From Candidatus Cloacimonadales bacterium (GTDB lineage Bacteria > Cloacimonadota > Cloacimonadia > Cloacimonadales > JAFGVF01), in assembly GCA_963667035.1 (NCBI GenBank), contig OY762964.1, forward strand, positions 608,001 through 672,000: a stretch of 64,000 nt of DNA, written 5' to 3'. The first letter of the stretch is position 1, and every line of letters begins with the position of its first letter. Positions 1 to 64,000 of the stretch are shown here, piece by piece. The notes beneath the pieces were generated by a model. That model worked only from the letters and a program-made list of their open reading frames with translations. It ran no database searches and was not told the origin of the DNA. Made by a program: the position numbers and the translations under genes.

Positions 1-43
1 CATCCTGCGATTGATAATATGACTAATAATATGAGGATGTATT

Positions 44-1369
44 TCATTTTCTTTCCAATACTATTATGTTTTCTATATGCCAAGTATATGGGAACATATC
101 AAATGGTTGAATATCTTTTATTATGTATCCTTCTTCAAGAAATTGCTTTAAATCTCTTACTTGAGTTGATGGATTACAACTGATGTATATAATGTTTTTA
201 ACTCCCAGACCTGATGTAGCTGATATTATGGACTTAGTCATTCCTTTTCTGGGTGGGTCGAAAATAATTGTATCCGGGGTGGTTTTTTTGAATATCTCAG
301 GGAGGACAGATTCTACATCTCCACAGTAATAATGGCAATTGGACATGTTATTTCTTTCTGCATTCTCTTTTGCATCTTTTACTGCTTCTTCAACTGATTC
401 AATACCAATAATCTCTTTGCATAGATCACTTAATGCAATACCAATGCTTCCGGTACCGCAATATGCATCAATTACTACAGAATCTTTGGTAAGATATTCA
501 GAGACATACCTAAGCATTGCTTCTGCTTGAGGAGTGTTTACTTGGAAAAATGATTGATAGTTAATTCTGAATGTTTTACCGCAGAGTATATCGTACAAGT
601 ATGGCACACCGTATAGAATTTTCTCTTGCTCCCCCAGAATCCTGTTACCGTTTGTAGGATTAATATTCTGTATTATCCCCTTTACTTGAGGGAATTCATC
701 TGTTAGACGCTTTACCAGTTGCTTTGTGAAAGGTAGTTTAGAGGATTTAGTAACTAGTATGATAAGCAATTCTTCGGTAACTTCTGAATATCGGATTCCA
801 ACATGCCTTAACAGACCACTCTGCTTCTTTTCATCATAAATCTTTACTTTTGCAGAGATAATGTAATCTTTAATCACATCCATTATTCGTTTATATAGGG
901 GAGGGTGAAGTAAACAATCTTCGTGCTCAATGACATCATGACTTTGATTGGCAAACATCCCTATCAATGGAGAGTCTGTTGTTCCTCCAACAGGCATGAA
1001 GCTCTTGTTGCGATAATATCTTTCCTGAGGAGAAGGTGAAACCGATTTCACATGAAAGTCTATATCTCTGAATAATTCTCTGATAATGGTTGTTTTATAT
1101 TCTATCTGTTTAGCGTATTCAAGGTGAGACCAATTACAACCGCCGCATTTAGAAAATGCTGTGCATTCAGGTTCAATATAATCCGGAGAATGTGATACAT
1201 ACTTGTTAATCTCAGCAAAAAGAGATCTCTTCTTTGTGTACTTTACCTTGACATCAACTATGTCTCCGGGAAGTGCAGAAGGGACAAAAACGCTTTGTCC
1301 CTCCCAAAATCCGAGACCATAGCCACCGAATACCGGCTTTTCTATCTTTAAACTTTTAATGTTTTTCAT
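44..1369 (-). CDS. rlmD: 23S rRNA (uracil-C5)-methyltransferase, RlmD/TrmA family
   Basis: N-terminal TRAM-like region, CxxxxxCGGC Fe-S motif, SFFQVN, DAYCGTG SAM motif, DPPRKG, YISCNP, DMFPYTWHIE. Confidence 0.92.
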   Translation of the reverse strand: MKNIKSLKIEKPVFGGYGLGFWEGQSVFVPSALPGDIVDVKVKYTKKRSLFAEINKYVSHSPDYIEPECTAFSKCGGCNWSHLEYAKQIEYKTTIIRELFRDIDFHVKSVSPSPQERYYRNKSFMPVGGTTDSPLIGMFANQSHDVIEHEDCLLHPPLYKRIMDVIKDYIISAKVKIYDEKKQSGLLRHVGIRYSEVTEELLIILVTKSSKLPFTKQLVKRLTDEFPQVKGIIQNINPTNGNRILGEQEKILYGVPYLYDILCGKTFRINYQSFFQVNTPQAEAMLRYVSEYLTKDSVVIDAYCGTGSIGIALSDLCKEIIGIESVEEAVKDAKENAERNNMSNCHYYCGDVESVLPEIFKKTTPDTIIFDPPRKGMTKSIISATSGLGVKNIIYISCNPSTQVRDLKQFLEEGYIIKDIQPFDMFPYTWHIENIIVLERK

Positions 1370-2077
1370 TTATCCTTTGATTGGCATAAACCTTATTTTC
1401 CAAACATTCCAGATTGCTTCGTAGACAATTTCGGAAGACATCTTAGATTGACCGTCTCTTCTTTCTGTGAATACTATTGGCATTTCTTTTATTCTGAACT
1501 TCTTCTGCCAGGCTCTATATTTCATTTCAATTTGGAATGAGTATCCATCAGATATTATTGAATCAAAATCTATGCTTTCAAGTACTTCTCTTCTATAGCA
1601 CTTAAAACCCGCTGTAGGGTCTTTGAAAGGCATTCCGGTTATTGCCCTAACATACCAAGAAGCAAAATAACTCAGTAACAATCTTTTAAAAGGCCAGTTC
1701 ACAACATTAATACCATCGCAATAACGAGAACCGATAATCAAGTCTTTATGCTCAATCTCTTTAAGCATTCTTAGAATATCATCCGGATTATGCGAGAAGT
1801 CAGCGTCCATCTCAACAATGAAATCGTATCCATGTTCAAGTGCATACTTAAAACCGGCAATGTAAGCAGTTCCCAGTCCTTGTTTACCCTTTCTCTTCAT
1901 CAGGTGTAAACGTTGATGGTCGGAAAGTAGTTGCTCAACAAGTTTTCCTGTTCCGTCAGGGGAGTTGTCATCGACTATCAATATCTCTAATTCATCATTT
2001 AGATTTAGAACATAGTCAATGATTTTGGGAGCATTCTCTATCTCATTATATGTTGGTATTATTATTAAAGTACTCAT
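1370..2077 (-). CDS. Polyprenol monophosphomannose synthase-like GT2 glycosyltransferase
   Basis: IIPTYNE, VDDNSPDGT, EMDADFSH, GSRY and GYSFQIEM motifs. Confidence 0.88.
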   Translation of the reverse strand: MSTLIIIPTYNEIENAPKIIDYVLNLNDELEILIVDDNSPDGTGKLVEQLLSDHQRLHLMKRKGKQGLGTAYIAGFKYALEHGYDFIVEMDADFSHNPDDILRMLKEIEHKDLIIGSRYCDGINVVNWPFKRLLLSYFASWYVRAITGMPFKDPTAGFKCYRREVLESIDFDSIISDGYSFQIEMKYRAWQKKFRIKEMPIVFTERRDGQSKMSSEIVYEAIWNVWKIRFMPIKG

Positions 2078-2097
2078 TATATCTTCCTTACGAGAGC

Positions 2098-2856
2098 TTA
2101 TTTGTCCAGATTGTTCTCCAGACGTTGTCCCTCTAAAACATCTCTTATCTCTCTAGACGGATGGCCAAGATAAAGCTTTCCGGGTGCCGTGTCCTTGCTT
2201 ACAAGAGTTCCTGCAGCAATCTGACTATCCTCACCAATTACTTTTCCGGGAAGTATAGTTGCATTAACTCCAATTCTTCCACCACGTTTTATTGTTACGC
2301 CCTTGAAATGTTCGTAACGCTCTTTATCTCTTGCCATATAGTTATCGTTACTTGTTGCTACGCATGGAGCAACAAAACAATAATCCTCTACTTCAGAGTA
2401 TGCTGTAATGTAAGCATTTGTTTCGAATTTATTTCTGTCACCAATCTTAACAAAATTCTCTATAGTTACATTACGTCCTACTATGTTTAGATTTCCTATT
2501 GTCACATTTTCTCTTACGGTTGCTAAATCTGCTACCAAGTTGTTGTCACCAATGGTTGCTTGACAATATATCACAACATTAGCTCCAATCTGACAGAGTT
2601 TTCCAATTCTAGCCGGTTCCATGTTATCGGCAACTTTGAATATACTTCTTGGTGAACTTAAAGGTCTTTTCCCAATTATGGTATTAGCATCAACTCTAAC
2701 ACCTTCACCAATAACACTATTACTATATATTACAACGTTATGTCCAATAAGACAATTATCGCCTATTTCAACGTTATCTTCTATTACTACGTTAAAACCT
2801 AATTTAACATTTTCTCCTATTTTTGCTTTTTGAGAAATATATCCGGTTGTTTGCAT
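2098..2856 (-). CDS. Hexapeptide-repeat (left-handed beta-helix) acyl/acetyltransferase
   Basis: Repeated [IV]GxxxxI hexapeptides; start placed at ATG 2856 behind GGAGG (ORF track starts at 2868). Confidence 0.8.
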   Translation of the reverse strand: MQTTGYISQKAKIGENVKLGFNVVIEDNVEIGDNCLIGHNVVIYSNSVIGEGVRVDANTIIGKRPLSSPRSIFKVADNMEPARIGKLCQIGANVVIYCQATIGDNNLVADLATVRENVTIGNLNIVGRNVTIENFVKIGDRNKFETNAYITAYSEVEDYCFVAPCVATSNDNYMARDKERYEHFKGVTIKRGGRIGVNATILPGKVIGEDSQIAAGTLVSKDTAPGKLYLGHPSREIRDVLEGQRLENNLDK

Positions 2857-3059
2857 TAAAGCCTCCAATATGATAATACTTGAACAGAAATTGCGTTACA
2901 CTTTTAGTCAAGAAAATATCTCCTTCAATGACTTGAATAATAAACAATGTGACTCTCTATTCTCTTCAGAAATCAATTAATATGCCTTGTTTGTACAATT
3001 TGATTGACAAACAAATAATTACTATTAACAATCAATACAAACACATATAAGGAGTAACT

Positions 3060-5177
3060 ATGAAAAAGATTGTTTTGTTCTTAATCAGTATCTATCTTAT
3101 TATACCTGTATTTTCTATCTATCATAAGATTGGAGAATATGAGCACCCAAGCAATTTCTCCTATCTAGCTGTTTCCAATGATAGAGGGTATCTGTCATGC
3201 GGTAATGATAGTCTTGTAGTATTAGATGTATCCATTCCTGAGAATCCTCAATTTCGATCAGTATATGATACCGGAATAATCATACATGAATTATGCTTGA
3301 TTGATACTTTATTGTTCATTGGATCGCATGGTTCCGGAGTTCAGATTCTTAATGTGTCTGATTCCCAGAACCCTGTATTACTCAGTGAATATGTAACATC
3401 CGCATATATACGATCAATTAATGTTGTCGGAAATATCGCTTATTTATGTACAATTATGAATGGTATTGAGATAGTCGATGTTTCAGATGTTTACAATCCA
3501 CAGCTAATTAGTAATTATAATAATCTTATTGATGCATATTCGATAAAAATAGTAGGGGATATTGCTTATGTTGCTAACGGTATTCATGGATTAACAGTAC
3601 TGGATATTTCAGAACCACAAGTTCCGCAACTTGTTAGAACTTATCAGACAGATCAATCCTTACACTATGTAGATGTTGAAGGTGATTTGATGTTTCTCGG
3701 TATGCTTTCTATCGGACTGGAAGTATTGAATATTACAGATATAAACAATATTCAACAATTGGATAGATATCAGATATCACAGATAATCTTTCTTGATGTT
3801 CAGGGAGGGTTATGTCATATTGGAGACAGGGAAAAGGGGTTGTTGGTAATTGATTATTCAACACCGGATAATCTAGAGTTAGGTGGTATTTATAACAGTG
3901 CAAGAGATAAGAAATCAATTTGTATCTATGATTATTGCGCATACTTGGTAGATGATAGATCTGACTTAGATATTATAGATATATCAGAACCGGATATTAA
4001 TATTCAGAGAAGCAGTTTCTCCGAGTCTGTATCGGTTAATATAGTTAAATCAATAAATAACGCCACATTCGTTGGAGATGATATCGGAATAAAAGTTTAT
4101 GATCTCGCTGATATCAATAATCCTATACTACTAAACTCAGTTGAAGTGCCTGAAGGTGTAAGAGACTTTTTTATTGATGGTAACATTATTTATTTGGCAT
4201 CACCTCGGAGTGTCTATACATTGAATATTTCTAATTTACAGAATTTGCAGTTAGGCGGTTTTTATCATAATGGTGGTTACGGTGAGATAATATCAATAAT
4301 CTATTCGGATAGTTTGATTTATTATTCTACGACTCATAACGGAATTCGAGTTCTTGATGCAACTAATCCACTATCATTGCAATCAATCTGCTCTCATTTC
4401 AACAATACCCTTATAAATGATATGCAGATTTCAGGAGATATAGTGAAAGCTGCATGCGGTTGGACAGGGTTAGTTACTTTCGATGTATCTAATCCACCTA
4501 TACCTAATCAGGTTTGTCAGTTAGATATTACCGATTATGCTAAGAAGATTGTTCAAAATTCTCAAGTAGTTTACATCGCAACAGGCAAGAACGGTTTAAA
4601 AGTCATTGATACTTCAAACATGTCAGATTGTTATTGTTGTGAAACTATATTGCCAAGAGAAACAAGTAGTATTGATGATTGTTTTATCTATAACAACTGC
4701 CTGATTATTTGTGATAGTAACTGGAATGAAATCAGTATATATGATATCAGTAATCCACTACAACCACGATTAGTTGATTCTTTTCAATGGAATTTACATG
4801 TAAATAATATAGATGTCGAGGATGATATACTGTTCTTAGCCAATGGTTCGAATGGTGTTAGTACTCTTGAATCGGTTTTTCTAACAAACAATCACGAGGA
4901 GATTCAAGAGATACAGAAGTTAATATCATTAAGTAATTTTCCCAATCCCTTCAATCCTGAAACAACAATATCATTTCAGTTAACCAAAAGTTCTTATGTA
5001 ACTCTAAAAGTATACAATATCAAAGGTGAGTTAATAGAAACACTGATTTCAGGAAATGTCCTCGCCGGTAGCCATAGCTATGAATGGAAACCTGAGAATG
5101 TAGCAAGTGGAGTATACTTCTGTAGATTATCTGATGGTAAGAAGACAGTCACTCAAAAGCTAATATTGTTAAAATAG
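3060..5177 (+). CDS. Secreted LVIVD-repeat beta-propeller protein with C-terminal FlgD-Ig/T9SS-type sorting domain
   Basis: Signal peptide, many G(L/I)xxxD(I/V)SxPxxP repeats, C-terminal NFPNPFNP...SGVYF...KLILLK; AGGAG RBS. Confidence 0.82.
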   Translation: MKKIVLFLISIYLIIPVFSIYHKIGEYEHPSNFSYLAVSNDRGYLSCGNDSLVVLDVSIPENPQFRSVYDTGIIIHELCLIDTLLFIGSHGSGVQILNVSDSQNPVLLSEYVTSAYIRSINVVGNIAYLCTIMNGIEIVDVSDVYNPQLISNYNNLIDAYSIKIVGDIAYVANGIHGLTVLDISEPQVPQLVRTYQTDQSLHYVDVEGDLMFLGMLSIGLEVLNITDINNIQQLDRYQISQIIFLDVQGGLCHIGDREKGLLVIDYSTPDNLELGGIYNSARDKKSICIYDYCAYLVDDRSDLDIIDISEPDINIQRSSFSESVSVNIVKSINNATFVGDDIGIKVYDLADINNPILLNSVEVPEGVRDFFIDGNIIYLASPRSVYTLNISNLQNLQLGGFYHNGGYGEIISIIYSDSLIYYSTTHNGIRVLDATNPLSLQSICSHFNNTLINDMQISGDIVKAACGWTGLVTFDVSNPPIPNQVCQLDITDYAKKIVQNSQVVYIATGKNGLKVIDTSNMSDCYCCETILPRETSSIDDCFIYNNCLIICDSNWNEISIYDISNPLQPRLVDSFQWNLHVNNIDVEDDILFLANGSNGVSTLESVFLTNNHEEIQEIQKLISLSNFPNPFNPETTISFQLTKSSYVTLKVYNIKGELIETLISGNVLAGSHSYEWKPENVASGVYFCRLSDGKKTVTQKLILLK

Positions 5178-5202
5178 TGCTAACGGGTTTAACATGATTG
5201 TC

Positions 5203-5392
5203 ATCATTTTAGATCCTAACTGTTTTCTCACATTCCATACTCAACCAACGCACTGCGTTTGCACTGTGCAGCCACTATTGAGGCACTGTGCACGCACTGA
5301 AACACCGGGTTGGCAGTGCCTTCACAGTGGGATCACAGTGCGAAAAGTGTGCTTTAGTAATTCGTTTAAACAATGTGAAGTAATAATTAATA
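5203..5392 (+). repeat. Dispersed 11-bp-phased CACTG/CAGTG element, copy 1
   Basis: CACT(G/A) at 5251, 5262, 5273, 5284, 5295; CAGTG at 5314, 5325, 5336; homologous to the reverse complement of 15250-15378 and 41313-41506. Confidence 0.9.
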
Positions 5393-5577
5393 GTACGATT
5401 CATCTTTATAAACGAATCAATTACTTGCTTCAAAAGGATAGAATGATGATAATTCAGCTTTGTTTATTTTTATTGATAATTATGATAGCACTATGAATAC
5501 CGCATTTAATCGCTAATCAGAACTGTATAATTCAGATATTTAGAAAGGAAAAACAAAAGAGATATTGACAAGAATCA

Positions 5578-5603
5578 GTATACAAACATTCATGTTTGTA
5601 TAC
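5578..5603. promoter_or_regulatory. TetR/AcrR operator palindrome just downstream of TTGACA (5565-5570)
   Basis: Perfect 12-bp inverted repeat GTATACAAACAT-TC-ATGTTTGTATAC upstream of the tetR start; resembles the E. coli AcrR operator. Confidence 0.8.
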
Positions 5604-5615
5604 AAAGAGGAAGAT

Positions 5616-6257
5616 ATGAGAAGAACTAAAAGTGACGCAGAACAAACAAAGCATGACCTGGTTATGGCAGCACTTAAGCTATTCAGCGAAAATGGTTATT
5701 CAGCTACTAATTTAGCTGATATTGCCAAGCGTGCCGGAACAACCAGAGGTGCAATCTATTGGCACTTTGAAAACAAGGATCATTTATTCTCATATCTTAT
5801 TGAACAAGGCATGAACTATCTATGCAATTATATTGAATATTCATATCAACAGGAAGGCACCTTCCTAGACAGAACCAAAAGATTATTCGTAAGTTTTAGA
5901 GATTTGGATTCCTATGAACTTGCTTTGTTTAATTTCATTAAAGATAATTTCATTCAAGTAAGGAAAATACCATCCGTTCAGAGTATTTTTGAAACTTTTT
6001 ACCAAAGAGCGATTAAAGCATTGAACATCGTTGAAAAGGAAGTTTTAATAGCACAGAAGCATGGTGAGCTTGATGAGAATATTGATTCGGGAGCTTTGAG
6101 TGTTTATATTTTGAACTTTCTTGCATTGATAGGAATCAAGAGCAGTCCTGAGATTGATTTGCGCAATTTAGTGTTGGGAAGAGAAGTTAAGGATTTTTCA
6201 GAGGATTTAATAGATTTTGCATTTAAAGGACTAAATAGTATAAAGAAGAAATCGTAA
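5616..6257 (+). CDS. TetR/AcrR family transcriptional regulator
   Basis: MRRTK...AALKLFSENGYSATNLADIAKRAGTTRGAIYWHFENK HTH; start at ATG 5616 after GAGG. Confidence 0.9.
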   Translation: MRRTKSDAEQTKHDLVMAALKLFSENGYSATNLADIAKRAGTTRGAIYWHFENKDHLFSYLIEQGMNYLCNYIEYSYQQEGTFLDRTKRLFVSFRDLDSYELALFNFIKDNFIQVRKIPSVQSIFETFYQRAIKALNIVEKEVLIAQKHGELDENIDSGALSVYILNFLALIGIKSSPEIDLRNLVLGREVKDFSEDLIDFAFKGLNSIKKKS

Positions 6258-6292
6258 AAGAAATCAGACTTTTGCGACTATTTTTTTATCCC

Positions 6293-6316
6293 TATACAAA
6301 CATTCGTGTATGTATA
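6293..6316. promoter_or_regulatory. Second AcrR-type operator upstream of the RND operon
   Basis: TATACAAACATTCGTGTATGTATA, 22/24 identical to 5579-5602. Confidence 0.78.
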
Positions 6317-6346
6317 TAATGAGAATATTTGATAAATGGAGGAAAG

Positions 6347-9300
6347 ATGTTTCTATCGAAAATTGCGATAGATAGACCTGTGACGACCTGGGTATTTGTT
6401 ATTGTGCTTGTACTCATGGGATTACTAGCTTATCAATCAATTCCGCTAAGCTTAGCACCGGAAACTAATCTACCCGTGGTTTCTGTACAGATTGTTTATC
6501 CTGGTGCAGGTGCGGAAGAGATTCAAAACAATATTACGAAGAAAGTTGAAGATGAAGTTGCAACAATCAGTGATTTGGATTACTTCAATTCCTATGTTAT
6601 GGAAGGAGCTTCCGTAACTACTTTGATTTTTAAGACTTCTAAAGACGAGAATGTAGCTGTTAGAGAAGTTAAGGATAAAATTGAGCTAATTGCAAACGAT
6701 TTACCTGACGATGCTTATGAACCTGAGATTTCCAAGTTCGATATAGCATCTGAACCAATTATGACTTATTCTATGATAACTTCTTTATCTCCTGCTGATG
6801 CAAATGATTTTGCTGAGAACAATCTTGAACCAAGACTCTCAAGAATTACAGGTGTAGCGGAAATAGATCTCACCGGTGCTAATGAGAGAGAAATACAGGT
6901 AGTTCTAAATAGGAAACAGCTTAGTAAATACGGATTATCTCCATTGCAGCTAGTAAGCTTTCTGCAAATGAATAATATGAACCTTCCAGGCGGTAGTATC
7001 AGAAAAAACGGACATGAATACAGTGTAAAATATGAAGGTGAGTTTAAATCACTGAACGATATAGCTGATATTCAAGTTCCTACACCTAAAGGAAACAGAC
7101 ATTTAAGTGAACTTGCCGAAATCAGAGAGACAAGTAAGAAACCTCAGGACTTAAGTAGATTTCACGATTCACAGAGTTCATTGGAAGGTGAAAACCTTAC
7201 AGTTATCAATATGGGTGTCATCAAGCTTAACTCAGCTAATGTTGTGAAAGTGGCCGAACAGGTGAGAGCTGATATGGAACAGCTTAAAAAAGAGTTACCT
7301 GATAACATTGATATTATTCTGGCAGAGGATAGTTCAACTTTCGTTAAGAACTCCGTTAGAGATACACTCTCATCAATATACATGGGTATTATATTCACAG
7401 CCCTTGTGCTATTATTATTCTTACACGATTTGAGAAGTACATTCGTTGTTGCTATCTCAATGCCGGTAGTGTTAATAGCAACATTCATGCTCGTGAATGG
7501 AGCAGGATTCACTCTCAATATCATGTCATTAATGGCTATGAGTGTATCGGTGGGAACGCTAGTTACGAACTCGGTTGTGATTCTGGAGAATATTGACAGA
7601 TACATTAAGATGGGAATGAATAAAATTGAAGCTTCAAATAAAGGGACATCAGAGATTGCAGTTGCCGTTATAGCTTCAACAGTTACTAACATCGTTGTGT
7701 TTGTGCCAATTGCTACAATGCAATCAATGGTTGGATCTATCTTTAAAGAATTCGGGCTTACAGTTGTGTTTATAATGGTACTTTCAATCATAATCAGTTT
7801 TACTCTTACACCAATGCTTGCATCTCAAATCATTAAAGTGAAGGGTAAGAAATCTAAGAACAGTTTTGGAAAGAGATTTGAAGATGGATTTGAAAAACTT
7901 GCTGTGTCATACAAGAACTCGGTTAAATGGGTTGTTTCTTCACCTGCTAAGAGATTCTCGGTTATTATCTTCTCTATATTGATTCTTGTTCTTGTTGCAG
8001 TAACACTAGGAAAAGGGATAGGAACCGAATTCGTACCTTATGTTGATGATGGTGTTATTCAAGTTACTGCTGAATTCCCTGCTTATTATGATTTGGATAA
8101 AACATCCGATAAGTTCATGGAAATGGAAAAAATAATAACTTCTCATGATGAAGTAGATAAAGTTATCGTTAATATTGGTTCTCTTGACATGACTGAAGGT
8201 GTATATGTCGGAAAGATTCGTATCTTCTTGAAGAAGGATAGAGAACAAACCACAACAAGTATAGCTAGAATAATGACTCAAGAACTCTCTGCTATTCCTG
8301 ACGGATTGATTAAAGTTGCGGAAGTATCTCAATTTGAGACGCCTAGTAAACCTATTCAATTTGATATAATGGGAACTGATCTTGAAGAAGTTAGGAAGCT
8401 TACTCAGCAAGTATTTGAAATTGCAGGAAATGTAGAAGGAGCACTTAACGTGGATACTGATATTCGTGCAGGTAAGCCGGAATACAAGTTTGTTCCCGAT
8501 AGAAAGAAACTTGCTGATGCAGGTGTAAATGTTTATGACATTGCAATGACTCTTAGGACCACAATTGAGGGTGTTGAATCTTCAACTTACCGCATTAATG
8601 GTGAAGAGTATGATATCAGAGTATTGCTTGATAATCAGAATATAAATGATGAAGATAAGCTAAGAGATATTCCTATCCTTACATCCCTCGGAGAGAAACA
8701 TCTTTCTGATTTGGGAAAAGTGGAACTCACCGAAGCTCCTACAATGATTTATAGAAAGAATAAGCTTATCATGCATTCAGTAACCGCTAGTATTGGTAGT
8801 AGAACACTTGGTGATATCGTGGGAGATATACAAAAAGGTATAGATGAAAAGATTACTATACCAAGCGAGTTCAAGATTGAGCAAGGTGGCGACGCTAAGC
8901 TTCAAAACGAAGCTATGGTTGATTTATCTCGTGCTTTCTTGATTGCTCTTGTACTTACTTTCCTTCTTATTGTGGCAATCTTGGAATCATGGAGTCAAGG
9001 TGTTATTATCATGACAACTATCCCTCTTTCGTTGATAGGTGTTATAACAGGACTCTCCATGTTTGGCGTTGCCTTAAACATCTTTGCGATGATGGCGGTG
9101 GTTATGCTAATCGGTATTGTTGTGAATAACGCTATTATCATTCTGGACTACACTAACCATCTTCACAGAAGCGGACTTGATAAAGTATCTGCTATCCTTG
9201 AAGCATCACATACAAAGCTGAGAGCTATTGTTATGGCTACATTAGCATCAGTACTTGGTATGTTACCTCTTGCTCTGGGATTGGGTGCCGGTGCAGAGTT

Positions 9301-9424
9301 GCGTCAAGGTGTTGGTGTTGTATCAATGGGAGGTTTGTTAACTTCAGCGATACTCACATTGTATGTGATACCTGTAATATATGTTCAATTCACTAAAAAG
9401 AAAATAGTTAATACGGAGGTCTGA
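6347..9424 (+). CDS. RND (AcrB/AcrD/AcrF family) efflux permease
   Basis: About 1025 aa, IDRPV start, 12-TM RND pattern, VVILENI, GIVVNNAIII; ATG 6347 after GGAGG. Confidence 0.93.
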   Translation: MFLSKIAIDRPVTTWVFVIVLVLMGLLAYQSIPLSLAPETNLPVVSVQIVYPGAGAEEIQNNITKKVEDEVATISDLDYFNSYVMEGASVTTLIFKTSKDENVAVREVKDKIELIANDLPDDAYEPEISKFDIASEPIMTYSMITSLSPADANDFAENNLEPRLSRITGVAEIDLTGANEREIQVVLNRKQLSKYGLSPLQLVSFLQMNNMNLPGGSIRKNGHEYSVKYEGEFKSLNDIADIQVPTPKGNRHLSELAEIRETSKKPQDLSRFHDSQSSLEGENLTVINMGVIKLNSANVVKVAEQVRADMEQLKKELPDNIDIILAEDSSTFVKNSVRDTLSSIYMGIIFTALVLLLFLHDLRSTFVVAISMPVVLIATFMLVNGAGFTLNIMSLMAMSVSVGTLVTNSVVILENIDRYIKMGMNKIEASNKGTSEIAVAVIASTVTNIVVFVPIATMQSMVGSIFKEFGLTVVFIMVLSIIISFTLTPMLASQIIKVKGKKSKNSFGKRFEDGFEKLAVSYKNSVKWVVSSPAKRFSVIIFSILILVLVAVTLGKGIGTEFVPYVDDGVIQVTAEFPAYYDLDKTSDKFMEMEKIITSHDEVDKVIVNIGSLDMTEGVYVGKIRIFLKKDREQTTTSIARIMTQELSAIPDGLIKVAEVSQFETPSKPIQFDIMGTDLEEVRKLTQQVFEIAGNVEGALNVDTDIRAGKPEYKFVPDRKKLADAGVNVYDIAMTLRTTIEGVESSTYRINGEEYDIRVLLDNQNINDEDKLRDIPILTSLGEKHLSDLGKVELTEAPTMIYRKNKLIMHSVTASIGSRTLGDIVGDIQKGIDEKITIPSEFKIEQGGDAKLQNEAMVDLSRAFLIALVLTFLLIVAILESWSQGVIIMTTIPLSLIGVITGLSMFGVALNIFAMMAVVMLIGIVVNNAIIILDYTNHLHRSGLDKVSAILEASHTKLRAIVMATLASVLGMLPLALGLGAGAELRQGVGVVSMGGLLTSAILTLYVIPVIYVQFTKKKIVNTEV

Positions 9425-9801
9425 TGTATACCCTACAAGAAACTCTAAATTTTCATGCTTCCCATCAGATTAAGATTAATGATGAACACGAAAGCATTAT
9501 GCATACACATCAGTGGTATGTTAGAATTACGGTTGGATTTACTGAACTTGATAAATACGGTATAAGTATGGAGTTTAACTACTTTCAGAATCAAGTTAGA
9601 GATATAATAAATCATTTCGATAACAGTCTCTTGAATGACCTTAAAGATTTTGAACATGAACAGCCTACTGTTGAGAACGTAGCTAGAATCATGTTTGAGA
9701 AGTTTGCTCATGATATAAACACAGATAACAAGAAGATTCATAAAGTGGAACTGTGGGTTAATCCAAGCAGAGTCATTTCATATAATGGTCAGGGGGCATA
9801 A
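9424..9801 (+). CDS. QueD/6-pyruvoyl-tetrahydropterin synthase-like T-fold protein
   Basis: FHASH...MHTH Zn ligands, D..LND, PTVENVA motif; overlaps both neighbours (TGATG, TAATG). Confidence 0.75.
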   Translation: MYTLQETLNFHASHQIKINDEHESIMHTHQWYVRITVGFTELDKYGISMEFNYFQNQVRDIINHFDNSLLNDLKDFEHEQPTVENVARIMFEKFAHDINTDNKKIHKVELWVNPSRVISYNGQGA

Positions 9802-11084
9802 TGTTTAGTAGAATTAAATTAATCGCTGTCATTATCTTAGTGTCCGTTAGTATGGGATTGTTTAGTGAAACTATCACCTTAGATGATGCAATCAATATTG
9901 CTTTAAAGCAAAGTGATGATATTCTAACGGCAAAAGAGGACTTAAAAAACTCAAAGTATCGATTCCGTGAAGCATTAGCAAATGCTTTCCCTAAGATTGA
10001 TGCAAGCTTAACAGCAGTTCATAAAGCTTATACATCCAATGATCTTTATGATCAACAGGAAGATAAAGCACTTGATGGTGAGATAAGCATTGTGCAGCCT
10101 CTTTGGGTTGGTGGAAAAGTCGGTACAGGCATTAAAATTGCCAAAGTTTATAGTAAGCTTTCAAAAGAATCTCTAGAAATGCAGAAAGCAAAAACTTGTG
10201 TGGCAATAACCCAAAGTTTCAATGATGTTCTATTAGCTAAAGAAGCTTATGAAGTTATCAAAGCAACAAAAACAGACGCTCTTGAAAATCTGAGAGTGGC
10301 TGAAACAATGTATGCTCAAGAATTGATTTCCGAGTATGAAGTGATTAAAGCACGAGTCGGAGTTAAATCTATTGAACCGATGCTCGTAGAATACAATAAT
10401 AATTACAGACTTGCTTTGAATAAGTTCAAGACAGACTTAGGTATGGAATTGGATGCAGATTTAGTTCTTGATGGTAAACTGGAGTATAATCCTGTTCTTC
10501 CTGATACAACTAATTATCTTCAAAGAGTACTTGATAACAGAAGAGAACTATCAATCCTAAAGAAATCAAACAAGATGTATAGACAGAGCAAGAGAATCGC
10601 CTACGGTGATTTGTTACCTACTATAGCCGCTGTGGGCTCCTTCACTTCTCAGGCAAGTCAGGATGAATTCTCTGATATGTTCAAAGATGACTTCAATATA
10701 CGCAAGTTCAATGTTGGTATCAATATTAGCATTCCTTTATTCCATGGAGACACTTATGCTAAGATTCAACAAGCTAAAAGTAGTATTAGAAAGTCTGATA
10801 TTGAGTTAAGAAAGGCAAAGAGATTACTTCAACTTGAAGCCGAGTCAACATACCGTAACCTGTTACAAGCATCAGAGCAAATCAGCTTACAGGAAGATGT
10901 TGTAAATGAGAGTCAAAAAGCTTTGGATATTGCAAATGTCAGATTTAGTAATGGCATAGGCTCACAAATAGAAGTTATTGATGCTCAAACGAATTTGCGT
11001 AACAGCCGTCTACAATTGCTTTCAGCAATTCATAATTTCACTAATTCAGTCATAGAATTCAAGTATGCAAGCGGATTATTATAA
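9801..11084 (+). CDS. TolC-family outer membrane efflux protein
   Basis: Signal peptide, ITLDDAINIAL, two OEP repeats, RFSNGIGSQIEVIDAQ. Confidence 0.88.
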   Translation: MFSRIKLIAVIILVSVSMGLFSETITLDDAINIALKQSDDILTAKEDLKNSKYRFREALANAFPKIDASLTAVHKAYTSNDLYDQQEDKALDGEISIVQPLWVGGKVGTGIKIAKVYSKLSKESLEMQKAKTCVAITQSFNDVLLAKEAYEVIKATKTDALENLRVAETMYAQELISEYEVIKARVGVKSIEPMLVEYNNNYRLALNKFKTDLGMELDADLVLDGKLEYNPVLPDTTNYLQRVLDNRRELSILKKSNKMYRQSKRIAYGDLLPTIAAVGSFTSQASQDEFSDMFKDDFNIRKFNVGINISIPLFHGDTYAKIQQAKSSIRKSDIELRKAKRLLQLEAESTYRNLLQASEQISLQEDVVNESQKALDIANVRFSNGIGSQIEVIDAQTNLRNSRLQLLSAIHNFTNSVIEFKYASGLL

Positions 11085-11094
11085 GGAGAACATC

Positions 11095-12144
11095 ATGAAA
11101 AGAATATATATTATAGCGATAGCATTAATGCTCGTATTATTAGTTGGCTGTTCATCTGAAGAGGTACAGCAACCTAAATCAATTGCAGATATTCAGGAAG
11201 CAGAAGGTATTCCTGTTAAGATAGATAAAGTTAAAACAAGTAAACTGGAAAGATGGGAAGAGTTCCAGTCAACACTTGAAGGAGCCAAAGAGTCTGAAGT
11301 GTTTGGACTTCTTAGTGATAATCTATTCCGTATTAACGTTAGTCTTGGAGACTATGTTGAAGCAGGTGAAGTAATTGCCGAGTACTCAACTGAATCTCCA
11401 ACAGCAAAGTATACACAAGCTTTTTTAGCTAAAGATATAGCAGAGAAAACTTACAATAGAATGCTTACAGTATACAATGCCGGTGGTATATCAAGACAAG
11501 ATCTTGATAATGTTAAGACACAATACGATGTCGCTATTCAGGATTTTAGAGCAGTATCTAAGATGGTAAAAGTACAAGCTCCTATTTCGGGTATAGTTTC
11601 TGAAATAAATTATGATGAAGGTGATTTTTGTTCTCCTTCATCTCCATTAGCTAAAATAGTTGATTCATCAGTACTCAAAGCAACTATAACAGTAGATGAA
11701 ACAAAGATAAACAACTTCAAAAAGAATCTACCTGCTGTTATCAGTTGGGATGCCATTGGTGGCAAAACTTTTAAAGGTAAAGTAACAGCTATCTCATTAT
11801 CAGCTAATCCTCAAAAGCGTGGCTTTGCAGTGGATGTAATGATTAATAATCATAATAACGAGCTAAAAGCAGGTGCTTTTGTAACAGTTAAAGTAAACAC
11901 AAAGACAAATGCGGAAGCTATAATTATTAACAGACTCTCAGTAGTTACCGAAAACAATAAGGATTACGTTTACGTAGTAAAAAATGACAAAGCTGTAAAA
12001 CAAAAAGTAGTTACCGGGGACGTTGTTTCTGATAAAATAGAGATAATCTCAGGACTAACACTTAACGACTCATACGTTGTTGAAGGTCAGAGCAGAGTCA
12101 AAGACGGAATTAAAGTAAATATTGTGAAAACAAATCAATCATAA
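11095..12144 (+). CDS. RND periplasmic adaptor (membrane fusion lipoprotein)
   Basis: Lipobox LVGC, VSLGDYVEAGEVIA and VQAPISGIV lipoyl halves, IEIISGL; ATG 11095 after AGGAG. Confidence 0.88.
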   Translation: MKRIYIIAIALMLVLLVGCSSEEVQQPKSIADIQEAEGIPVKIDKVKTSKLERWEEFQSTLEGAKESEVFGLLSDNLFRINVSLGDYVEAGEVIAEYSTESPTAKYTQAFLAKDIAEKTYNRMLTVYNAGGISRQDLDNVKTQYDVAIQDFRAVSKMVKVQAPISGIVSEINYDEGDFCSPSSPLAKIVDSSVLKATITVDETKINNFKKNLPAVISWDAIGGKTFKGKVTAISLSANPQKRGFAVDVMINNHNNELKAGAFVTVKVNTKTNAEAIIINRLSVVTENNKDYVYVVKNDKAVKQKVVTGDVVSDKIEIISGLTLNDSYVVEGQSRVKDGIKVNIVKTNQS

Positions 12145-12204
12145 TCACTCCAAGGGTTAGCATGTAGTATAATCCCCAATGGCTAACCCCCTCTCAAGTA
12201 GCCT

Positions 12205-12238
12205 AGAGAGTGCGTAGCCCTTACGCACTCTCTTTTTT
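12205..12238 (+). terminator. Rho-independent terminator of the efflux operon
   Basis: AGAGAGTGCGTA/TACGCACTCTCT stem followed by a T tract. Confidence 0.85.
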
Positions 12239-12332
12239 ATGGATTAATTTAACACTTATATGAATTCTTCCAAGATTTTTGTTGCTAAAGTATTTGCTTA
12301 TGCTAAACAATGAGTAACTATTAGGAGGTGTA

Positions 12333-13268
12333 ATGAGTAAGAAAGAAATTGAGTGGTCTGATAGTAAGTATAAGAAGATGTTGATTGAGCAGCGAAGAGA
12401 TTTATGGAATAAAGATACAATTGAAATGCTCTCAAAGTGGTTTGGTTTACATTCAGGTATGAAAGTAGCGGATATTGGTTGTGGATTAGGTTATTTAGGT
12501 TTAACATTCTGGGAGTATTTCGGTGATGCAGGTTCATATACCGGGGTTGATAAATCACAAAACCTTGTAACCGAGGCTAAGGATATGGCAAAAGAGTGGA
12601 GTCAGAATGGTAATGTAAACTTTATTCATGGTGATGTGTATAACTTACCATTAGATAATGACTCATACGATGTTGTGATGTGTCAGACTCTTCTCATGCA
12701 TCTTGAGTTTCCTGATAAGGCTTTACAGGAGATGAAAAGAATTCTCAAGTCGGGAGGATTGATTGTTTGTATAGAACCTGATAATCTATGCAATTCAACA
12801 AGACCGGTAGTCTCATCTCTTGTTGATGAATCTCTGGAAGATTTACTGCTACGTACTAAGATTTATTATTATAGATTTAAGGGGTATAAAAAGCTTGGTT
12901 ATGGAGATTTTACAATTGGTTCAAAGTTACCTAAACTTCTCTCAGAGGCCGGATTTAGTAATATAGACGCAAGAGCCGGTGACAAAATAAGGTTTACAAT
13001 ACCACCTTATGGTGAGGATATGCATACAAAAGCTAAAGAAGCTGATAACAAAAGTGTAGATAAATCAAGTGAAAAAGATTGGAAGCAATCAACCAGAAGA
13101 GATGTACTAGCAGGGGGAGGTACAGAATACCTACTCCGAAAGTACTTCAAGATGAATGAGAAGTATAGGGAGATGAGTAAAGCGAGAGTTCTTAAGCAAA
13201 TAGAAGAAGATGAATATTATAGTTTTAGTTTTCATAATCTCTATGTTGCTATAGGAAGAAAAGAATAG
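12333..13268 (+). CDS. Class I SAM-dependent methyltransferase
   Basis: VADIGCGLG, GDVYNLPLDNDSYDVV, ALQEMKRILKSGG. Confidence 0.85.
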   Translation: MSKKEIEWSDSKYKKMLIEQRRDLWNKDTIEMLSKWFGLHSGMKVADIGCGLGYLGLTFWEYFGDAGSYTGVDKSQNLVTEAKDMAKEWSQNGNVNFIHGDVYNLPLDNDSYDVVMCQTLLMHLEFPDKALQEMKRILKSGGLIVCIEPDNLCNSTRPVVSSLVDESLEDLLLRTKIYYYRFKGYKKLGYGDFTIGSKLPKLLSEAGFSNIDARAGDKIRFTIPPYGEDMHTKAKEADNKSVDKSSEKDWKQSTRRDVLAGGGTEYLLRKYFKMNEKYREMSKARVLKQIEEDEYYSFSFHNLYVAIGRKE

Positions 13269-13288
13269 GAATTATATACAAATAAACT

Positions 13289-13311
13289 AGCCCGAAGTAG
13301 TGCTTCGGGCT
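13289..13311. terminator. Hairpin between convergent genes (probable bidirectional terminator)
   Basis: AGCCCGAAG-TAGTG-CTTCGGGCT. Confidence 0.7.
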
Positions 13312-13327
13312 TATTCATAATAAAACT

Positions 13328-13807
13328 TTATAGTAGTTCCGTCATCTGACCGGTTTCTACATTAACTTTGATTAACTCAACTCCTGCTTCTTTCATCATT
13401 TCTTCAGCAAGCTGATCATTATAAGGCTCAGCAATATAAACCTTCTTTATTTCCGAGTTTATAATAATTTTAGCACAGATACTACAGGGTTGATTTGTAC
13501 AGTAAAGCTCAGCACCTTTGATTGAATGGCCATTTACTGCCGCTTGAATAATGGCGTTTTGCTCAGCATGAACTCCACGACACATTTCATGTCTTTGACC
13601 GGAAGGTATGTTCATTTGTTGTCGGAGACAACCTGTTTGGGAACAGTGTCTAACACCTTTGGGAGATCCATTGTATCCCGTTGATAGTATTTGGTTGTTT
13701 CTAACTATTACAGCTCCGACTTTACGTCTGAGGCAAGTTGACCGTTCGGAAGCTAAGTAAGCCATCTTCATAAAATACTGTTGCCAATATGGACGATTAT
13801 CTGACAT
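13328..13807 (-). CDS. dCMP deaminase (ComEB-like)
   Basis: [28 protein letters not shown] zinc motifs. Confidence 0.9.
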
Positions 13808-13888
13808 CTTAATCCCCTTTTTTATGTTGCGATAAGCATAACCTTATTTATAACTTGTCAAGTGGCATTTGTCGTAAAATCTGGAAAC

Positions 13889-15133
13889 ATGAATATGAAT
13901 ATAAAACCAATAACCAAACTACATGGAACTTTAAAGCTTTCAGGCTCTAAGTCAATTTTACAAAGAATACTGTTAATATCTCTATTCTTGAAAGATGAAA
14001 TGAGTGTTACTAACTGGAGTGATTCAGAAGATGTAAGAGAAATGGCAAAGGCGATAGGTGTTGAAGCGATAGAAAATCAGGTAACTTTAAATGACACTTG
14101 TCTCCGTAGCCGTTTCCATATAGAGGAATCAGCAACAGCACTCCGTTTTCTGATGGTTTATGCTTCTCTTCAAGCCGGGAAAGAGACGATAATAAGTATA
14201 GGGGAGAGGTTATCAGAAAGACCGCATGATGAACTCATAAAAACTATGATAACTTTAGGAGCAACTATTGCAAAAAACAATCGAGATATTGTTGTTTTAG
14301 GAGCCAATCCTAAAGTAGAAAGCTTGGTTATAGATGCCGGTATTAGTAGCCAATATATCTCAGCTCTACTGTTATGTGCTCCATGCTTTGAAAAGGGTCT
14401 AACAATACAAATTAATTCTCCTATTGTTTCTAAGAATTATATTGATCTCACCATAGCATTAATGGATGAGTTCGGTATTCAGATAGAGGAGAAAGAGAGC
14501 ACATACATCATTCCTGCCCAAAGCAGATATAATGCTAAATCAGAGTTTACTTGTGAAGCCGATTTATCTTCAGCAGTTTATCCATTGAGCTTAGGTTTGT
14601 TCTCGGAAGAGGGGATAGGAGTAACCCCGATTTCGAATCACACTAAACAACCCGATTTTGTGTTCTGGAAGTTGCTTTCTGATGCTGGGGCTGATATAAA
14701 ATTGCATTATACGGAGAAAACAGAAGAGACCGTTCTTATTGCTAAGAAATCAGATTATAAAGGGTTTAACTTTAATGCGAGAAGAGCTCCGGACCTTGTA
14801 CCTGTATTATCGATATTAGCCTTGTTTGCTACTACCGAGACTGTTATTTATAATGTAGGGTATTTGAAACATAAAGAATCGGACAGAGTGACCGGAATCA
14901 TTGAGAATCTGAAACTAATAGGAGCGGAGATTAACTTGGATGAAGATATGTTAAAGATTAATCCGCTTACTGTCGAACCAAATGAGATTGAGTTGGATTC
15001 CTACAACGACCATAGACTTGCTATGTCTTTCTATATTTTAAATCAGTTATTTCCGCAAGTCAGTGTTAATAGCATGAGCTCTGTTAAAAAATCCTACTCG
15101 AATTTTGTAAGTGACATTAACAGTTTAAGATAG
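13889..15133 (+). CDS. aroA: 3-phosphoshikimate 1-carboxyvinyltransferase (EPSP synthase)
   Basis: GSKS..R, ESATALRF, SSQYISALL, PDL, KESDR, DHRLAM, KSY motifs; exact start uncertain (13862-13895). Confidence 0.85.
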   Translation: MNMNIKPITKLHGTLKLSGSKSILQRILLISLFLKDEMSVTNWSDSEDVREMAKAIGVEAIENQVTLNDTCLRSRFHIEESATALRFLMVYASLQAGKETIISIGERLSERPHDELIKTMITLGATIAKNNRDIVVLGANPKVESLVIDAGISSQYISALLLCAPCFEKGLTIQINSPIVSKNYIDLTIALMDEFGIQIEEKESTYIIPAQSRYNAKSEFTCEADLSSAVYPLSLGLFSEEGIGVTPISNHTKQPDFVFWKLLSDAGADIKLHYTEKTEETVLIAKKSDYKGFNFNARRAPDLVPVLSILALFATTETVIYNVGYLKHKESDRVTGIIENLKLIGAEINLDEDMLKINPLTVEPNEIELDSYNDHRLAMSFYILNQLFPQVSVNSMSSVKKSYSNFVSDINSLR

Positions 15134-15153
15134 GAATATAGAAGGTTTTAGAG

Positions 15154-15181
15154 TACAAGGCACTAGTTTAAGTGCCTTGTA
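15154..15181 (+). terminator. Hairpin after aroA
   Basis: TACAAGGCACT-AGTTTA-AGTGCCTTGTA perfect 11-bp stem. Confidence 0.7.
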
Positions 15182-15249
15182 GATTAAATTCAATTTTTAT
15201 TTAAAGATCATATTCTGCTCTTCTTCATTGCATCCATCAATAATGCCGT

Positions 15250-15378
15250 AGTTTCCCACTGTTTTTCCACTGTGCGGGTACTGTCAACCCGGTGTTTCAG
15301 TGGGTGGATAGTGCATTAGCAGTGCCTGCACAGTGCAAAAACAGTGCGTTGGTAGGACCTGCAATGTGAGAAAACAGT
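15250..15378 (-). repeat. Dispersed 11-bp-phased CACTG/CAGTG element, copy 2 (inverted relative to copy 1)
   Basis: (C/T)ACTG at 15257, 15268, 15279; (C/T)AGTG at 15298, 15309, 15320, 15331, 15342; shared CCCGGTGTTTCAGTG core. Confidence 0.9.
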
Positions 15379-15531
15379 TGATGATAAGTATTTGATGTAA
15401 GTTACTGAAAATGCACTGAGTAAGTAGATTGTTTGAAATGGAAATAACTCTCTGCAAGTCAAAACTCATTTTTCTGATATATACAGTATAATTTGTAAAT
15501 AAGGTGAATGTCAAAGTAGTTTTATGAATGA

Positions 15532-15563
15532 ATAAAAGGCAACTCGAATAAGTTGCCTTTTAT
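15532..15563 (-). terminator. Terminator hairpin after arcC
   Basis: ATAAAAGGCAACT-CGAATA-AGTTGCCTTTTAT. Confidence 0.78.
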
Positions 15564-15581
15564 AGAAACTGTATGGTTAAA

Positions 15582-16526
15582 CTACATAGTGATAATTGTT
15601 CCTGTTTTACCCTCTAGAGCTTCAGTTAAGAATTCATGAGAAGTGATGATAACTCTCTTACCACCTTTCTCAAGATAATCAATAGCAGCTAAAATTTTTG
15701 GTCCCATACTACCTTTAGGGAAATGACCTTCGTCATAGTATTGTTTAGCTTTTGCTGTACTAAGGGTAGAAAGCTCTTCCATATCAGGTTTACCCCAGTT
15801 AATGGCTACTTTCTCTACACCGGTTAGAATTATAAGAGTATCAGCATCAATTTGGTTTGCAAGTAAAGCAGATGCAAAGTCCTTATCAATTACAGCATCA
15901 ACACCCTCTAAAGTATTGTTATTCTCTACATAAACAGGGATTCCGCCACCACCACACGAGATAACAATAGTGCCTTGTTCCATTAATTGCTTAATTGATT
16001 TAGCAGGAATAATATCTTTTGGTTTTGGTGAAGGAACCACCTGACGCCATCCGCGTCCTGCATCTTCTGTCATAGCCCAGCCGTATGCTTCTTGAAGAGC
16101 TTTAGCTTGTTCTTCAGTATAGAATGGGCCAACAGGTTTGGTTGGATTACTCATGCTCGGGTCATTCTTATCAACAACAATCTGAGTGAGTATTACCGCT
16201 ACTTCAGGTTCAAGTCCGGCTTTCTTAAGGATGTTTTGAAGACTTTGGTCAATCATGTATCCCATTGTACCTTCTGTGGCAGCATTAAGAACTCCAAGTG
16301 GAAGTGGTGCAACACCACGTTCGATACCTGCATTTTGCTGGATAAGCATGTTCCCGACTTGAGGACCATTTCCATGAGAAATAGCAATTTGATAACCATC
16401 TTTAATTAACTGTGCAATCCCGTTAAGACTTTCTCGGGTATTGGCAAACTGTTCTGTGATAGTTCCTTTTTGTCCGGCTTGGATAATAGCATTACCACCA
16501 AGAGCCAAAACGATTTTCTTATTCAT
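15582..16526 (-). CDS. arcC: Carbamate kinase
   Basis: ALGGNA, SHGNGPQVG, PTKPVGPFY, GGGGIPV, AVIDKD, GSMGPK. Confidence 0.95.
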   Translation of the reverse strand: MNKKIVLALGGNAIIQAGQKGTITEQFANTRESLNGIAQLIKDGYQIAISHGNGPQVGNMLIQQNAGIERGVAPLPLGVLNAATEGTMGYMIDQSLQNILKKAGLEPEVAVILTQIVVDKNDPSMSNPTKPVGPFYTEEQAKALQEAYGWAMTEDAGRGWRQVVPSPKPKDIIPAKSIKQLMEQGTIVISCGGGGIPVYVENNNTLEGVDAVIDKDFASALLANQIDADTLIILTGVEKVAINWGKPDMEELSTLSTAKAKQYYDEGHFPKGSMGPKILAAIDYLEKGGKRVIITSHEFLTEALEGKTGTIITM

Positions 16527-16554
16527 ATAATTCTCCCGATTCTTTTTCTGAAAA

Positions 16555-16588
16555 ACAAAGTAGGAGACGGTTAAATCTCCTACTTTGT
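16555..16588 (-). terminator. Hairpin between the arcE-like gene and arcC
   Basis: ACAAAGTAGGAGA-CGGTTAAA-TCTCCTACTTTGT. Confidence 0.7.
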
Positions 16589-16615
16589 ATAATTTATATA
16601 TCTACTAATGTCAGA

Positions 16616-17935
16616 TTAAAAGCCTCTTTCTGAAAGAAGGTCAGCAAGAGTTGGTTTACCAATCTCCTGAAGGTCATAACTAACACGAGTAGACGGCTGA
16701 CTAATTTTAACTATTCTTCTCAGATCTATTGGAGTACCAATAACAACAGCATCGCATTCTGTTCTTTTGATAGTCTCTTCAAGATCTTTAATCTGTTGGT
16801 CACCATAACCCATGGCAGGAAGAAGAACACCAATTTCGGGATATTTCTCGAAAGTTTCCTTTATCTCACCAACAGCCCATGGTCGTGGATCAACCAGGTC
16901 GGCAGCACCGCATTTCTCAGCAGCAACAACACCCGCACCGTAAGTCATTTCACCATGAGTGAGAGTAGGACCATCTTCTACAACCAGCACATTCTTGCCA
17001 AGTAATAAATCAGGATCCTCAACAGTTAATGGAGATGCAGCTTCAACAATCTTAGCTGTAGGATTGATTGCACGACAATTCTCTCTTACTTCTTGAATGT
17101 CATCAAGGTCCGCTGAGTCTATCTTATTAATAACAATAATGTCTGCTAAGCGAACATTTGTTTCTCCAGGATAATAACTAATCTCATGACCTGGTCTATG
17201 AGGATCTACAACAACGATGTTAACCTCTTGGTCAGAAGTATAGAAAGGTGTATCATTGTTCCCACCATCCCAAAGAATAACATCAGCTTCTTTCTCTGCT
17301 TCACGTACTATAGCTTCATAATCAACACCGGCATAAATAATGCTTCCCATGGCAATATGCGGTTCATATTCTTCCATCTCTTCAATGGTGCATTTATGTT
17401 TTGCTAAGTCATCAATAGTCTCATATCTCTGAACTTTCTGAGCAACAAGATCACCATAAGGCATAGGGTGGCGTATGGAAACAACCTTTTTACCGATGCT
17501 CTTGAGATAACGAACAACGGCTCTGGTTGTTTGGCTTTTACCACAACCTGTTCTTACTGCACAAATTGTAATGAGAGGTTTAGTTGTTTTAACACGACCA
17601 TGTTTTTCGCCCATGAGCATGAAATCAGCTCCGGCAGCATTAACCATAGCAGCATTATGCATAACTCTTTCGTATGGGAGATCGCTATAAGCGAGAACAA
17701 CTATATCTATATCATGTTCCTTTATGAGTTCGGGAACCTTAGCTTCAGGCAGAATAGGAATACCATTGGGGTAGAGCTTACCCGCTAATTCAGCAGGATA
17801 TTTTTTGTCATCAATGCCCGGAATCTGAGTCGCAGTAAATGCAATAACATCATACTCCTCATTATCTCTAAAATAGTTGTTGAAATTGTGGAAATCTCTT
17901 CCAGCAGCACCCATAATGATAACTTTCTTTTTCAT
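16616..17935 (-). CDS. Cyclic 2,3-diphosphoglycerate synthetase-like P-loop protein; probable arginine synthetase (ArcE-type)
   Basis: IMGAAGRDFHNFN, AVRTGCGKSQ P-loop, RHPMPYG, EEYEPH, WDGGNND, EDGPTLTHG; directly upstream of arcC. Confidence 0.72.
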   Translation of the reverse strand: MKKKVIIMGAAGRDFHNFNNYFRDNEEYDVIAFTATQIPGIDDKKYPAELAGKLYPNGIPILPEAKVPELIKEHDIDIVVLAYSDLPYERVMHNAAMVNAAGADFMLMGEKHGRVKTTKPLITICAVRTGCGKSQTTRAVVRYLKSIGKKVVSIRHPMPYGDLVAQKVQRYETIDDLAKHKCTIEEMEEYEPHIAMGSIIYAGVDYEAIVREAEKEADVILWDGGNNDTPFYTSDQEVNIVVVDPHRPGHEISYYPGETNVRLADIIVINKIDSADLDDIQEVRENCRAINPTAKIVEAASPLTVEDPDLLLGKNVLVVEDGPTLTHGEMTYGAGVVAAEKCGAADLVDPRPWAVGEIKETFEKYPEIGVLLPAMGYGDQQIKDLEETIKRTECDAVVIGTPIDLRRIVKISQPSTRVSYDLQEIGKPTLADLLSERGF

Positions 17936-18495
17936 GGAAACTCCTTTCTAATTGGATTTCCACCAAAACTGGGGCTAGAAGATAATCAGTCAAGAAAAAT
18001 TTGGGCTAATAATTGGCAATACTTTTTTTGATTATTCTTAGTTGGCAATAAGTAGCCTTCTTTGCCAAAAATGCACTTGATGGTTAATGCATTAGATGCT
18101 AAAGATATAAACTACCACTTTTGCTTTAGGATATAACTTGTTAATAGAGGATATTTTTCTTAACCTATGAATTAACTGAATCTTATTCGGATTTATAAAT
18201 ATATCGAATATGCAAATGATTTCGATGATAGAGGTAGTTTAATATTGCTTTTTTTGAATTCAATAAAACATCTGCTAACATTGGAATAAATGGAATTTTG
18301 TTGGGTAATCTATGGCAATAATGACAAGGTTATATGAAATTATATGCGTAATACTTAGTTTTATGATTATATTGTAAAAAGTTAATTGTGAATGATAGAG
18401 TTAAGATTTCACTTGACAGCATAACTCTTGAAGCAATACCATTAAGTTGAGGTAAATTCATTTCGAGTGAATGGCGGTATGAATGTTTCCTATTC

Positions 18496-19452
18496 ATGGA
18501 GGAGCGGATGAAAGAAAAAGTCATTCTTATGGTTATTAAGGAAAGAAAACGAGAGCAGTTAATAGAAGCTTTAAAAGATAATTATTCAGTGAAAGTCAGT
18601 GATATATTTTCTGAACTTCCTCTTGATGGAAACTATGTGTTGATGGATGGAGAAATAAGAGATGATCAGATAAATCTAACTAATCATTTGATAAAATCCA
18701 ATAATGAGTTAAAGAAAACTAATTTGCATTTGGAACAGAGACTTAGGCTTAAAATTGCTGAGTTGATGGAGATGCAGAAGGAGTTGGAAACTCTTAGTAA
18801 ATCAATATCCTATGACCTTAGAACACCATTAAGAGCAATATCAGGTTTTGGACAGTTGCTATTAGAAGAGTATAGCCAAAATTTTGACGAAGAAGGTAAA
18901 AGGCTAAGCGAGATTGTTAATAGTAATGTAGAAAAAATGAACGAGCTCATAGATGCTCTTCTTAGCTATTCTCATTTTAACCGATATGAGATACAGTCTG
19001 TTGATATTGATATGAACAAAATCGTGCAATCGGTTTACAAAGAGTTAACTACAGTGGTTGCAAGAGAGAGTATAGATTTCATAGTGGAGGAGTTGCCTAA
19101 TGCTTATGGTGATCCTCTTCTGATTAGAAAAGTATGGTATATTCTTATATCTAATGCTTTAAAATTCACAAAATACAACCAGATAAGGAAAATAACAATA
19201 TCAGCTAAAGAATTGAGTAAAGAGTTTGTCTATAAGATAAAAGATAATGGTGTTGGGTTCGATATGGAGTATTCTGATAAGCTATTTAACACTTTTCAGA
19301 AGCTACATAGCGATTCTAAGTTTGAAGGAGTAGGAATGGGCTTAGCTTTAGCGAGAAGAGCTATAAAACTACATAATGGATTGATTTGGGGTGAAGGTGC
19401 TATCAATAAAGGTGCTTCCTTCCAGTTTACATTGCCCAAATATTCTACGTAA
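18496..19452 (+). CDS. Sensor-less histidine kinase-like protein (H-box His replaced by Tyr)
   Basis: SISYDLRTPLRAISGF H-box, LISNALKF, DNGVGFD, FEGVGMGLAL. Confidence 0.8.
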   Translation: MEERMKEKVILMVIKERKREQLIEALKDNYSVKVSDIFSELPLDGNYVLMDGEIRDDQINLTNHLIKSNNELKKTNLHLEQRLRLKIAELMEMQKELETLSKSISYDLRTPLRAISGFGQLLLEEYSQNFDEEGKRLSEIVNSNVEKMNELIDALLSYSHFNRYEIQSVDIDMNKIVQSVYKELTTVVARESIDFIVEELPNAYGDPLLIRKVWYILISNALKFTKYNQIRKITISAKELSKEFVYKIKDNGVGFDMEYSDKLFNTFQKLHSDSKFEGVGMGLALARRAIKLHNGLIWGEGAINKGASFQFTLPKYST

Positions 19453-19526
19453 CAAAGGTAGTATGAGTATAATTATTAAAAGTAGGAAGTTCGCAAGTAT
19501 GACTCATAGCATTCTGGAGGTGGCAT

Positions 19527-19967
19527 TTGGATAATAATTCATTTGATATATTGTTGGTTGAAGATAATCCCAATGATGCAGAACTAATAATAAGAGCCCT
19601 TGCTAGGGCTGAGATAACCAATAAGTTGATTCATCTTGAGGATGGAGCCGAAGCTTTGGACTTTATCTTTGCAGAGGGTAAGTATGATTCACGTAACAAG
19701 ACAGTTCTCCCTAAACTATTAATGTTAGACCTTAAACTGCCTAGAGTAACAGGATTGGAAGTGCTTGAAGCTTTGAGAAAAAAAGAAGAGACAAAACTTT
19801 TGCCTGTTGTTATAGTTACCTCGTCAATGGAAGATAGAGATGTTCAGAAAGCTTATTCTCTGGGAGTGAACAGTTTTATAGTGAAACCGGTTGATTTTTC
19901 TAAATTCATTCAGACAATTAAAATGGTTGGTAATTATTGGCTGAATGTTAACCACCAACTTCAGTAA
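19527..19967 (+). CDS. Single-domain response regulator (Rcp1/phytochrome-associated type)
   Basis: ILLVEDNPND, LDLKLP, TSS, GVNSFIVKP, YW; TTG start after GGAGG. Confidence 0.88.
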   Translation: MDNNSFDILLVEDNPNDAELIIRALARAEITNKLIHLEDGAEALDFIFAEGKYDSRNKTVLPKLLMLDLKLPRVTGLEVLEALRKKEETKLLPVVIVTSSMEDRDVQKAYSLGVNSFIVKPVDFSKFIQTIKMVGNYWLNVNHQLQ

Positions 19968-19982
19968 GGAATATGAATAAAT

Positions 19983-22286
19983 ATGTTAACATCTACTAGA
20001 ATACTGATAGTAGAAGATTTACCCTCAGATGCCGAATTAGCACAAAGACAATTGAAAAAGCATCTTGGTGAATGTCTGGTTAAAGTTGTTGATACGAAAG
20101 AAGACTTTCTTAGAGAACTTAATGAGTTTGAACCACAACTAATTGTATCTGATTATAATCTACCTAGTTTTGATGGTTTAACGGCTTTAAAGTTAACCTT
20201 ACAAAAAGATTCCAGCATACCTTTTATTATTCTAACCGGTTCAATGAATGAAGATACCGCTGTTGAATGTATGAAGGCAGGAGCTTGGGATTATGTAATT
20301 AAAGAGCATAATAAAAGACTTGGAGCTTCTGCAGTTAGTGCGTTGGAGAAGAAAAGCGTTATTGATGAGAAAACTAAGGTATCTCAAGCTAATAAAGAGA
20401 AGCAGATTTTTATACAGCAAATAACTAAAACTATCCCCTTATATTTGTTCATATTTGATTTAAAAACAGGTAAGTCTACATATACTAATAAAGATATATG
20501 GGCTAGTCTCGGTTATCATGATTTGAAAAGTAATCAGGTAGAAGGAGATATCTTAAACAGCTTAATCCATAAAGATGATTTAGAGAGACATAAGAATATA
20601 TTTAAGAAGTTGCAGACTCTCAAAGAAGGAGAGGTAGAAAACAACGAATACAGAGTAAAGAATTCTTCTGGAGAGTGGATATGGTTCCGTTCAATGTATG
20701 TTGTATTTAGTTTCGATGAAGATGGTAATCCTGCAACAATACTTGAATCGACTCAAGATGTTTCAAGTCTGAAGAGAACTCAGAGAGATTTAAGAGAAGC
20801 ACATAGATTTTATAAGCAGATTTTAGACAGCTCTAAAGATGGTATTCTGGTTACTAATATGGATGATAAAATTGTTTTCTGGAATCCTCCTATGACAGAG
20901 ATGTTCAATATACCTTTCATGGATGTGTTGGGTAGAGAGATTAGCAGTGTCTTTAAATCAATGAGTAGAGAAGAAGAGTTAAAGTTTTATGAGCAGTCTA
21001 AAAATGGAAAGATAATTACGACCAATGACTATCAGTTCACATATAAATCAAGTAATGAGAAGGGTTGGGCAAATGGTAGATATTTTCCTCTATTAGATAC
21101 AGGTAATAATATAGCCGGCGTAATATATATGGTTCACGATATTACTGAAAGAAAGCTTCAAGAGGAAGAGCTCAGAGAAAGCGAACATAAATATAAAACC
21201 ATCTTTGAGAATATACAGGATGTTTACTTTGAGACAGACCTGTCCGGAATAGTGATAGAAGTAAGTCCATCAATTAATACTATTTCTAAGTATACTCGTG
21301 AAGAAATGATTGGAAGTAACATAGGTGATGTATATGCGGACAAGAAAGAGAGAGAGCTGATTATTGAGAAATTATCAAGAGGAGAAAAACTTAAGGATTA
21401 TGAGTTAGTTCTACTTGATAAAGATGGAACTGTTAGAGATTGTGCAGTTACTGCTCAAGTTCTTCATGAAAAGAGGACAGATAAACCCAGACTTTATGGT
21501 ATTATGAGAGATATCTCAGAAAGAAAGAGAATAACAAGAGAACTGATTGAGGCTAAGGATAAGGCGGAAGAGATGAGTAAATTAAAATCTGCTTTTCTGG
21601 CTAATATGAGTCATGAGTTACGAACTCCTCTTGTCGGAATACTGGGATTTGCTGAGCTATTGAATGATATGGTGCCTGATTCGGAAGTGAAAGAGATGGT
21701 TAAGACAATCTTGGAATCCGGAGAAAGGCTACATACTACTCTTAACTTGATACTTGATTTATCAAGAGTGGAAGCAAACAGGCAAGAAATTAAGTGGAAT
21801 AAAGTTGACTTTGTTTATAGAATCGAAGAAAACATAAAGATATTTAAAGGATTAGCTCAAAAGAAGAATTTAAAAATAGAGTTTGAGCACAAAATGGATG
21901 AGCTTCTATGTGTAAATGATTCATATTTACTTGATCATATATTTAGCAATGTTATAAACAATGCTATCAAATATACTGAAGAAGGATTTATAAAAGTAGT
22001 GTTGAAAGCAGAGAGAGAAGATAACATTGATTATGCTATGATTGAGATTACAGACTCTGGTATTGGTATAGAACCAAGTAGACAAGAGTTAATTTTTGAT
22101 GCATTCAGACAAGCTAGTGAAGGCTATCATAGGATGTATGAAGGTACAGGTTTAGGATTAACAATTACCAAAAAATATGTTGAGTTATTAAATGGAAAGA
22201 TAAACTTAAGAAGTGTATTGAATCAAGGAAGCACATTTACTATCAAGTTTCCTTGCATTCACCAGGTAAGGAGTAATAATGCATAA
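19983..22286 (+). CDS. REC-PAS-PAS-PAS histidine kinase
   Basis: N-terminal receiver (DYNLP), three PAS/PAC segments (DVS, DITERK, DISERK), FLANMSHELRTPL, GTGLGL. Confidence 0.9.
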   Translation: MLTSTRILIVEDLPSDAELAQRQLKKHLGECLVKVVDTKEDFLRELNEFEPQLIVSDYNLPSFDGLTALKLTLQKDSSIPFIILTGSMNEDTAVECMKAGAWDYVIKEHNKRLGASAVSALEKKSVIDEKTKVSQANKEKQIFIQQITKTIPLYLFIFDLKTGKSTYTNKDIWASLGYHDLKSNQVEGDILNSLIHKDDLERHKNIFKKLQTLKEGEVENNEYRVKNSSGEWIWFRSMYVVFSFDEDGNPATILESTQDVSSLKRTQRDLREAHRFYKQILDSSKDGILVTNMDDKIVFWNPPMTEMFNIPFMDVLGREISSVFKSMSREEELKFYEQSKNGKIITTNDYQFTYKSSNEKGWANGRYFPLLDTGNNIAGVIYMVHDITERKLQEEELRESEHKYKTIFENIQDVYFETDLSGIVIEVSPSINTISKYTREEMIGSNIGDVYADKKERELIIEKLSRGEKLKDYELVLLDKDGTVRDCAVTAQVLHEKRTDKPRLYGIMRDISERKRITRELIEAKDKAEEMSKLKSAFLANMSHELRTPLVGILGFAELLNDMVPDSEVKEMVKTILESGERLHTTLNLILDLSRVEANRQEIKWNKVDFVYRIEENIKIFKGLAQKKNLKIEFEHKMDELLCVNDSYLLDHIFSNVINNAIKYTEEGFIKVVLKAEREDNIDYAMIEITDSGIGIEPSRQELIFDAFRQASEGYHRMYEGTGLGLTITKKYVELLNGKINLRSVLNQGSTFTIKFPCIHQVRSNNA

Positions 22287-22671
22287 TGAGGAGAAGAAAC
22301 TCAGACTCTTAGTTATTGATGATGACTATCTTGTCTATGAGATTATCAAGAGAATGTTACATGCAAGTGCAAAAGTGGACTATGCCCGTTCTGGAGATGA
22401 GGCAATTGAACATCTGGCACATACAGGATATAACTTAATATTCCTTGATATTAATCTTAAGAGTAAAGAGAACGGGTTAGACATTTTGAAAAGGATTAGA
22501 GACATTGAAAGTTTCTCAAAAACACTCGTATGTGCAACAACTGCATACGCAATGCTCGGGGATAAGGAAAGATTCCTTGAAGCTGGTTGCAATTACTATC
22601 TGTCAAAACCCTTTACTAAAGATAATCTAAAGCTACTGATTGAAGAAGCTCTAGATATTATAATTGGATGA
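22279..22671 (+). CDS. Single-domain response regulator
   Basis: LVIDDD, FLDINL, TAYAM.GDKERFLEAGC..YLSKP. Confidence 0.88.
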   Translation: MHNEEKKLRLLVIDDDYLVYEIIKRMLHASAKVDYARSGDEAIEHLAHTGYNLIFLDINLKSKENGLDILKRIRDIESFSKTLVCATTAYAMLGDKERFLEAGCNYYLSKPFTKDNLKLLIEEALDIIIG

Positions 22672-22674
22672 TTA

Positions 22675-22698
22675 AAGGGGCTTTGAAGCCCCTTTTTT
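22675..22698. terminator. Terminator between convergent genes
   Basis: AAGGGGCTT-TG-AAGCCCCTT followed by a T tract. Confidence 0.75.
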
Positions 22699-23071
22699 AT
22701 GTCTCAAGTCGTTTAAGAATTTTGTTAATTAACTTATCCGGATCTACCGGTTTGAACATTACATCTTGCAATCCAAGCTTCTTACTGTTTACAATAGAGT
22801 GTGATGGGTCATATCCGAATCCTGTCATCATTATGACAGGTAACTGATTATTATAATCCATTAAAGAAGTATACAATTCAAAACCATTCATGTCTGGCAT
22901 TGCAATATCTGTTAGAACAAGGTCTATATTACCCTGCATAACACGCATCTTTGCTTCTTGAGCCAGATTATATGTCAATATTTCCCAATCAGGTATAAGT
23001 CTATTAAGATCATAAAGCAGGTTGTCGAGTAACTCCTGCTCGTCGTCTACGATTACTATTTTGTACCCCAT
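22697..23071 (-). CDS. Single-domain response regulator
   Basis: IVIVDDE, LTDIAMPDMNG, MTG, FKP. Confidence 0.85.
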   Translation of the reverse strand: MGYKIVIVDDEQELLDNLLYDLNRLIPDWEILTYNLAQEAKMRVMQGNIDLVLTDIAMPDMNGFELYTSLMDYNNQLPVIMMTGFGYDPSHSIVNSKKLGLQDVMFKPVDPDKLINKILKRLET

Positions 23072-23952
23072 TCTTTAGCTTCATCTCCTGCAATAGATTT
23101 ATAGGCTGTGCAATATTTATCATAAGTTTTTGCTATTATATCTTCAGGTAATTCCGGTGCCGGAGGATTCTTGTCCCAACCGGTTGCAGAGATATAATCT
23201 CTGATATATTGTTTGTCGTAACTCTTTGGTGTCTTCCCAACTTCATACTCTTCAATATCCCAAAAGCGAGAGGAATCAGGTGTTAGCATTTCATCAATAA
23301 GGTATATCTGACCTTCTATTGTACCGAATTCAAATTTAGTATCTGCTAGAATAATTCCTTTCTGCTTTAAAAAGTCAGCACCAAATTTATACAGCTCTAT
23401 TGACTTTTCTCTTAACTCCTCGGCAATATTCTTATCAACTCTGGTAAGCATTTCTGCAAAGCTGATATTAATATCATGGCCTTCTTCAGCTTTTGTGGAT
23501 GGAGTAAAGAGAGGTTTCGGGAATCTTTGAGATTCTAACATGTCTTCGGCAATCAGAGTATTGTTGACTGTACCCATACTTTGATATTCTTTCCAAGCTG
23601 AGCCTGTAATATACCCTCTAACTATGCATTCAAAAGGAATAACACGAGTCTTCTTTACAAGCATACTTCGATCTTCAAGTTCATTTTTGAAAGTATGGAA
23701 TTCTTCCGGATACTCTTCTACAATATCAGTAATAAAATGATTAGGCATAATATCTTTAGTTGCTTTAAAAAAATGTACTGATATCTGGTTTAAGATTTTA
23801 CCTTTATTTTTTATCTCATTAGGGAATACAACGTCAAATGCTGAGATTCTGTCTGATGTAACTACAAGGAGTTTATCACCTAAATCATAAATATCTCTCA
23901 CTTTACCACGATAATGCTTTTTTACTATATCAAGTTCATCAATCTTCATCAC
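23056..23952 (-). CDS. purC: SAICAR synthetase
   Basis: RGKVRDIY, SDRISAFD, ECIVRGYITGS, ADTKFEFG, DEMLTPDSSRFW. Confidence 0.95.
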   Translation of the reverse strand: MMKIDELDIVKKHYRGKVRDIYDLGDKLLVVTSDRISAFDVVFPNEIKNKGKILNQISVHFFKATKDIMPNHFITDIVEEYPEEFHTFKNELEDRSMLVKKTRVIPFECIVRGYITGSAWKEYQSMGTVNNTLIAEDMLESQRFPKPLFTPSTKAEEGHDINISFAEMLTRVDKNIAEELREKSIELYKFGADFLKQKGIILADTKFEFGTIEGQIYLIDEMLTPDSSRFWDIEEYEVGKTPKSYDKQYIRDYISATGWDKNPPAPELPEDIIAKTYDKYCTAYKSIAGDEAKEWGTK

Positions 23953-24886
23953 TATTCTCCTCAGCTTTATAGTTTAAATTAGTTAACACTTTCTTTATAT
24001 TACTCTGATATGTACCCATAACCAAATCTTTATTAGTGTTCACCAGCTCAAAGAATACAATCCATAACTCGTCAAGAGTATCTTTATTCACAGCTAAGAA
24101 CTCATTATCTCTATATTCAATATCAGTATAAACAGGGAATTCATCAGTGCCCTTTGAGTTCTCAACACTTTTTACCATACCTTTCATAATCTCTATTTTG
24201 GTACTTTTCCCTTCGATAACTGTATTGATGTATCTTGCTGTATAATAGAATATCATATATTGATAAAATCTTGCTAGCAAATCAATTTGCTTTCGCATAA
24301 TCTCGGAATCTTCGAACTTGATTTCATTGAACAAATCGGTTCGTTTTTTCTCTAGAATTGATAAGAAAGTGCTTCCTGAACGTAAGTATGTTTCAATTAG
24401 AAGGTTTCTTGAATAGCTCTTTCCATCTTTCATTTGGAAGAGTTGTTTAAAAGTTTCAATTAAATCAGCTAGAAAGAATCTATCTCTAAATGGTCCAATA
24501 TAGAATAAGTCACCTTGAGTATCCTCTTTGATTTGTACTTGAACTTCTCCTTCAAAATCCAAAGCAAGGTAACAATATTCATCGTATGGTTTGATTTGAG
24601 ATTGAAGTTGGGGTGAGAGTTTCTTTATCAACTTCTTTTGCCAAATTAGAGCATTAAATGCGTCAGGTAGCTCTTCCCAGTATATGTTGGTAGCAGTATC
24701 TTTTAAAGCTATAAATCTAGGGTCATCTTGCATTTTATCAAGATAAAATCTTACTCTTCCTTGAAGATTTCCGGCTAACGACACATACAATGCATTAATT
24801 GCATTGGAGAAGTAGAATACTCCGGGTTTTTTAGGCAATTTATTAATTTCTTCCTGCATATCAGGCTTTATAATTATCTGATTCAT
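23939..24886 (-). CDS. Degenerate UvrC-like GIY-YIG N-terminal domain protein
   Basis: LPKKPGVFYF...YVSLAGNLQGRV and YIGPF, plus a UVR-like FE...RKQI segment; lacks the UvrC C-terminal half. Confidence 0.6.
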   Translation of the reverse strand: MNQIIIKPDMQEEINKLPKKPGVFYFSNAINALYVSLAGNLQGRVRFYLDKMQDDPRFIALKDTATNIYWEELPDAFNALIWQKKLIKKLSPQLQSQIKPYDEYCYLALDFEGEVQVQIKEDTQGDLFYIGPFRDRFFLADLIETFKQLFQMKDGKSYSRNLLIETYLRSGSTFLSILEKKRTDLFNEIKFEDSEIMRKQIDLLARFYQYMIFYYTARYINTVIEGKSTKIEIMKGMVKSVENSKGTDEFPVYTDIEYRDNEFLAVNKDTLDELWIVFFELVNTNKDLVMGTYQSNIKKVLTNLNYKAEENSDED

Positions 24887-24895
24887 CTCTATTCC

Positions 24896-25867
24896 TTATC
24901 TATATTTATTCATTACTTCGGGATTAATAATTGCTTTTGGCATTTTCCCGTAAATGGCATCCCTAGCATTATCTACTGCCATGAATCCCATATTGTTCCT
25001 TGTCTCTGTAGTTGCCGAACCAATATGAGGTAAGAGGACAACATTATCTAAAGCGATCAATCCGGAACAAATTTCTGGTTCATGCTCATATACGTCAAGT
25101 CCTGCTCCTGCTATTTCTCCGTTCTTTAAAGCATCAAGTAAACTCTCTTCATCTATACATGCACCTCTAGCTGTGTTTATCACTATTGCACTATTCTTCA
25201 TTATCTTAAACTCATTTTTACTAATTAGATGATGTGTCTCCTTAGTATAAGGAAGATTAAGGCTAATAAAATCAGATTGCTCTAATAGATCATAAAATTC
25301 TACTTGTTTTGCAATGATTCCATCAATTGTGGTCTTTGATCTGTTACTATAGATTACTTTCATATTGAATCCGGAAGCTCTACGAGCGACAGCTTTACCA
25401 ATTCTGCCGGCTCCTATAACTCCAAGCGTTTTACCTGAAATCTCTTGTCCGCAAAACAGAGTTGGCTTCCAACCCTTAAATTTACCTTCTCTAGTATAGG
25501 TATCACTCAGAACAATCTTTCTTGCAACAGCAAGTAGTAAACACCATGCAATATCTGCCGTTGCTTCCGTAAGTACATCAGGAGTATTACAGACAGCTAT
25601 ACCTAACTCAGTAGCTTCTTTAACATCTATATTGTTATATCCAACAGCGTAATTACTTACGCATTTTAGATTGGGATTGCAAGTGAGAATTTCTCTATCT
25701 ATTTTATCTGCCAAAGTGCATAAAACAGCATCAGCCCACTTAGTACCTTCAATAATCTCATCTTTGATAAGAAGTCTATCTTCCATATTGATTTTCACTT
25801 CAAAATACTTATTCATATAATCAATAACTTCTTCCGGAAGCTCTCTTGTAACAAACAATTTCTTCAT
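24896..25867 (-). CDS. D-2-hydroxyacid dehydrogenase (glyoxylate reductase/D-glycerate dehydrogenase)
   Basis: AVGYNNID, NTPDVLTEATAD, GAGRIG, NTARG, LDVYEHEP, PHIGSAT. Confidence 0.9.
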   Translation of the reverse strand: MKKLFVTRELPEEVIDYMNKYFEVKINMEDRLLIKDEIIEGTKWADAVLCTLADKIDREILTCNPNLKCVSNYAVGYNNIDVKEATELGIAVCNTPDVLTEATADIAWCLLLAVARKIVLSDTYTREGKFKGWKPTLFCGQEISGKTLGVIGAGRIGKAVARRASGFNMKVIYSNRSKTTIDGIIAKQVEFYDLLEQSDFISLNLPYTKETHHLISKNEFKIMKNSAIVINTARGACIDEESLLDALKNGEIAGAGLDVYEHEPEICSGLIALDNVVLLPHIGSATTETRNNMGFMAVDNARDAIYGKMPKAIINPEVMNKYR

Positions 25868-26982
25868 ATATTATCTACCTGATACTTAAATGATTTGATA
25901 CTATGGAAAATAGCATTAACTATTTTATCCTGATAATCCTTATCAGTCAGTTTCTTCTCTTCTTCTTTATTGGATATAAATCCTGTTTCAATTAGTACAG
26001 CAGGCATATAAGCTCCTTTAAGCACATAGAAACCGGCTTGTTTAACACCCCTATCGTCAGATTTTGTGGCTGTGACTAAATTGGTTTGCAGTTTGTTCGC
26101 AAGGTCTGAACTCTCAGCAAGTTGCTCTGTCATTGAAATGTCAGCAAGAAGAAAATCAAGAGAGTCGTATTCATTAACAGCATCTTCTCCGCCTTCATAT
26201 TTATAAACAACAGAATTCTCCATTTGTTCAACTGCTCTTGCTTCATCAGTTTTTGCTGTAGATAGGTAATATACTTCAATTCCAGTTGCAGCTTTATTCT
26301 TTGCAGAATTTAGATGAATAGAAATGAACATATCTGCATGTTCTTCATTGGCAAATTTAGTACGTTTTCGTAAACTTACATATTCATCTTTATCCCTAGT
26401 AAGAAGTACTTTCACATTCAGGTTCTTCTCGAGGAGTGTCTTAAGTTTTTTTGCTAAAGCAACTGTAACATCCTTCTCATTACTCTTTTTAGAAAATCCT
26501 ACTGCTCCCGGATCTTTACCACCATGTCCCGGATCTATTACTATTGTTCTAATAGCATCATCATCAGGTATTTGTGCTAAGAGTAATCTTCTTTTCAAAT
26601 CAAAACGGATTTCGTTTTTAAAGATATGAGGAGCGACTTCCGCAAAGAAGGAAACAGGTAAGTAATATATACCATCCTTAAGCTTCATATCGTAGATGAA
26701 ACTAAAGTAATCGGTTCTATAATTAACAAAGGAGCTTTGAGTCATAAAGTATAAGTGTTTTTTATATATTGAGACTCTAAGTTTGTCATCTTTTAGCTCT
26801 TCTCTGTATGAACCACCTAATATATCTACAAAATCCTTTACTTTAAAATAACTGATTTCACCGATCTTTATCTCATGGAGTATCCGCTTTTCTTGTGAAC
26901 CTTTAAACCTGACAGTGATATCAGCTTTTAAAACAGTACATAAAACAAGAATGGCTAAAACTATATATAATCTCTTCATCAT
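25864..26982 (-). CDS. N-acetylmuramoyl-L-alanine amidase (Amidase_3)
   Basis: Signal peptide, IDPGHGGKDPGA, LTR, FISIHLN, LIETGFISN. Confidence 0.9.
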   Translation of the reverse strand: MMKRLYIVLAILVLCTVLKADITVRFKGSQEKRILHEIKIGEISYFKVKDFVDILGGSYREELKDDKLRVSIYKKHLYFMTQSSFVNYRTDYFSFIYDMKLKDGIYYLPVSFFAEVAPHIFKNEIRFDLKRRLLLAQIPDDDAIRTIVIDPGHGGKDPGAVGFSKKSNEKDVTVALAKKLKTLLEKNLNVKVLLTRDKDEYVSLRKRTKFANEEHADMFISIHLNSAKNKAATGIEVYYLSTAKTDEARAVEQMENSVVYKYEGGEDAVNEYDSLDFLLADISMTEQLAESSDLANKLQTNLVTATKSDDRGVKQAGFYVLKGAYMPAVLIETGFISNKEEEKKLTDKDYQDKIVNAIFHSIKSFKYQVDNI

Positions 26983-27878
26983 AACTCTTCATTAAATCTT
27001 GGAGTCCAGGCTTCAGAACTTCCACAATCTTGAATATATGCATTTTTCAATCCAAGACTTGAAGCAAGTTCAATTAATTGAGCATATAAATTCGTATCAA
27101 CAGGCTTGTTTAGAACAGATGATTCTGTAGCTTTATAAGCCGGATAATATTGTCCCATTAAGCTTATGTAAATATCGTCTCCGAATTCTTCTTGTAGCAT
27201 ATACAATGATTTCCCTGTGCCTGATACATTGTCAGGTAAAACAAGTAATCTAACAAGCAAACCTTTAGCTGCGATTCCATTCTCACAGATAATATTACCA
27301 ACTTGCTTATACATTTCCCTTAGTGCATTTAATGCAACTGCAGGGTAGTCAGGAGCAAACGAATATTTCTTAGCATATTTGGAGTTGTAGTATTTATAGT
27401 CCGGTAAATATATATCCACTAAACCATCGAGTGTTTTAAGAGTCTCAACACATTCATAGCCATTGGAATTCCAGATAACAGGTAAAACTAACCCTTCTTT
27501 TTTTGCTAGTATCAAGGCTTCTCTAATTTGAGGAGTAAAATGCGTGGGGGATACTAGGTTGATATTATGCACTCCATACTCTTGTAACTCAAGCATTATA
27601 TCTACAAGGTTATTAACAGAGATATCCTTACCATGTCCTTCTTGGCTGATTAACCAGTTCTGACAGAATACGCAATGCAAGTTGCAATTAGAGAAGAAGA
27701 TAGTTCCGCTTCCCCTTTGCCCTGTAAAAATGGGCTCTTCACCAAAATGTTTTTGGTGTAAATTGTATTTCATTGTTGCAGAGTTATTGCATACACCGGT
27801 CGTAGTGTATCTATCAATTCCACATTTATGCGGACAGATTTTACAAGCTTTTAGTTTCGGGAAAAGCTTGTCATTCAT
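26979..27878 (-). CDS. Radical SAM protein, PflX-like
   Basis: CKICPHKC, HFGEEP, GSGTIFF, CNLHCVFCQN, DIYLPDYKY. Confidence 0.85.
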   Translation of the reverse strand: MNDKLFPKLKACKICPHKCGIDRYTTTGVCNNSATMKYNLHQKHFGEEPIFTGQRGSGTIFFSNCNLHCVFCQNWLISQEGHGKDISVNNLVDIMLELQEYGVHNINLVSPTHFTPQIREALILAKKEGLVLPVIWNSNGYECVETLKTLDGLVDIYLPDYKYYNSKYAKKYSFAPDYPAVALNALREMYKQVGNIICENGIAAKGLLVRLLVLPDNVSGTGKSLYMLQEEFGDDIYISLMGQYYPAYKATESSVLNKPVDTNLYAQLIELASSLGLKNAYIQDCGSSEAWTPRFNEEL

Positions 27879-28254
27879 TTAGGCTAAAACTCTCCGGAAG
27901 TAGTTTTTTTATTGTAGTTATATTGCTTTGTGATTTGGAACCGTATATAATTTCAACTTCCTTACCAAACTCACTTATTACTTGTCTGCAAGCCCCACAT
28001 GGAGGAAAAGGAATATCTGCATCAGCATAAACAGCAAGCTTCTTTATTACTTTTTCTCCTTCAGAAACCATTTTAAAGATAGCAGTTCTTTCTGCACAGT
28101 TAGTAAGTGAATAAGAGCTGTTTTCTACATTACAACCAATAAAAATAGTACCTTTATCCGTAATAAGTGCAGCACCAACTTTATATCCAGAGTAAGGGGC
28201 ATAAGCTTCTTTTGAGGCTTCTTTTGCTATTTCAAGTAATTCTGTAAGTTCCAT
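27871..28254 (-). CDS. cdd: Cytidine deaminase
   Basis: AYAPYS, GCNVEN, CAERTA, PCGACRQ. Confidence 0.93.
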   Translation of the reverse strand: MELTELLEIAKEASKEAYAPYSGYKVGAALITDKGTIFIGCNVENSSYSLTNCAERTAIFKMVSEGEKVIKKLAVYADADIPFPPCGACRQVISEFGKEVEIIYGSKSQSNITTIKKLLPESFSLNE

Positions 28255-28264
28255 ATATTAACCT

Positions 28265-29374
28265 CTAACTCAATAGAGCTAAGATGATTCCTCCGGCAAC
28301 AACAGATCCTATCTGTCCTGCAACATTAGCACTAACAGCCGGCATTAGCAGGAAGTTAAACGGATCTTCTTTTAACCCCATTTTATGGATTACTCTTGCT
28401 GACATTGGGAAAGCGGATATACCGCAAGCACCAATCATAGGATTTATTTTCTTTTTAACAAACAGATTTAACAATTTTGCAAACAACACTCCACCTGCTG
28501 TATCGAAAATGAAGGCTACAAGTCCTAGACCCATTATGAACAAGGTTTGAGTCTGAAGGAACTTCTCACCGGTCATAGTAGTTGCAATTGCAATACCAAG
28601 TAATATGGTAACAAGATTTCCAAGCTCTTTTTGAGCTGTTAACGAAAGAGAATCCAGCACTTTACATTCTCGAATGAGATTACCGAACATTAAGAATCCG
28701 ATGAGTGCTGCAGATTCAGGAGCAATTAATCCGGCAAGCAGTGTTATCATTATTGGAAAGATTACCTTTACTGATTTTGGAATATCACCTGTGTTATATT
28801 CCATTCTTATCTTTCTCTCTTTACTTGTTGTAAGTAGCTTAACGATAGGTGGTTGAATAATAGGAACAAGTGCCATATATGAATATGCTGCAACAGATAT
28901 AGGTCCTAACAATTCTTTAGCAAATTTAGAAGCAACATAGATTGAAGTTGGACCATCAGCAGCACCAATAATGCCTATTGAAGCAGCTTCTCTAATTGGG
29001 AATCCTATTAAAGCCGCCATGGAGATTGTGAAGAATATACCGAATTGAGCAGCAGCTCCAAATAGGAGCATTAAAGGATTCGTTAATAGTGGAGTGAAGT
29101 CAATCATAGCACCAATGGCGATAAAGATTAAAAGAGGGAATAGCTCGGTAGCTATTCCAAAATCGAATAAAACTTTCATAGCTCCATGTGGACTAATAGT
29201 TCCTACAACCTCAGCAAGGGGTAGGTTAGCTAAAATAGTCCCGAAACCTATTGGTAAAAGTAAAGCCGGTTCGTATTCTTTTTTGATTGCCAGATATATC
29301 AATACTAAACCTAACACTATCATAATAGTGCTTTTTAGTTCAATAGCCATGATTCCACGAAACAATTCCTGCAT
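28265..29374 (-). CDS. Na+-translocating decarboxylase beta subunit (OadB/GcdB/MmdB family)
   Basis: EPALLLPIGFG, GAAAQFGIF, IGIIGAADGPT, AAYSYMALVP, SAFPMSAR. Confidence 0.92.
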   Translation of the reverse strand: MQELFRGIMAIELKSTIMIVLGLVLIYLAIKKEYEPALLLPIGFGTILANLPLAEVVGTISPHGAMKVLFDFGIATELFPLLIFIAIGAMIDFTPLLTNPLMLLFGAAAQFGIFFTISMAALIGFPIREAASIGIIGAADGPTSIYVASKFAKELLGPISVAAYSYMALVPIIQPPIVKLLTTSKERKIRMEYNTGDIPKSVKVIFPIMITLLAGLIAPESAALIGFLMFGNLIRECKVLDSLSLTAQKELGNLVTILLGIAIATTMTGEKFLQTQTLFIMGLGLVAFIFDTAGGVLFAKLLNLFVKKKINPMIGACGISAFPMSARVIHKMGLKEDPFNFLLMPAVSANVAGQIGSVVAGGIILALLS

Positions 29375-29423
29375 ATATTCTCCAATTAAATCAGTATGTA
29401 TTCAATTTTCATATAACTGTAAA

Positions 29424-29822
29424 TTAATCAATGTATTTTTTGTATTCCTCAAAAATCTCTTTAGGTAATCGGGTAGGACTCCCGTTTTTGACAAATGCAC
29501 CATACACATTGAGGACACTACACAGTTCCTTACTCTGGTTATATATTTCTTGGTACCAACGACCCTTTACTCTATTTAACTCTTTGATATGAGTCTCAAC
29601 TCTCACATTATCTCCGTATGTTACACCTTTTTTATAATCAAGCTCAACTCTTATCACAAAGATACCCATATTAAGCTCGCTTAGTTTATGAATGGAGAAC
29701 TCCGTTTCATCAAGGGCATCACTTCTTGCTTCTTCATAAAGCTTTAAATAATTGGAATTATTCATGTGACCATATATGTCACATTCGAAACCGTAAATCT
29801 TACGACTATAAATGAAAGCCAT
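29424..29822 (-). CDS. Acyl-CoA thioesterase, YbgC/4HBT family
   Basis: DIYGHMNNSNYLKLYEEAR hot-dog motif. Confidence 0.85.
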   Translation of the reverse strand: MAFIYSRKIYGFECDIYGHMNNSNYLKLYEEARSDALDETEFSIHKLSELNMGIFVIRVELDYKKGVTYGDNVRVETHIKELNRVKGRWYQEIYNQSKELCSVLNVYGAFVKNGSPTRLPKEIFEEYKKYID

Positions 29823-30098
29823 AATTCCTCCAGATAATCATCTTTGCGTGTTTCATATATGTAATAATAGAATCTGTCAAGCTTTGTTCCTCTTCACAAA
29901 GTATAAACTAATGTTAGTTTCAAACAATGTCTCTATCATCCTTTAAATGTGGTGAGAAATAGAAGCATAAAACTAATCAAATGGTATCTCAAAAGATGAA
30001 TATGTATGGGAGAAATAATTTGAGTAAAAAATAAAACTTGCTTGAAAGTAAAGAATGATGTGAATTGGTAAACATATAATCAACTAATGGAGAAAACT

Positions 30099-33000
30099 AT
30101 GAAAAGGGTAACTGTAATATTAATTCTATCACTATTTTTATTTATGCTTAAGGCTAATGTACTGTTTTATGATAACTTTGACAGGGCAGACGGGGATGTC
30201 GGTAATGGTTGGCAATTTAGTATTCCACCAGAAATGCTTAATTCGACAATAGTAAATGGAATTTATCAAATGGACATACCTGCTACTGGTACTACATATC
30301 ACTATTTTAATGAACAAACTCATGGTGTAGTATATGTTGAGTACGAGTGGAAAGTATTATTAAACAATTGGCATAGTTGCGTATTTCCTGTAGATAATTC
30401 TGTGTTTATAAGATGTGACTGGAATGGTAATCTGATTTATAGCATGACAAGTGATTTTACATCTATTGTATACATAACCCAAATCAACTTCGAACAATGG
30501 TATAATGTGAAATTTGCTTTTGATATTGATAATAATACTTTCTCATTTTGGCTTGATGGACTTTTATTGATTAATGGTGTATCATCAAATGTAATCTCAT
30601 CTATAAATTCATTCAATTTTTTAAACAGAAATTCATTAGAAAGTATCCAACAAATAGATGAGTTCATAGTATATAACGATTCACCTCCCCCTATGCCGAC
30701 TAATTTATATGTCGTTGAATCAGTTAATAGTATAGTATTAAATTGGGATGCTGTTCCTGAACCTTTATTTGTAACCTATAAAATATATAGGGATATAGCA
30801 TCCAATCCAACCATAGAAATAGCTGAAGTCGGACCGGATGTAACAACTTATAGTGATATGGTTAGATCTGCTGTGAATACTGATTATTACTATAGAATTA
30901 AAGCTGTTGGTAGAGGTGGGGAAGAAAGTGATTACTCAGAACAAGTAGAGTTAGTTCACTTACAACCGGAATTAAGAATCACAGGAGATCCTGTGAACAT
31001 AGATGTTGGTTATGGTTATGAAGGGACTGGGTCTTTTACTATCCATAATGATGGGAATTATGATTTGCATTATTCTATAGACTCTTCAACAAGTTCAAAT
31101 ACTACTTTAAATGATGATCTTGTAGCTTATTATCCATTGGATGGCAACGCTAATGATGTGAGCGGAAATGCTTATCATGGTGCTAATTATGGTGCTCTCC
31201 CATCAACCGATAGGTTTGGATTAAGCAATATGGCTTCAGCTTATAATGGAGATGGAAGTGACACGATTCTAGGAGATATTTTAGATAGCACTTTTGTCTC
31301 AGGGTCTTTCTCAATATCTTGTTGGATTTACTTAAACAGTTACACAGGTATTGATGGAAATCCAGGTTTTATTATAAGTAAATGGAACTCTTACGGATTC
31401 GGTAATAATAGTTTCATACTATATGCAGATGGGAGATTCTCGTCAAATACAAGAACTAGTAGGGCTATATATCCAACTTTAAATGAATGGCATAGCATAA
31501 TTGTTATAGTAGATAATTTTACTGCTAAAATATTTTTAGATGGTGAATTAGTTGATACTACACTAAATAATGATTTTGATGATTCATCAATGAATCTTAT
31601 TATTGGAGGTTTTAATACAGATAGTTACTCTTTAAATGGTAATGTTGATGAAGTTTTGTTTTACGATAGATCTATTTCTCAAAATGAAACAGAACTACTG
31701 TTTAACAAATATGAACCATATACTTTTGTCAAAACTGGTACAGTACAGTGTGGCACTAATGAAACTGTAAACATTAATTTTGGAACAGCCAATATTAATT
31801 ATGGATTATATACTGAATCTTTAATCATCATTACTAATGACTCAAATCATAGAATAACTCCCATGACGTTAAATGCTAATGTAATACCCCCGCAAATAGA
31901 TACTATTCCTTCAGAAATATCACTAAATTTCAATGTTGAAAACAATATGCGTACTCATAATTTTGAAGTAGTCAATAATGGACTAGGCAGACTTGAGTAT
32001 ATAATTGAGAGTTCTGGTGAATTAGATGACACTAATATTGTTCCTTATATTCCGAATCATACATATTTAGGAGAACTTTACGAACACTTTTACTATGTTT
32101 CGAATAATTCAATGACCTGGCATCAAGCAAAAGATGAATGTGTAAGAATTGGTGGGCATTTAGTAACAATCTCATCATTTGAAGAAAATGCTTTAGTAAA
32201 CAATACTCCTGAATGGTGTTGGATTGGTATAACAGATGAAGAAATTGAGGGAGTCTGGAAGGATTTAGAAGATAACATAGTATGGATAGGTGGTGTGTCA
32301 GGTTTTTCTCCTAATGGTTTCTATAGTGCTTGGTGTGGGGGGGAACCTAATAATATTGGTAATGAAGATTATGCCCAAACTTTTCATGCTAATTCCTGGA
32401 ATGATTGCAGTTCCGATTACATTTTGCAATACATTCTTGAACTTGATGACATTATCTGCATTGATGATAAACCTATAATTCTTAATTCTTTCTGTAGCAT
32501 GTCTCATTGTTTCTCAATAAATGCAACAGATCTTGAAGAAGGTAAGTATATACATACAATAACAATATTGTCTAATGTACCAGCTCCAGATGATGTAATA
32601 GAAATCCCTGTAACAATAAAAGTAGACTACACTCCACCATTAGCAGTACAAAATGTAGTGTTTGATGAAGTCGAAACAGATTATCACACTTTGAAGATCC
32701 AATGGGATGAAAATGCTATTTCAGATAGTGTATACTGCTACAATGTCTATAGAAGAAGAGAGGATAGTAGTAATTGGAGTTTTGTTGGCTCTTCCGAAAC
32801 TAATGAATATTTGGATTCTGATTTCATAGGTTTAGATGATTGCAACTTCTATTATAAAGTCACAGCCGTAGATTGGGTAGAGAATGAAGGTGCTGAATCC
32901 TCAGAGTGTATGGGCTATCTTATGCGTTTTATGCCACCTGAGATAGTTGAGGATAATATTCTTAATAATCATGACTACCATCTGTCTTGGCATCCTGTAA

Positions 33001-33320
33001 CTCAGACGTTGAGTGGGGAATTAGGTACACCTAGTTGTTACGTCATATACTATAATAATATCCCAGTACCGGAAGAAGATTTTATCTTCTTAGCTACGAC
33101 TAATGATACAACTTATGTACACCAGAACATTGGATTGTTTCAAGAACGGATGTTTTATAAAGTTACTGCTTATGGGGGGAGTATGAGAATTATGAATCTT
33201 ATTAAAGACAATCATCCTAGATTTACTTCAGATGACTTACCAGCATTGTTGAGAAGATACAAAGGTCAAAAAAAATCAGATATTGGAATAAAGCGTATCT
33301 CGAAAAGTAGCAATAAATAG
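30099..33320 (+). CDS. Large secreted multidomain protein: FN3, LamG/concanavalin-like, C-type lectin, FN3
   Basis: Signal peptide; LVAYYPLDGNAND.SGN...DRFG (LamG); MTWHQAKDEC..GGHLVTI..EEN, WIG, GEPNN, WND (C-type lectin); YYYRIKAV and YYKVTAVD (FN3). Confidence 0.8.
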   Translation: MKRVTVILILSLFLFMLKANVLFYDNFDRADGDVGNGWQFSIPPEMLNSTIVNGIYQMDIPATGTTYHYFNEQTHGVVYVEYEWKVLLNNWHSCVFPVDNSVFIRCDWNGNLIYSMTSDFTSIVYITQINFEQWYNVKFAFDIDNNTFSFWLDGLLLINGVSSNVISSINSFNFLNRNSLESIQQIDEFIVYNDSPPPMPTNLYVVESVNSIVLNWDAVPEPLFVTYKIYRDIASNPTIEIAEVGPDVTTYSDMVRSAVNTDYYYRIKAVGRGGEESDYSEQVELVHLQPELRITGDPVNIDVGYGYEGTGSFTIHNDGNYDLHYSIDSSTSSNTTLNDDLVAYYPLDGNANDVSGNAYHGANYGALPSTDRFGLSNMASAYNGDGSDTILGDILDSTFVSGSFSISCWIYLNSYTGIDGNPGFIISKWNSYGFGNNSFILYADGRFSSNTRTSRAIYPTLNEWHSIIVIVDNFTAKIFLDGELVDTTLNNDFDDSSMNLIIGGFNTDSYSLNGNVDEVLFYDRSISQNETELLFNKYEPYTFVKTGTVQCGTNETVNINFGTANINYGLYTESLIIITNDSNHRITPMTLNANVIPPQIDTIPSEISLNFNVENNMRTHNFEVVNNGLGRLEYIIESSGELDDTNIVPYIPNHTYLGELYEHFYYVSNNSMTWHQAKDECVRIGGHLVTISSFEENALVNNTPEWCWIGITDEEIEGVWKDLEDNIVWIGGVSGFSPNGFYSAWCGGEPNNIGNEDYAQTFHANSWNDCSSDYILQYILELDDIICIDDKPIILNSFCSMSHCFSINATDLEEGKYIHTITILSNVPAPDDVIEIPVTIKVDYTPPLAVQNVVFDEVETDYHTLKIQWDENAISDSVYCYNVYRRREDSSNWSFVGSSETNEYLDSDFIGLDDCNFYYKVTAVDWVENEGAESSECMGYLMRFMPPEIVEDNILNNHDYHLSWHPVTQTLSGELGTPSCYVIYYNNIPVPEEDFIFLATTNDTTYVHQNIGLFQERMFYKVTAYGGSMRIMNLIKDNHPRFTSDDLPALLRRYKGQKKSDIGIKRISKSSNK

Positions 33321-33403
33321 CTCTCTTTATTTAATGATTATCTATAATGATTTTGTTTTGTATATAATCCAATCCGTTATTAGCTTGATCTTAGATAATG
33401 AAA

Positions 33404-33427
33404 AGGTTGCAGAAGTATCTGCAACCT
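33404..33427. repeat. 24-bp target-site duplication, left copy (terminator hairpin)
   Basis: AGGTTGCAGA-AGTA-TCTGCAACCT, identical to 35091-35114. Confidence 0.9.
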
Positions 33428-35090
33428 CAGACTGTTGACAAAAACATTCTAATTTACATGGATATATTGTTGAAAGTCATTTTTCTTCATTTTAACTGAG
33501 CCCAAACCTAAACATGCGAGATTTAGCTCTATTTTCGTGTAAATTGGAGTTGAAAATCATGTAATTGATGATAAATTTTGCTATTAATTTCCCTAATTTA
33601 CCTTTGAAAAGGTATTTTACGAGTTTCTTGATATTTTGCACGATAGCTGTTAGATAAGCTTGTTCTCGAACTCGCTCTATTCCTCGATATTTTGCATATC
33701 GGTAGCCATGAAGTTGCTTTGCATTGGCAAAGCTTCTCTCAATGGTTTCTTTTCTCCTCTTGTATATCTCTTTCCCACATAATGTTAACCTATTCTTGTG
33801 GATTATCTCTTTGCTCTCTTCCCAGACATGACGAGTGATTACTTTTTGAGAAGACTTACTTTCTGTACATTTACTTAGCATTGGACAATTCTTGCATTCA
33901 CTAGGATTCGACTTGTATTCTTTATAGCCATCACGGCTCGTTGTTCTATAATTTAACTCTTTATTACATGGACAAATGTAAACATCCTTCCGGGAATTAT
34001 ATGTAAATTTGTTCTTTTTAAATAGACCTTTCTTACCTCCCTGTCTTTTGTAGCCAAGGACTCCCATAATATTCATATCTACCAGTTGCTTACAAATGTT
34101 AATTGTATCATATCCTGAATCAAGCCCTACTGCCTGAACATTAAAACCATAAACCTTTTGTTGGAACTGTAACCTGTCAATATAGCAGGTGCTATCATTT
34201 ACATTGCCGGGAGTAATGTGAACATCGGTTATATAGTTCGTTTTATGGTCGACTGTCCTATGATCTAAGTAGAAGAAGCCTTGAGGCTTTCTATCACGGG
34301 TCATAAAACCACTATCGGGATCTGTTGTGCTAGACTTGATATTTTTTACTTTAGGTGATGCTCCTCCTTTAAGATTGTTATCCTTAGGAGGTAAAGGTTT
34401 CTTACCATGAGCCTTCCGATCTTCATCAACGCTTGTGTTAAGATCTTCCAAGTAACTCTTGGAGGATACCTCAACTTCAATATCCTCGAATTTACCTTTA
34501 TTAGCATTTGCCTTTAGATGGGTTGAGTCGCTATAAAGTATCTTCCCATCAACTAATCCATGTTTAATGCCTAACTTCACTATATCTATAAAAATCTCTT
34601 CGAATACGCTGCTATCATTAAATCGCCTTCTACGATTTTGACTGAAGACTGAGTGATGAGGTACTTTATCAGTTAGTCCAAAGCCTAAGAACCAACGATA
34701 AGCCACATTGACCTCAATCTCTTTGACCAATTGTCTTTCCGAGCGAATACCGAATAGATAGCCAATAAAAAGCATTTTGAAAAGAGTAATAGGATGAATT
34801 GGAGGACGACCGGTAGTAGAACAATACAAATGCGCTGTTCTATCTAAAATGAATGAAAAATCTATTACGCTATCGATTTTCCTTAGTATGTGATCTACCG
34901 GTACTAAATCATCTATTATTACAAACTCCATTTGGGACTGTGTGTCAGAAACTTTTTTAAGCATAACCACCTCTAATTATGATGGTTTAAGTATAATCTA
35001 AGGGGGTTTTTGTCAATGATTGATATTCTTATTTTAAGCTAAAAAAAGACAAAGCTATGAAATCTTACTCATAGCTTTGTCAACAGTCTG
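33428..35090 (-). mobile_element. IS1182-family insertion sequence (1663 bp)
   Basis: 15-bp terminal inverted repeats CAGACTGTTGACAAA (33428-33442) and TTTGTCAACAGTCTG (35076-35090), flanked by 24-bp direct repeats. Confidence 0.92.
33492..34970 (-). CDS. IS1182 family DDE transposase
   Basis: LVPVDHILRKID, GRP, GIRSERQL, DSTHLKANA, STTDPDSG, DSGY, CPC...C..C....C, RKETIERSFA. Confidence 0.93.
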   Translation of the reverse strand: MVMLKKVSDTQSQMEFVIIDDLVPVDHILRKIDSVIDFSFILDRTAHLYCSTTGRPPIHPITLFKMLFIGYLFGIRSERQLVKEIEVNVAYRWFLGFGLTDKVPHHSVFSQNRRRRFNDSSVFEEIFIDIVKLGIKHGLVDGKILYSDSTHLKANANKGKFEDIEVEVSSKSYLEDLNTSVDEDRKAHGKKPLPPKDNNLKGGASPKVKNIKSSTTDPDSGFMTRDRKPQGFFYLDHRTVDHKTNYITDVHITPGNVNDSTCYIDRLQFQQKVYGFNVQAVGLDSGYDTINICKQLVDMNIMGVLGYKRQGGKKGLFKKNKFTYNSRKDVYICPCNKELNYRTTSRDGYKEYKSNPSECKNCPMLSKCTESKSSQKVITRHVWEESKEIIHKNRLTLCGKEIYKRRKETIERSFANAKQLHGYRYAKYRGIERVREQAYLTAIVQNIKKLVKYLFKGKLGKLIAKFIINYMIFNSNLHENRAKSRMFRFGLS

Positions 35091-35114
35091 AGGTTGCAGA
35101 AGTATCTGCAACCT
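35091..35114. repeat. 24-bp target-site duplication, right copy; probable hcp terminator
   Basis: Identical to 33404-33427; palindromic, 21 bp after the hcp stop. Confidence 0.9.
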
Positions 35115-35135
35115 TTCAATTTATCATAATACTAG

Positions 35136-36794
35136 CTATCCAATCAGCTTTTTCATATCTTCTTCTACAGTTGAAATACCACTAATATTAAAGTTCTCAA
35201 CTAAGACATTAACAACATTAGGTGACAAGAAAGCAGGGATTGTTGGTCCGAGATGGATGTTCTTAACTCCAAGATAGAGGAGAGCTAATAGTACAATAAC
35301 AGCTTTTTGTTCGTACCAGGCTATATTGTATGCTATTGGAAGATCATTTATACTTTCAAGCCCAAAGATCTCTTTAAGTTTAAGGGCAATTAATACTAAT
35401 GAGTAACTGTCATTACATTGACCGGCATCAAGTACTCGTGGTATACCACCTATATCTCCAAGATTCAACTTATTATATCTGTACTTTGCACATCCTGCAG
35501 TGAGTATAACAGTATCCTTAGGAAGAGCTTCCGCAAAGTCAGTATAGTAGTTTCTTTCCTTATGCCGGCCATCACAACCAGCCATCACAACGAACTTCTT
35601 TATTGCTCCTGATTTAACTGCATCAACAACTTTATCAGCAAGAGCAAATACCTGTTCATGTGCAAAACCACCAACGATGGTACCTGTTTCAATCTCAGTT
35701 GGGGAAGGAAGAGTTTTGGCTAATGCAATAACTTCTGCGAAGTCCTTTGGCTCACCTTTCTTAGGCTCTGCAATATGCTTAACACCATCGAATCCAACTA
35801 TGTTAGTTGTGAATACTCTGTCTTTATAAGAAGGTCTAGGTGGAATTAGACAATTGGTGGTAAGTACTATTGCACCATTAAATGACTCGAATTCCTTACC
35901 TTGTAACCACCAGGCATTTCCATAATTACCAACGAAATGCTCATACTTCTTGAAAGCAGGATAGTAGTTAGCAGGTAGCATTTCGCTATGCGTGTATACA
36001 TCAACTCCGGTGCCCTGAGTTTGCTCCAATAATTGTTCCATATCTTTCAGGTCATGTCCTGAGATGAGGATAGCCGGATTTTTACGAACTCCAATGTTGA
36101 CTTCTGTGAGTTCAGGGTGTCCATATGTAGAAGTGTTAGCATTATCAAGCAGAGCCATAGCATCTACACCGTGTTTACCACATTCAAGTACCAGAGGTAC
36201 AAGATCACCAACTCCGAGAGAATCGTCTAATGTAGCAAGGAGAGCTTTCTCCATAAACATCACTAGTTCTTTGTTTGTTTTACCTAAATGGAAAGCGTGG
36301 TCAGCATAAGCAGCCATACCTTTTACTCCATAGGTTATGAGTTGTCTGAGAGAACGGATATCTTCATCTTCAGTAGTGAGTATTCCTACGGTAGCAGCTT
36401 TTTCATCGATGTTTTCTTCTGTAACTGTGAAGTTAGCAGCATCGTGGTCTGCAAACTTAACTTCCAAACCCATTTCTGCAATTTTCTGCTTTCCCATCTC
36501 TCTAAGCTCTATGGCTTCCATTATCTGCTTTACGAAGAACTTTCTATCAAAATTAGCATTAGTTATGGTAGAGAACAAGCTTTCCATGAAGAATTTATCA
36601 ATCTGACCACACTGCTCTGCATACTGATTTCTAACTTCTAATGTAGCTCCGTGACGGAAGATTGCAATTCCTTTCAGAGCGTATATCAACAAATCCTGTA
36701 AGTTAGCTACATCACTTTTTTTACCGCACATTCCGTTTAGTGTACATCCTTTGTTACCTAAGGTTTCCTGACATTGAAAGCAAAACATACTCAT
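35136..36794 (-). CDS. hcp: Hybrid cluster protein (hydroxylamine/NO reductase, prismane)
   Basis: MFCFQCQET...C....[37 protein letters not shown]. Confidence 0.96.
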
Positions 36795-36833
36795 TGTAAT
36801 ACTCCTTCTTTTTGTGTTTTTAGTGTTAAATGT

Positions 36834-37073
36834 TTAATAGTTAATTCCTGCCGGTTTTACATTACTTGGATCGAATGCGTGGCATGGAGTCACCCCATAA
36901 ACCATTCCACATTTCGGGCATCTGTCTTCAAAGTTTTCCATTTCGAATGTCTCTCCACATTCACATGTCATTTCCATCGGTATCGGCATTGGTTGTTCAG
37001 CAAATCCCATCATCCTGACTTTATCAACGACCTGCTTTCCGTTTTCAAAGCTTCCACTGCATCCTTCATGCAT
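36834..37073 (-). CDS. Small Cys-rich metal-binding protein
   Basis: 79 aa with CECG...CPKC..TPCH motifs, AGGAG RBS, inside the hcp operon. Confidence 0.7.
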   Translation of the reverse strand: MHEGCSGSFENGKQVVDKVRMMGFAEQPMPIPMEMTCECGETFEMENFEDRCPKCGMVYGVTPCHAFDPSNVKPAGINY

Positions 37074-37119
37074 GTTTAACTCCTTATATTTTAATTATAT
37101 CTTACTATTTAACAAAATA

Positions 37120-38142
37120 TTAGTGTATCTTCTCAATAATCTCGCCGTTTCTTAGTTTCGTTCGATAAGCGAGAAGTGTTTTATCCATATCTTCAAGTGT
37201 TGTAAGTATTTCTCTTTCATTCTCAGTTGTTTCTATTACTTTGTGAATCCCACCATTTTTGATAACAATGCGCTTGTCTCCCATAAGAGCAAGAATAGGA
37301 TCATGAGTTGCCATAAGTACTATTTTATCTTCGGAGATAAGTAGCTTTAAAGCTTCTTTGCGATCTATTCCTGCATTTTCTATCTCATCTATAAGAATTA
37401 TTGGTGATTTGCTTAATATGGCTGTGTCTGCAATCATTAAAGCTCTTGATTGTCCTCCACTTAAGCCTGTAATTGGTGTATCCGGCGTGAAGTGTTCTCC
37501 TGCAAGGTTATTTGCTTTCTCTATTATCTTTTTGATTACAATTTCTTTATTCTCAACTAACCTACTTTCAGCATGAAGTTTAATAAACTCATATACAGAT
37601 AAATCCATAACAAAGTTCATGTTCTGTGATAGTTGGGCTACTAGCTTATCAGATGAAGAGAATCTCCATTTGCTATCTGGTACATTGTTGTTAATAAGCA
37701 CTGTTCTGGAAGTAGGGGTGTCACATTGAGCAACCCATTCGATATCTCCTAATAGTCTGCTTTTACCTGACCCTGTGGGTCCGACTATACAGATAATCTC
37801 TCCCTGATGAATCTCAATGTTATCGAATTTCTCAAGCTTACCGCATTTATCCTTTCCCGGTAGAATAGTCACTGATTTTACAATTTCTTCATTTTGCCCT
37901 AAGAAAGCATTCATCTGATTTATAAACACAGCTATTTGATCATAAAACTGCTCAAGATCCATGACATTATTTTCAATTTCATCTTCATCTAAAAGAGCGA
38001 AGAACTGTTCTAAAGTAAGATTTTCTTTACCAGTTATCACAAGATTGTTATCAGTGAAGTAGGTTGAAAGATATGGATAGCTATCTATCAATTGGGAAAT
38101 CTTACGGATTCTGATTGTTTTATCGGTATAGTTCATATTCAC
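37120..38142 (-). CDS. ABC-type ATPase with N-terminal extension
   Basis: GPTGSGKS Walker A, LSGGQ signature, LIDE Walker B, ATHD. Confidence 0.82.
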   Translation of the reverse strand: MNMNYTDKTIRIRKISQLIDSYPYLSTYFTDNNLVITGKENLTLEQFFALLDEDEIENNVMDLEQFYDQIAVFINQMNAFLGQNEEIVKSVTILPGKDKCGKLEKFDNIEIHQGEIICIVGPTGSGKSRLLGDIEWVAQCDTPTSRTVLINNNVPDSKWRFSSSDKLVAQLSQNMNFVMDLSVYEFIKLHAESRLVENKEIVIKKIIEKANNLAGEHFTPDTPITGLSGGQSRALMIADTAILSKSPIILIDEIENAGIDRKEALKLLISEDKIVLMATHDPILALMGDKRIVIKNGGIHKVIETTENEREILTTLEDMDKTLLAYRTKLRNGEIIEKIH

Positions 38143-38145
38143 CCC

Positions 38146-38838
38146 TTACTCTCCCAAGTCCATTTTTTTTACGTTACCCATTTGATAATCTTTTCCTATC
38201 CTTGTTTCACCGAGACAGTATGAGCATAGAGCCGATGGCATAGGGAATCTGAGTTCTTTACCGACCAGAGTTTTTACATCTTCTGTTTCATCGAAGAGTA
38301 GTGTTGAGAGTTCAAAACTACCTTGTCCAGTAAGTCCGTTTATATGCATGATTATTGCAGAGGGATTTACGGTTTTTACTCTTGAAGCAAACACTTCTCT
38401 TTCTGCTTGAGAGACGATATCGCCTTTAGTTATAACTACTATATCGGCAGACTTAAGCATTGGTCCGATTTTCTTAGGCGTATTGATTCCGCTTAGGTTA
38501 TCTATTACGCAGATTGCTTTAATACCTTTAACATAGGGTGAACAGCGATTGCATAGTCCTGCTGATTCACTTATGAGGATATCAAATCCTTTTTCTACTC
38601 CCCATTTAGTTACTTCTTCTATATTGCTAATAAAGTAGTGATCAGGGCATAATGCACCCGAAAGTCCTTTCTTAACAGGAATACCGGCTTTTTTATAAAG
38701 CTCGTCATCATCGGTATAAAGGCAATCAAACTTCGCAACAGCAACTTTTAAACCTTTGTTTTTAAGAGATTCAATTGTCTTTAGTATTACTGATGTTTTA
38801 CCGGATGAAGGAGGACCAGAGATTGTTATCAGATTCAT
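38146..38838 (-). CDS. HypB/UreG/CobW-like (G3E) P-loop GTPase
   Basis: GPPSSGKT, CPDH, ESAGLCNRC, TKGD, CSYC. Confidence 0.8.
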   Translation of the reverse strand: MNLITISGPPSSGKTSVILKTIESLKNKGLKVAVAKFDCLYTDDDELYKKAGIPVKKGLSGALCPDHYFISNIEEVTKWGVEKGFDILISESAGLCNRCSPYVKGIKAICVIDNLSGINTPKKIGPMLKSADIVVITKGDIVSQAEREVFASRVKTVNPSAIIMHINGLTGQGSFELSTLLFDETEDVKTLVGKELRFPMPSALCSYCLGETRIGKDYQMGNVKKMDLGE

Positions 38839-38841
38839 ATT

Positions 38842-40074
38842 TTACTCCTTGATTAGAGATTCTTCAAAAAGTTGTTCACAATGCTTTATCAGAGATGAGA
38901 TATCGCTACTATAGATGTAATCCCAACCAAGCCACATAAATGTGTTGTCTGAGGGTATATGATTATCAATATCCGGGTGAACACTAGGGAAGAGACCGCT
39001 ATGGGAGAGTATCTTTCCTACTTCCTTTGAGGCAAAGAAGTCAACAATAGGTTGTAACACTTCAATTCTTTCACTTTTCGCAAGCATGAATATGGGACTA
39101 ATTATTGCTCCGTCTTCCGGCCAAATTGCTACCATTGGACCGTTATCCTTTACCATCTTTGTGAAGAAGTACGGCATGATTGTTACAATAGGACGATTCT
39201 CTTTCTGCTTATCACTTTTTACCATTTGGGAAGGATGTAATGACTCGAGTAAACTCCGTCCTAACTGCTTAACTCCTTTGTCTCCATATTGCTTATGAAT
39301 GTTAAGCAGGATTCCGTTGAATAAGTCAAAGTCTCCTACCGGAAGCGATACTCTTTTCTCAAACTCAGGCTTTAGGATATCTGACCATGTTCTAGGCATT
39401 GTTCTGTCACCCAACTCTTTTTTGTTGATGAGAAAGACTGCCGGTACCACACCAATCATGCTATAGTGATGTTTTGGGTCACGGAGATTAATCCCGTCAA
39501 AAAGATCATTGAATGACGGGAGATTAGTTGTATCAACGAAAACGTTTTGACGTTTGAACTTACCAATCATCTTCTCATCAAAAAACATGTCGAATCCGGC
39601 TGATATGAATAAATCAGGTAACTTTCTTGAGTCGGTGATACCTGCTAGATTCTTCTCAATCCATTCTAAACCGGAAGAGGCTGCTTTCAACTCATGATTA
39701 ACCGTGACATCATGCGTTTCTTTATAACCTGAGATGAATTTATTGAATCCTTCTAAAAGCGGTATTCTTACAGGGCAGGGCAGTAAACCGACAATACTCA
39801 AAGCATCCGTGTCACGGTTATTCCTATTTTCGTTAAGAGTGGTATCAATATTATTCTTGGCTGATTCAATGGATTCGTTAAGTAAGTCTATAAAAGTACT
39901 AAGATCAATTTGCTTAAGCATTAATGCCATTTTGAGCGGGATTGAACCTGCAAACTTAGCACGTTTCTCTTTATCACTCATCTGAGTGAATCCATTTGAT
40001 GTAAACACAGGAATAGTCTCAGGATATTTCTCGACTATATGGAGCAGAGTATCATTCTCACTAATATGTCTCAC
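38842..40074 (-). CDS. DUF1858-like N-terminal domain fused to an ABC substrate-binding-like fold, no signal peptide
   Basis: IVEKYPETIPVF...GF N-terminus; LLPCPV; PRTWSDIL, WPEDGA SBP-like motifs. Confidence 0.65.
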   Translation of the reverse strand: MRHISENDTLLHIVEKYPETIPVFTSNGFTQMSDKEKRAKFAGSIPLKMALMLKQIDLSTFIDLLNESIESAKNNIDTTLNENRNNRDTDALSIVGLLPCPVRIPLLEGFNKFISGYKETHDVTVNHELKAASSGLEWIEKNLAGITDSRKLPDLFISAGFDMFFDEKMIGKFKRQNVFVDTTNLPSFNDLFDGINLRDPKHHYSMIGVVPAVFLINKKELGDRTMPRTWSDILKPEFEKRVSLPVGDFDLFNGILLNIHKQYGDKGVKQLGRSLLESLHPSQMVKSDKQKENRPIVTIMPYFFTKMVKDNGPMVAIWPEDGAIISPIFMLAKSERIEVLQPIVDFFASKEVGKILSHSGLFPSVHPDIDNHIPSDNTFMWLGWDYIYSSDISSLIKHCEQLFEESLIKE

Positions 40075-40076
40075 TT

Positions 40077-40439
40077 TTAATCCTTATCGTTTGTTTCAGG
40101 GAAAGTGGTTTTGAATGTAGGTTTTGGGAGTTTCATGACAAGAACTCTCACATCGTTGTCGGTTTCATTATATATGCAATGCACAATATCTTTAGGGCTT
40201 TCAACTAAATCATCTTTAGTAACTATAACTTTTTCTTCCCCAACTAGAATTGATGGTTCTCCTTCCAATATATAGAATACGACATCAACAGGGGTAATAT
40301 GGGGTTTTAGCGATTCACCCGGTTTTAAATGCAAATGCATAATTAAAGCATTTGCTGTATCATATAGCTTTGATGCCATAACACCATGTGGATTAGCAGC
40401 ATTACTCATCTTTGCAAAATTTTTAACAACCACAAACAC
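40077..40439 (-). CDS. Cupin domain protein
   Basis: LKPGESLKPH, FYILEG, P..IVH. Confidence 0.8.
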   Translation of the reverse strand: MFVVVKNFAKMSNAANPHGVMASKLYDTANALIMHLHLKPGESLKPHITPVDVVFYILEGEPSILVGEEKVIVTKDDLVESPKDIVHCIYNETDNDVRVLVMKLPKPTFKTTFPETNDKD

Positions 40440-40478
40440 TCCTTTAGGTACCGCAATACCTCTTTAGCCTTAAAAAAA

Positions 40479-40880
40479 TTATTGAAAGTCTGAAAGCTTG
40501 ATGCTCTTGAATTCGTCATAGAGCTCTTTCGTAATCTTGTGTATTCTTGAAGTGAAGATACATGAACTAAATGTGCAAACTGTTCTACCTAAAGGACAAG
40601 CACCGAGATTAACTTTACCTTCCATAACTTCATATATTTCTAAGAATGTTATCTCTTCTGCAGGTCTACTAAGTATAAAACCTCCTGCAGGACCACGAGA
40701 AGAAGTCACTATATCAGCTTTACTAAGCTTCTGAAACACTTTTGCCAAATGAGCAGGAGATGCTTCAAGATGTTCAGCCAAGGATTTGACGTTCATCTTA
40801 TTGGGATGATTTTTAACTATCAAAGCCAAACCATGCAAAGCAATCGAAGTAGCTTCCGAAATGTTAATGAAATTAGACAT
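40479..40880 (-). CDS. Rrf2 family transcriptional regulator with three Cys
   Basis: HLAKVFQKL...SSRGPAGGF.L.RPAEEITFLEIYE; CPLGRTVCTFSSC. Confidence 0.9.
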   Translation of the reverse strand: MSNFINISEATSIALHGLALIVKNHPNKMNVKSLAEHLEASPAHLAKVFQKLSKADIVTSSRGPAGGFILSRPAEEITFLEIYEVMEGKVNLGACPLGRTVCTFSSCIFTSRIHKITKELYDEFKSIKLSDFQ

Positions 40881-40902
40881 AACAACTCCTTAATAAATAT
40901 TC

Positions 40903-40937
40903 GGGTACTATAATACCTAATAGCGATTGCTTGTCAA
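40903..40937 (-). promoter_or_regulatory. Putative rrf2 promoter with an overlapping GGTA-N6-TACC palindrome
   Basis: Minus-strand TTGACA (40932-40937) and TATTAT (40910-40915); palindrome at 40904-40917 recurs at 40447-40460 before the cupin gene. Confidence 0.55.
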
Positions 40938-41312
40938 ATTATTTTTAATTTATTGAATTATGAAGATACGTGCAAGAGTAGCTTAAGACCGATTATATGA
41001 TGTGATTAGCATGAGATGAATAAATTTTATCTCTTATCATCAAATTGAGTAACAACCTGCAGAACGTTCTAATTAAATTTGGTTAAAATGAATATTGTTT
41101 AATAAGTACACTGAGTTATATCACTTTCAATTGCCGGATTCTGAAGAACAATTCGAATTGATAATCGTAAACAATAAACAAAATTTTGAATTAAGGTAAA
41201 TTTAGGAGGGTATTCCTAAAAGTGTGTAAATTAATTTATCGCAAATCATATTTTTCTACCCATTTGAAGCAAGTAATTTACTCATTTATAATGATAACCC
41301 GGTTCGGATGTT

Positions 41313-41506
41313 TATTATTAATTATTACATAACATTGTTTAAAAGAATTAATAAAGCACTATTTTCCCACTGTGTTTCCACTGTGAAGGTACTGCTACCC
41401 CGGTGTTTCAGTGAGTGGATAGTGCGTTCACAGTGGAATCACAGTGCAAACACAGTGCGTTGGTTGAGTATGGAGTGTGAGAGAACAGTGAGGGGTCTAA
41501 AATGAC
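41313..41506 (-). repeat. Dispersed 11-bp-phased CACTG/CAGTG element, copy 3
   Basis: YACTR at 41357, 41368, 41379, 41390; YAGTG at 41409, 41420, 41431, 41442, 41453; aligns with copy 1 over about 190 bp. Confidence 0.9.
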
Positions 41507-41922
41507 GTATATTATATCGTCCTGAATATAGTATATACATCAATCTCTGATCTCAATTATCAAGTGCATCCTAATCAGTCAACAAAAGATGTACTTATCC
41601 ATAAACTATGAGGAAGACGTTTACTTGCATTTCAGTTACCTTTTTAAGGGATAAATATCTTATATTGTAGTATTCATCCTAGGAAAATAAAGTCCCATTC
41701 GAATACCCGACTCACAATATATTGCTGTAGAAATACATTTAGCTTTTCACTCGGTTAATGGAGAACAAGAAGAATGTTAGTATCAGTCTTTCTAACATAT
41801 TTCTTGAGAACTCTGAAAGCCTTGGATAGTAATGATGTATTTGATGTCTGATCATGTGAGACGTAAGAACTGATAATTTTAACTGACAGTTGAGGAACAA
41901 AATAAGTAATTAACTAATAATT

Positions 41923-42131
41923 CTAATCCTTGATTTTATCAGTTACCACTTTAAGATTCATAATGCGGTTATATGATTCTTCAATACGCTCTTCCGATAT
42001 TTTACCCACTTTCACTAGAGACTTAATTATATTAAAAGCATGTCCCATTATTTCCTCATCAGATTTAGGAGATGCAAAGAGGAGGATATCAACGCCAGCA
42101 TTAACCGATTCCTCCATAACTTCTTCCCATT
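41923..42131 (-). pseudogene. 3' fragment of a GH3 beta-hexosaminidase (paralog of 46297-47397)
   Basis: EESVNAGVDILLFASPKSDEEIMGHAF.IIKSLV..GKIS.ERIEESYNRI is nearly identical to the C-terminus of 46297-47397; no 5' part. Confidence 0.8.
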
Positions 42132-42247
42132 AATTGTACTTCCGAGATTACGAAATCTCCATCATTATGATAATCACATGCTTCTACATCACCTGCTTGT
42201 AAATGATTGTTCTTAGAATAAATCCGTACTAACAGATAGATAGTGTG

Positions 42248-44456
42248 CTAAAAATATAACTTGTAAAGTAATTTAAAGTTTCTCCCAGGTTCAGGCATAA
42301 TTGATTTAATCTTGGATAGGTGCCTCCTATATTCATTATTGTAGATATTCTCACAGCTGAAATCTATTGAATGCTGGAATATCTTTTTTGATATTAGAAA
42401 CCGAGCATAGATATCTTGAGTGAAAAAACCTTCAGTGGCTTCTTCGAACTCACCAAGTCGATCCTGTTCTGCTACGAAATTGAATCTAGAGCCAACAATG
42501 ATATTCTTTATTTTGTACGAGAGGTCTAACTTTGCTTTAAGGGGTGGAATATAGGGTAAAGGTGTATCAGTTTCAGTTAAGTCACCTTCTACATAGGTCA
42601 AGTTTCCCGCTATGGTAAGCTTATTCTCTAAATCCCATTTGAAAGAGGCTTCAATACCTTTAATTAAAGCATCATTACCCTCGTTCTTATATACTGGAAG
42701 TAATAAGCTCCATTCAGTTTCACCTGTGTTTCTCTGGAAGATATAGTTATCGAATACATTGGCATAAACTGCCACTTCCATCTTAAGATTATCTTGCTTA
42801 AAAGAGAGGTCTACTTCATAGCCCCAACCAGTTTCTTCAGACATATCAGCATTCCCAATCTCGTAAGAATAGGCGGCTAAGTGAGGACCTTGCGAGAATA
42901 ATTCTTCCATCTGAGGAGATCTAAAGGTCTTCATGAAAATTGCATCAACAAAGAAGCCTTTACCAATGTAGTAGTTACTTGAAACGGAATAAGATAACCC
43001 TTTAAAAATACGTCTTCGGATATACCCTACCAAGGGATTGTGCGTGCCCTCTTCATTGTCTTCAGGATTGATGTCATGGTAGTCAAATCTAATAGAAGTC
43101 TTAACTAACCATCTTGAAAGTGCTAGTTCATTATAGTTGTATAATGCTAATGTATTCTTTACTATATCTGGTGCAAAAGATAAACCACCTATACGATAAT
43201 CTTTGTACTCTCCCCATAAACCAATAATAGACTTTGAGAATATTAGCCATGGATTTGTAATCAGATTTGATTTAACTTTATGAGAATAAAGATCGAAAGA
43301 GACACCAATTAGATCGGAGCGTTCTAATTCCTCGTGGTAATAATGAGCATAGTTATGACTAATCTCCCAATAATCTATTACAGAATTATCAAAGTCGAAA
43401 AGGCACTTTGATTCTGAATGAAAGCGTTGCATTTCGATTCTCACTCCATTCGGATGACCACCTTTAAAACCACCGGGGATTCCGTAATCAGAGGAATAAT
43501 CACTTATTGCAGTTCCAACCATTCCCCAGTCACGAATTAAACTGATTCCCGCAGAGCCATTCAAATTCTCAATATCACTATTCTTTAATGTGTTATTGGG
43601 AGATTCTATATCGTTGGTTTTACGATAACTCCCATCAACCTTACCTGTAAACAGAGATATTGGGAAACTCAGTTCAATACTATTTACAAACCCACGATTA
43701 ACAGTCTCTCCTTGTGTACTTAACACACCACTTAACTTCTCAATTTTATGATCAGGAATATAACCTCTCTCAATATTTATTACACCACCTATATTGTTGG
43801 AACCATAAACTAAAGCTTCCGGACCACGTATAACCTCTATTTTACTTGCAGTAATAGGTTCTATCGCTACAGCGTGGTCAGATGAAGTACTTGAAATGTC
43901 ACCTGTCTGATCTCCATCTTCAAGAATTGATAATCGACTTCCTCCTAATCCTCTCATTACCGGACGAGAAGGAGCAGGTCCCATGCTAATATAGTCCATT
44001 CCCGGTTCTTCAGAAAGCGTTTCTCCAATAGTTGCGGATAGAGCTTGATCTAACTTTTGGGAAGATATCTCCATAACAGGTTGGACAATCTTTCTTTCCG
44101 TTCTGGTAGCATCAACTATTAAGCCATCCATTTTAACCGAATCTTTTTCTAAGAGAAGCTTAAGAGTAGTTGTCTTTTCTTCAGTGATTATAACCTTTCG
44201 TCTGATTTGTTTATACCCAATTCGTTTTACTACTACTTCATACTTCCCGGCAGGTATAGCTTGAATTATTGCAGTTCCGCTTTCATCACTCAAAGCATAA
44301 AAAACGGGTATTATCCAACTCAATTTGGCATTTCTCAATCGGTTGCTGATTATATGTGTCTTTTAACTGGCAAACTAAATCACCTCTTCCGGTTTTAACT
44401 GCAAAGAGTGCTAAGACATTTATAATCAATGTTGCAATGAGTACTATTTTTTTCAT
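42248..44456 (-). pseudogene. TonB-dependent receptor (metal uptake type) with a one-base frameshift near the 5' end
   Basis: Signal-peptide ORF MKKIVLIATLIINVLALFA starts at 44456 and stops at 44286; removing one base from the A6 run at 44299-44304 joins it to the plug/barrel frame (RGLGGSR, IEVIRGPEALVYG, PGRNFKLLYKLYF). Confidence 0.8.
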
Positions 44457-44471
44457 ACTGAGTATTTTAAA

Positions 44472-44506
44472 AGAAGGTTTGATGGGACAAGCCCATCAAA
44501 CCTTCT
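44472..44506 (-). terminator. Strong hairpin between the lipoprotein and TonB receptor genes
   Basis: AGAAGGTTTGATGGG-ACAAG-CCCATCAAACCTTCT, 15-bp stem followed on the minus strand by TTT. Confidence 0.75.
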
Positions 44507-44513
44507 AAACGAT

Positions 44514-45395
44514 TTATTGAACTACAACCGGAATTGGAAGGGCAACCCCCCAACCAACATGGTCGTCATGCATTAAATCAAGTTCAAGAGTTGTATTCCC
44601 GTTCTGTAAACCGTTTAACAAGAACACCCAGTGTTCACCGTTGCCGGCTTCAGAAACGAACTCAGCGATATTGGTGTCTGCAATTATCCCGGCTAAAGAA
44701 TGCACAGGAACTTCAGGATTGAAATAAACATCATTCTCATCGAAGAATTCAACTTCAAGGTGGTCTGTTTGACCGTTTAATGGAACTGTTAACTGGCCTG
44801 TAACGTTATCAGCAGTAGCTGTAACAAGTACAGTACCTGTTTCTTCATCTTTAACTACAAGTCCCACTGGTGGACCATGTCCATCACTTTCATGACTTAC
44901 TGTTACCGGAACCCAAACATCATCAGGCATAATGAAACCGTAATGATCTTCATGAACCAAGGCAATATGTAAACCTGTTGTTCCTTCAGCAGCACCTACT
45001 GCATGGAATCCCCAGTCTTCACCGGTATCTTGATCATGTCTCCATACTTTGGCAACAGTAGTATCTTGCATTGTTAATTCCAACCAATGGTGGCCATCGT
45101 TTAAGTCATCATTATTTACCGGATTAAAGTCAAATCCTTCCTGATCGATGAAATAAACAGCTATGTGTCCACTCATTTCACCAGCATGTACAGTAATCTC
45201 AGAATCCTGTTCTAATTCACCCTGATAATATCGTGCTACTTCAACTCCACTATCATAAAGCACAAAGCCCCATGGCATCACGTGCTCACCTATATCATCA
45301 TCATCATCGTCATCTTGGCAACCTGTTAATCCTAGAAAAGAGATTGCTAAAATGAGCAATAAAAAGCCTAATAATTTTGCTTTTCTGTTTTTCAT
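44514..45395 (-). CDS. His/Asp-rich lipoprotein with two internal Ig-like repeats, probable metal-binding
   Basis: Lipobox LTGC then poly-Asp; two similar halves (G..L.D...H..V.F.D...H.L....DT..A...W.F...G...G.T.L...L.H.DH). Confidence 0.7.
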   Translation of the reverse strand: MKNRKAKLLGFLLLILAISFLGLTGCQDDDDDDDIGEHVMPWGFVLYDSGVEVARYYQGELEQDSEITVHAGEMSGHIAVYFIDQEGFDFNPVNNDDLNDGHHWLELTMQDTTVAKVWRHDQDTGEDWGFHAVGAAEGTTGLHIALVHEDHYGFIMPDDVWVPVTVSHESDGHGPPVGLVVKDEETGTVLVTATADNVTGQLTVPLNGQTDHLEVEFFDENDVYFNPEVPVHSLAGIIADTNIAEFVSEAGNGEHWVFLLNGLQNGNTTLELDLMHDDHVGWGVALPIPVVVQ

Positions 45396-45583
45396 AGTCC
45401 TCTCCTGTAACGCATTTTGCGTTGTAAAGGCTTTTGAGATACAGCTTTTTAGTGTATCCTTTTATTCTAATTCTTAATATCTATCTGGTTTAGTGATATT
45501 TTCCATAGTAATACTACTCTGTTAACAAAGTAAGAATTTCAACTTCTCATAAAGACTTCCTGAATCTTTATGTTGGAATAGAA

Positions 45584-45889
45584 TTAGAATCGGGGAGGGG
45601 CTCTTGAATTGTGTTTGTTGGTTAGTTGTGCACTAATTAACTTTTCTACGTATATCTCTATATAAATATGCTTATATAGATTTATGAACAAAAATAATAT
45701 CGGTGTTATTATGATAGAAGTAAAGAGAAGATAAATCTCATGAGCAGGACATCCATGATGATGCTTAAAATCAAATGTATGGTTGTGGAAGAAATCGTGA
45801 CCTATGCTTAAGAATAGCATAATAACTATCGTAGTCACTACAAGTGCTATTTTTGATTTCTTACTTCTATATAGTTTCATTTCCCTCAC
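45584..45889 (-). CDS. Small membrane leader protein with a His-rich loop and C-terminal RAPP motif (DUF2946/CruR-CutF-like)
   Basis: Hydrophobic segment, HDFFHNHTFDFKHHHGCPAH, second hydrophobic segment, ends SRAPPRF. Confidence 0.68.
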   Translation of the reverse strand: MREMKLYRSKKSKIALVVTTIVIMLFLSIGHDFFHNHTFDFKHHHGCPAHEIYLLFTSIIITPILFLFINLYKHIYIEIYVEKLISAQLTNKHNSRAPPRF

Positions 45890-45980
45890 TATGTATTACT
45901 TAATGTTCTCGCTCGTCATATGCTTTTATAAGGATTTACCCGATCAACAACAAGCATCAGTCAATTATACTTATTATAAA

Positions 45981-46009
45981 AATATATGCTAGAAAATCTT
46001 ATTTGTCAA
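45981..46009 (-). promoter_or_regulatory. Sigma70-type promoter of the RAPP-lipoprotein-TBDT locus
   Basis: Minus-strand TTGACA-N17-TATATT. Confidence 0.6.
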
Positions 46010-46296
46010 GAAATTTGTGTAAGATATATCAATATCAATTTCATTCTCTGGTTTCTTTATCCTCATTAATCTCTCATGTCCTACAACTTTATAATCCATA
46101 CAAATATCCTATATGAACATATAGGAACTATATTTTCTTTAATATTTATGTTAGTTATGGACGTAGAATGTTACAAAGGGTAGCAGAATTTGATTAGAAG
46201 AACTCTATAAAGTGAGTAACTATATTTACACAATCTGTCGTGCTTTTAAAAATTAAGAATTATATAATATTGGATAATGTTGTTACTCGTATAGTA

Positions 46297-47397
46297 TTAG
46301 TTACGATTGAGATTACTCTTTAAGCTAATTATACGGTTATATGATTCTTCAATACGCTCTTTTGATATCTTACCTTCCATCACTAGAGACTTGATTATGC
46401 TAAAAGCATGCCCCATTATCTCCTCATCAGATTTCGGAGAGGCAAAGAGAAGGATATCAACGCCTGCATTAACCGATTTTTCTATCACTTCTTCCCATTG
46501 ATAGTTATCGTGAATAGCTTTCATATAAAGACCGTCTGATACCACAACACCGTTCCATCCGAGTTCTTTTCGTAAGAGACCATTGATGGTTTTATCCGAC
46601 ATTGTTGCCGGATAAAGTGAATCTATCTTAGCATTGAAGATATGGGCAGTCATAATCATGTCTAACTTATTCTCTGTAATCAGACCTTTATAAGGAATTA
46701 ACTCAATTTCAGACCAAGTATCAGTAATATCCGTAAAACCTTCATGACTATCATTAAGGGATGAACCATGCCCCGGAAAGTGTTTTACTGCTGTGAGAAT
46801 ATTGTGTTTGTGATGTTCATCAATAAAAGTGGAAGCATGCTGCAGCACTTTTACGGGATCTGAAGATATACTACGATGCAGTTTGGCTATAACAGGACAA
46901 TCAGGATTTACTGCAACATCGACTACAGGAGCAAAATTTAGATTAAATCCGACAGAGCTAAGTTGTTCAGCAATCAATTGGCTCCATTCCCTTGTGGCAT
47001 CAGGATTATCTACTTCGCCTATGAATTCAGCAGGACAAGGCTTTTTGAATCCATAAGGTTCCTTCAGTCTGCTCACAAGTCCACCTTCCTGATCTACAGC
47101 TACAAAAAGTGGGGTAGAGGAAGCTGATTGTAATTGCTTGATTAATTTGGAAAGCTGTTCCTTATTCTTAATGTTTCTATCTTTCTTCTTTGTCTCCGGA
47201 TTATAATCAAATAGAATTACACCTCCGGGTTTGTATTGTTTGATTTCTTTAGCAATGCGAGTTTCGGGACCTGCTTCCATTCCATAGAAACCAACCATAA
47301 GCATTTGTCCTATCATATCATCAAGTGTCGGTTGTCTCTTTTGAGAGCATGATAATAACAGGATAGAGATAGAAATAATAAGAATAAGTTTTTTCAT
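46297..47397 (-). CDS. GH3 beta-N-acetylhexosaminidase (NagZ-like) lipoprotein
   Basis: Lipobox LLSC, VDQEGG, NFAPVVD, KHFPGHG....DSH, VVSDGL. Confidence 0.9.
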   Translation of the reverse strand: MKKLILIISISILLLSCSQKRQPTLDDMIGQMLMVGFYGMEAGPETRIAKEIKQYKPGGVILFDYNPETKKKDRNIKNKEQLSKLIKQLQSASSTPLFVAVDQEGGLVSRLKEPYGFKKPCPAEFIGEVDNPDATREWSQLIAEQLSSVGFNLNFAPVVDVAVNPDCPVIAKLHRSISSDPVKVLQHASTFIDEHHKHNILTAVKHFPGHGSSLNDSHEGFTDITDTWSEIELIPYKGLITENKLDMIMTAHIFNAKIDSLYPATMSDKTINGLLRKELGWNGVVVSDGLYMKAIHDNYQWEEVIEKSVNAGVDILLFASPKSDEEIMGHAFSIIKSLVMEGKISKERIEESYNRIISLKSNLNRN

Positions 47398-47420
47398 AGA
47401 TAGTTTTCCTTAAAAAGAAA

Positions 47421-47440
47421 GGGCATCCGATCGGATGCCC
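47421..47440 (-). terminator. Perfect palindrome after the aminotransferase gene
   Basis: GGGCATCCGATCGGATGCCC followed on the minus strand by TTTCTTTT. Confidence 0.75.
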
Positions 47441-47454
47441 CTATATATCAATGA

Positions 47455-48699
47455 TTACATTAACTTGTTAAGTTCTGCAAGTGACTCTTTAATAGCTTGA
47501 GCAGCTCTATTGAGATCTTCGTCAGTATGACGATAAGCGATATAACCGTGATGATAAGGTTGTAAGAATACACCACGTCTGATTAACTGTGTATAGAACT
47601 CGTTTCTGAGTTTCTTATAAAGCTTGTCAGGATCGGGTCTGAAAGTAATGAAAGGCATCCAAGGAGCCCCACTGAAGTTTACCGGCATACCACTATCATC
47701 AACTATATCTTGAATCTGTTTTGCAAACTTCTCTCCTTTAGCATGTATTACATCAAGAACGTTATTCTTCTCGAGGTAATCAATAGTAGCAATAGCAGCA
47801 ACTTGAGCTTCACTGTTAGGGAAGTAAGTTGAAGATAAGAAAACTTCACTTTCAAGCATCTTCATGTGCTCTTTCTTACCAACGAGAGCAGCAATTGCAT
47901 AACCGTTAGCCATAGCCTTACCAACTGATGTGAGATCAGGAGTAACACCGAAATACTTCTGTGCACCACCCATTGAGCTTCTGAAACCTGTTCTGATTTC
48001 ATCAAACATAAGAACACAACCGTATTGGTCGGCAAGTTTTCTTACGCCTTCAAGGTAGCCCGGTTTAGGCATCTGTACTTCATGTGCAAGAGGATGACCA
48101 ACAGGCGTAACAATGATACAAGCCATATCGTCACCATGCTTTTTGAGCAAATCTTCAAGAGCATCAAGGTCGTTATAAGGGAATTCAAAAGTATCCTCGT
48201 ATAATTTCTTTGGGATTCCACCTTTTACTTCAACACACCAGTCATGCCAACCATGATAACCGCATCTGGCAATCTTAGTTCTTCCGGTATAAGCACGAGA
48301 AACACGAATACCGATACTTGTAGCATCTGATCCTGTTTTTACAAAAGCAGCCATCTCACATGATGGGATGTGCTTAATAAGCTTCTCAGCAAGAATATTC
48401 TGTAAGGGTTGAGTAAGGGAGAAACAGAAACCTTTTTCTTGAATCTGTTTGATAACAGCATTATCAATCTCTTCTTCTCTGTGTCCGATAATAATTGGAC
48501 CATAAGCACATAAGAAATCAAGGTATTCATTACCATCAACATCCCAAACTTTACCACCTTTAGCATGGTCAAAGAAGATTGGATATTCACCGGGTACAAA
48601 GTTGTACGGTCTTCTGATTCCTGCAACTGCTCCCGGGACAATCTCAAGAGCACGGTTGTACATTTCCATTGACTTTGTTAAATTAAGTTTTTCTGCCAT
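47455..48699 (-). CDS. Class III PLP aminotransferase (HemL-like); probable 3-aminobutyryl-CoA aminotransferase (Kat)
   Basis: WDVDGNEYLD, KTGSDA, GYHGWHDW, FDEIRTGFR, GKAMANG; co-oriented directly after a thiolase. Confidence 0.75.
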   Translation of the reverse strand: MAEKLNLTKSMEMYNRALEIVPGAVAGIRRPYNFVPGEYPIFFDHAKGGKVWDVDGNEYLDFLCAYGPIIIGHREEEIDNAVIKQIQEKGFCFSLTQPLQNILAEKLIKHIPSCEMAAFVKTGSDATSIGIRVSRAYTGRTKIARCGYHGWHDWCVEVKGGIPKKLYEDTFEFPYNDLDALEDLLKKHGDDMACIIVTPVGHPLAHEVQMPKPGYLEGVRKLADQYGCVLMFDEIRTGFRSSMGGAQKYFGVTPDLTSVGKAMANGYAIAALVGKKEHMKMLESEVFLSSTYFPNSEAQVAAIATIDYLEKNNVLDVIHAKGEKFAKQIQDIVDDSGMPVNFSGAPWMPFITFRPDPDKLYKKLRNEFYTQLIRRGVFLQPYHHGYIAYRHTDEDLNRAAQAIKESLAELNKLM

Positions 48700-48723
48700 T
48701 TTAACCTCTATATATCTTTTTTA

Positions 48724-49917
48724 TTATTTCATTTCCCATAATGAGCTAATGCCCATTCCACCACCAATACAAAGAGATGCAAGACCTTTCTTGGTTCCTC
48801 TTTTCTTCATTTCATGTAGAAGGGTAACAATGATTCTGGCTCCTGAACAACCGATTGGGTGACCAAGTGCTATTGCTCCACCATTTACATTTACTATCTC
48901 AGGATTAATACCACCTACATCTTTAAGTCCTTCAAAAACAGAAAGCGATTGAGCAGCAAAAGCCTCATTGAGTTCAGCAAGTTCTATATCTTCAAGTTTC
49001 CATCCGCTCTTATCAAGAACTTTTTTAACAGCCGGAACCGGACCAAATCCCATGTAAGCAGGATCGACACCTGCTGAAGCATAATCAACTAAATAAGCCA
49101 TAGGAGTGAGACCTAACTCGTTAGCTTTTTCTTCACTCATAAGAAGAAGGAAAGCTGCGCCGTCATTTATACCTGAAGAGTTAGCTGCAGTCACTGTACC
49201 GTCTTTTTTGAAAGCTGGTCTAAGTTTTGAAAGACCTTGAGCTGTCACACCTTTACGTGGGAATTCATCAGTATCAAAGATGATAGGGTCACCTTTTCTT
49301 TGAGGAATAGAGATAGGCACAATCTCATCTTTGAAGCGACCTGATTCGATTGCAGCTTCAGCTTTGTTCTGACTTCCTGCTGCAAAAGCGTCTTGAGCTT
49401 CACGAGTAAGGTTATACTTTTCAGCTAAATTCTCAGCTGTTATACCCATATGATAACCGTTAAAGATGTCATAAAGTCCGTCATGAACCATGATATCAAC
49501 TAAACTCTTGTCACCCATACGTGCACCCCAGCGAGCATCACGATTGATATAAGGAATCTGACTCATATTCTCTGTACCACCGGCAAGAATGATATCTGCT
49601 TCACCAAGAGCTATCATACCGGCAGCTAGAGTCACAGTTTTCATACCGGATCCGCAAACTTTGTTTACTGTGTAAGCTGGTACAGTGTTTGGAATTCCAG
49701 AATGGATAGATACTTGACGAGCAACATTCTGCCCAAGTCCTGCACCTACGACATTTCCAATAATAACTTCTTCAATCATTTCAGGTTTAACGCCTGTTTC
49801 AGCTAACATTGATTTCACAACCTGTACACCAAGCTCAATAGCAGATACTTTCATCAAAGAACCACCAAAGGTTCCGATAGCACTTCTTTTTGCTGATACT
49901 ACAACTGTTTTTCTCAT
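48724..49917 (-). CDS. Acetyl-CoA C-acetyltransferase (thiolase)
   Basis: [39 protein letters not shown]. Confidence 0.95.
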
Positions 49918-49930
49918 TATTCCTCCATAT

Positions 49931-50818
49931 CTATTTATTATTTCGTTTTTCTTTAATTATTATTTCAATCTCATCCGGACTGAATACGTATTTTTTATCA
50001 CAGAAATGGCATTCTGTCACCACATCCTCTTTCTTCATGTCTTCAAGGTCTTCAAAGGTTAACATGAGTAGTCCGGCTCGAAATTTATCGCGACTACAAT
50101 TGCATCTGTATTCCTGATTACTTTCATCCATTATCTCAATGTCAAAGTCTTTTAACACGACTTCTCGAATAATCTTCTCAGCATCATATCCCATATCAAG
50201 TAAATCTGTATAATATGGCATATTGGAGATATTCTCTTCAAGTTTGGCAATAGTTGCTTCCGGTGTTTCAGGTAATAATTGAATAAGAAATCCACCTGCC
50301 TTTTTTACTTTGGCATCTTCATCTATTAACACCCCTAAACTGCATGCACTTGGAACTTGATCCGATTGATATAAAAAGTAAGTTAAATCATCAGCAATTT
50401 CACCTGTTCTTAACTCGGAAGTACTGATATATGGTTGCTCATTCTTTTGATGTCTAATTACGTTGAGGTAGCCGGGCAATACCATTGAACCTATGTTTTG
50501 CAAAGGTAACTTGTCAGCATTCTCCGGTACATAAGAGGGATTATTGACATAACCTCTAACATATCCTCCTCGTTCGGTTACGGCTGTTGCTTTACCCAAA
50601 GGTCCTTCTCCTTGGAGTGAGAGTGTCATTGACTCTGAAAGCCCTTTCAAATCAACACTCAGAAGCATACTGGCTGTGAGAAGTCTTCCTAATACTACAG
50701 TTGCATGAGGAGAGCTTTTCTGGTAATCTTGAGCTGTTTTGACAACATCCGTTGAATCAGTGACAACAAATCTAATCTCGTTATTAGAAGCTGTTCCTCT
50801 GATTAATCTATCTGACAT
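49931..50818 (-). CDS. hslO: Hsp33 redox-regulated chaperone
   Basis: [14 protein letters not shown]...[20 protein letters not shown]...CHFC zinc motif. Confidence 0.92.
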
Positions 50819-50925
50819 TTATCCTCCGAAAATATATCAATATAATCTGTTATTACAATCTATGTTAAGGATTAAGAAAAATGGATAATGTCAACTAAAA
50901 TCGTTATTTCAAAGGGAATAAAATA

Positions 50926-50954
50926 CCCCTGCTTAAATATTCTTCAAGCAGGGG
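50926..50954 (-). terminator. Terminator hairpin after the aminotransferase gene
   Basis: CCCCTGCTT...AAGCAGGGG stem, followed on the minus strand by TATTTT. Confidence 0.68.
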
Positions 50955-50975
50955 ATAAAAGAATTGTATAATCTA

Positions 50976-52175
50976 CTATAAGCCTTTTTCAGCTTTGAAC
51001 TTTTCGAGTCCGGTACGGAAAATATACATGGCTTTTGTAAGGTCGTTTTCATTAAGGATATAGGCAAAGCGTACTTCACTTACTCCTGAACCTTTAGTTG
51101 CGTAGAAACCGGCAGCAGGGGCTACCATAACGGTTTCATTGTTTACTTGATAGTTACTGAGTAACCAGATAACGAACTCTTCGGCATTAGGAATAGGAAG
51201 CTTAGCTACAATGTAAAAAGCTCCTTCTGGTTTTCTGCAAACTATTCCGTCTATCTTCTCAAGTTCGGCAAACACAAGGTCACGACGGTTTTTATATTCA
51301 GTGATTGTTTTATCAAAGTAAGATTGAGGTAAGTCTACACATGCTGAAGCAGCCATTTGATCTATTGTAGGAGGACAGAGACGAGCTTGAGCAAGTTTAA
51401 GCATTGCTGTCATCAGTTCATTGTTTCTGGAAACAATACAACCGATTCTTGCTCCACATGCACTATAGCGTTTAGAAACACTGTCTACCATTATTGCTTT
51501 GTCTTCTATACCGTTAATTTTTAGTATACTGGTAGCTTCCATATTATCGTAAGTAAATTCACGATACACTTCATCAGAGATTACATAAAGACCGTTTTCT
51601 TTAGCAATTTCAGCTACCATTTCCACTTCTTCACGACTGTAAACTTTTCCTGTCGGGTTTCCGGGGTTGCAAATCATGATTGCTTTGGTCTTGTCACTAA
51701 TCTTTGCAACAATCTCTTCTTTTGAAGGTAAAGCAAAACCGCCTTCAACTTTGGTTGTAATAGGTTTAATCTTTACTCCGGCCATATCTGCAAAGCCGTT
51801 ATAATTAGTGTAAAAAGGTTCAGGAATCAGTATTTCGTCACCAACATTACAAACTGCGGTTAATGCAAAAACAATAGCTTCCGAACCGGCTGTTGTAACA
51901 ATTATATCATTTACATAAAGATCAATGTCATGACCCTTGTAATACTTAACAAGATTCTCTCTATAACTTTCCAAACCCTGAGATGGTCCGTAAGCTAAGA
52001 CTTTGGAATCAAAATTGTGATAAACATCCAACATCTCTTTTGGTGTTTCAATATCGGGTTGACCGATGTTAAGATGATAAACATGGAGTCCTTGCTCCTT
52101 GGCTGCATTTGCATAAGGCATCAATTTCCTGATAGGAGATGCTTGCATATCCTGAACGCGTTGAGAAATCTTCAT
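50976..52175 (-). CDS. Class I/II PLP aminotransferase (aspartate aminotransferase-like)
   Basis: LNIGQPD, NPGNPTG, SDEVY, SVSKRYSACGARIG. Confidence 0.9.
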   Translation of the reverse strand: MKISQRVQDMQASPIRKLMPYANAAKEQGLHVYHLNIGQPDIETPKEMLDVYHNFDSKVLAYGPSQGLESYRENLVKYYKGHDIDLYVNDIIVTTAGSEAIVFALTAVCNVGDEILIPEPFYTNYNGFADMAGVKIKPITTKVEGGFALPSKEEIVAKISDKTKAIMICNPGNPTGKVYSREEVEMVAEIAKENGLYVISDEVYREFTYDNMEATSILKINGIEDKAIMVDSVSKRYSACGARIGCIVSRNNELMTAMLKLAQARLCPPTIDQMAASACVDLPQSYFDKTITEYKNRRDLVFAELEKIDGIVCRKPEGAFYIVAKLPIPNAEEFVIWLLSNYQVNNETVMVAPAAGFYATKGSGVSEVRFAYILNENDLTKAMYIFRTGLEKFKAEKGL

Positions 52176-52244
52176 TTCACTACACTCCTGATGATAATAA
52201 TTTTTACTACTATTTTAGGGAGTTAGTTTTGAGCAAGTAAATTT

Positions 52245-53342
52245 TTAGAACTCCTCTTTACCACCGATTTTTATCTCATAGCCTTCATCACCCCAGGCAA
52301 CATCACATTGGAAATTGAATTTATTCTTTTCAATAATTGTATAACGTAAACCTGTCCCGACAGAATATTTTAGATCATCTGAGGCAATGTCTTCAATTGA
52401 GGGAGCAACAAGACCGGTCTCTGCAAAGATTACATAACCGAATGGATAAAGGATTGTTTCTTTGGGGAATAGAAACCGACTTTCAGTTCTAAAGGAGATT
52501 CTATTTTTATCAATGAAACGATTTGAACTATAAGCTCTTAACTGGTCTCCGAGTTTGCTCATCATGTAAAACGGTACATCTCCTTGATTGCTTTCAAACT
52601 CAAATTGGTTAGCAACTACAGTATTATTGGCAATTGTGGAGTAAGTTCTTAAGTCAATGCTATATCTCTCAAAATCATAATCACCATAAGTTTCCCTGAG
52701 ATATTTGTATGCAGAGAGCTTAAATCTGATACCGGAGTATGGGTAATAAGGACCATCTGTTGAATCTAGTTCAAGCAAGCCTCCCAGCCCGGCTACCTCG
52801 GAGGTTTCAGAACCGGGTATTGTATGAAGAATAAGATTTCCTTCCTCATCATTTTTCGGATAATCATAGTGTTGCCAGTTTGCCCCGATACCAATTGCAA
52901 ATTGTTCACTGAAATATCTACTCAGAACCAGTCCGAAAATGTACTTGTTCGTAGTATACTCCTCTGAGATATCTTTGTCAGTATTATTTCCTATGCCATA
53001 ATAAGTATCAGGCCATTTACGAAACTTAGCTTCAGATTGTATTCTCCAATTACCGAACTTGTAGGCAGGTCTAAGTCTTAGCTCGAATTGCTCTTTCAAA
53101 GAATACTTTGCAGTTGTATCAAGAGTGAAGTAGTTACTACTTTTATCTACAACTCCCGGATTGAAGTAAACACCAAGAGCAAAGACAGCATTGGTTTCTG
53201 TAGAGTAACTGAAACCGGGCATAATTATATATTTCGGATTCAGTAAAGCTTTATAAATAGGGGACTGTCTTGTAAACTGCGAATACAAGGGAGTCATACT
53301 CAGTAACAAGATACCGAAGATAACAATAACAATTTTCTTCAT
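52245..53342 (-). CDS. Omp85/BamA-TamA family beta-barrel outer membrane protein (no POTRA domains)
   Basis: Signal peptide, alternating beta strands, LRAYSSNRF, GTGLRY, C-terminal Phe. Confidence 0.7.
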   Translation of the reverse strand: MKKIVIVIFGILLLSMTPLYSQFTRQSPIYKALLNPKYIIMPGFSYSTETNAVFALGVYFNPGVVDKSSNYFTLDTTAKYSLKEQFELRLRPAYKFGNWRIQSEAKFRKWPDTYYGIGNNTDKDISEEYTTNKYIFGLVLSRYFSEQFAIGIGANWQHYDYPKNDEEGNLILHTIPGSETSEVAGLGGLLELDSTDGPYYPYSGIRFKLSAYKYLRETYGDYDFERYSIDLRTYSTIANNTVVANQFEFESNQGDVPFYMMSKLGDQLRAYSSNRFIDKNRISFRTESRFLFPKETILYPFGYVIFAETGLVAPSIEDIASDDLKYSVGTGLRYTIIEKNKFNFQCDVAWGDEGYEIKIGGKEEF

Positions 53343-53344
53343 TA

Positions 53345-54880
53345 TTATTTCTTCAACATCTTCTTGTTATGCAATTTTCGGCAGATAGTCTCAACTTCTC
53401 TGAAGTTGACTTTACCGCTTCCCATCAGAGGTAGTTCGTCAACAACAAAGAAATCTTTAGGAATTGCTATTGCTGGAAGCACTTTCTTAAGCTGACTTTT
53501 GATTTTCTTAGGGTCTACTTGCTTGTCTGTTAATGCAGCAACAATATCTGCACCTTTAACAGGATTTGGAATCTCAACGACACAACAAATGGCATCATCC
53601 GGAAGTATTTCGTTCATAGCTGCTTCGACATTACCGAGAGAAACCATCTCTCCACCTATTTTAACGAACCTTTTAAGCCTTCCTTTATGCCAGAGATAAC
53701 CATCCTTATCTATCATTCCCATATCACCAGTGTCATACCAACCGTTTCTGATTCTAAGCTTTGTCTCTTCGTAATCTCCCATGTACCCTTTCATCACAAG
53801 GTTACCTTTAACCATAATCTTACCAATCTCTCCGGCACCCAGTTCTTCTTCGGTATCAACGTGCATAATCTTAACTATAGTATTTGGAATAGGTTTTCCT
53901 ATACTACCAGGCTTATTAAACTGAGGAGTATTGGTTGAGATGACAGGACTGGTCTCGGTTGTGCCGTAGCCTTCCAATAACTCTTTATCATGAATTCGTT
54001 TATATTCTTCCCTAACATGACTTGGAAGTTTATCTGCTCCAGCTAGCATAATCTTACATGAATCAAAGTCACCTTTGTTGGCTTTCTTTAGATAACCGTG
54101 GAAGAAAGTAGGAGTTCCGACAAGAAGAGTAATCTTCTTTTCCCTGCAATGGTCAACTATTTGTTTGTAGTCAAGAGGATTTGCAAAAGCAATAATTGAA
54201 GAGCCAAGATACATAGGAAGGAAACAGGTGACCGTTAATCCGAAAACGTGGAAGTAGGGGAGATTCCCTGCGAAGATGTCTGCACTATCCAAGTCGAATA
54301 TGTTTGGGATAACTTCAACATTGTGCGATATATTTCTGTGTGTGAGTTGTACAGCCTTAGGGTCCTTCTCGCTACCACTGGTAAACAGAATTACGGCATT
54401 ATCATCCTCCGTTGCATTCGGAACGGCTTTCTTTATAAAAGACGCCGGCATTTGGGTAAGTAATGCGGCTTTTGCTTTATCAATAGTAGAGATCTCCTGA
54501 AGGATGTCTTCAATGTAAATCATACCATCCATCTCAGGTATACCAAGTTTATCGCAAAGCTTCTTACTCGTCATGAAATTTAGGAAACTGCATTTCAATT
54601 GGGCATATTCAGCATTCTTTTCTGCACCGGTTGAATAATTTATCATAACAGGAACTTTTCCGGCTATTAAAACGGCATAAATGGATATAACACATCCTGC
54701 GGATGTAGGAATCATAATACCTATATGGCTCTCCGGTAAATGCTTTAGTTTATCTGCAAGAATTAATGATGCAATTAACAGTCTGTTATAAGTAAATGAT
54801 TGTTTACTCATCACATCATAGACGGCAATTTTGCGTCCGTATTTCTTAGCAGTATTAATAAATTCGTGATGCAGAATCAT
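53345..54880 (-). CDS. AMP-binding acyl-ACP synthetase (Aas C-terminal-like)
   Basis: LFTSGSEKDPK, EGYGTTETSP, WYDTGD, GRLKRFVKIGGEMVSL, GSGK. Confidence 0.88.
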   Translation of the reverse strand: MILHHEFINTAKKYGRKIAVYDVMSKQSFTYNRLLIASLILADKLKHLPESHIGIMIPTSAGCVISIYAVLIAGKVPVMINYSTGAEKNAEYAQLKCSFLNFMTSKKLCDKLGIPEMDGMIYIEDILQEISTIDKAKAALLTQMPASFIKKAVPNATEDDNAVILFTSGSEKDPKAVQLTHRNISHNVEVIPNIFDLDSADIFAGNLPYFHVFGLTVTCFLPMYLGSSIIAFANPLDYKQIVDHCREKKITLLVGTPTFFHGYLKKANKGDFDSCKIMLAGADKLPSHVREEYKRIHDKELLEGYGTTETSPVISTNTPQFNKPGSIGKPIPNTIVKIMHVDTEEELGAGEIGKIMVKGNLVMKGYMGDYEETKLRIRNGWYDTGDMGMIDKDGYLWHKGRLKRFVKIGGEMVSLGNVEAAMNEILPDDAICCVVEIPNPVKGADIVAALTDKQVDPKKIKSQLKKVLPAIAIPKDFFVVDELPLMGSGKVNFREVETICRKLHNKKMLKK

Positions 54881-55176
54881 AATAATGTCCTTTATGAATG
54901 TAATTCAATTAACGGTAAAGTCAATATCTTTTACTAAATAGAGGATTTAATGTTTGTTGTCAAATAATAATTGGAAGCTGCCCTCCGATTAACATAATTA
55001 TGTATATCCAATAAATAATTATTGTCCATAAGGTGATTGATAGGTGTAAATTAGATTTTACACACTTATAAGAATACTCCCTATAATTCGACCCACTGTG
55101 GGGCCGATTCCTCTTTTATATAGTTTCCATGCACTTCGTACATGGTTACTCATATTTAATCCCCTTGGGATTAGCA

Positions 55177-55437
55177 AAATGAATCCTTGATTTAGTGGAT
55201 AGTAGGTAAACAACGAGATCTTTAGAAGTTTTTGCCGAAAGTGCAAGAATGTTTCAATCCTTGATTTAATGGATAGTTGGTAAACAACTGAATATCCGGA
55301 ACTAACTATGTTTCAGTTAATAGCGTTTCAATCCTTGATTTAATGGATAGTTGGTAAACAACCCTTGTTGTGGCAAGCTCGTCATTGCTCCCGAATTTGG
55401 TTTCAATCCTTGATTTAATGGATAGTTGGTAAACAAC
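55177..55437 (-). CRISPR. Orphan CRISPR array: 4 repeats (38 bp), 3 spacers (36, 36, 37 bp)
   Basis: Identical GTTTCAATCCTTGATTTAATGGATAGTTGGTAAACAAC at 55251, 55325 and 55400; degenerate terminal copy at 55177-55214; the minus-strand repeat ends ATTGAAAC. Confidence 0.93.
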
Positions 55438-55750
55438 TCATATTCTCACGTATATATTTAATTATCAGATAATTACAAAGAAATCTCAGAACTGAATATC
55501 TGATAAAATCATGTGTGCTGATGCATAAAATACATCGGAATTTGCTTCTCGGGAACACGTAAACACTCTATAATAAAGGTCAAGGAGCAGATTTCTATCA
55601 ATTAAGCAATAATTTTGCCTCAGGAAAGATAAAATCAATTTAATATTTATTTCCTAATCAGTAATTGTCAATCAAAATATATTGTTAAAACATGCTCTTC
55701 CGAATTGTTCTGTCTTCAAATAGCTACTCTAATCTGAATTAATGGGAGGT
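55438..55750 (-). promoter_or_regulatory. Putative CRISPR leader with an IHF-consensus site
   Basis: AT-rich, next to the perfect-repeat end; TATCAGATAATTA (55463-55475) matches WATCARNNNNTTR. Confidence 0.55.
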
Positions 55751-55859
55751 ATTCCTTTAACCGATTAACTGCATTTTATCAACTATATAATCCATAAAGA
55801 CACCGGTCTCTATTAATGATATTATATCATGTAGTTTACGTAGTCTTTTTTTTGGTAAA

Positions 55860-56345
55860 ACTTTGACCTCCCTAGGGTGGATACTTTTAAGGGTGACTCG
55901 CCAATTGAATGAACATATCATGAACCTTCTACGCCCCTTCTGCAATACTGTTAAAGACATAAGAATTTCTATGGTGAAAGTTATCCACACGATGTGGACA
56001 ACTTTGGCGTTCGCCAAGGAGGGTCCAAGGAGGCTCCTTGGTGGATCCAATCCGGTTCCAATGTCTTTAGAAGTCGCCCTAAAGGATGGTAGAAGGATGA
56101 TAATAGTGGGTGATAATAGGATAATAGCAAGATTTTTGAGGTATAAATGCACTACAATTGTACTGCAACTCCCCTGAGTTGCTGTGACGACGCAGTCGGC
56201 AACTTCCATAGACGGATGCAAAAGAGCACAATTCTGTCTTTAGATCTGTATTACACAGTTTGTATATACTAATATACTGACACGATCAAATTCCTAATCA
56301 GAGTTCTTTGAACTATGTGCAAGTGAGGGTACTTGCACTACATAT
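55860..56345. other. GC-richer, highly self-complementary non-coding segment (candidate structured RNA or origin-like site)
   Basis: Nested stems 55925-55932/56089-56096 and 55952-55960/56061-56069, several internal hairpins, DnaA boxes at 55981-55989 and 55993-56001. Confidence 0.45.
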
Positions 56346-56557
56346 CATGCATCGACGAAGAAGACTCATTCTAAATAGCAGAGATTAGTAATAAAGGAGA
56401 GCCTTAACGCTAACTTTTAATCACATTCTATTATACTATTATTGGTAAGAAATTATAATTATATTGACTTAAAATTATTATTACCTATATTTGACACATA
56501 CAATTCATTTGGGTCAAAGATACCTTAATGTATTAGTACCATATTAAGGAGGCTATT

Positions 56558-59500
56558 ATGTCTAGAGTAATGCTTGTAGTAGCACTACTTATCTCACTTA
56601 CTGTGCTTTTTGCATCTGAGACAGTTCTAAGCAACTTGTTAAATGCAAATGACTATCCTTTCGAAAATTCACAATATGGTATGCAAAGAAACATCGAGGA
56701 AAAGACAGGACATTCCTTAGAGATTGATGCGAATAGGGTCTTCGCAGATGGCACATCTCCTAACAGGAACAAGAATGTCAATCCCGTGTTATACGGTTCC
56801 ATCGCTTTAGGAAACTCAGTATACATGGGAACAACAAAAATCATCTCTTATAATCAGTATAATGAAAAAAACATCTATTACATTTCAAGTAATGGAGATT
56901 TCAATATACCTTATGACACTAATGAAGTTTTAAAAATAGAGTTTCAACATGATTCCTGTGATTTCGAAAATGTCAGGATGACTGTTAACACTTCCGGTAT
57001 TAGCTCTAATATAAGCTTAGGATCTATTCAGCTAAGAGAGAATGTTGATAGATTACTTAAAGTTCCAATTGATTATCAGGATATTCAAACAGCAATTGAT
57101 TGTATACAGAATGGAGGAACTGTAGCAGTATATCAAACAATGTATCCATATCAAGTGGATTGCCTATCGTGGAGAGATAAGCATATAAGATTAGTCACTA
57201 ATCAGGCAGCTCCAGCCACATTAACAAGTAGTACTCATGCTATAAGATTGGACTGGGAAGGCATAGATAACAGTGATACTATTGAAGGCTTTATCTTTGA
57301 TGATTGCACAAATTGTAACACGGAACCAGATAGTTATGGACTTGCTATAGCACTGGAGAATGGATCATCTCCTAAGGTCAAGAACTGTACATTCAGTGAT
57401 AACTATTTAGAATTCCTTTCAGGAGTTACACCAAACTTACAATTACTTCAAGGTGCAGGATGTGCTGTTACAATTGAAGGTGTTGTAAATCAGACGAATA
57501 CTCCATTGTTCACTAACTGTACCTTTATAGACAACTTCGCAGGTAATTCATATGGTGGAGCAGCTATAGGATTATTGGGACAAGCGTCGTTTGATAATTG
57601 TGTGTTTGAGAATAATCAATGTATGCAAAACAATGGTGCTGCTAGTACAGGTGGTGCTATATATATTAATAGTAGTAACTGTCCGGGAGTTATCAAATTC
57701 AAAGACTGTGTGTTTGAAGATAATTATGCAGATGGAGGTGTTAATGACATAGACCTGATAAAATGCCAGGATATTAGCACTTTTATTATTGATGATTGTA
57801 GTTTCACAAGAACCTCCTCAGCTATACCATCTGCAACCGGAGCTTCAAGTATTAAGTTGATAAAACATAATCCTGACGGTACTTTATTATACTATCACAA
57901 TATGTCCATCTCAATGAAACGAAACGTTTTCACTAATTACGATTGTGGAATAGTTGACTTTTATGATAATGCAGGGAATTCAAGTCTTGAATTCAAAAAC
58001 AATATTATTGATGGATGTGAAGATTATGGGTTCTACTTGGATTACTACGGTGGAGCAACAACGAATCCGGGATATTTCAAGTTTACCAACAATACATTCT
58101 TAAATATTGATGGAGATGGGCTTATCTTAGATTGCGGTGATACATACGAAGTGCAAAATAATATCTTCTCAAACATAACCGGCTACGGTATAAAATGGGG
58201 AATTGGTGGTAATTATGCTACAGAAGAGTTAGATATAAACTCATGTGTGTTCTTTGCTAATACCCTTGGTAATTGGGATTCGAATGGAGCTAATCATACT
58301 TTAACTCAAAATAACATAATTGAGTTAAATCCTCAATTGGATGCAAACTATGTACCAGTATGGAGTAGTTCGATTAAATCACCTTGTATCAATGCCGGAG
58401 TACCGGATTTGGATGGTGATGGTGTTCTCTGGTATGATGAAGAAATTTATGATGGGAACGGTAATCTGTTATCAGACCCTGATGATAGAGATATTGATTT
58501 ATCTCGTAAAGATATCGGAGCTAAACCACTCATAAACAATATTGAGAATAGTGTGTTAGAAATGCACGCAGGATGGAACTGGTTATCTTTGCCCGGTGTG
58601 GACGCATTGTCAACAGGAACTGTTCAGATTGATGGTATCTCATATAACTTAAATCAAGCAAGATATGTTTTCGGTGAACAAGTAAGTCCGGTAAATCTAT
58701 TTAACATTGTTTATGGCTATCTCGATAGGATTCTTTGGAATTTTACAGAAGAAGGAAGCATTCAATTTAACGTTAACTATTGGGTAGGTTTAACACATTC
58801 AGTAACTTCTCCGAAAGGATACAAAGTAAGACTTAGAGATTATGTTCCCGGAACAGTTAAATTAGAGTTTGATGGTTTCAAAGCGGGTTCTACTGGTAAC
58901 TCTGATACTATGATCCCTTTGTATGCTCCGAGGGAAGGACAAACTTCTACAACAACTCTAGCAGGTTACTATTACAGGGAAAGTCAAACGATTCATGAAG
59001 CTATCCCTGCAAATATACTACAGAATGTTTCTTGTATAAAAACTCAGGATTGGTTTGCTGCAAATCTGTCTTATCTTAACACACAGGGAATGTATGGTAA
59101 AACTACTTGGTTGCATTCATCAGGAGTAACCGGAGAGATAGAACTACGCTATGGTGATGCTGTTGAAATTGTTTATACAGGTACTGAAGATGTTTCTTTT
59201 GCCTGGGAACCTGCAAGTAGTGGTGGAAATTCCAATCCATATTATGTCCAGACTCCAACTTGCTTCACTTATGAGGAACAAAAAGGATATTTACCATTGA
59301 TAATTGAAATTGATATGGATGAATATGGGGAAGGTGATAAACCAATAGAAATAGCCATTTTTGTAAACCAAGAGTGTAAAGGTGCTTCTGTGATTAAAGA
59401 TGATATGGTTCTACTTAAAGCTTATGTTGTTGATGACCCTTCGTTGATTGGAGAGGAGTTAACTTTCCAATTAGCGTTTGATAACAAAAGTTCTAAGAGA

Positions 59501-59914
59501 AAAAGAATTAGTGAATATGCTGTAATGGATAAAGAGGAAGGAAGGTTTGTTACAAAATCTTTTAGAATTAATAATGAGTATGACTTTGCATATATCTCAT
59601 TAAAAGAGGACGACGTAGAATCCGGAGCAGTGCCAGCTTCAGTAAAACTATGGTCAAATTATCCTAATCCTTTTAATCCAACCACAACAATAGCTTATGA
59701 TACAGTAAAAGAAGGAAAAGTTGTTCTGGATGTTTACAACATAAAGGGACAAAGAGTAACAACCCTAGTAAATGAAACAAAACAACCAGGTCGACATACT
59801 GTTGTTTGGGATGGTAAAGATTCATCTAGAAAGCCGGTAGCATCAGGTGTATATTTTTATAAGTTAAAGACAAAAGATAAAGTCTTGACAAATAAAATGA
59901 TGCTATTGAAATAA
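56558..59914 (+). CDS. Large secreted parallel beta-helix protein with FlgD-Ig/T9SS-type C-terminal domain
   Basis: Signal peptide, VPIDYQDIQTAID, repeated CxFxxN/GGA strands, SPCINAG, DIGA, NYPNPFNP...KMMLLK. Confidence 0.82.
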   Translation: MSRVMLVVALLISLTVLFASETVLSNLLNANDYPFENSQYGMQRNIEEKTGHSLEIDANRVFADGTSPNRNKNVNPVLYGSIALGNSVYMGTTKIISYNQYNEKNIYYISSNGDFNIPYDTNEVLKIEFQHDSCDFENVRMTVNTSGISSNISLGSIQLRENVDRLLKVPIDYQDIQTAIDCIQNGGTVAVYQTMYPYQVDCLSWRDKHIRLVTNQAAPATLTSSTHAIRLDWEGIDNSDTIEGFIFDDCTNCNTEPDSYGLAIALENGSSPKVKNCTFSDNYLEFLSGVTPNLQLLQGAGCAVTIEGVVNQTNTPLFTNCTFIDNFAGNSYGGAAIGLLGQASFDNCVFENNQCMQNNGAASTGGAIYINSSNCPGVIKFKDCVFEDNYADGGVNDIDLIKCQDISTFIIDDCSFTRTSSAIPSATGASSIKLIKHNPDGTLLYYHNMSISMKRNVFTNYDCGIVDFYDNAGNSSLEFKNNIIDGCEDYGFYLDYYGGATTNPGYFKFTNNTFLNIDGDGLILDCGDTYEVQNNIFSNITGYGIKWGIGGNYATEELDINSCVFFANTLGNWDSNGANHTLTQNNIIELNPQLDANYVPVWSSSIKSPCINAGVPDLDGDGVLWYDEEIYDGNGNLLSDPDDRDIDLSRKDIGAKPLINNIENSVLEMHAGWNWLSLPGVDALSTGTVQIDGISYNLNQARYVFGEQVSPVNLFNIVYGYLDRILWNFTEEGSIQFNVNYWVGLTHSVTSPKGYKVRLRDYVPGTVKLEFDGFKAGSTGNSDTMIPLYAPREGQTSTTTLAGYYYRESQTIHEAIPANILQNVSCIKTQDWFAANLSYLNTQGMYGKTTWLHSSGVTGEIELRYGDAVEIVYTGTEDVSFAWEPASSGGNSNPYYVQTPTCFTYEEQKGYLPLIIEIDMDEYGEGDKPIEIAIFVNQECKGASVIKDDMVLLKAYVVDDPSLIGEELTFQLAFDNKSSKRKRISEYAVMDKEEGRFVTKSFRINNEYDFAYISLKEDDVESGAVPASVKLWSNYPNPFNPTTTIAYDTVKEGKVVLDVYNIKGQRVTTLVNETKQPGRHTVVWDGKDSSRKPVASGVYFYKLKTKDKVLTNKMMLLK

Positions 59915-59924
59915 TAAATGATTC

Positions 59925-59957
59925 AAGGGGTAGCCTCTACGAGTCTACCCCTTTTTT
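59925..59957 (+). terminator. Rho-independent terminator
   Basis: AAGGGGTAG...CTACCCCTT followed by a T tract. Confidence 0.75.
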
Positions 59958-60007
59958 GTTAAACTTTTTACTATTTATAAGCTGATTACTGATAATAAGT
60001 AGGTTTT

Positions 60008-62428
60008 ATGAACAGGCTATTTTTGTTAATGATACTATGTATAAGTATTACTTCAGTTCATTCAATAGTAAGAGAAGTATCTGTTGACGGAACTCAACAA
60101 TATACTTCCATCCCATTGGCAATATCCGAATCAGTAGATGGCGATACAGTTCTCGTTCATCCGGGAAGATATACGCAACATATTGATGTTATGGAGAGGG
60201 AGATAACTCTTCTTAGCATGTATTATTATTCTCAGAATAGGGACGATATTCACAATACAATCATAGATGCTAATTTTGAATCCAATTGTCTCAGAGTAGA
60301 GAATCAAGGTATTGCTACTGTAAATGGTTTTACTTTCACAAATGGAGTAGGTTTTCGTCGTTCAACTAATAATTCATTAGGAGGTGGAATTTCATTAAAT
60401 GATGACAGTGAGTTAAACTTATTCAATAGTATTGTTATAAACAATGAGGCGGATACCGGAGGTGGAATTCTCAGTGATAGCTATAGCACACTTAGATTGT
60501 ATGGGAATGTTATCAAGGATAACCGAACAAGAAATCAAGCCGGTGGAGTAAGTTCTTATCTTTCAACTATATACTTTGATCAAAGTAACTTAAATAGTAT
60601 ATATGATAATATTGGGCAAATCCATGATATTTTTCTTTATACTTCAACTTGTGAACAAGTCTTATTAGATACACTCAGCGTTGATTTATCAGAGTGTGAC
60701 GGTTGTTTTGTATCTTATTATTCTGCTAACGAGGAGCTCTATCCAGAGCCTTCAATCAGTAATATACATAGTGTGTTAGAACAAGTTGATTCCGATATAT
60801 ATGTGTCTCCTTGGGGAGATGACTCTAATAGTGGTCTAACCCCCGAAACTCCTATGAAGACAATTGCATACGCAACAAGAAGAATACAACCTAACATCAC
60901 TAATCCTAACACGGTATATCTTCTTCCCGGTACTTATAGCACTGAAACAAACAATCAGTTCTTTCCGGTGGCCTTACAATCAAACACAAATCTACTCGGA
61001 TTGGGAGATTCACCGGATGAAATCAATATCGGGGAAGAATGGGGTTACAACACTATTTCAGTTAATAATGCTAGCAATATTGAGATAGGTAATTTTACTA
61101 TGAGAAAAAACAATCAGTATGACCATTATGTTTTACCAATTGGGTTTAGTCAGAATATAAACATTCATGATATAAATTTTGTTGAGTCAAGGACAAATTT
61201 TCCTGGATTATTAATAATACTATCAAATGGAATCAATGTCAGCAATTGCACTTTTTCAAACCTCACAAACACTGAATATATACAAAGTATATCCACTTAT
61301 ATAAGTGAAGTAACTCTTAACAATCTAATCTTTACCAATATTAGCAGTACAGCTTATTACGGTCTTGTATCGGTAATGGATTTTGATGACAGTATTGTTA
61401 ATGCAAACAATATTATCGTAACCGATTGCTATCAAGAAGAGTCTGGTGTTATGGTGCAATACTCAAATATCGAATGTGACTCTCCCGGTGGAGGATTAAA
61501 TCTCAATAACTTCCTGTTTTATAATAACACTTCTACTTGTAATAGACAACCATTAATAATAATAGTTAACTTTTATGAACCAAGTTTCATAAACAATGCA
61601 ACAATTGCTAACAATATAGCTCCTACGAATGTACTAAGATTCTTAGGTGATTACACAGTTAGAAACAGCATAATGTATAATCCTAGTGCTTCCGGTGAAA
61701 TACGTGTTTGGGATGGTTTTACCAGTGATGACGAATCTTTTTATTCAGATATTGATATTGATTATTGCTTAATCCGCAATGGCTTTGATGGAATTGGAGG
61801 AATCAATAATCCTCATAATGTATTAGATTGGGGAGAAAACAATTTAGATACAGATCCACTCTTCCGAGGTGATGTATATGGTGATTGTGACCTTGAAGAT
61901 ATCGAATGGGTGCAACTGACTCCTGATTCTCCATGTATAAATGCCGGAACTCCCGATACTTTAGGAATGGGATTACCTGCATTTGATGTAATAGGCAATC
62001 CACGAGTATGGGATGGAATCGTAGATATAGGAGCATTTGAATACAATCCCACCCCTAATGATGGACATGTTCTTCCAACTCCTCCATCCTCAATAACACT
62101 TACACACTATCCTAATCCGGTTAACATATCAAAGAACGGATGTGCTTTCATTGACTTTACACTTCCCAAGAGACCTGTAGAAAAACCTAAGTTAGAAATC
62201 TACAATATAAGAGGTCAAAAGGTTAGAGATATAACAATAACTCAAAGTCTATCAGAACTTGTGCGTGCAACAGGCTTATCTAAAGAAGAGAATCAATCAG
62301 GAGAGAAGTACTCATTAATATGGGATGGCAAAGACAATTCAAGAAAGAAAGTCTCTTCCGGAATATACTTCTATAAGATTAGCTCTGAAGGTAAAAGTGT
62401 TGTTAATAAGATGATGGTTGTTAAGTGA
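60008..62428 (+). CDS. Secreted beta-helix (DUF1565/choice-of-anchor-like) protein with FlgD-Ig/T9SS-type tail, tandem copy A
   Basis: DGDTVLVHPGRY, GGGI repeats, YVSPWGDDSNSGLTPETPMKTI, SPCINAG, DIGAFE, YPNP...SGIYFY...KMMVVK. Confidence 0.82.
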   Translation: MNRLFLLMILCISITSVHSIVREVSVDGTQQYTSIPLAISESVDGDTVLVHPGRYTQHIDVMEREITLLSMYYYSQNRDDIHNTIIDANFESNCLRVENQGIATVNGFTFTNGVGFRRSTNNSLGGGISLNDDSELNLFNSIVINNEADTGGGILSDSYSTLRLYGNVIKDNRTRNQAGGVSSYLSTIYFDQSNLNSIYDNIGQIHDIFLYTSTCEQVLLDTLSVDLSECDGCFVSYYSANEELYPEPSISNIHSVLEQVDSDIYVSPWGDDSNSGLTPETPMKTIAYATRRIQPNITNPNTVYLLPGTYSTETNNQFFPVALQSNTNLLGLGDSPDEINIGEEWGYNTISVNNASNIEIGNFTMRKNNQYDHYVLPIGFSQNINIHDINFVESRTNFPGLLIILSNGINVSNCTFSNLTNTEYIQSISTYISEVTLNNLIFTNISSTAYYGLVSVMDFDDSIVNANNIIVTDCYQEESGVMVQYSNIECDSPGGGLNLNNFLFYNNTSTCNRQPLIIIVNFYEPSFINNATIANNIAPTNVLRFLGDYTVRNSIMYNPSASGEIRVWDGFTSDDESFYSDIDIDYCLIRNGFDGIGGINNPHNVLDWGENNLDTDPLFRGDVYGDCDLEDIEWVQLTPDSPCINAGTPDTLGMGLPAFDVIGNPRVWDGIVDIGAFEYNPTPNDGHVLPTPPSSITLTHYPNPVNISKNGCAFIDFTLPKRPVEKPKLEIYNIRGQKVRDITITQSLSELVRATGLSKEENQSGEKYSLIWDGKDNSRKKVSSGIYFYKISSEGKSVVNKMMVVK

Positions 62429-62450
62429 TATCTGATAATAAGTAGGTTTT

Positions 62451-64000
62451 ATGAACAGGCTATTTTTGTTAATGATACTATGTATATGTATTACTTTAGT
62501 TCATTCAATAATAAGAGAAGTATCTGTTGACGGAACTCAACAATATACTTCCATCCCATTGGCAATATCCGAATCAGTAGATGGCGATACAGTTCTCGTT
62601 CATCCTGGAAGATATACGCAACATATTGATGTTATGGAGAGGGAGATAACTCTTCTTAGCATGTATTATTATTCTCAGAATAGGGACGATATTCACAATA
62701 CAATCATAGATGCTAATTTTGAATCCAATTGTCTCAGAGTAGAGAATCAAGGTATTGCTACTGTAAATGGTTTTACTTTCACAAATGGAGTAGGATTTCG
62801 TCGTTCAACAGATAAATCATTCGGAGGTGGAATTTTATTAAATGATGACAGTGAGCTAAACTTATTCAACAGTATTGTTATAAACAATGAGTCAGATACC
62901 GGAGGTGGAATTCTCAGTGATGGCCATAGCACACTTAGATTGTATGGTAATGTTATCAAGAACAACCGAACAAGAAATCAAGCCGGTGGAGTAAGTTCTT
63001 ATATTTCAAATATATACTTTGATCAAAATAACTTAAATAGTATATATGATAATATTGGACAAGTACATGATATTTTTCTTTATACTTCAACTTGTGAACA
63101 AGTCTTATTAGATACACTCAGCGTTGATTTATCAGAGTGTGACGGTTGTTTTGTATCTTACTATTCTGCTAACGAGGAGCTCTATCCTGAGCCTTCAATC
63201 AGTAATATACATAGTGTGTTAGAACAGGTTGATTCCGATATATATGTGTCTCCTTGGGGAGATGACTCTAATAGCGGTTTAACACCCGAAACTCCTATGA
63301 AGACAATTGCATATGCAACAAGAAGAATACAATCTAACATCACTAATCCTAACACGGTATATCTTCTTCCCGGTACTTATAGTATTGAAACAAACAATCA
63401 GTTCTTTCCGGTAGCCTTACAATCAAACACAAACCTACTCGGATTGGGGAATTCATCGGATGAAGTCAATATCGGAGAAGAATGGGGATGTAACACTATT
63501 ATAATAAGTTATGCAAACAATACTGAGATAGGATACTTCACTATGAGAAAGAGTAACTTACATGGTCATGATGTTTTGTCAATTGGGTTTAGTCAGAATA
63601 TAAACATTCATGATATAAATTTTGTTGAGTCAATAACTACTCATCCAGGCATTGGAATTAGTCATTCATATTCAATTAATGTTAGCAACTGCACTTTTTC
63701 AAACCTCACAAACACTGAATACTTACAAAGTCTATTCACTTATATAAGTGAAGTAACCCTTAACAATCTAATCTTTACCAATATTAGCAGTACAGCTTAT
63801 TACGGTCTTGTATCGGTAATGGATTTTGATGACAGTATTGTTAATGCAAACAATATTATCGTAACCGATTGCTATCAAGAAGAGTCTGGTGTTATGATGC
63901 AATACTCAAATATCGAATGTGACTCTCCCGGTGGAGGATTAAATCTCAATAACTTCCTGTTTTATAATAACACTTCTACTTGCAATAGACAACCATTAAT
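62451..64000 (+). CDS. Tandem copy B of the 60008-62428 gene (runs off the window end)
   Basis: Near-identical to copy A at a constant 2443-bp offset, including the upstream CTGATAATAAGTAGGTTTT; no indel seen. Confidence 0.85.
   Translation, partial: MNRLFLLMILCICITLVHSIIREVSVDGTQQYTSIPLAISESVDGDTVLVHPGRYTQHIDVMEREITLLSMYYYSQNRDDIHNTIIDANFESNCLRVENQGIATVNGFTFTNGVGFRRSTDKSFGGGILLNDDSELNLFNSIVINNESDTGGGILSDGHSTLRLYGNVIKNNRTRNQAGGVSSYISNIYFDQNNLNSIYDNIGQVHDIFLYTSTCEQVLLDTLSVDLSECDGCFVSYYSANEELYPEPSISNIHSVLEQVDSDIYVSPWGDDSNSGLTPETPMKTIAYATRRIQSNITNPNTVYLLPGTYSIETNNQFFPVALQSNTNLLGLGNSSDEVNIGEEWGCNTIIISYANNTEIGYFTMRKSNLHGHDVLSIGFSQNINIHDINFVESITTHPGIGISHSYSINVSNCTFSNLTNTEYLQSLFTYISEVTLNNLIFTNISSTAYYGLVSVMDFDDSIVNANNIIVTDCYQEESGVMMQYSNIECDSPGGGLNLNNFLFYNNTSTCNRQPL

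Follow-up and report, generated by a model that had tools for sequence, protein, structure and literature searches.

What kind of element is formed by the intergenic arrays of CACTG-type pentamers, phased at 11 bp in two inverted arms, that recur in this stretch of DNA (64,000 nucleotides; hereafter, the window), and do they stand alone in their genome? An original prediction, made from the window's letters, had described three copies and had proposed either a protein-loading array or a non-autonomous mobile element. The nearest clusters of its proteins identify the host as a Cloacimonadota bacterium. Its 3.10-Mb single-contig genome (the source genome, G000) was compared with that of a congener (G001) and with those of other relatives, among them G014 from a different taxonomic family.

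Architecture of the window arrays

All three predicted copies are present. The phased pattern matched without a mismatch at 5262-5340 on the plus strand and at 15257-15335 and 41368-41446 on the minus strand, and it matched none of 100 shuffled controls. The three do not make up the whole set, however, since a fourth 11-bp-phased array, of another family (G), had been missed. The features of the window are as follows.

5247 to 5355, plus strand: CACTG-family array copy 1, with pentamers at 5251, 5262, 5273, 5284, and 5295, the dyad at 5301, and pentamers at 5303, 5314, 5325, and 5336
5204 to 5443, plus strand: region over which copy 1 resembles copy 3, its nearest relative (81%, element positions -40 to +199)
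15242 to 15350, minus strand: CACTG-family array copy 2, between convergent EPSP-synthase and amino-acid-kinase genes
15397 to 15418, minus strand: conserved left-end motif of copy 2, starting 66 bp before the core
41353 to 41461, minus strand: CACTG-family array copy 3, upstream of an Rrf2-family gene
41254 to 41504, minus strand: region over which copy 3 resembles copy 1 (positions -41 to +210)
55981 to 56131, plus strand: family G array with CCAAGGAG units (profile match at 56013-56131)
55981 to 55989: DnaA-box-like 9-mer preceding the family G array

The conserved left-end motif was not seen at copy 1. The arrangement of copies 1 and 2 is no assembly artefact, because short-read contigs from the same sample cross both with zero differences; short-read joints between these two copies are accounted for by other genomic copies and were not used. 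A small protein encoded over copy 1 (a 100-residue open reading frame) was discarded as a candidate, since a search among proteins 55-175 residues long found no homologue.

The core is an imperfect inverted repeat of ∼109 bp, in which CA(C/G)TG pentamers start at element positions 7, 18, 29, 40, 51, 59, 70, 81, and 92. Its dyad lies at position 57, and the central three bases are AAA in 21 copies, TTT in 8, and other in 7. While the 11-bp phase had been read correctly, the arms hold five and four units rather than five and three to four, and the reported 19-bp offset, which is real as the step from position 51 to position 70, masks the ninth unit at 59, the true step being 8 bp. The 36 copies that we found in the source genome align without gaps over a 100-bp core. 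In that alignment, the pentamer columns are 94% conserved and the linker columns 75%, so that phase is kept while linkers vary, as had been claimed; the linkers are less conserved than the pentamers, but they are not free to vary.

The conserved property is unit identity and spacing on double-stranded DNA

As an imperfect palindrome, the core folds as RNA at approximately -46 kcal/mol, which would suit a structured RNA or a REPIN-like single-stranded DNA hairpin moved by a RAYT or IS200 transposase. Such a hairpin would be expected to show in the pairing between arms. Across the 36 copies, however, we counted 1208 Watson-Crick arm pairs versus 1243 ± 9 for swapped arms, that is, fewer than in the swapped set, and arm-swapped chimeras fold as stably as the real copies. 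In the congener, the count was 832 versus 829 ± 2, a slight and unconvincing excess. A conserved RNA hairpin is thus unlikely, because the arms do not covary, and on the arm-swap results from both genomes an RNA or single-stranded DNA hairpin was rejected. Rfam gave no match at gathering score in the window. The phased architecture of the original prediction stands, with gapless phasing, no Rfam match, and no arm covariation, and the conserved property is the identity and the spacing of the units on double-stranded DNA.

Three of the 36 copies have a Y1 transposase gene at a distance of 0.8-1.5 kb, and a RAYT was considered as the cognate gene; it was set aside, as those genes have repeats of their own. 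The source genome carries five RAYT-type Y1 genes (L014, L015, L018, L019, and 2952203), each with its own, different flanking palindromic repeats, as well as six IS200-like genes or fragments.

The CACTG family is multicopy and turns over between congeners

A profile built from the window copies converges on 36 copies in the source genome (78% identity) instead of the three first reported, and the congener holds 68, of which the 28 examined are 93% identical. The family is present in all three congeners and in none of 37 other relatives, and an exact-pattern scan of a species-level genome collection returned 78 stretches, all in two Cloacimonadota records. A gene start lies on at least one side of 35 of the 36 source copies. 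In many copies, including copy 2, a left-end motif sits 66 bp before the core, and a search for this motif at up to 3 mismatches gave 21 matches, 15 of them at CACTG-family sites. In the 28 congener copies, the element has a sharp left boundary, whereas its right side is ragged and tapers off. At these congener loci (L080-L107), the left boundary is adjoined at a constant distance by members of several other repeat families, whose outer limit is often a second left-end motif, 150-200 bp farther out.

The gap between the EPSP-synthase and amino-acid-kinase genes, which holds copy 2, measures 449 bp in the source genome versus 54 bp, without an array, in the congener. Of the 28 congener copies checked, three have syntenic flanks in the source genome, where the gap is array-free in all three; orthologous sites are therefore found empty in both directions. 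No target duplication or clean insertion boundary was seen at the three empty sites, compared across ∼81% protein identity between the congeners. In the empty-site comparisons, extra DNA flanks the array on both sides, which speaks against a mobile element.

Recently copied units in the source genome are of variable length (224-467 bp), share 90-94% identity, and occupy unrelated loci; some bring a second array family along. The ancestry of a copy's left extension is uncoupled from that of its right extension (Mantel rho 0.08, P 0.12; nearest neighbor shared in 5/35). CACTG copies are mosaics that combine left and right halves of different origin, a pattern that crossovers within the array would produce. 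Local spread was rejected, sequence distance being independent of genomic distance, and no replichore bias was evident (20/36 copies on the leading strand). Family territories are loose, with 27/36 CACTG copies within 0.28-1.66 Mb of the source genome and families B, C, and F commoner elsewhere; same-family neighbors number 24 against 18.5 expected (P 0.10). The gene-linked array L019 (source genome 851307-852630) has, compared with the congener loci L061 and L143, the opposite orientation relative to both flanking genes, and those two genes are separated at arrays in the congener. This is an in-place inversion combined with recombination at the array.

The source genome holds at least ten phased-array families

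A lag-11 autocorrelation scan of the source genome marked 106 intergenic regions as strong, versus 0-9 at lags 7-10 and 12-16. These regions, with their inverted phased arms, fall into at least 10 families of distinct sequence, CACTG included, whose profiles give 154 matches at 136 sites, 18 matches having been merged within 1 kb into composite sites. Eight weak arrays, retained by eye from 13 candidates (five were dropped), bring the count to 144; the main spacing statistics below rest on the 136-site set, with none of the 13 included.

Family G arrays open with an inverted pair of DnaA-box-like 9-mers. Ten of the 24 perfect intergenic DnaA boxes in the source genome lie at G sites, and a degenerate version occurs at thirteen CACTG-family sites, so that DnaA binding or titration at arrays is possible. 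Four perfect boxes at the GC-skew minimum (G000:C1:2569070-2569198) probably mark oriC; the skew is weak and ragged, consistent with heavy shuffling. Further intergenic periodic repeats were seen at lags of 8-9 in G014 (L169-L178) and at lag 14 in G013 (L267-L276).

Array families are paired with paralogs of a 150-residue protein

No cognate gene had been visible from the window. Elsewhere in the source genome, however, the CACTG copy at 851846 lies 232 bp from a gene for a 150-residue protein that has 11 paralogs there, and the congener's orthologue of this gene (91% identical) again has a CACTG array upstream. Nine of the 11 source paralogs have an upstream array (of families A, B, D, E, F, G, I twice, and one minor family); a first pass had scored 6/11 against a background of 165/2228 ORF starts. 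Seven families each have a copy upstream of their own paralog or paralogs, families F, G, and I keep theirs in the congener, and same-family genes group in the tree (A, 2/2; F, 3/3; I, 3/3). Family C has 20 copies in the source genome but no cognate gene there, which speaks against a mobile array; its gene is present in the congener.

When the genes of both genomes were taken together, those outside one clade had an array in 24/24 cases (one weak), versus 1/9 (weak) inside it. The array-less clade, comprising 779887 and 2266667 of the source genome and seven congener genes, is well supported and differs in its predicted β-hairpin region; it constitutes a natural negative control for binding. 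The downstream lag-11 score was at most 8 in all 33 genes, so that the arrays lie upstream only. The gene occurs in 96/151 genomes of the phylum, at 1-24 copies each, and among 28 loci from other genomes a lag-11 score of at least 7 was found upstream in 10 and downstream in none, the unit sequences being different again. An 11-mer followed by a TATAAT-like hexamer occurs four times in the source genome (780215, 785520, 852123, and 1193977), each time upstream of a 150-residue protein gene, and is likely a shared promoter.

The model of the protein (pLDDT 95) has a small β-sheet followed by helices, and residues 1-105 are basic. Lys2, Gly14, Arg33, and Tyr72 are conserved at 95-99% in 134 sequences, in which neither a conserved His nor an acidic triad was found. 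Structure comparison of the model recovered neither a transposase nor a recombinase fold, the best score (Z 3.9) reflecting ribbon-helix-helix-like helices only; like the missing catalytic residues, this weighs against a mobile array. The structural matches, to TraM, CopA, Arc, PutA, omega, and SvtR (Z 3.0-3.9 over 43-72 residues), fall below the level that the search tool calls meaningful. The model shows no DDE fold or motif, and the family has no Y1_Tnp match, the Y1 genes of the genome being separate. Searches gave no Pfam family above curated cut-offs, no NCBIfam family, a best E value of 0.09 against PDB sequences, and no known family by Foldseek against PDB and viral structures; such blanks do not prove the fold new. 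The N terminus may resemble DUF6266; this family (PF19781) was found in 0/21 and 0/6 Cloacimonadota genomes in searches whose control was silent, and it is absent among the Pfam families listed for the 134 members. Close-relative searches with one paralog found no phage or plasmid carriers.

A second gene, of ∼196 residues, adjoins 3/11 of the 150-residue protein genes in the source genome, and all three source copies and all seven congener copies lie within 7 kb of such a gene. The structural model of its product is similar to winged-helix domains of the OmpR/PhoB type (Z 8.3, rmsd 2.6, 93 aligned residues with BaeR), which bind 10-11-bp direct repeats. No copy of this second gene was found beside the CACTG-linked one.

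Unrelated array families are evenly spaced as one population

Taken singly, the families are mostly not regular along the source chromosome (gap CV 0.53-1.47; family A, 0.95; D alone is nominally so, P 0.04). When all families are pooled, the gap CV of the 136 sites is 0.47 versus 0.91 for random draws from the 366 intergenic regions of at least 300 bp, with none of 5000 simulations reaching the observed value, and the over-dispersion holds against all five null pools (CV 0.90-0.96). Three gaps are shorter than 5 kb, versus 24 expected, and six are shorter than 10 kb, versus 42 expected; long gaps are depleted as well, the largest being 61 kb versus ∼120 kb expected. Control sets were not regular, neither the pooled RAYT-flanking repeats (CV 0.86) nor IS copies (CV 0.91). 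The eight weak arrays lie 5-20 kb from known sites. This pooled over-dispersion of unrelated array families is new here.

In other genomes, we analyzed samples amounting to 5-12% of each genome, four of them located on or close to gene copies or arrays that were already known. A 400-kb sample of the congener holds 34 sites (CV 0.56, P 0.001; minimum gap ∼4 kb), and a 200-kb sample of G014 holds 13 sites of three interleaved families with a CV of 0.27 (0/10000 simulations), 11 of the 12 gaps lying between 11 and 17 kb (∼14-kb spacing). In G014, a missed array was predicted in a double-length gap and was then found; the other double gap was empty at the threshold used. The G013 sample was borderline (8 sites, two of which may be other repeats; CV 0.42, P 0.03), and the G045 sample was not regular (7 sites, CV 0.66, P 0.34), with a smallest gap of 13 kb (P 0.02). 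The 200-kb sample of G004, a genome from the same taxonomic family that carries one copy of the gene, held no arrays.

Simulated insertion with a probability rising as the square of the distance fits the source genome (KS P ∼0.9). A strict 10-kb minimum also survives the test (P 0.16), whereas linear or 6-8-kb limits are rejected. Three observations count against the exclusion of new arrivals by resident mobile arrays: (i) the 18 merges within 1 kb, as composite sites break strict immunity; (ii) the minimum gaps of ∼4 kb in the congener versus 11 kb in G014, where a fixed-range mechanism predicts one scale; and (iii) the irregular G045 sample, together with the borderline one from G013.

Arrays mark breaks in gene order

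In 400 kb of the congener, synteny breaks fell at 30/35 array-holding gaps between orthologues versus 28/189 others, a count in which some breaks are gene-calling artefacts. Among gaps of at least 300 bp, breaks occurred in 29/34 with arrays versus 12/29 without, and a strict test on directly adjacent orthologues with gaps of at least 100 bp gave 9/11 versus 7/30 (P 0.001). The arrays are thus associated with breaks in gene order, for which ordinary homologous recombination between copies would suffice. That long array-free gaps are often broken too (the same 12/29) speaks against mobile arrays.

Other mobile sequences were seen in the same surroundings. All eight ends of truncated remnants, which we take to be IS3-like, lie within 1 kb of an array; such remnants flank source genome arrays at 432714, 734677, 1092113, 1141544, 1382812, 2767542, and 2993838, and another sequence that resembles an IS end adjoins the family B arrays. 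RAYT-flanking repeats gather at arrays (e.g., 13/21), versus 3/27 copies of a DDE element of the window. The latter, which encodes a DDE_Tnp_1_6/DUF772 transposase (33492-34970, minus strand) and is presumably IS1182-like, occupies 27 sites in the genome, and one copy sits within a terminator-like hairpin, which has been duplicated. No IS91-type Y2 transposase was found in a search whose control was silent. A single reverse transcriptase domain occurs in an 865-residue open frame (G000:C1:386942-387523), to which no link from the arrays was made.

Discussion

We give about an even chance to the arrays being mobile, with a cross-family exclusion that resembles target immunity. In such a scheme, the array would be a non-autonomous, self-spreading DNA element, on whose two inverted double-stranded arms a cognate protein would load cooperatively, one unit per helical turn, and the protein-array complex would be the substrate for copying to new intergenic sites. 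Copying may be performed by the 150-residue protein itself, whose invariant Tyr72, together with Arg33 and Lys2, is a candidate strand-transfer center, or alternatively by an enzyme recruited from the host or from a transposon. An array already occupied would suppress arrivals of any family over ∼5-25 kb, as in Mu cis-immunity, and later crossovers within arrays would shuffle the chromosome in array-bounded blocks, with the spacing left intact. Both options of the original prediction, the protein-loading array and the non-autonomous mobile element, fit this scheme, the protein binding being what we infer.

Among known systems, REP/REPIN elements come close. They are described (PMC2817692, PMC3116915) as having many intergenic palindromic copies, one coevolving RAYT gene per family, several families per genome, and lineage-specific turnover, and the arrays resemble them in being intergenic and palindromic, in having many copies per family and several families per genome, in gene-repeat coevolution, and in lineage-specific turnover. 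The differences are that (i) the array gene is not an HUH/Y1 transposase, as it has no conserved His; (ii) the array lies upstream only, whereas RAYT genes have inverted copies on both sides; (iii) the arms are 11-bp-phased arrays with no hairpin covariation; and (iv) array spacing is non-random at the 10-kb scale. The array system therefore keeps the one-gene-per-family logic of REPIN/RAYT, while departing from it on three defining tests.

The original prediction had also invoked parC of plasmid R1 (PMC2241845). There, a single site carries two sets of direct repeats that flank a promoter, and the operon also encodes an ATPase. The likeness to parC/ParR, so described, lies in two sets of approximately five 11-bp units, a gene beside the array, and plausible cooperative loading, and possibly in the weak ribbon-helix-helix-like helices of the 150-residue model. 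In contrast, the arms here are inverted and abutting, and each family has tens of chromosomal copies. No ATPase gene adjoins the eight source genes for the 150-residue protein whose neighbors were listed. With 36 to 68 dispersed copies and inverted rather than direct arms, a parC-like centromere is a poor fit.

Mu cis-immunity is reported to be strongest around 5 kb and to decay over 5-25 kb, and the immunity of Mu, Tn7, and Tn3 to be self-specific and to use the transposase, with an ATPase also in Mu and Tn7 (PMC7350765). A graded exclusion over ∼5-25 kb fits the array gaps, whereas the putative array exclusion spans unrelated sequence families. An IS-derived MITE would have terminal inverted repeats that match a cognate IS, and a target duplication; the array element has one sharp and one ragged end.

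The sites of matS/MatP, parS/ParB, SlmA, and Noc are short, single-sequence, conserved, and confined to chromosome regions. The arrays share with these the character of dispersed, putative protein-binding sites in non-random chromosomal positions, but they are 110-200 bp long, fall into many families, turn over between congeners, and cover the whole chromosome. No description of the array system or of its pooled even spacing was found in the literature outside subscription journals and supplements.

The strongest alternative to mobile arrays with exclusion, which we consider unlikely although it retains appreciable weight, is that host chromosome architecture sets the spacing, with arrays as anchors or barriers of 10-25-kb loops or domains, selection filling long domains, and families being interchangeable. 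Regularity that emerges only with families pooled favors this alternative, as do the depletion of long gaps, the scaling of spacing with density between genomes, the missing G014 array found where it was expected, and the positions of the eight weak arrays. However, the system is dispensable or patchy, as the array-free G004 sample and the incomplete distribution of the gene indicate; the fast turnover of paralogs and families, the empty sites, and the mosaic copies look selfish; and the graded-exclusion model yields the gap distribution without selection. The two readings, mobile arrays and host architecture, are not mutually exclusive.

It is improbable that the spacing arose by loss, through random landing followed by recombination between close pairs that deletes the intervening DNA wherever no needed gene lies in it, with composites as scars and the 150-residue protein regulating through its own array. 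Deletion of this kind would remove short gaps, composite multi-family sites do exist, truncated IS remnants abut arrays, and crossovers inside arrays are evident. The excluded families, however, have no alignable sequence, and homologous recombination cannot pair mutually excluding families, because they share none; moreover, the shifted exponential that loss predicts is rejected (KS P 0.009), and the near-constant gaps of G014 are left unexplained. A REPIN-like hairpin or structured RNA is a very remote prospect, already largely refuted by the missing covariation, and REP spacing in P. fluorescens is reported to show no departure from random above 200 bp (PMC3116915).

The dispersed repeats of bacteria are, as a rule, regarded as separate families placed at random on the kilobase scale, as stated for the REPs of P. 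fluorescens (PMC3116915). Here, unrelated repeat families act as one spaced population that marks most adjacent gene-order breaks, and the pooled spacing and the breaks therefore point to a shared cross-family long-range exclusion or to a repeat-based chromosome architecture. The approximately ten natural protein-array pairs within one genome make up a specificity series for a small protein without a recognised fold. More broadly, and at somewhat less than an even chance, Cloacimonadota may possess a chromosome lattice, in which diversifying small proteins and their own 11-bp-phased families tile the chromosome every 10-25 kb by cross-family interference, the lattice points serving as domain anchors and as block-shuffling joints. 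Such a lattice, if true, would be a bacterial counterpart of crossover interference.
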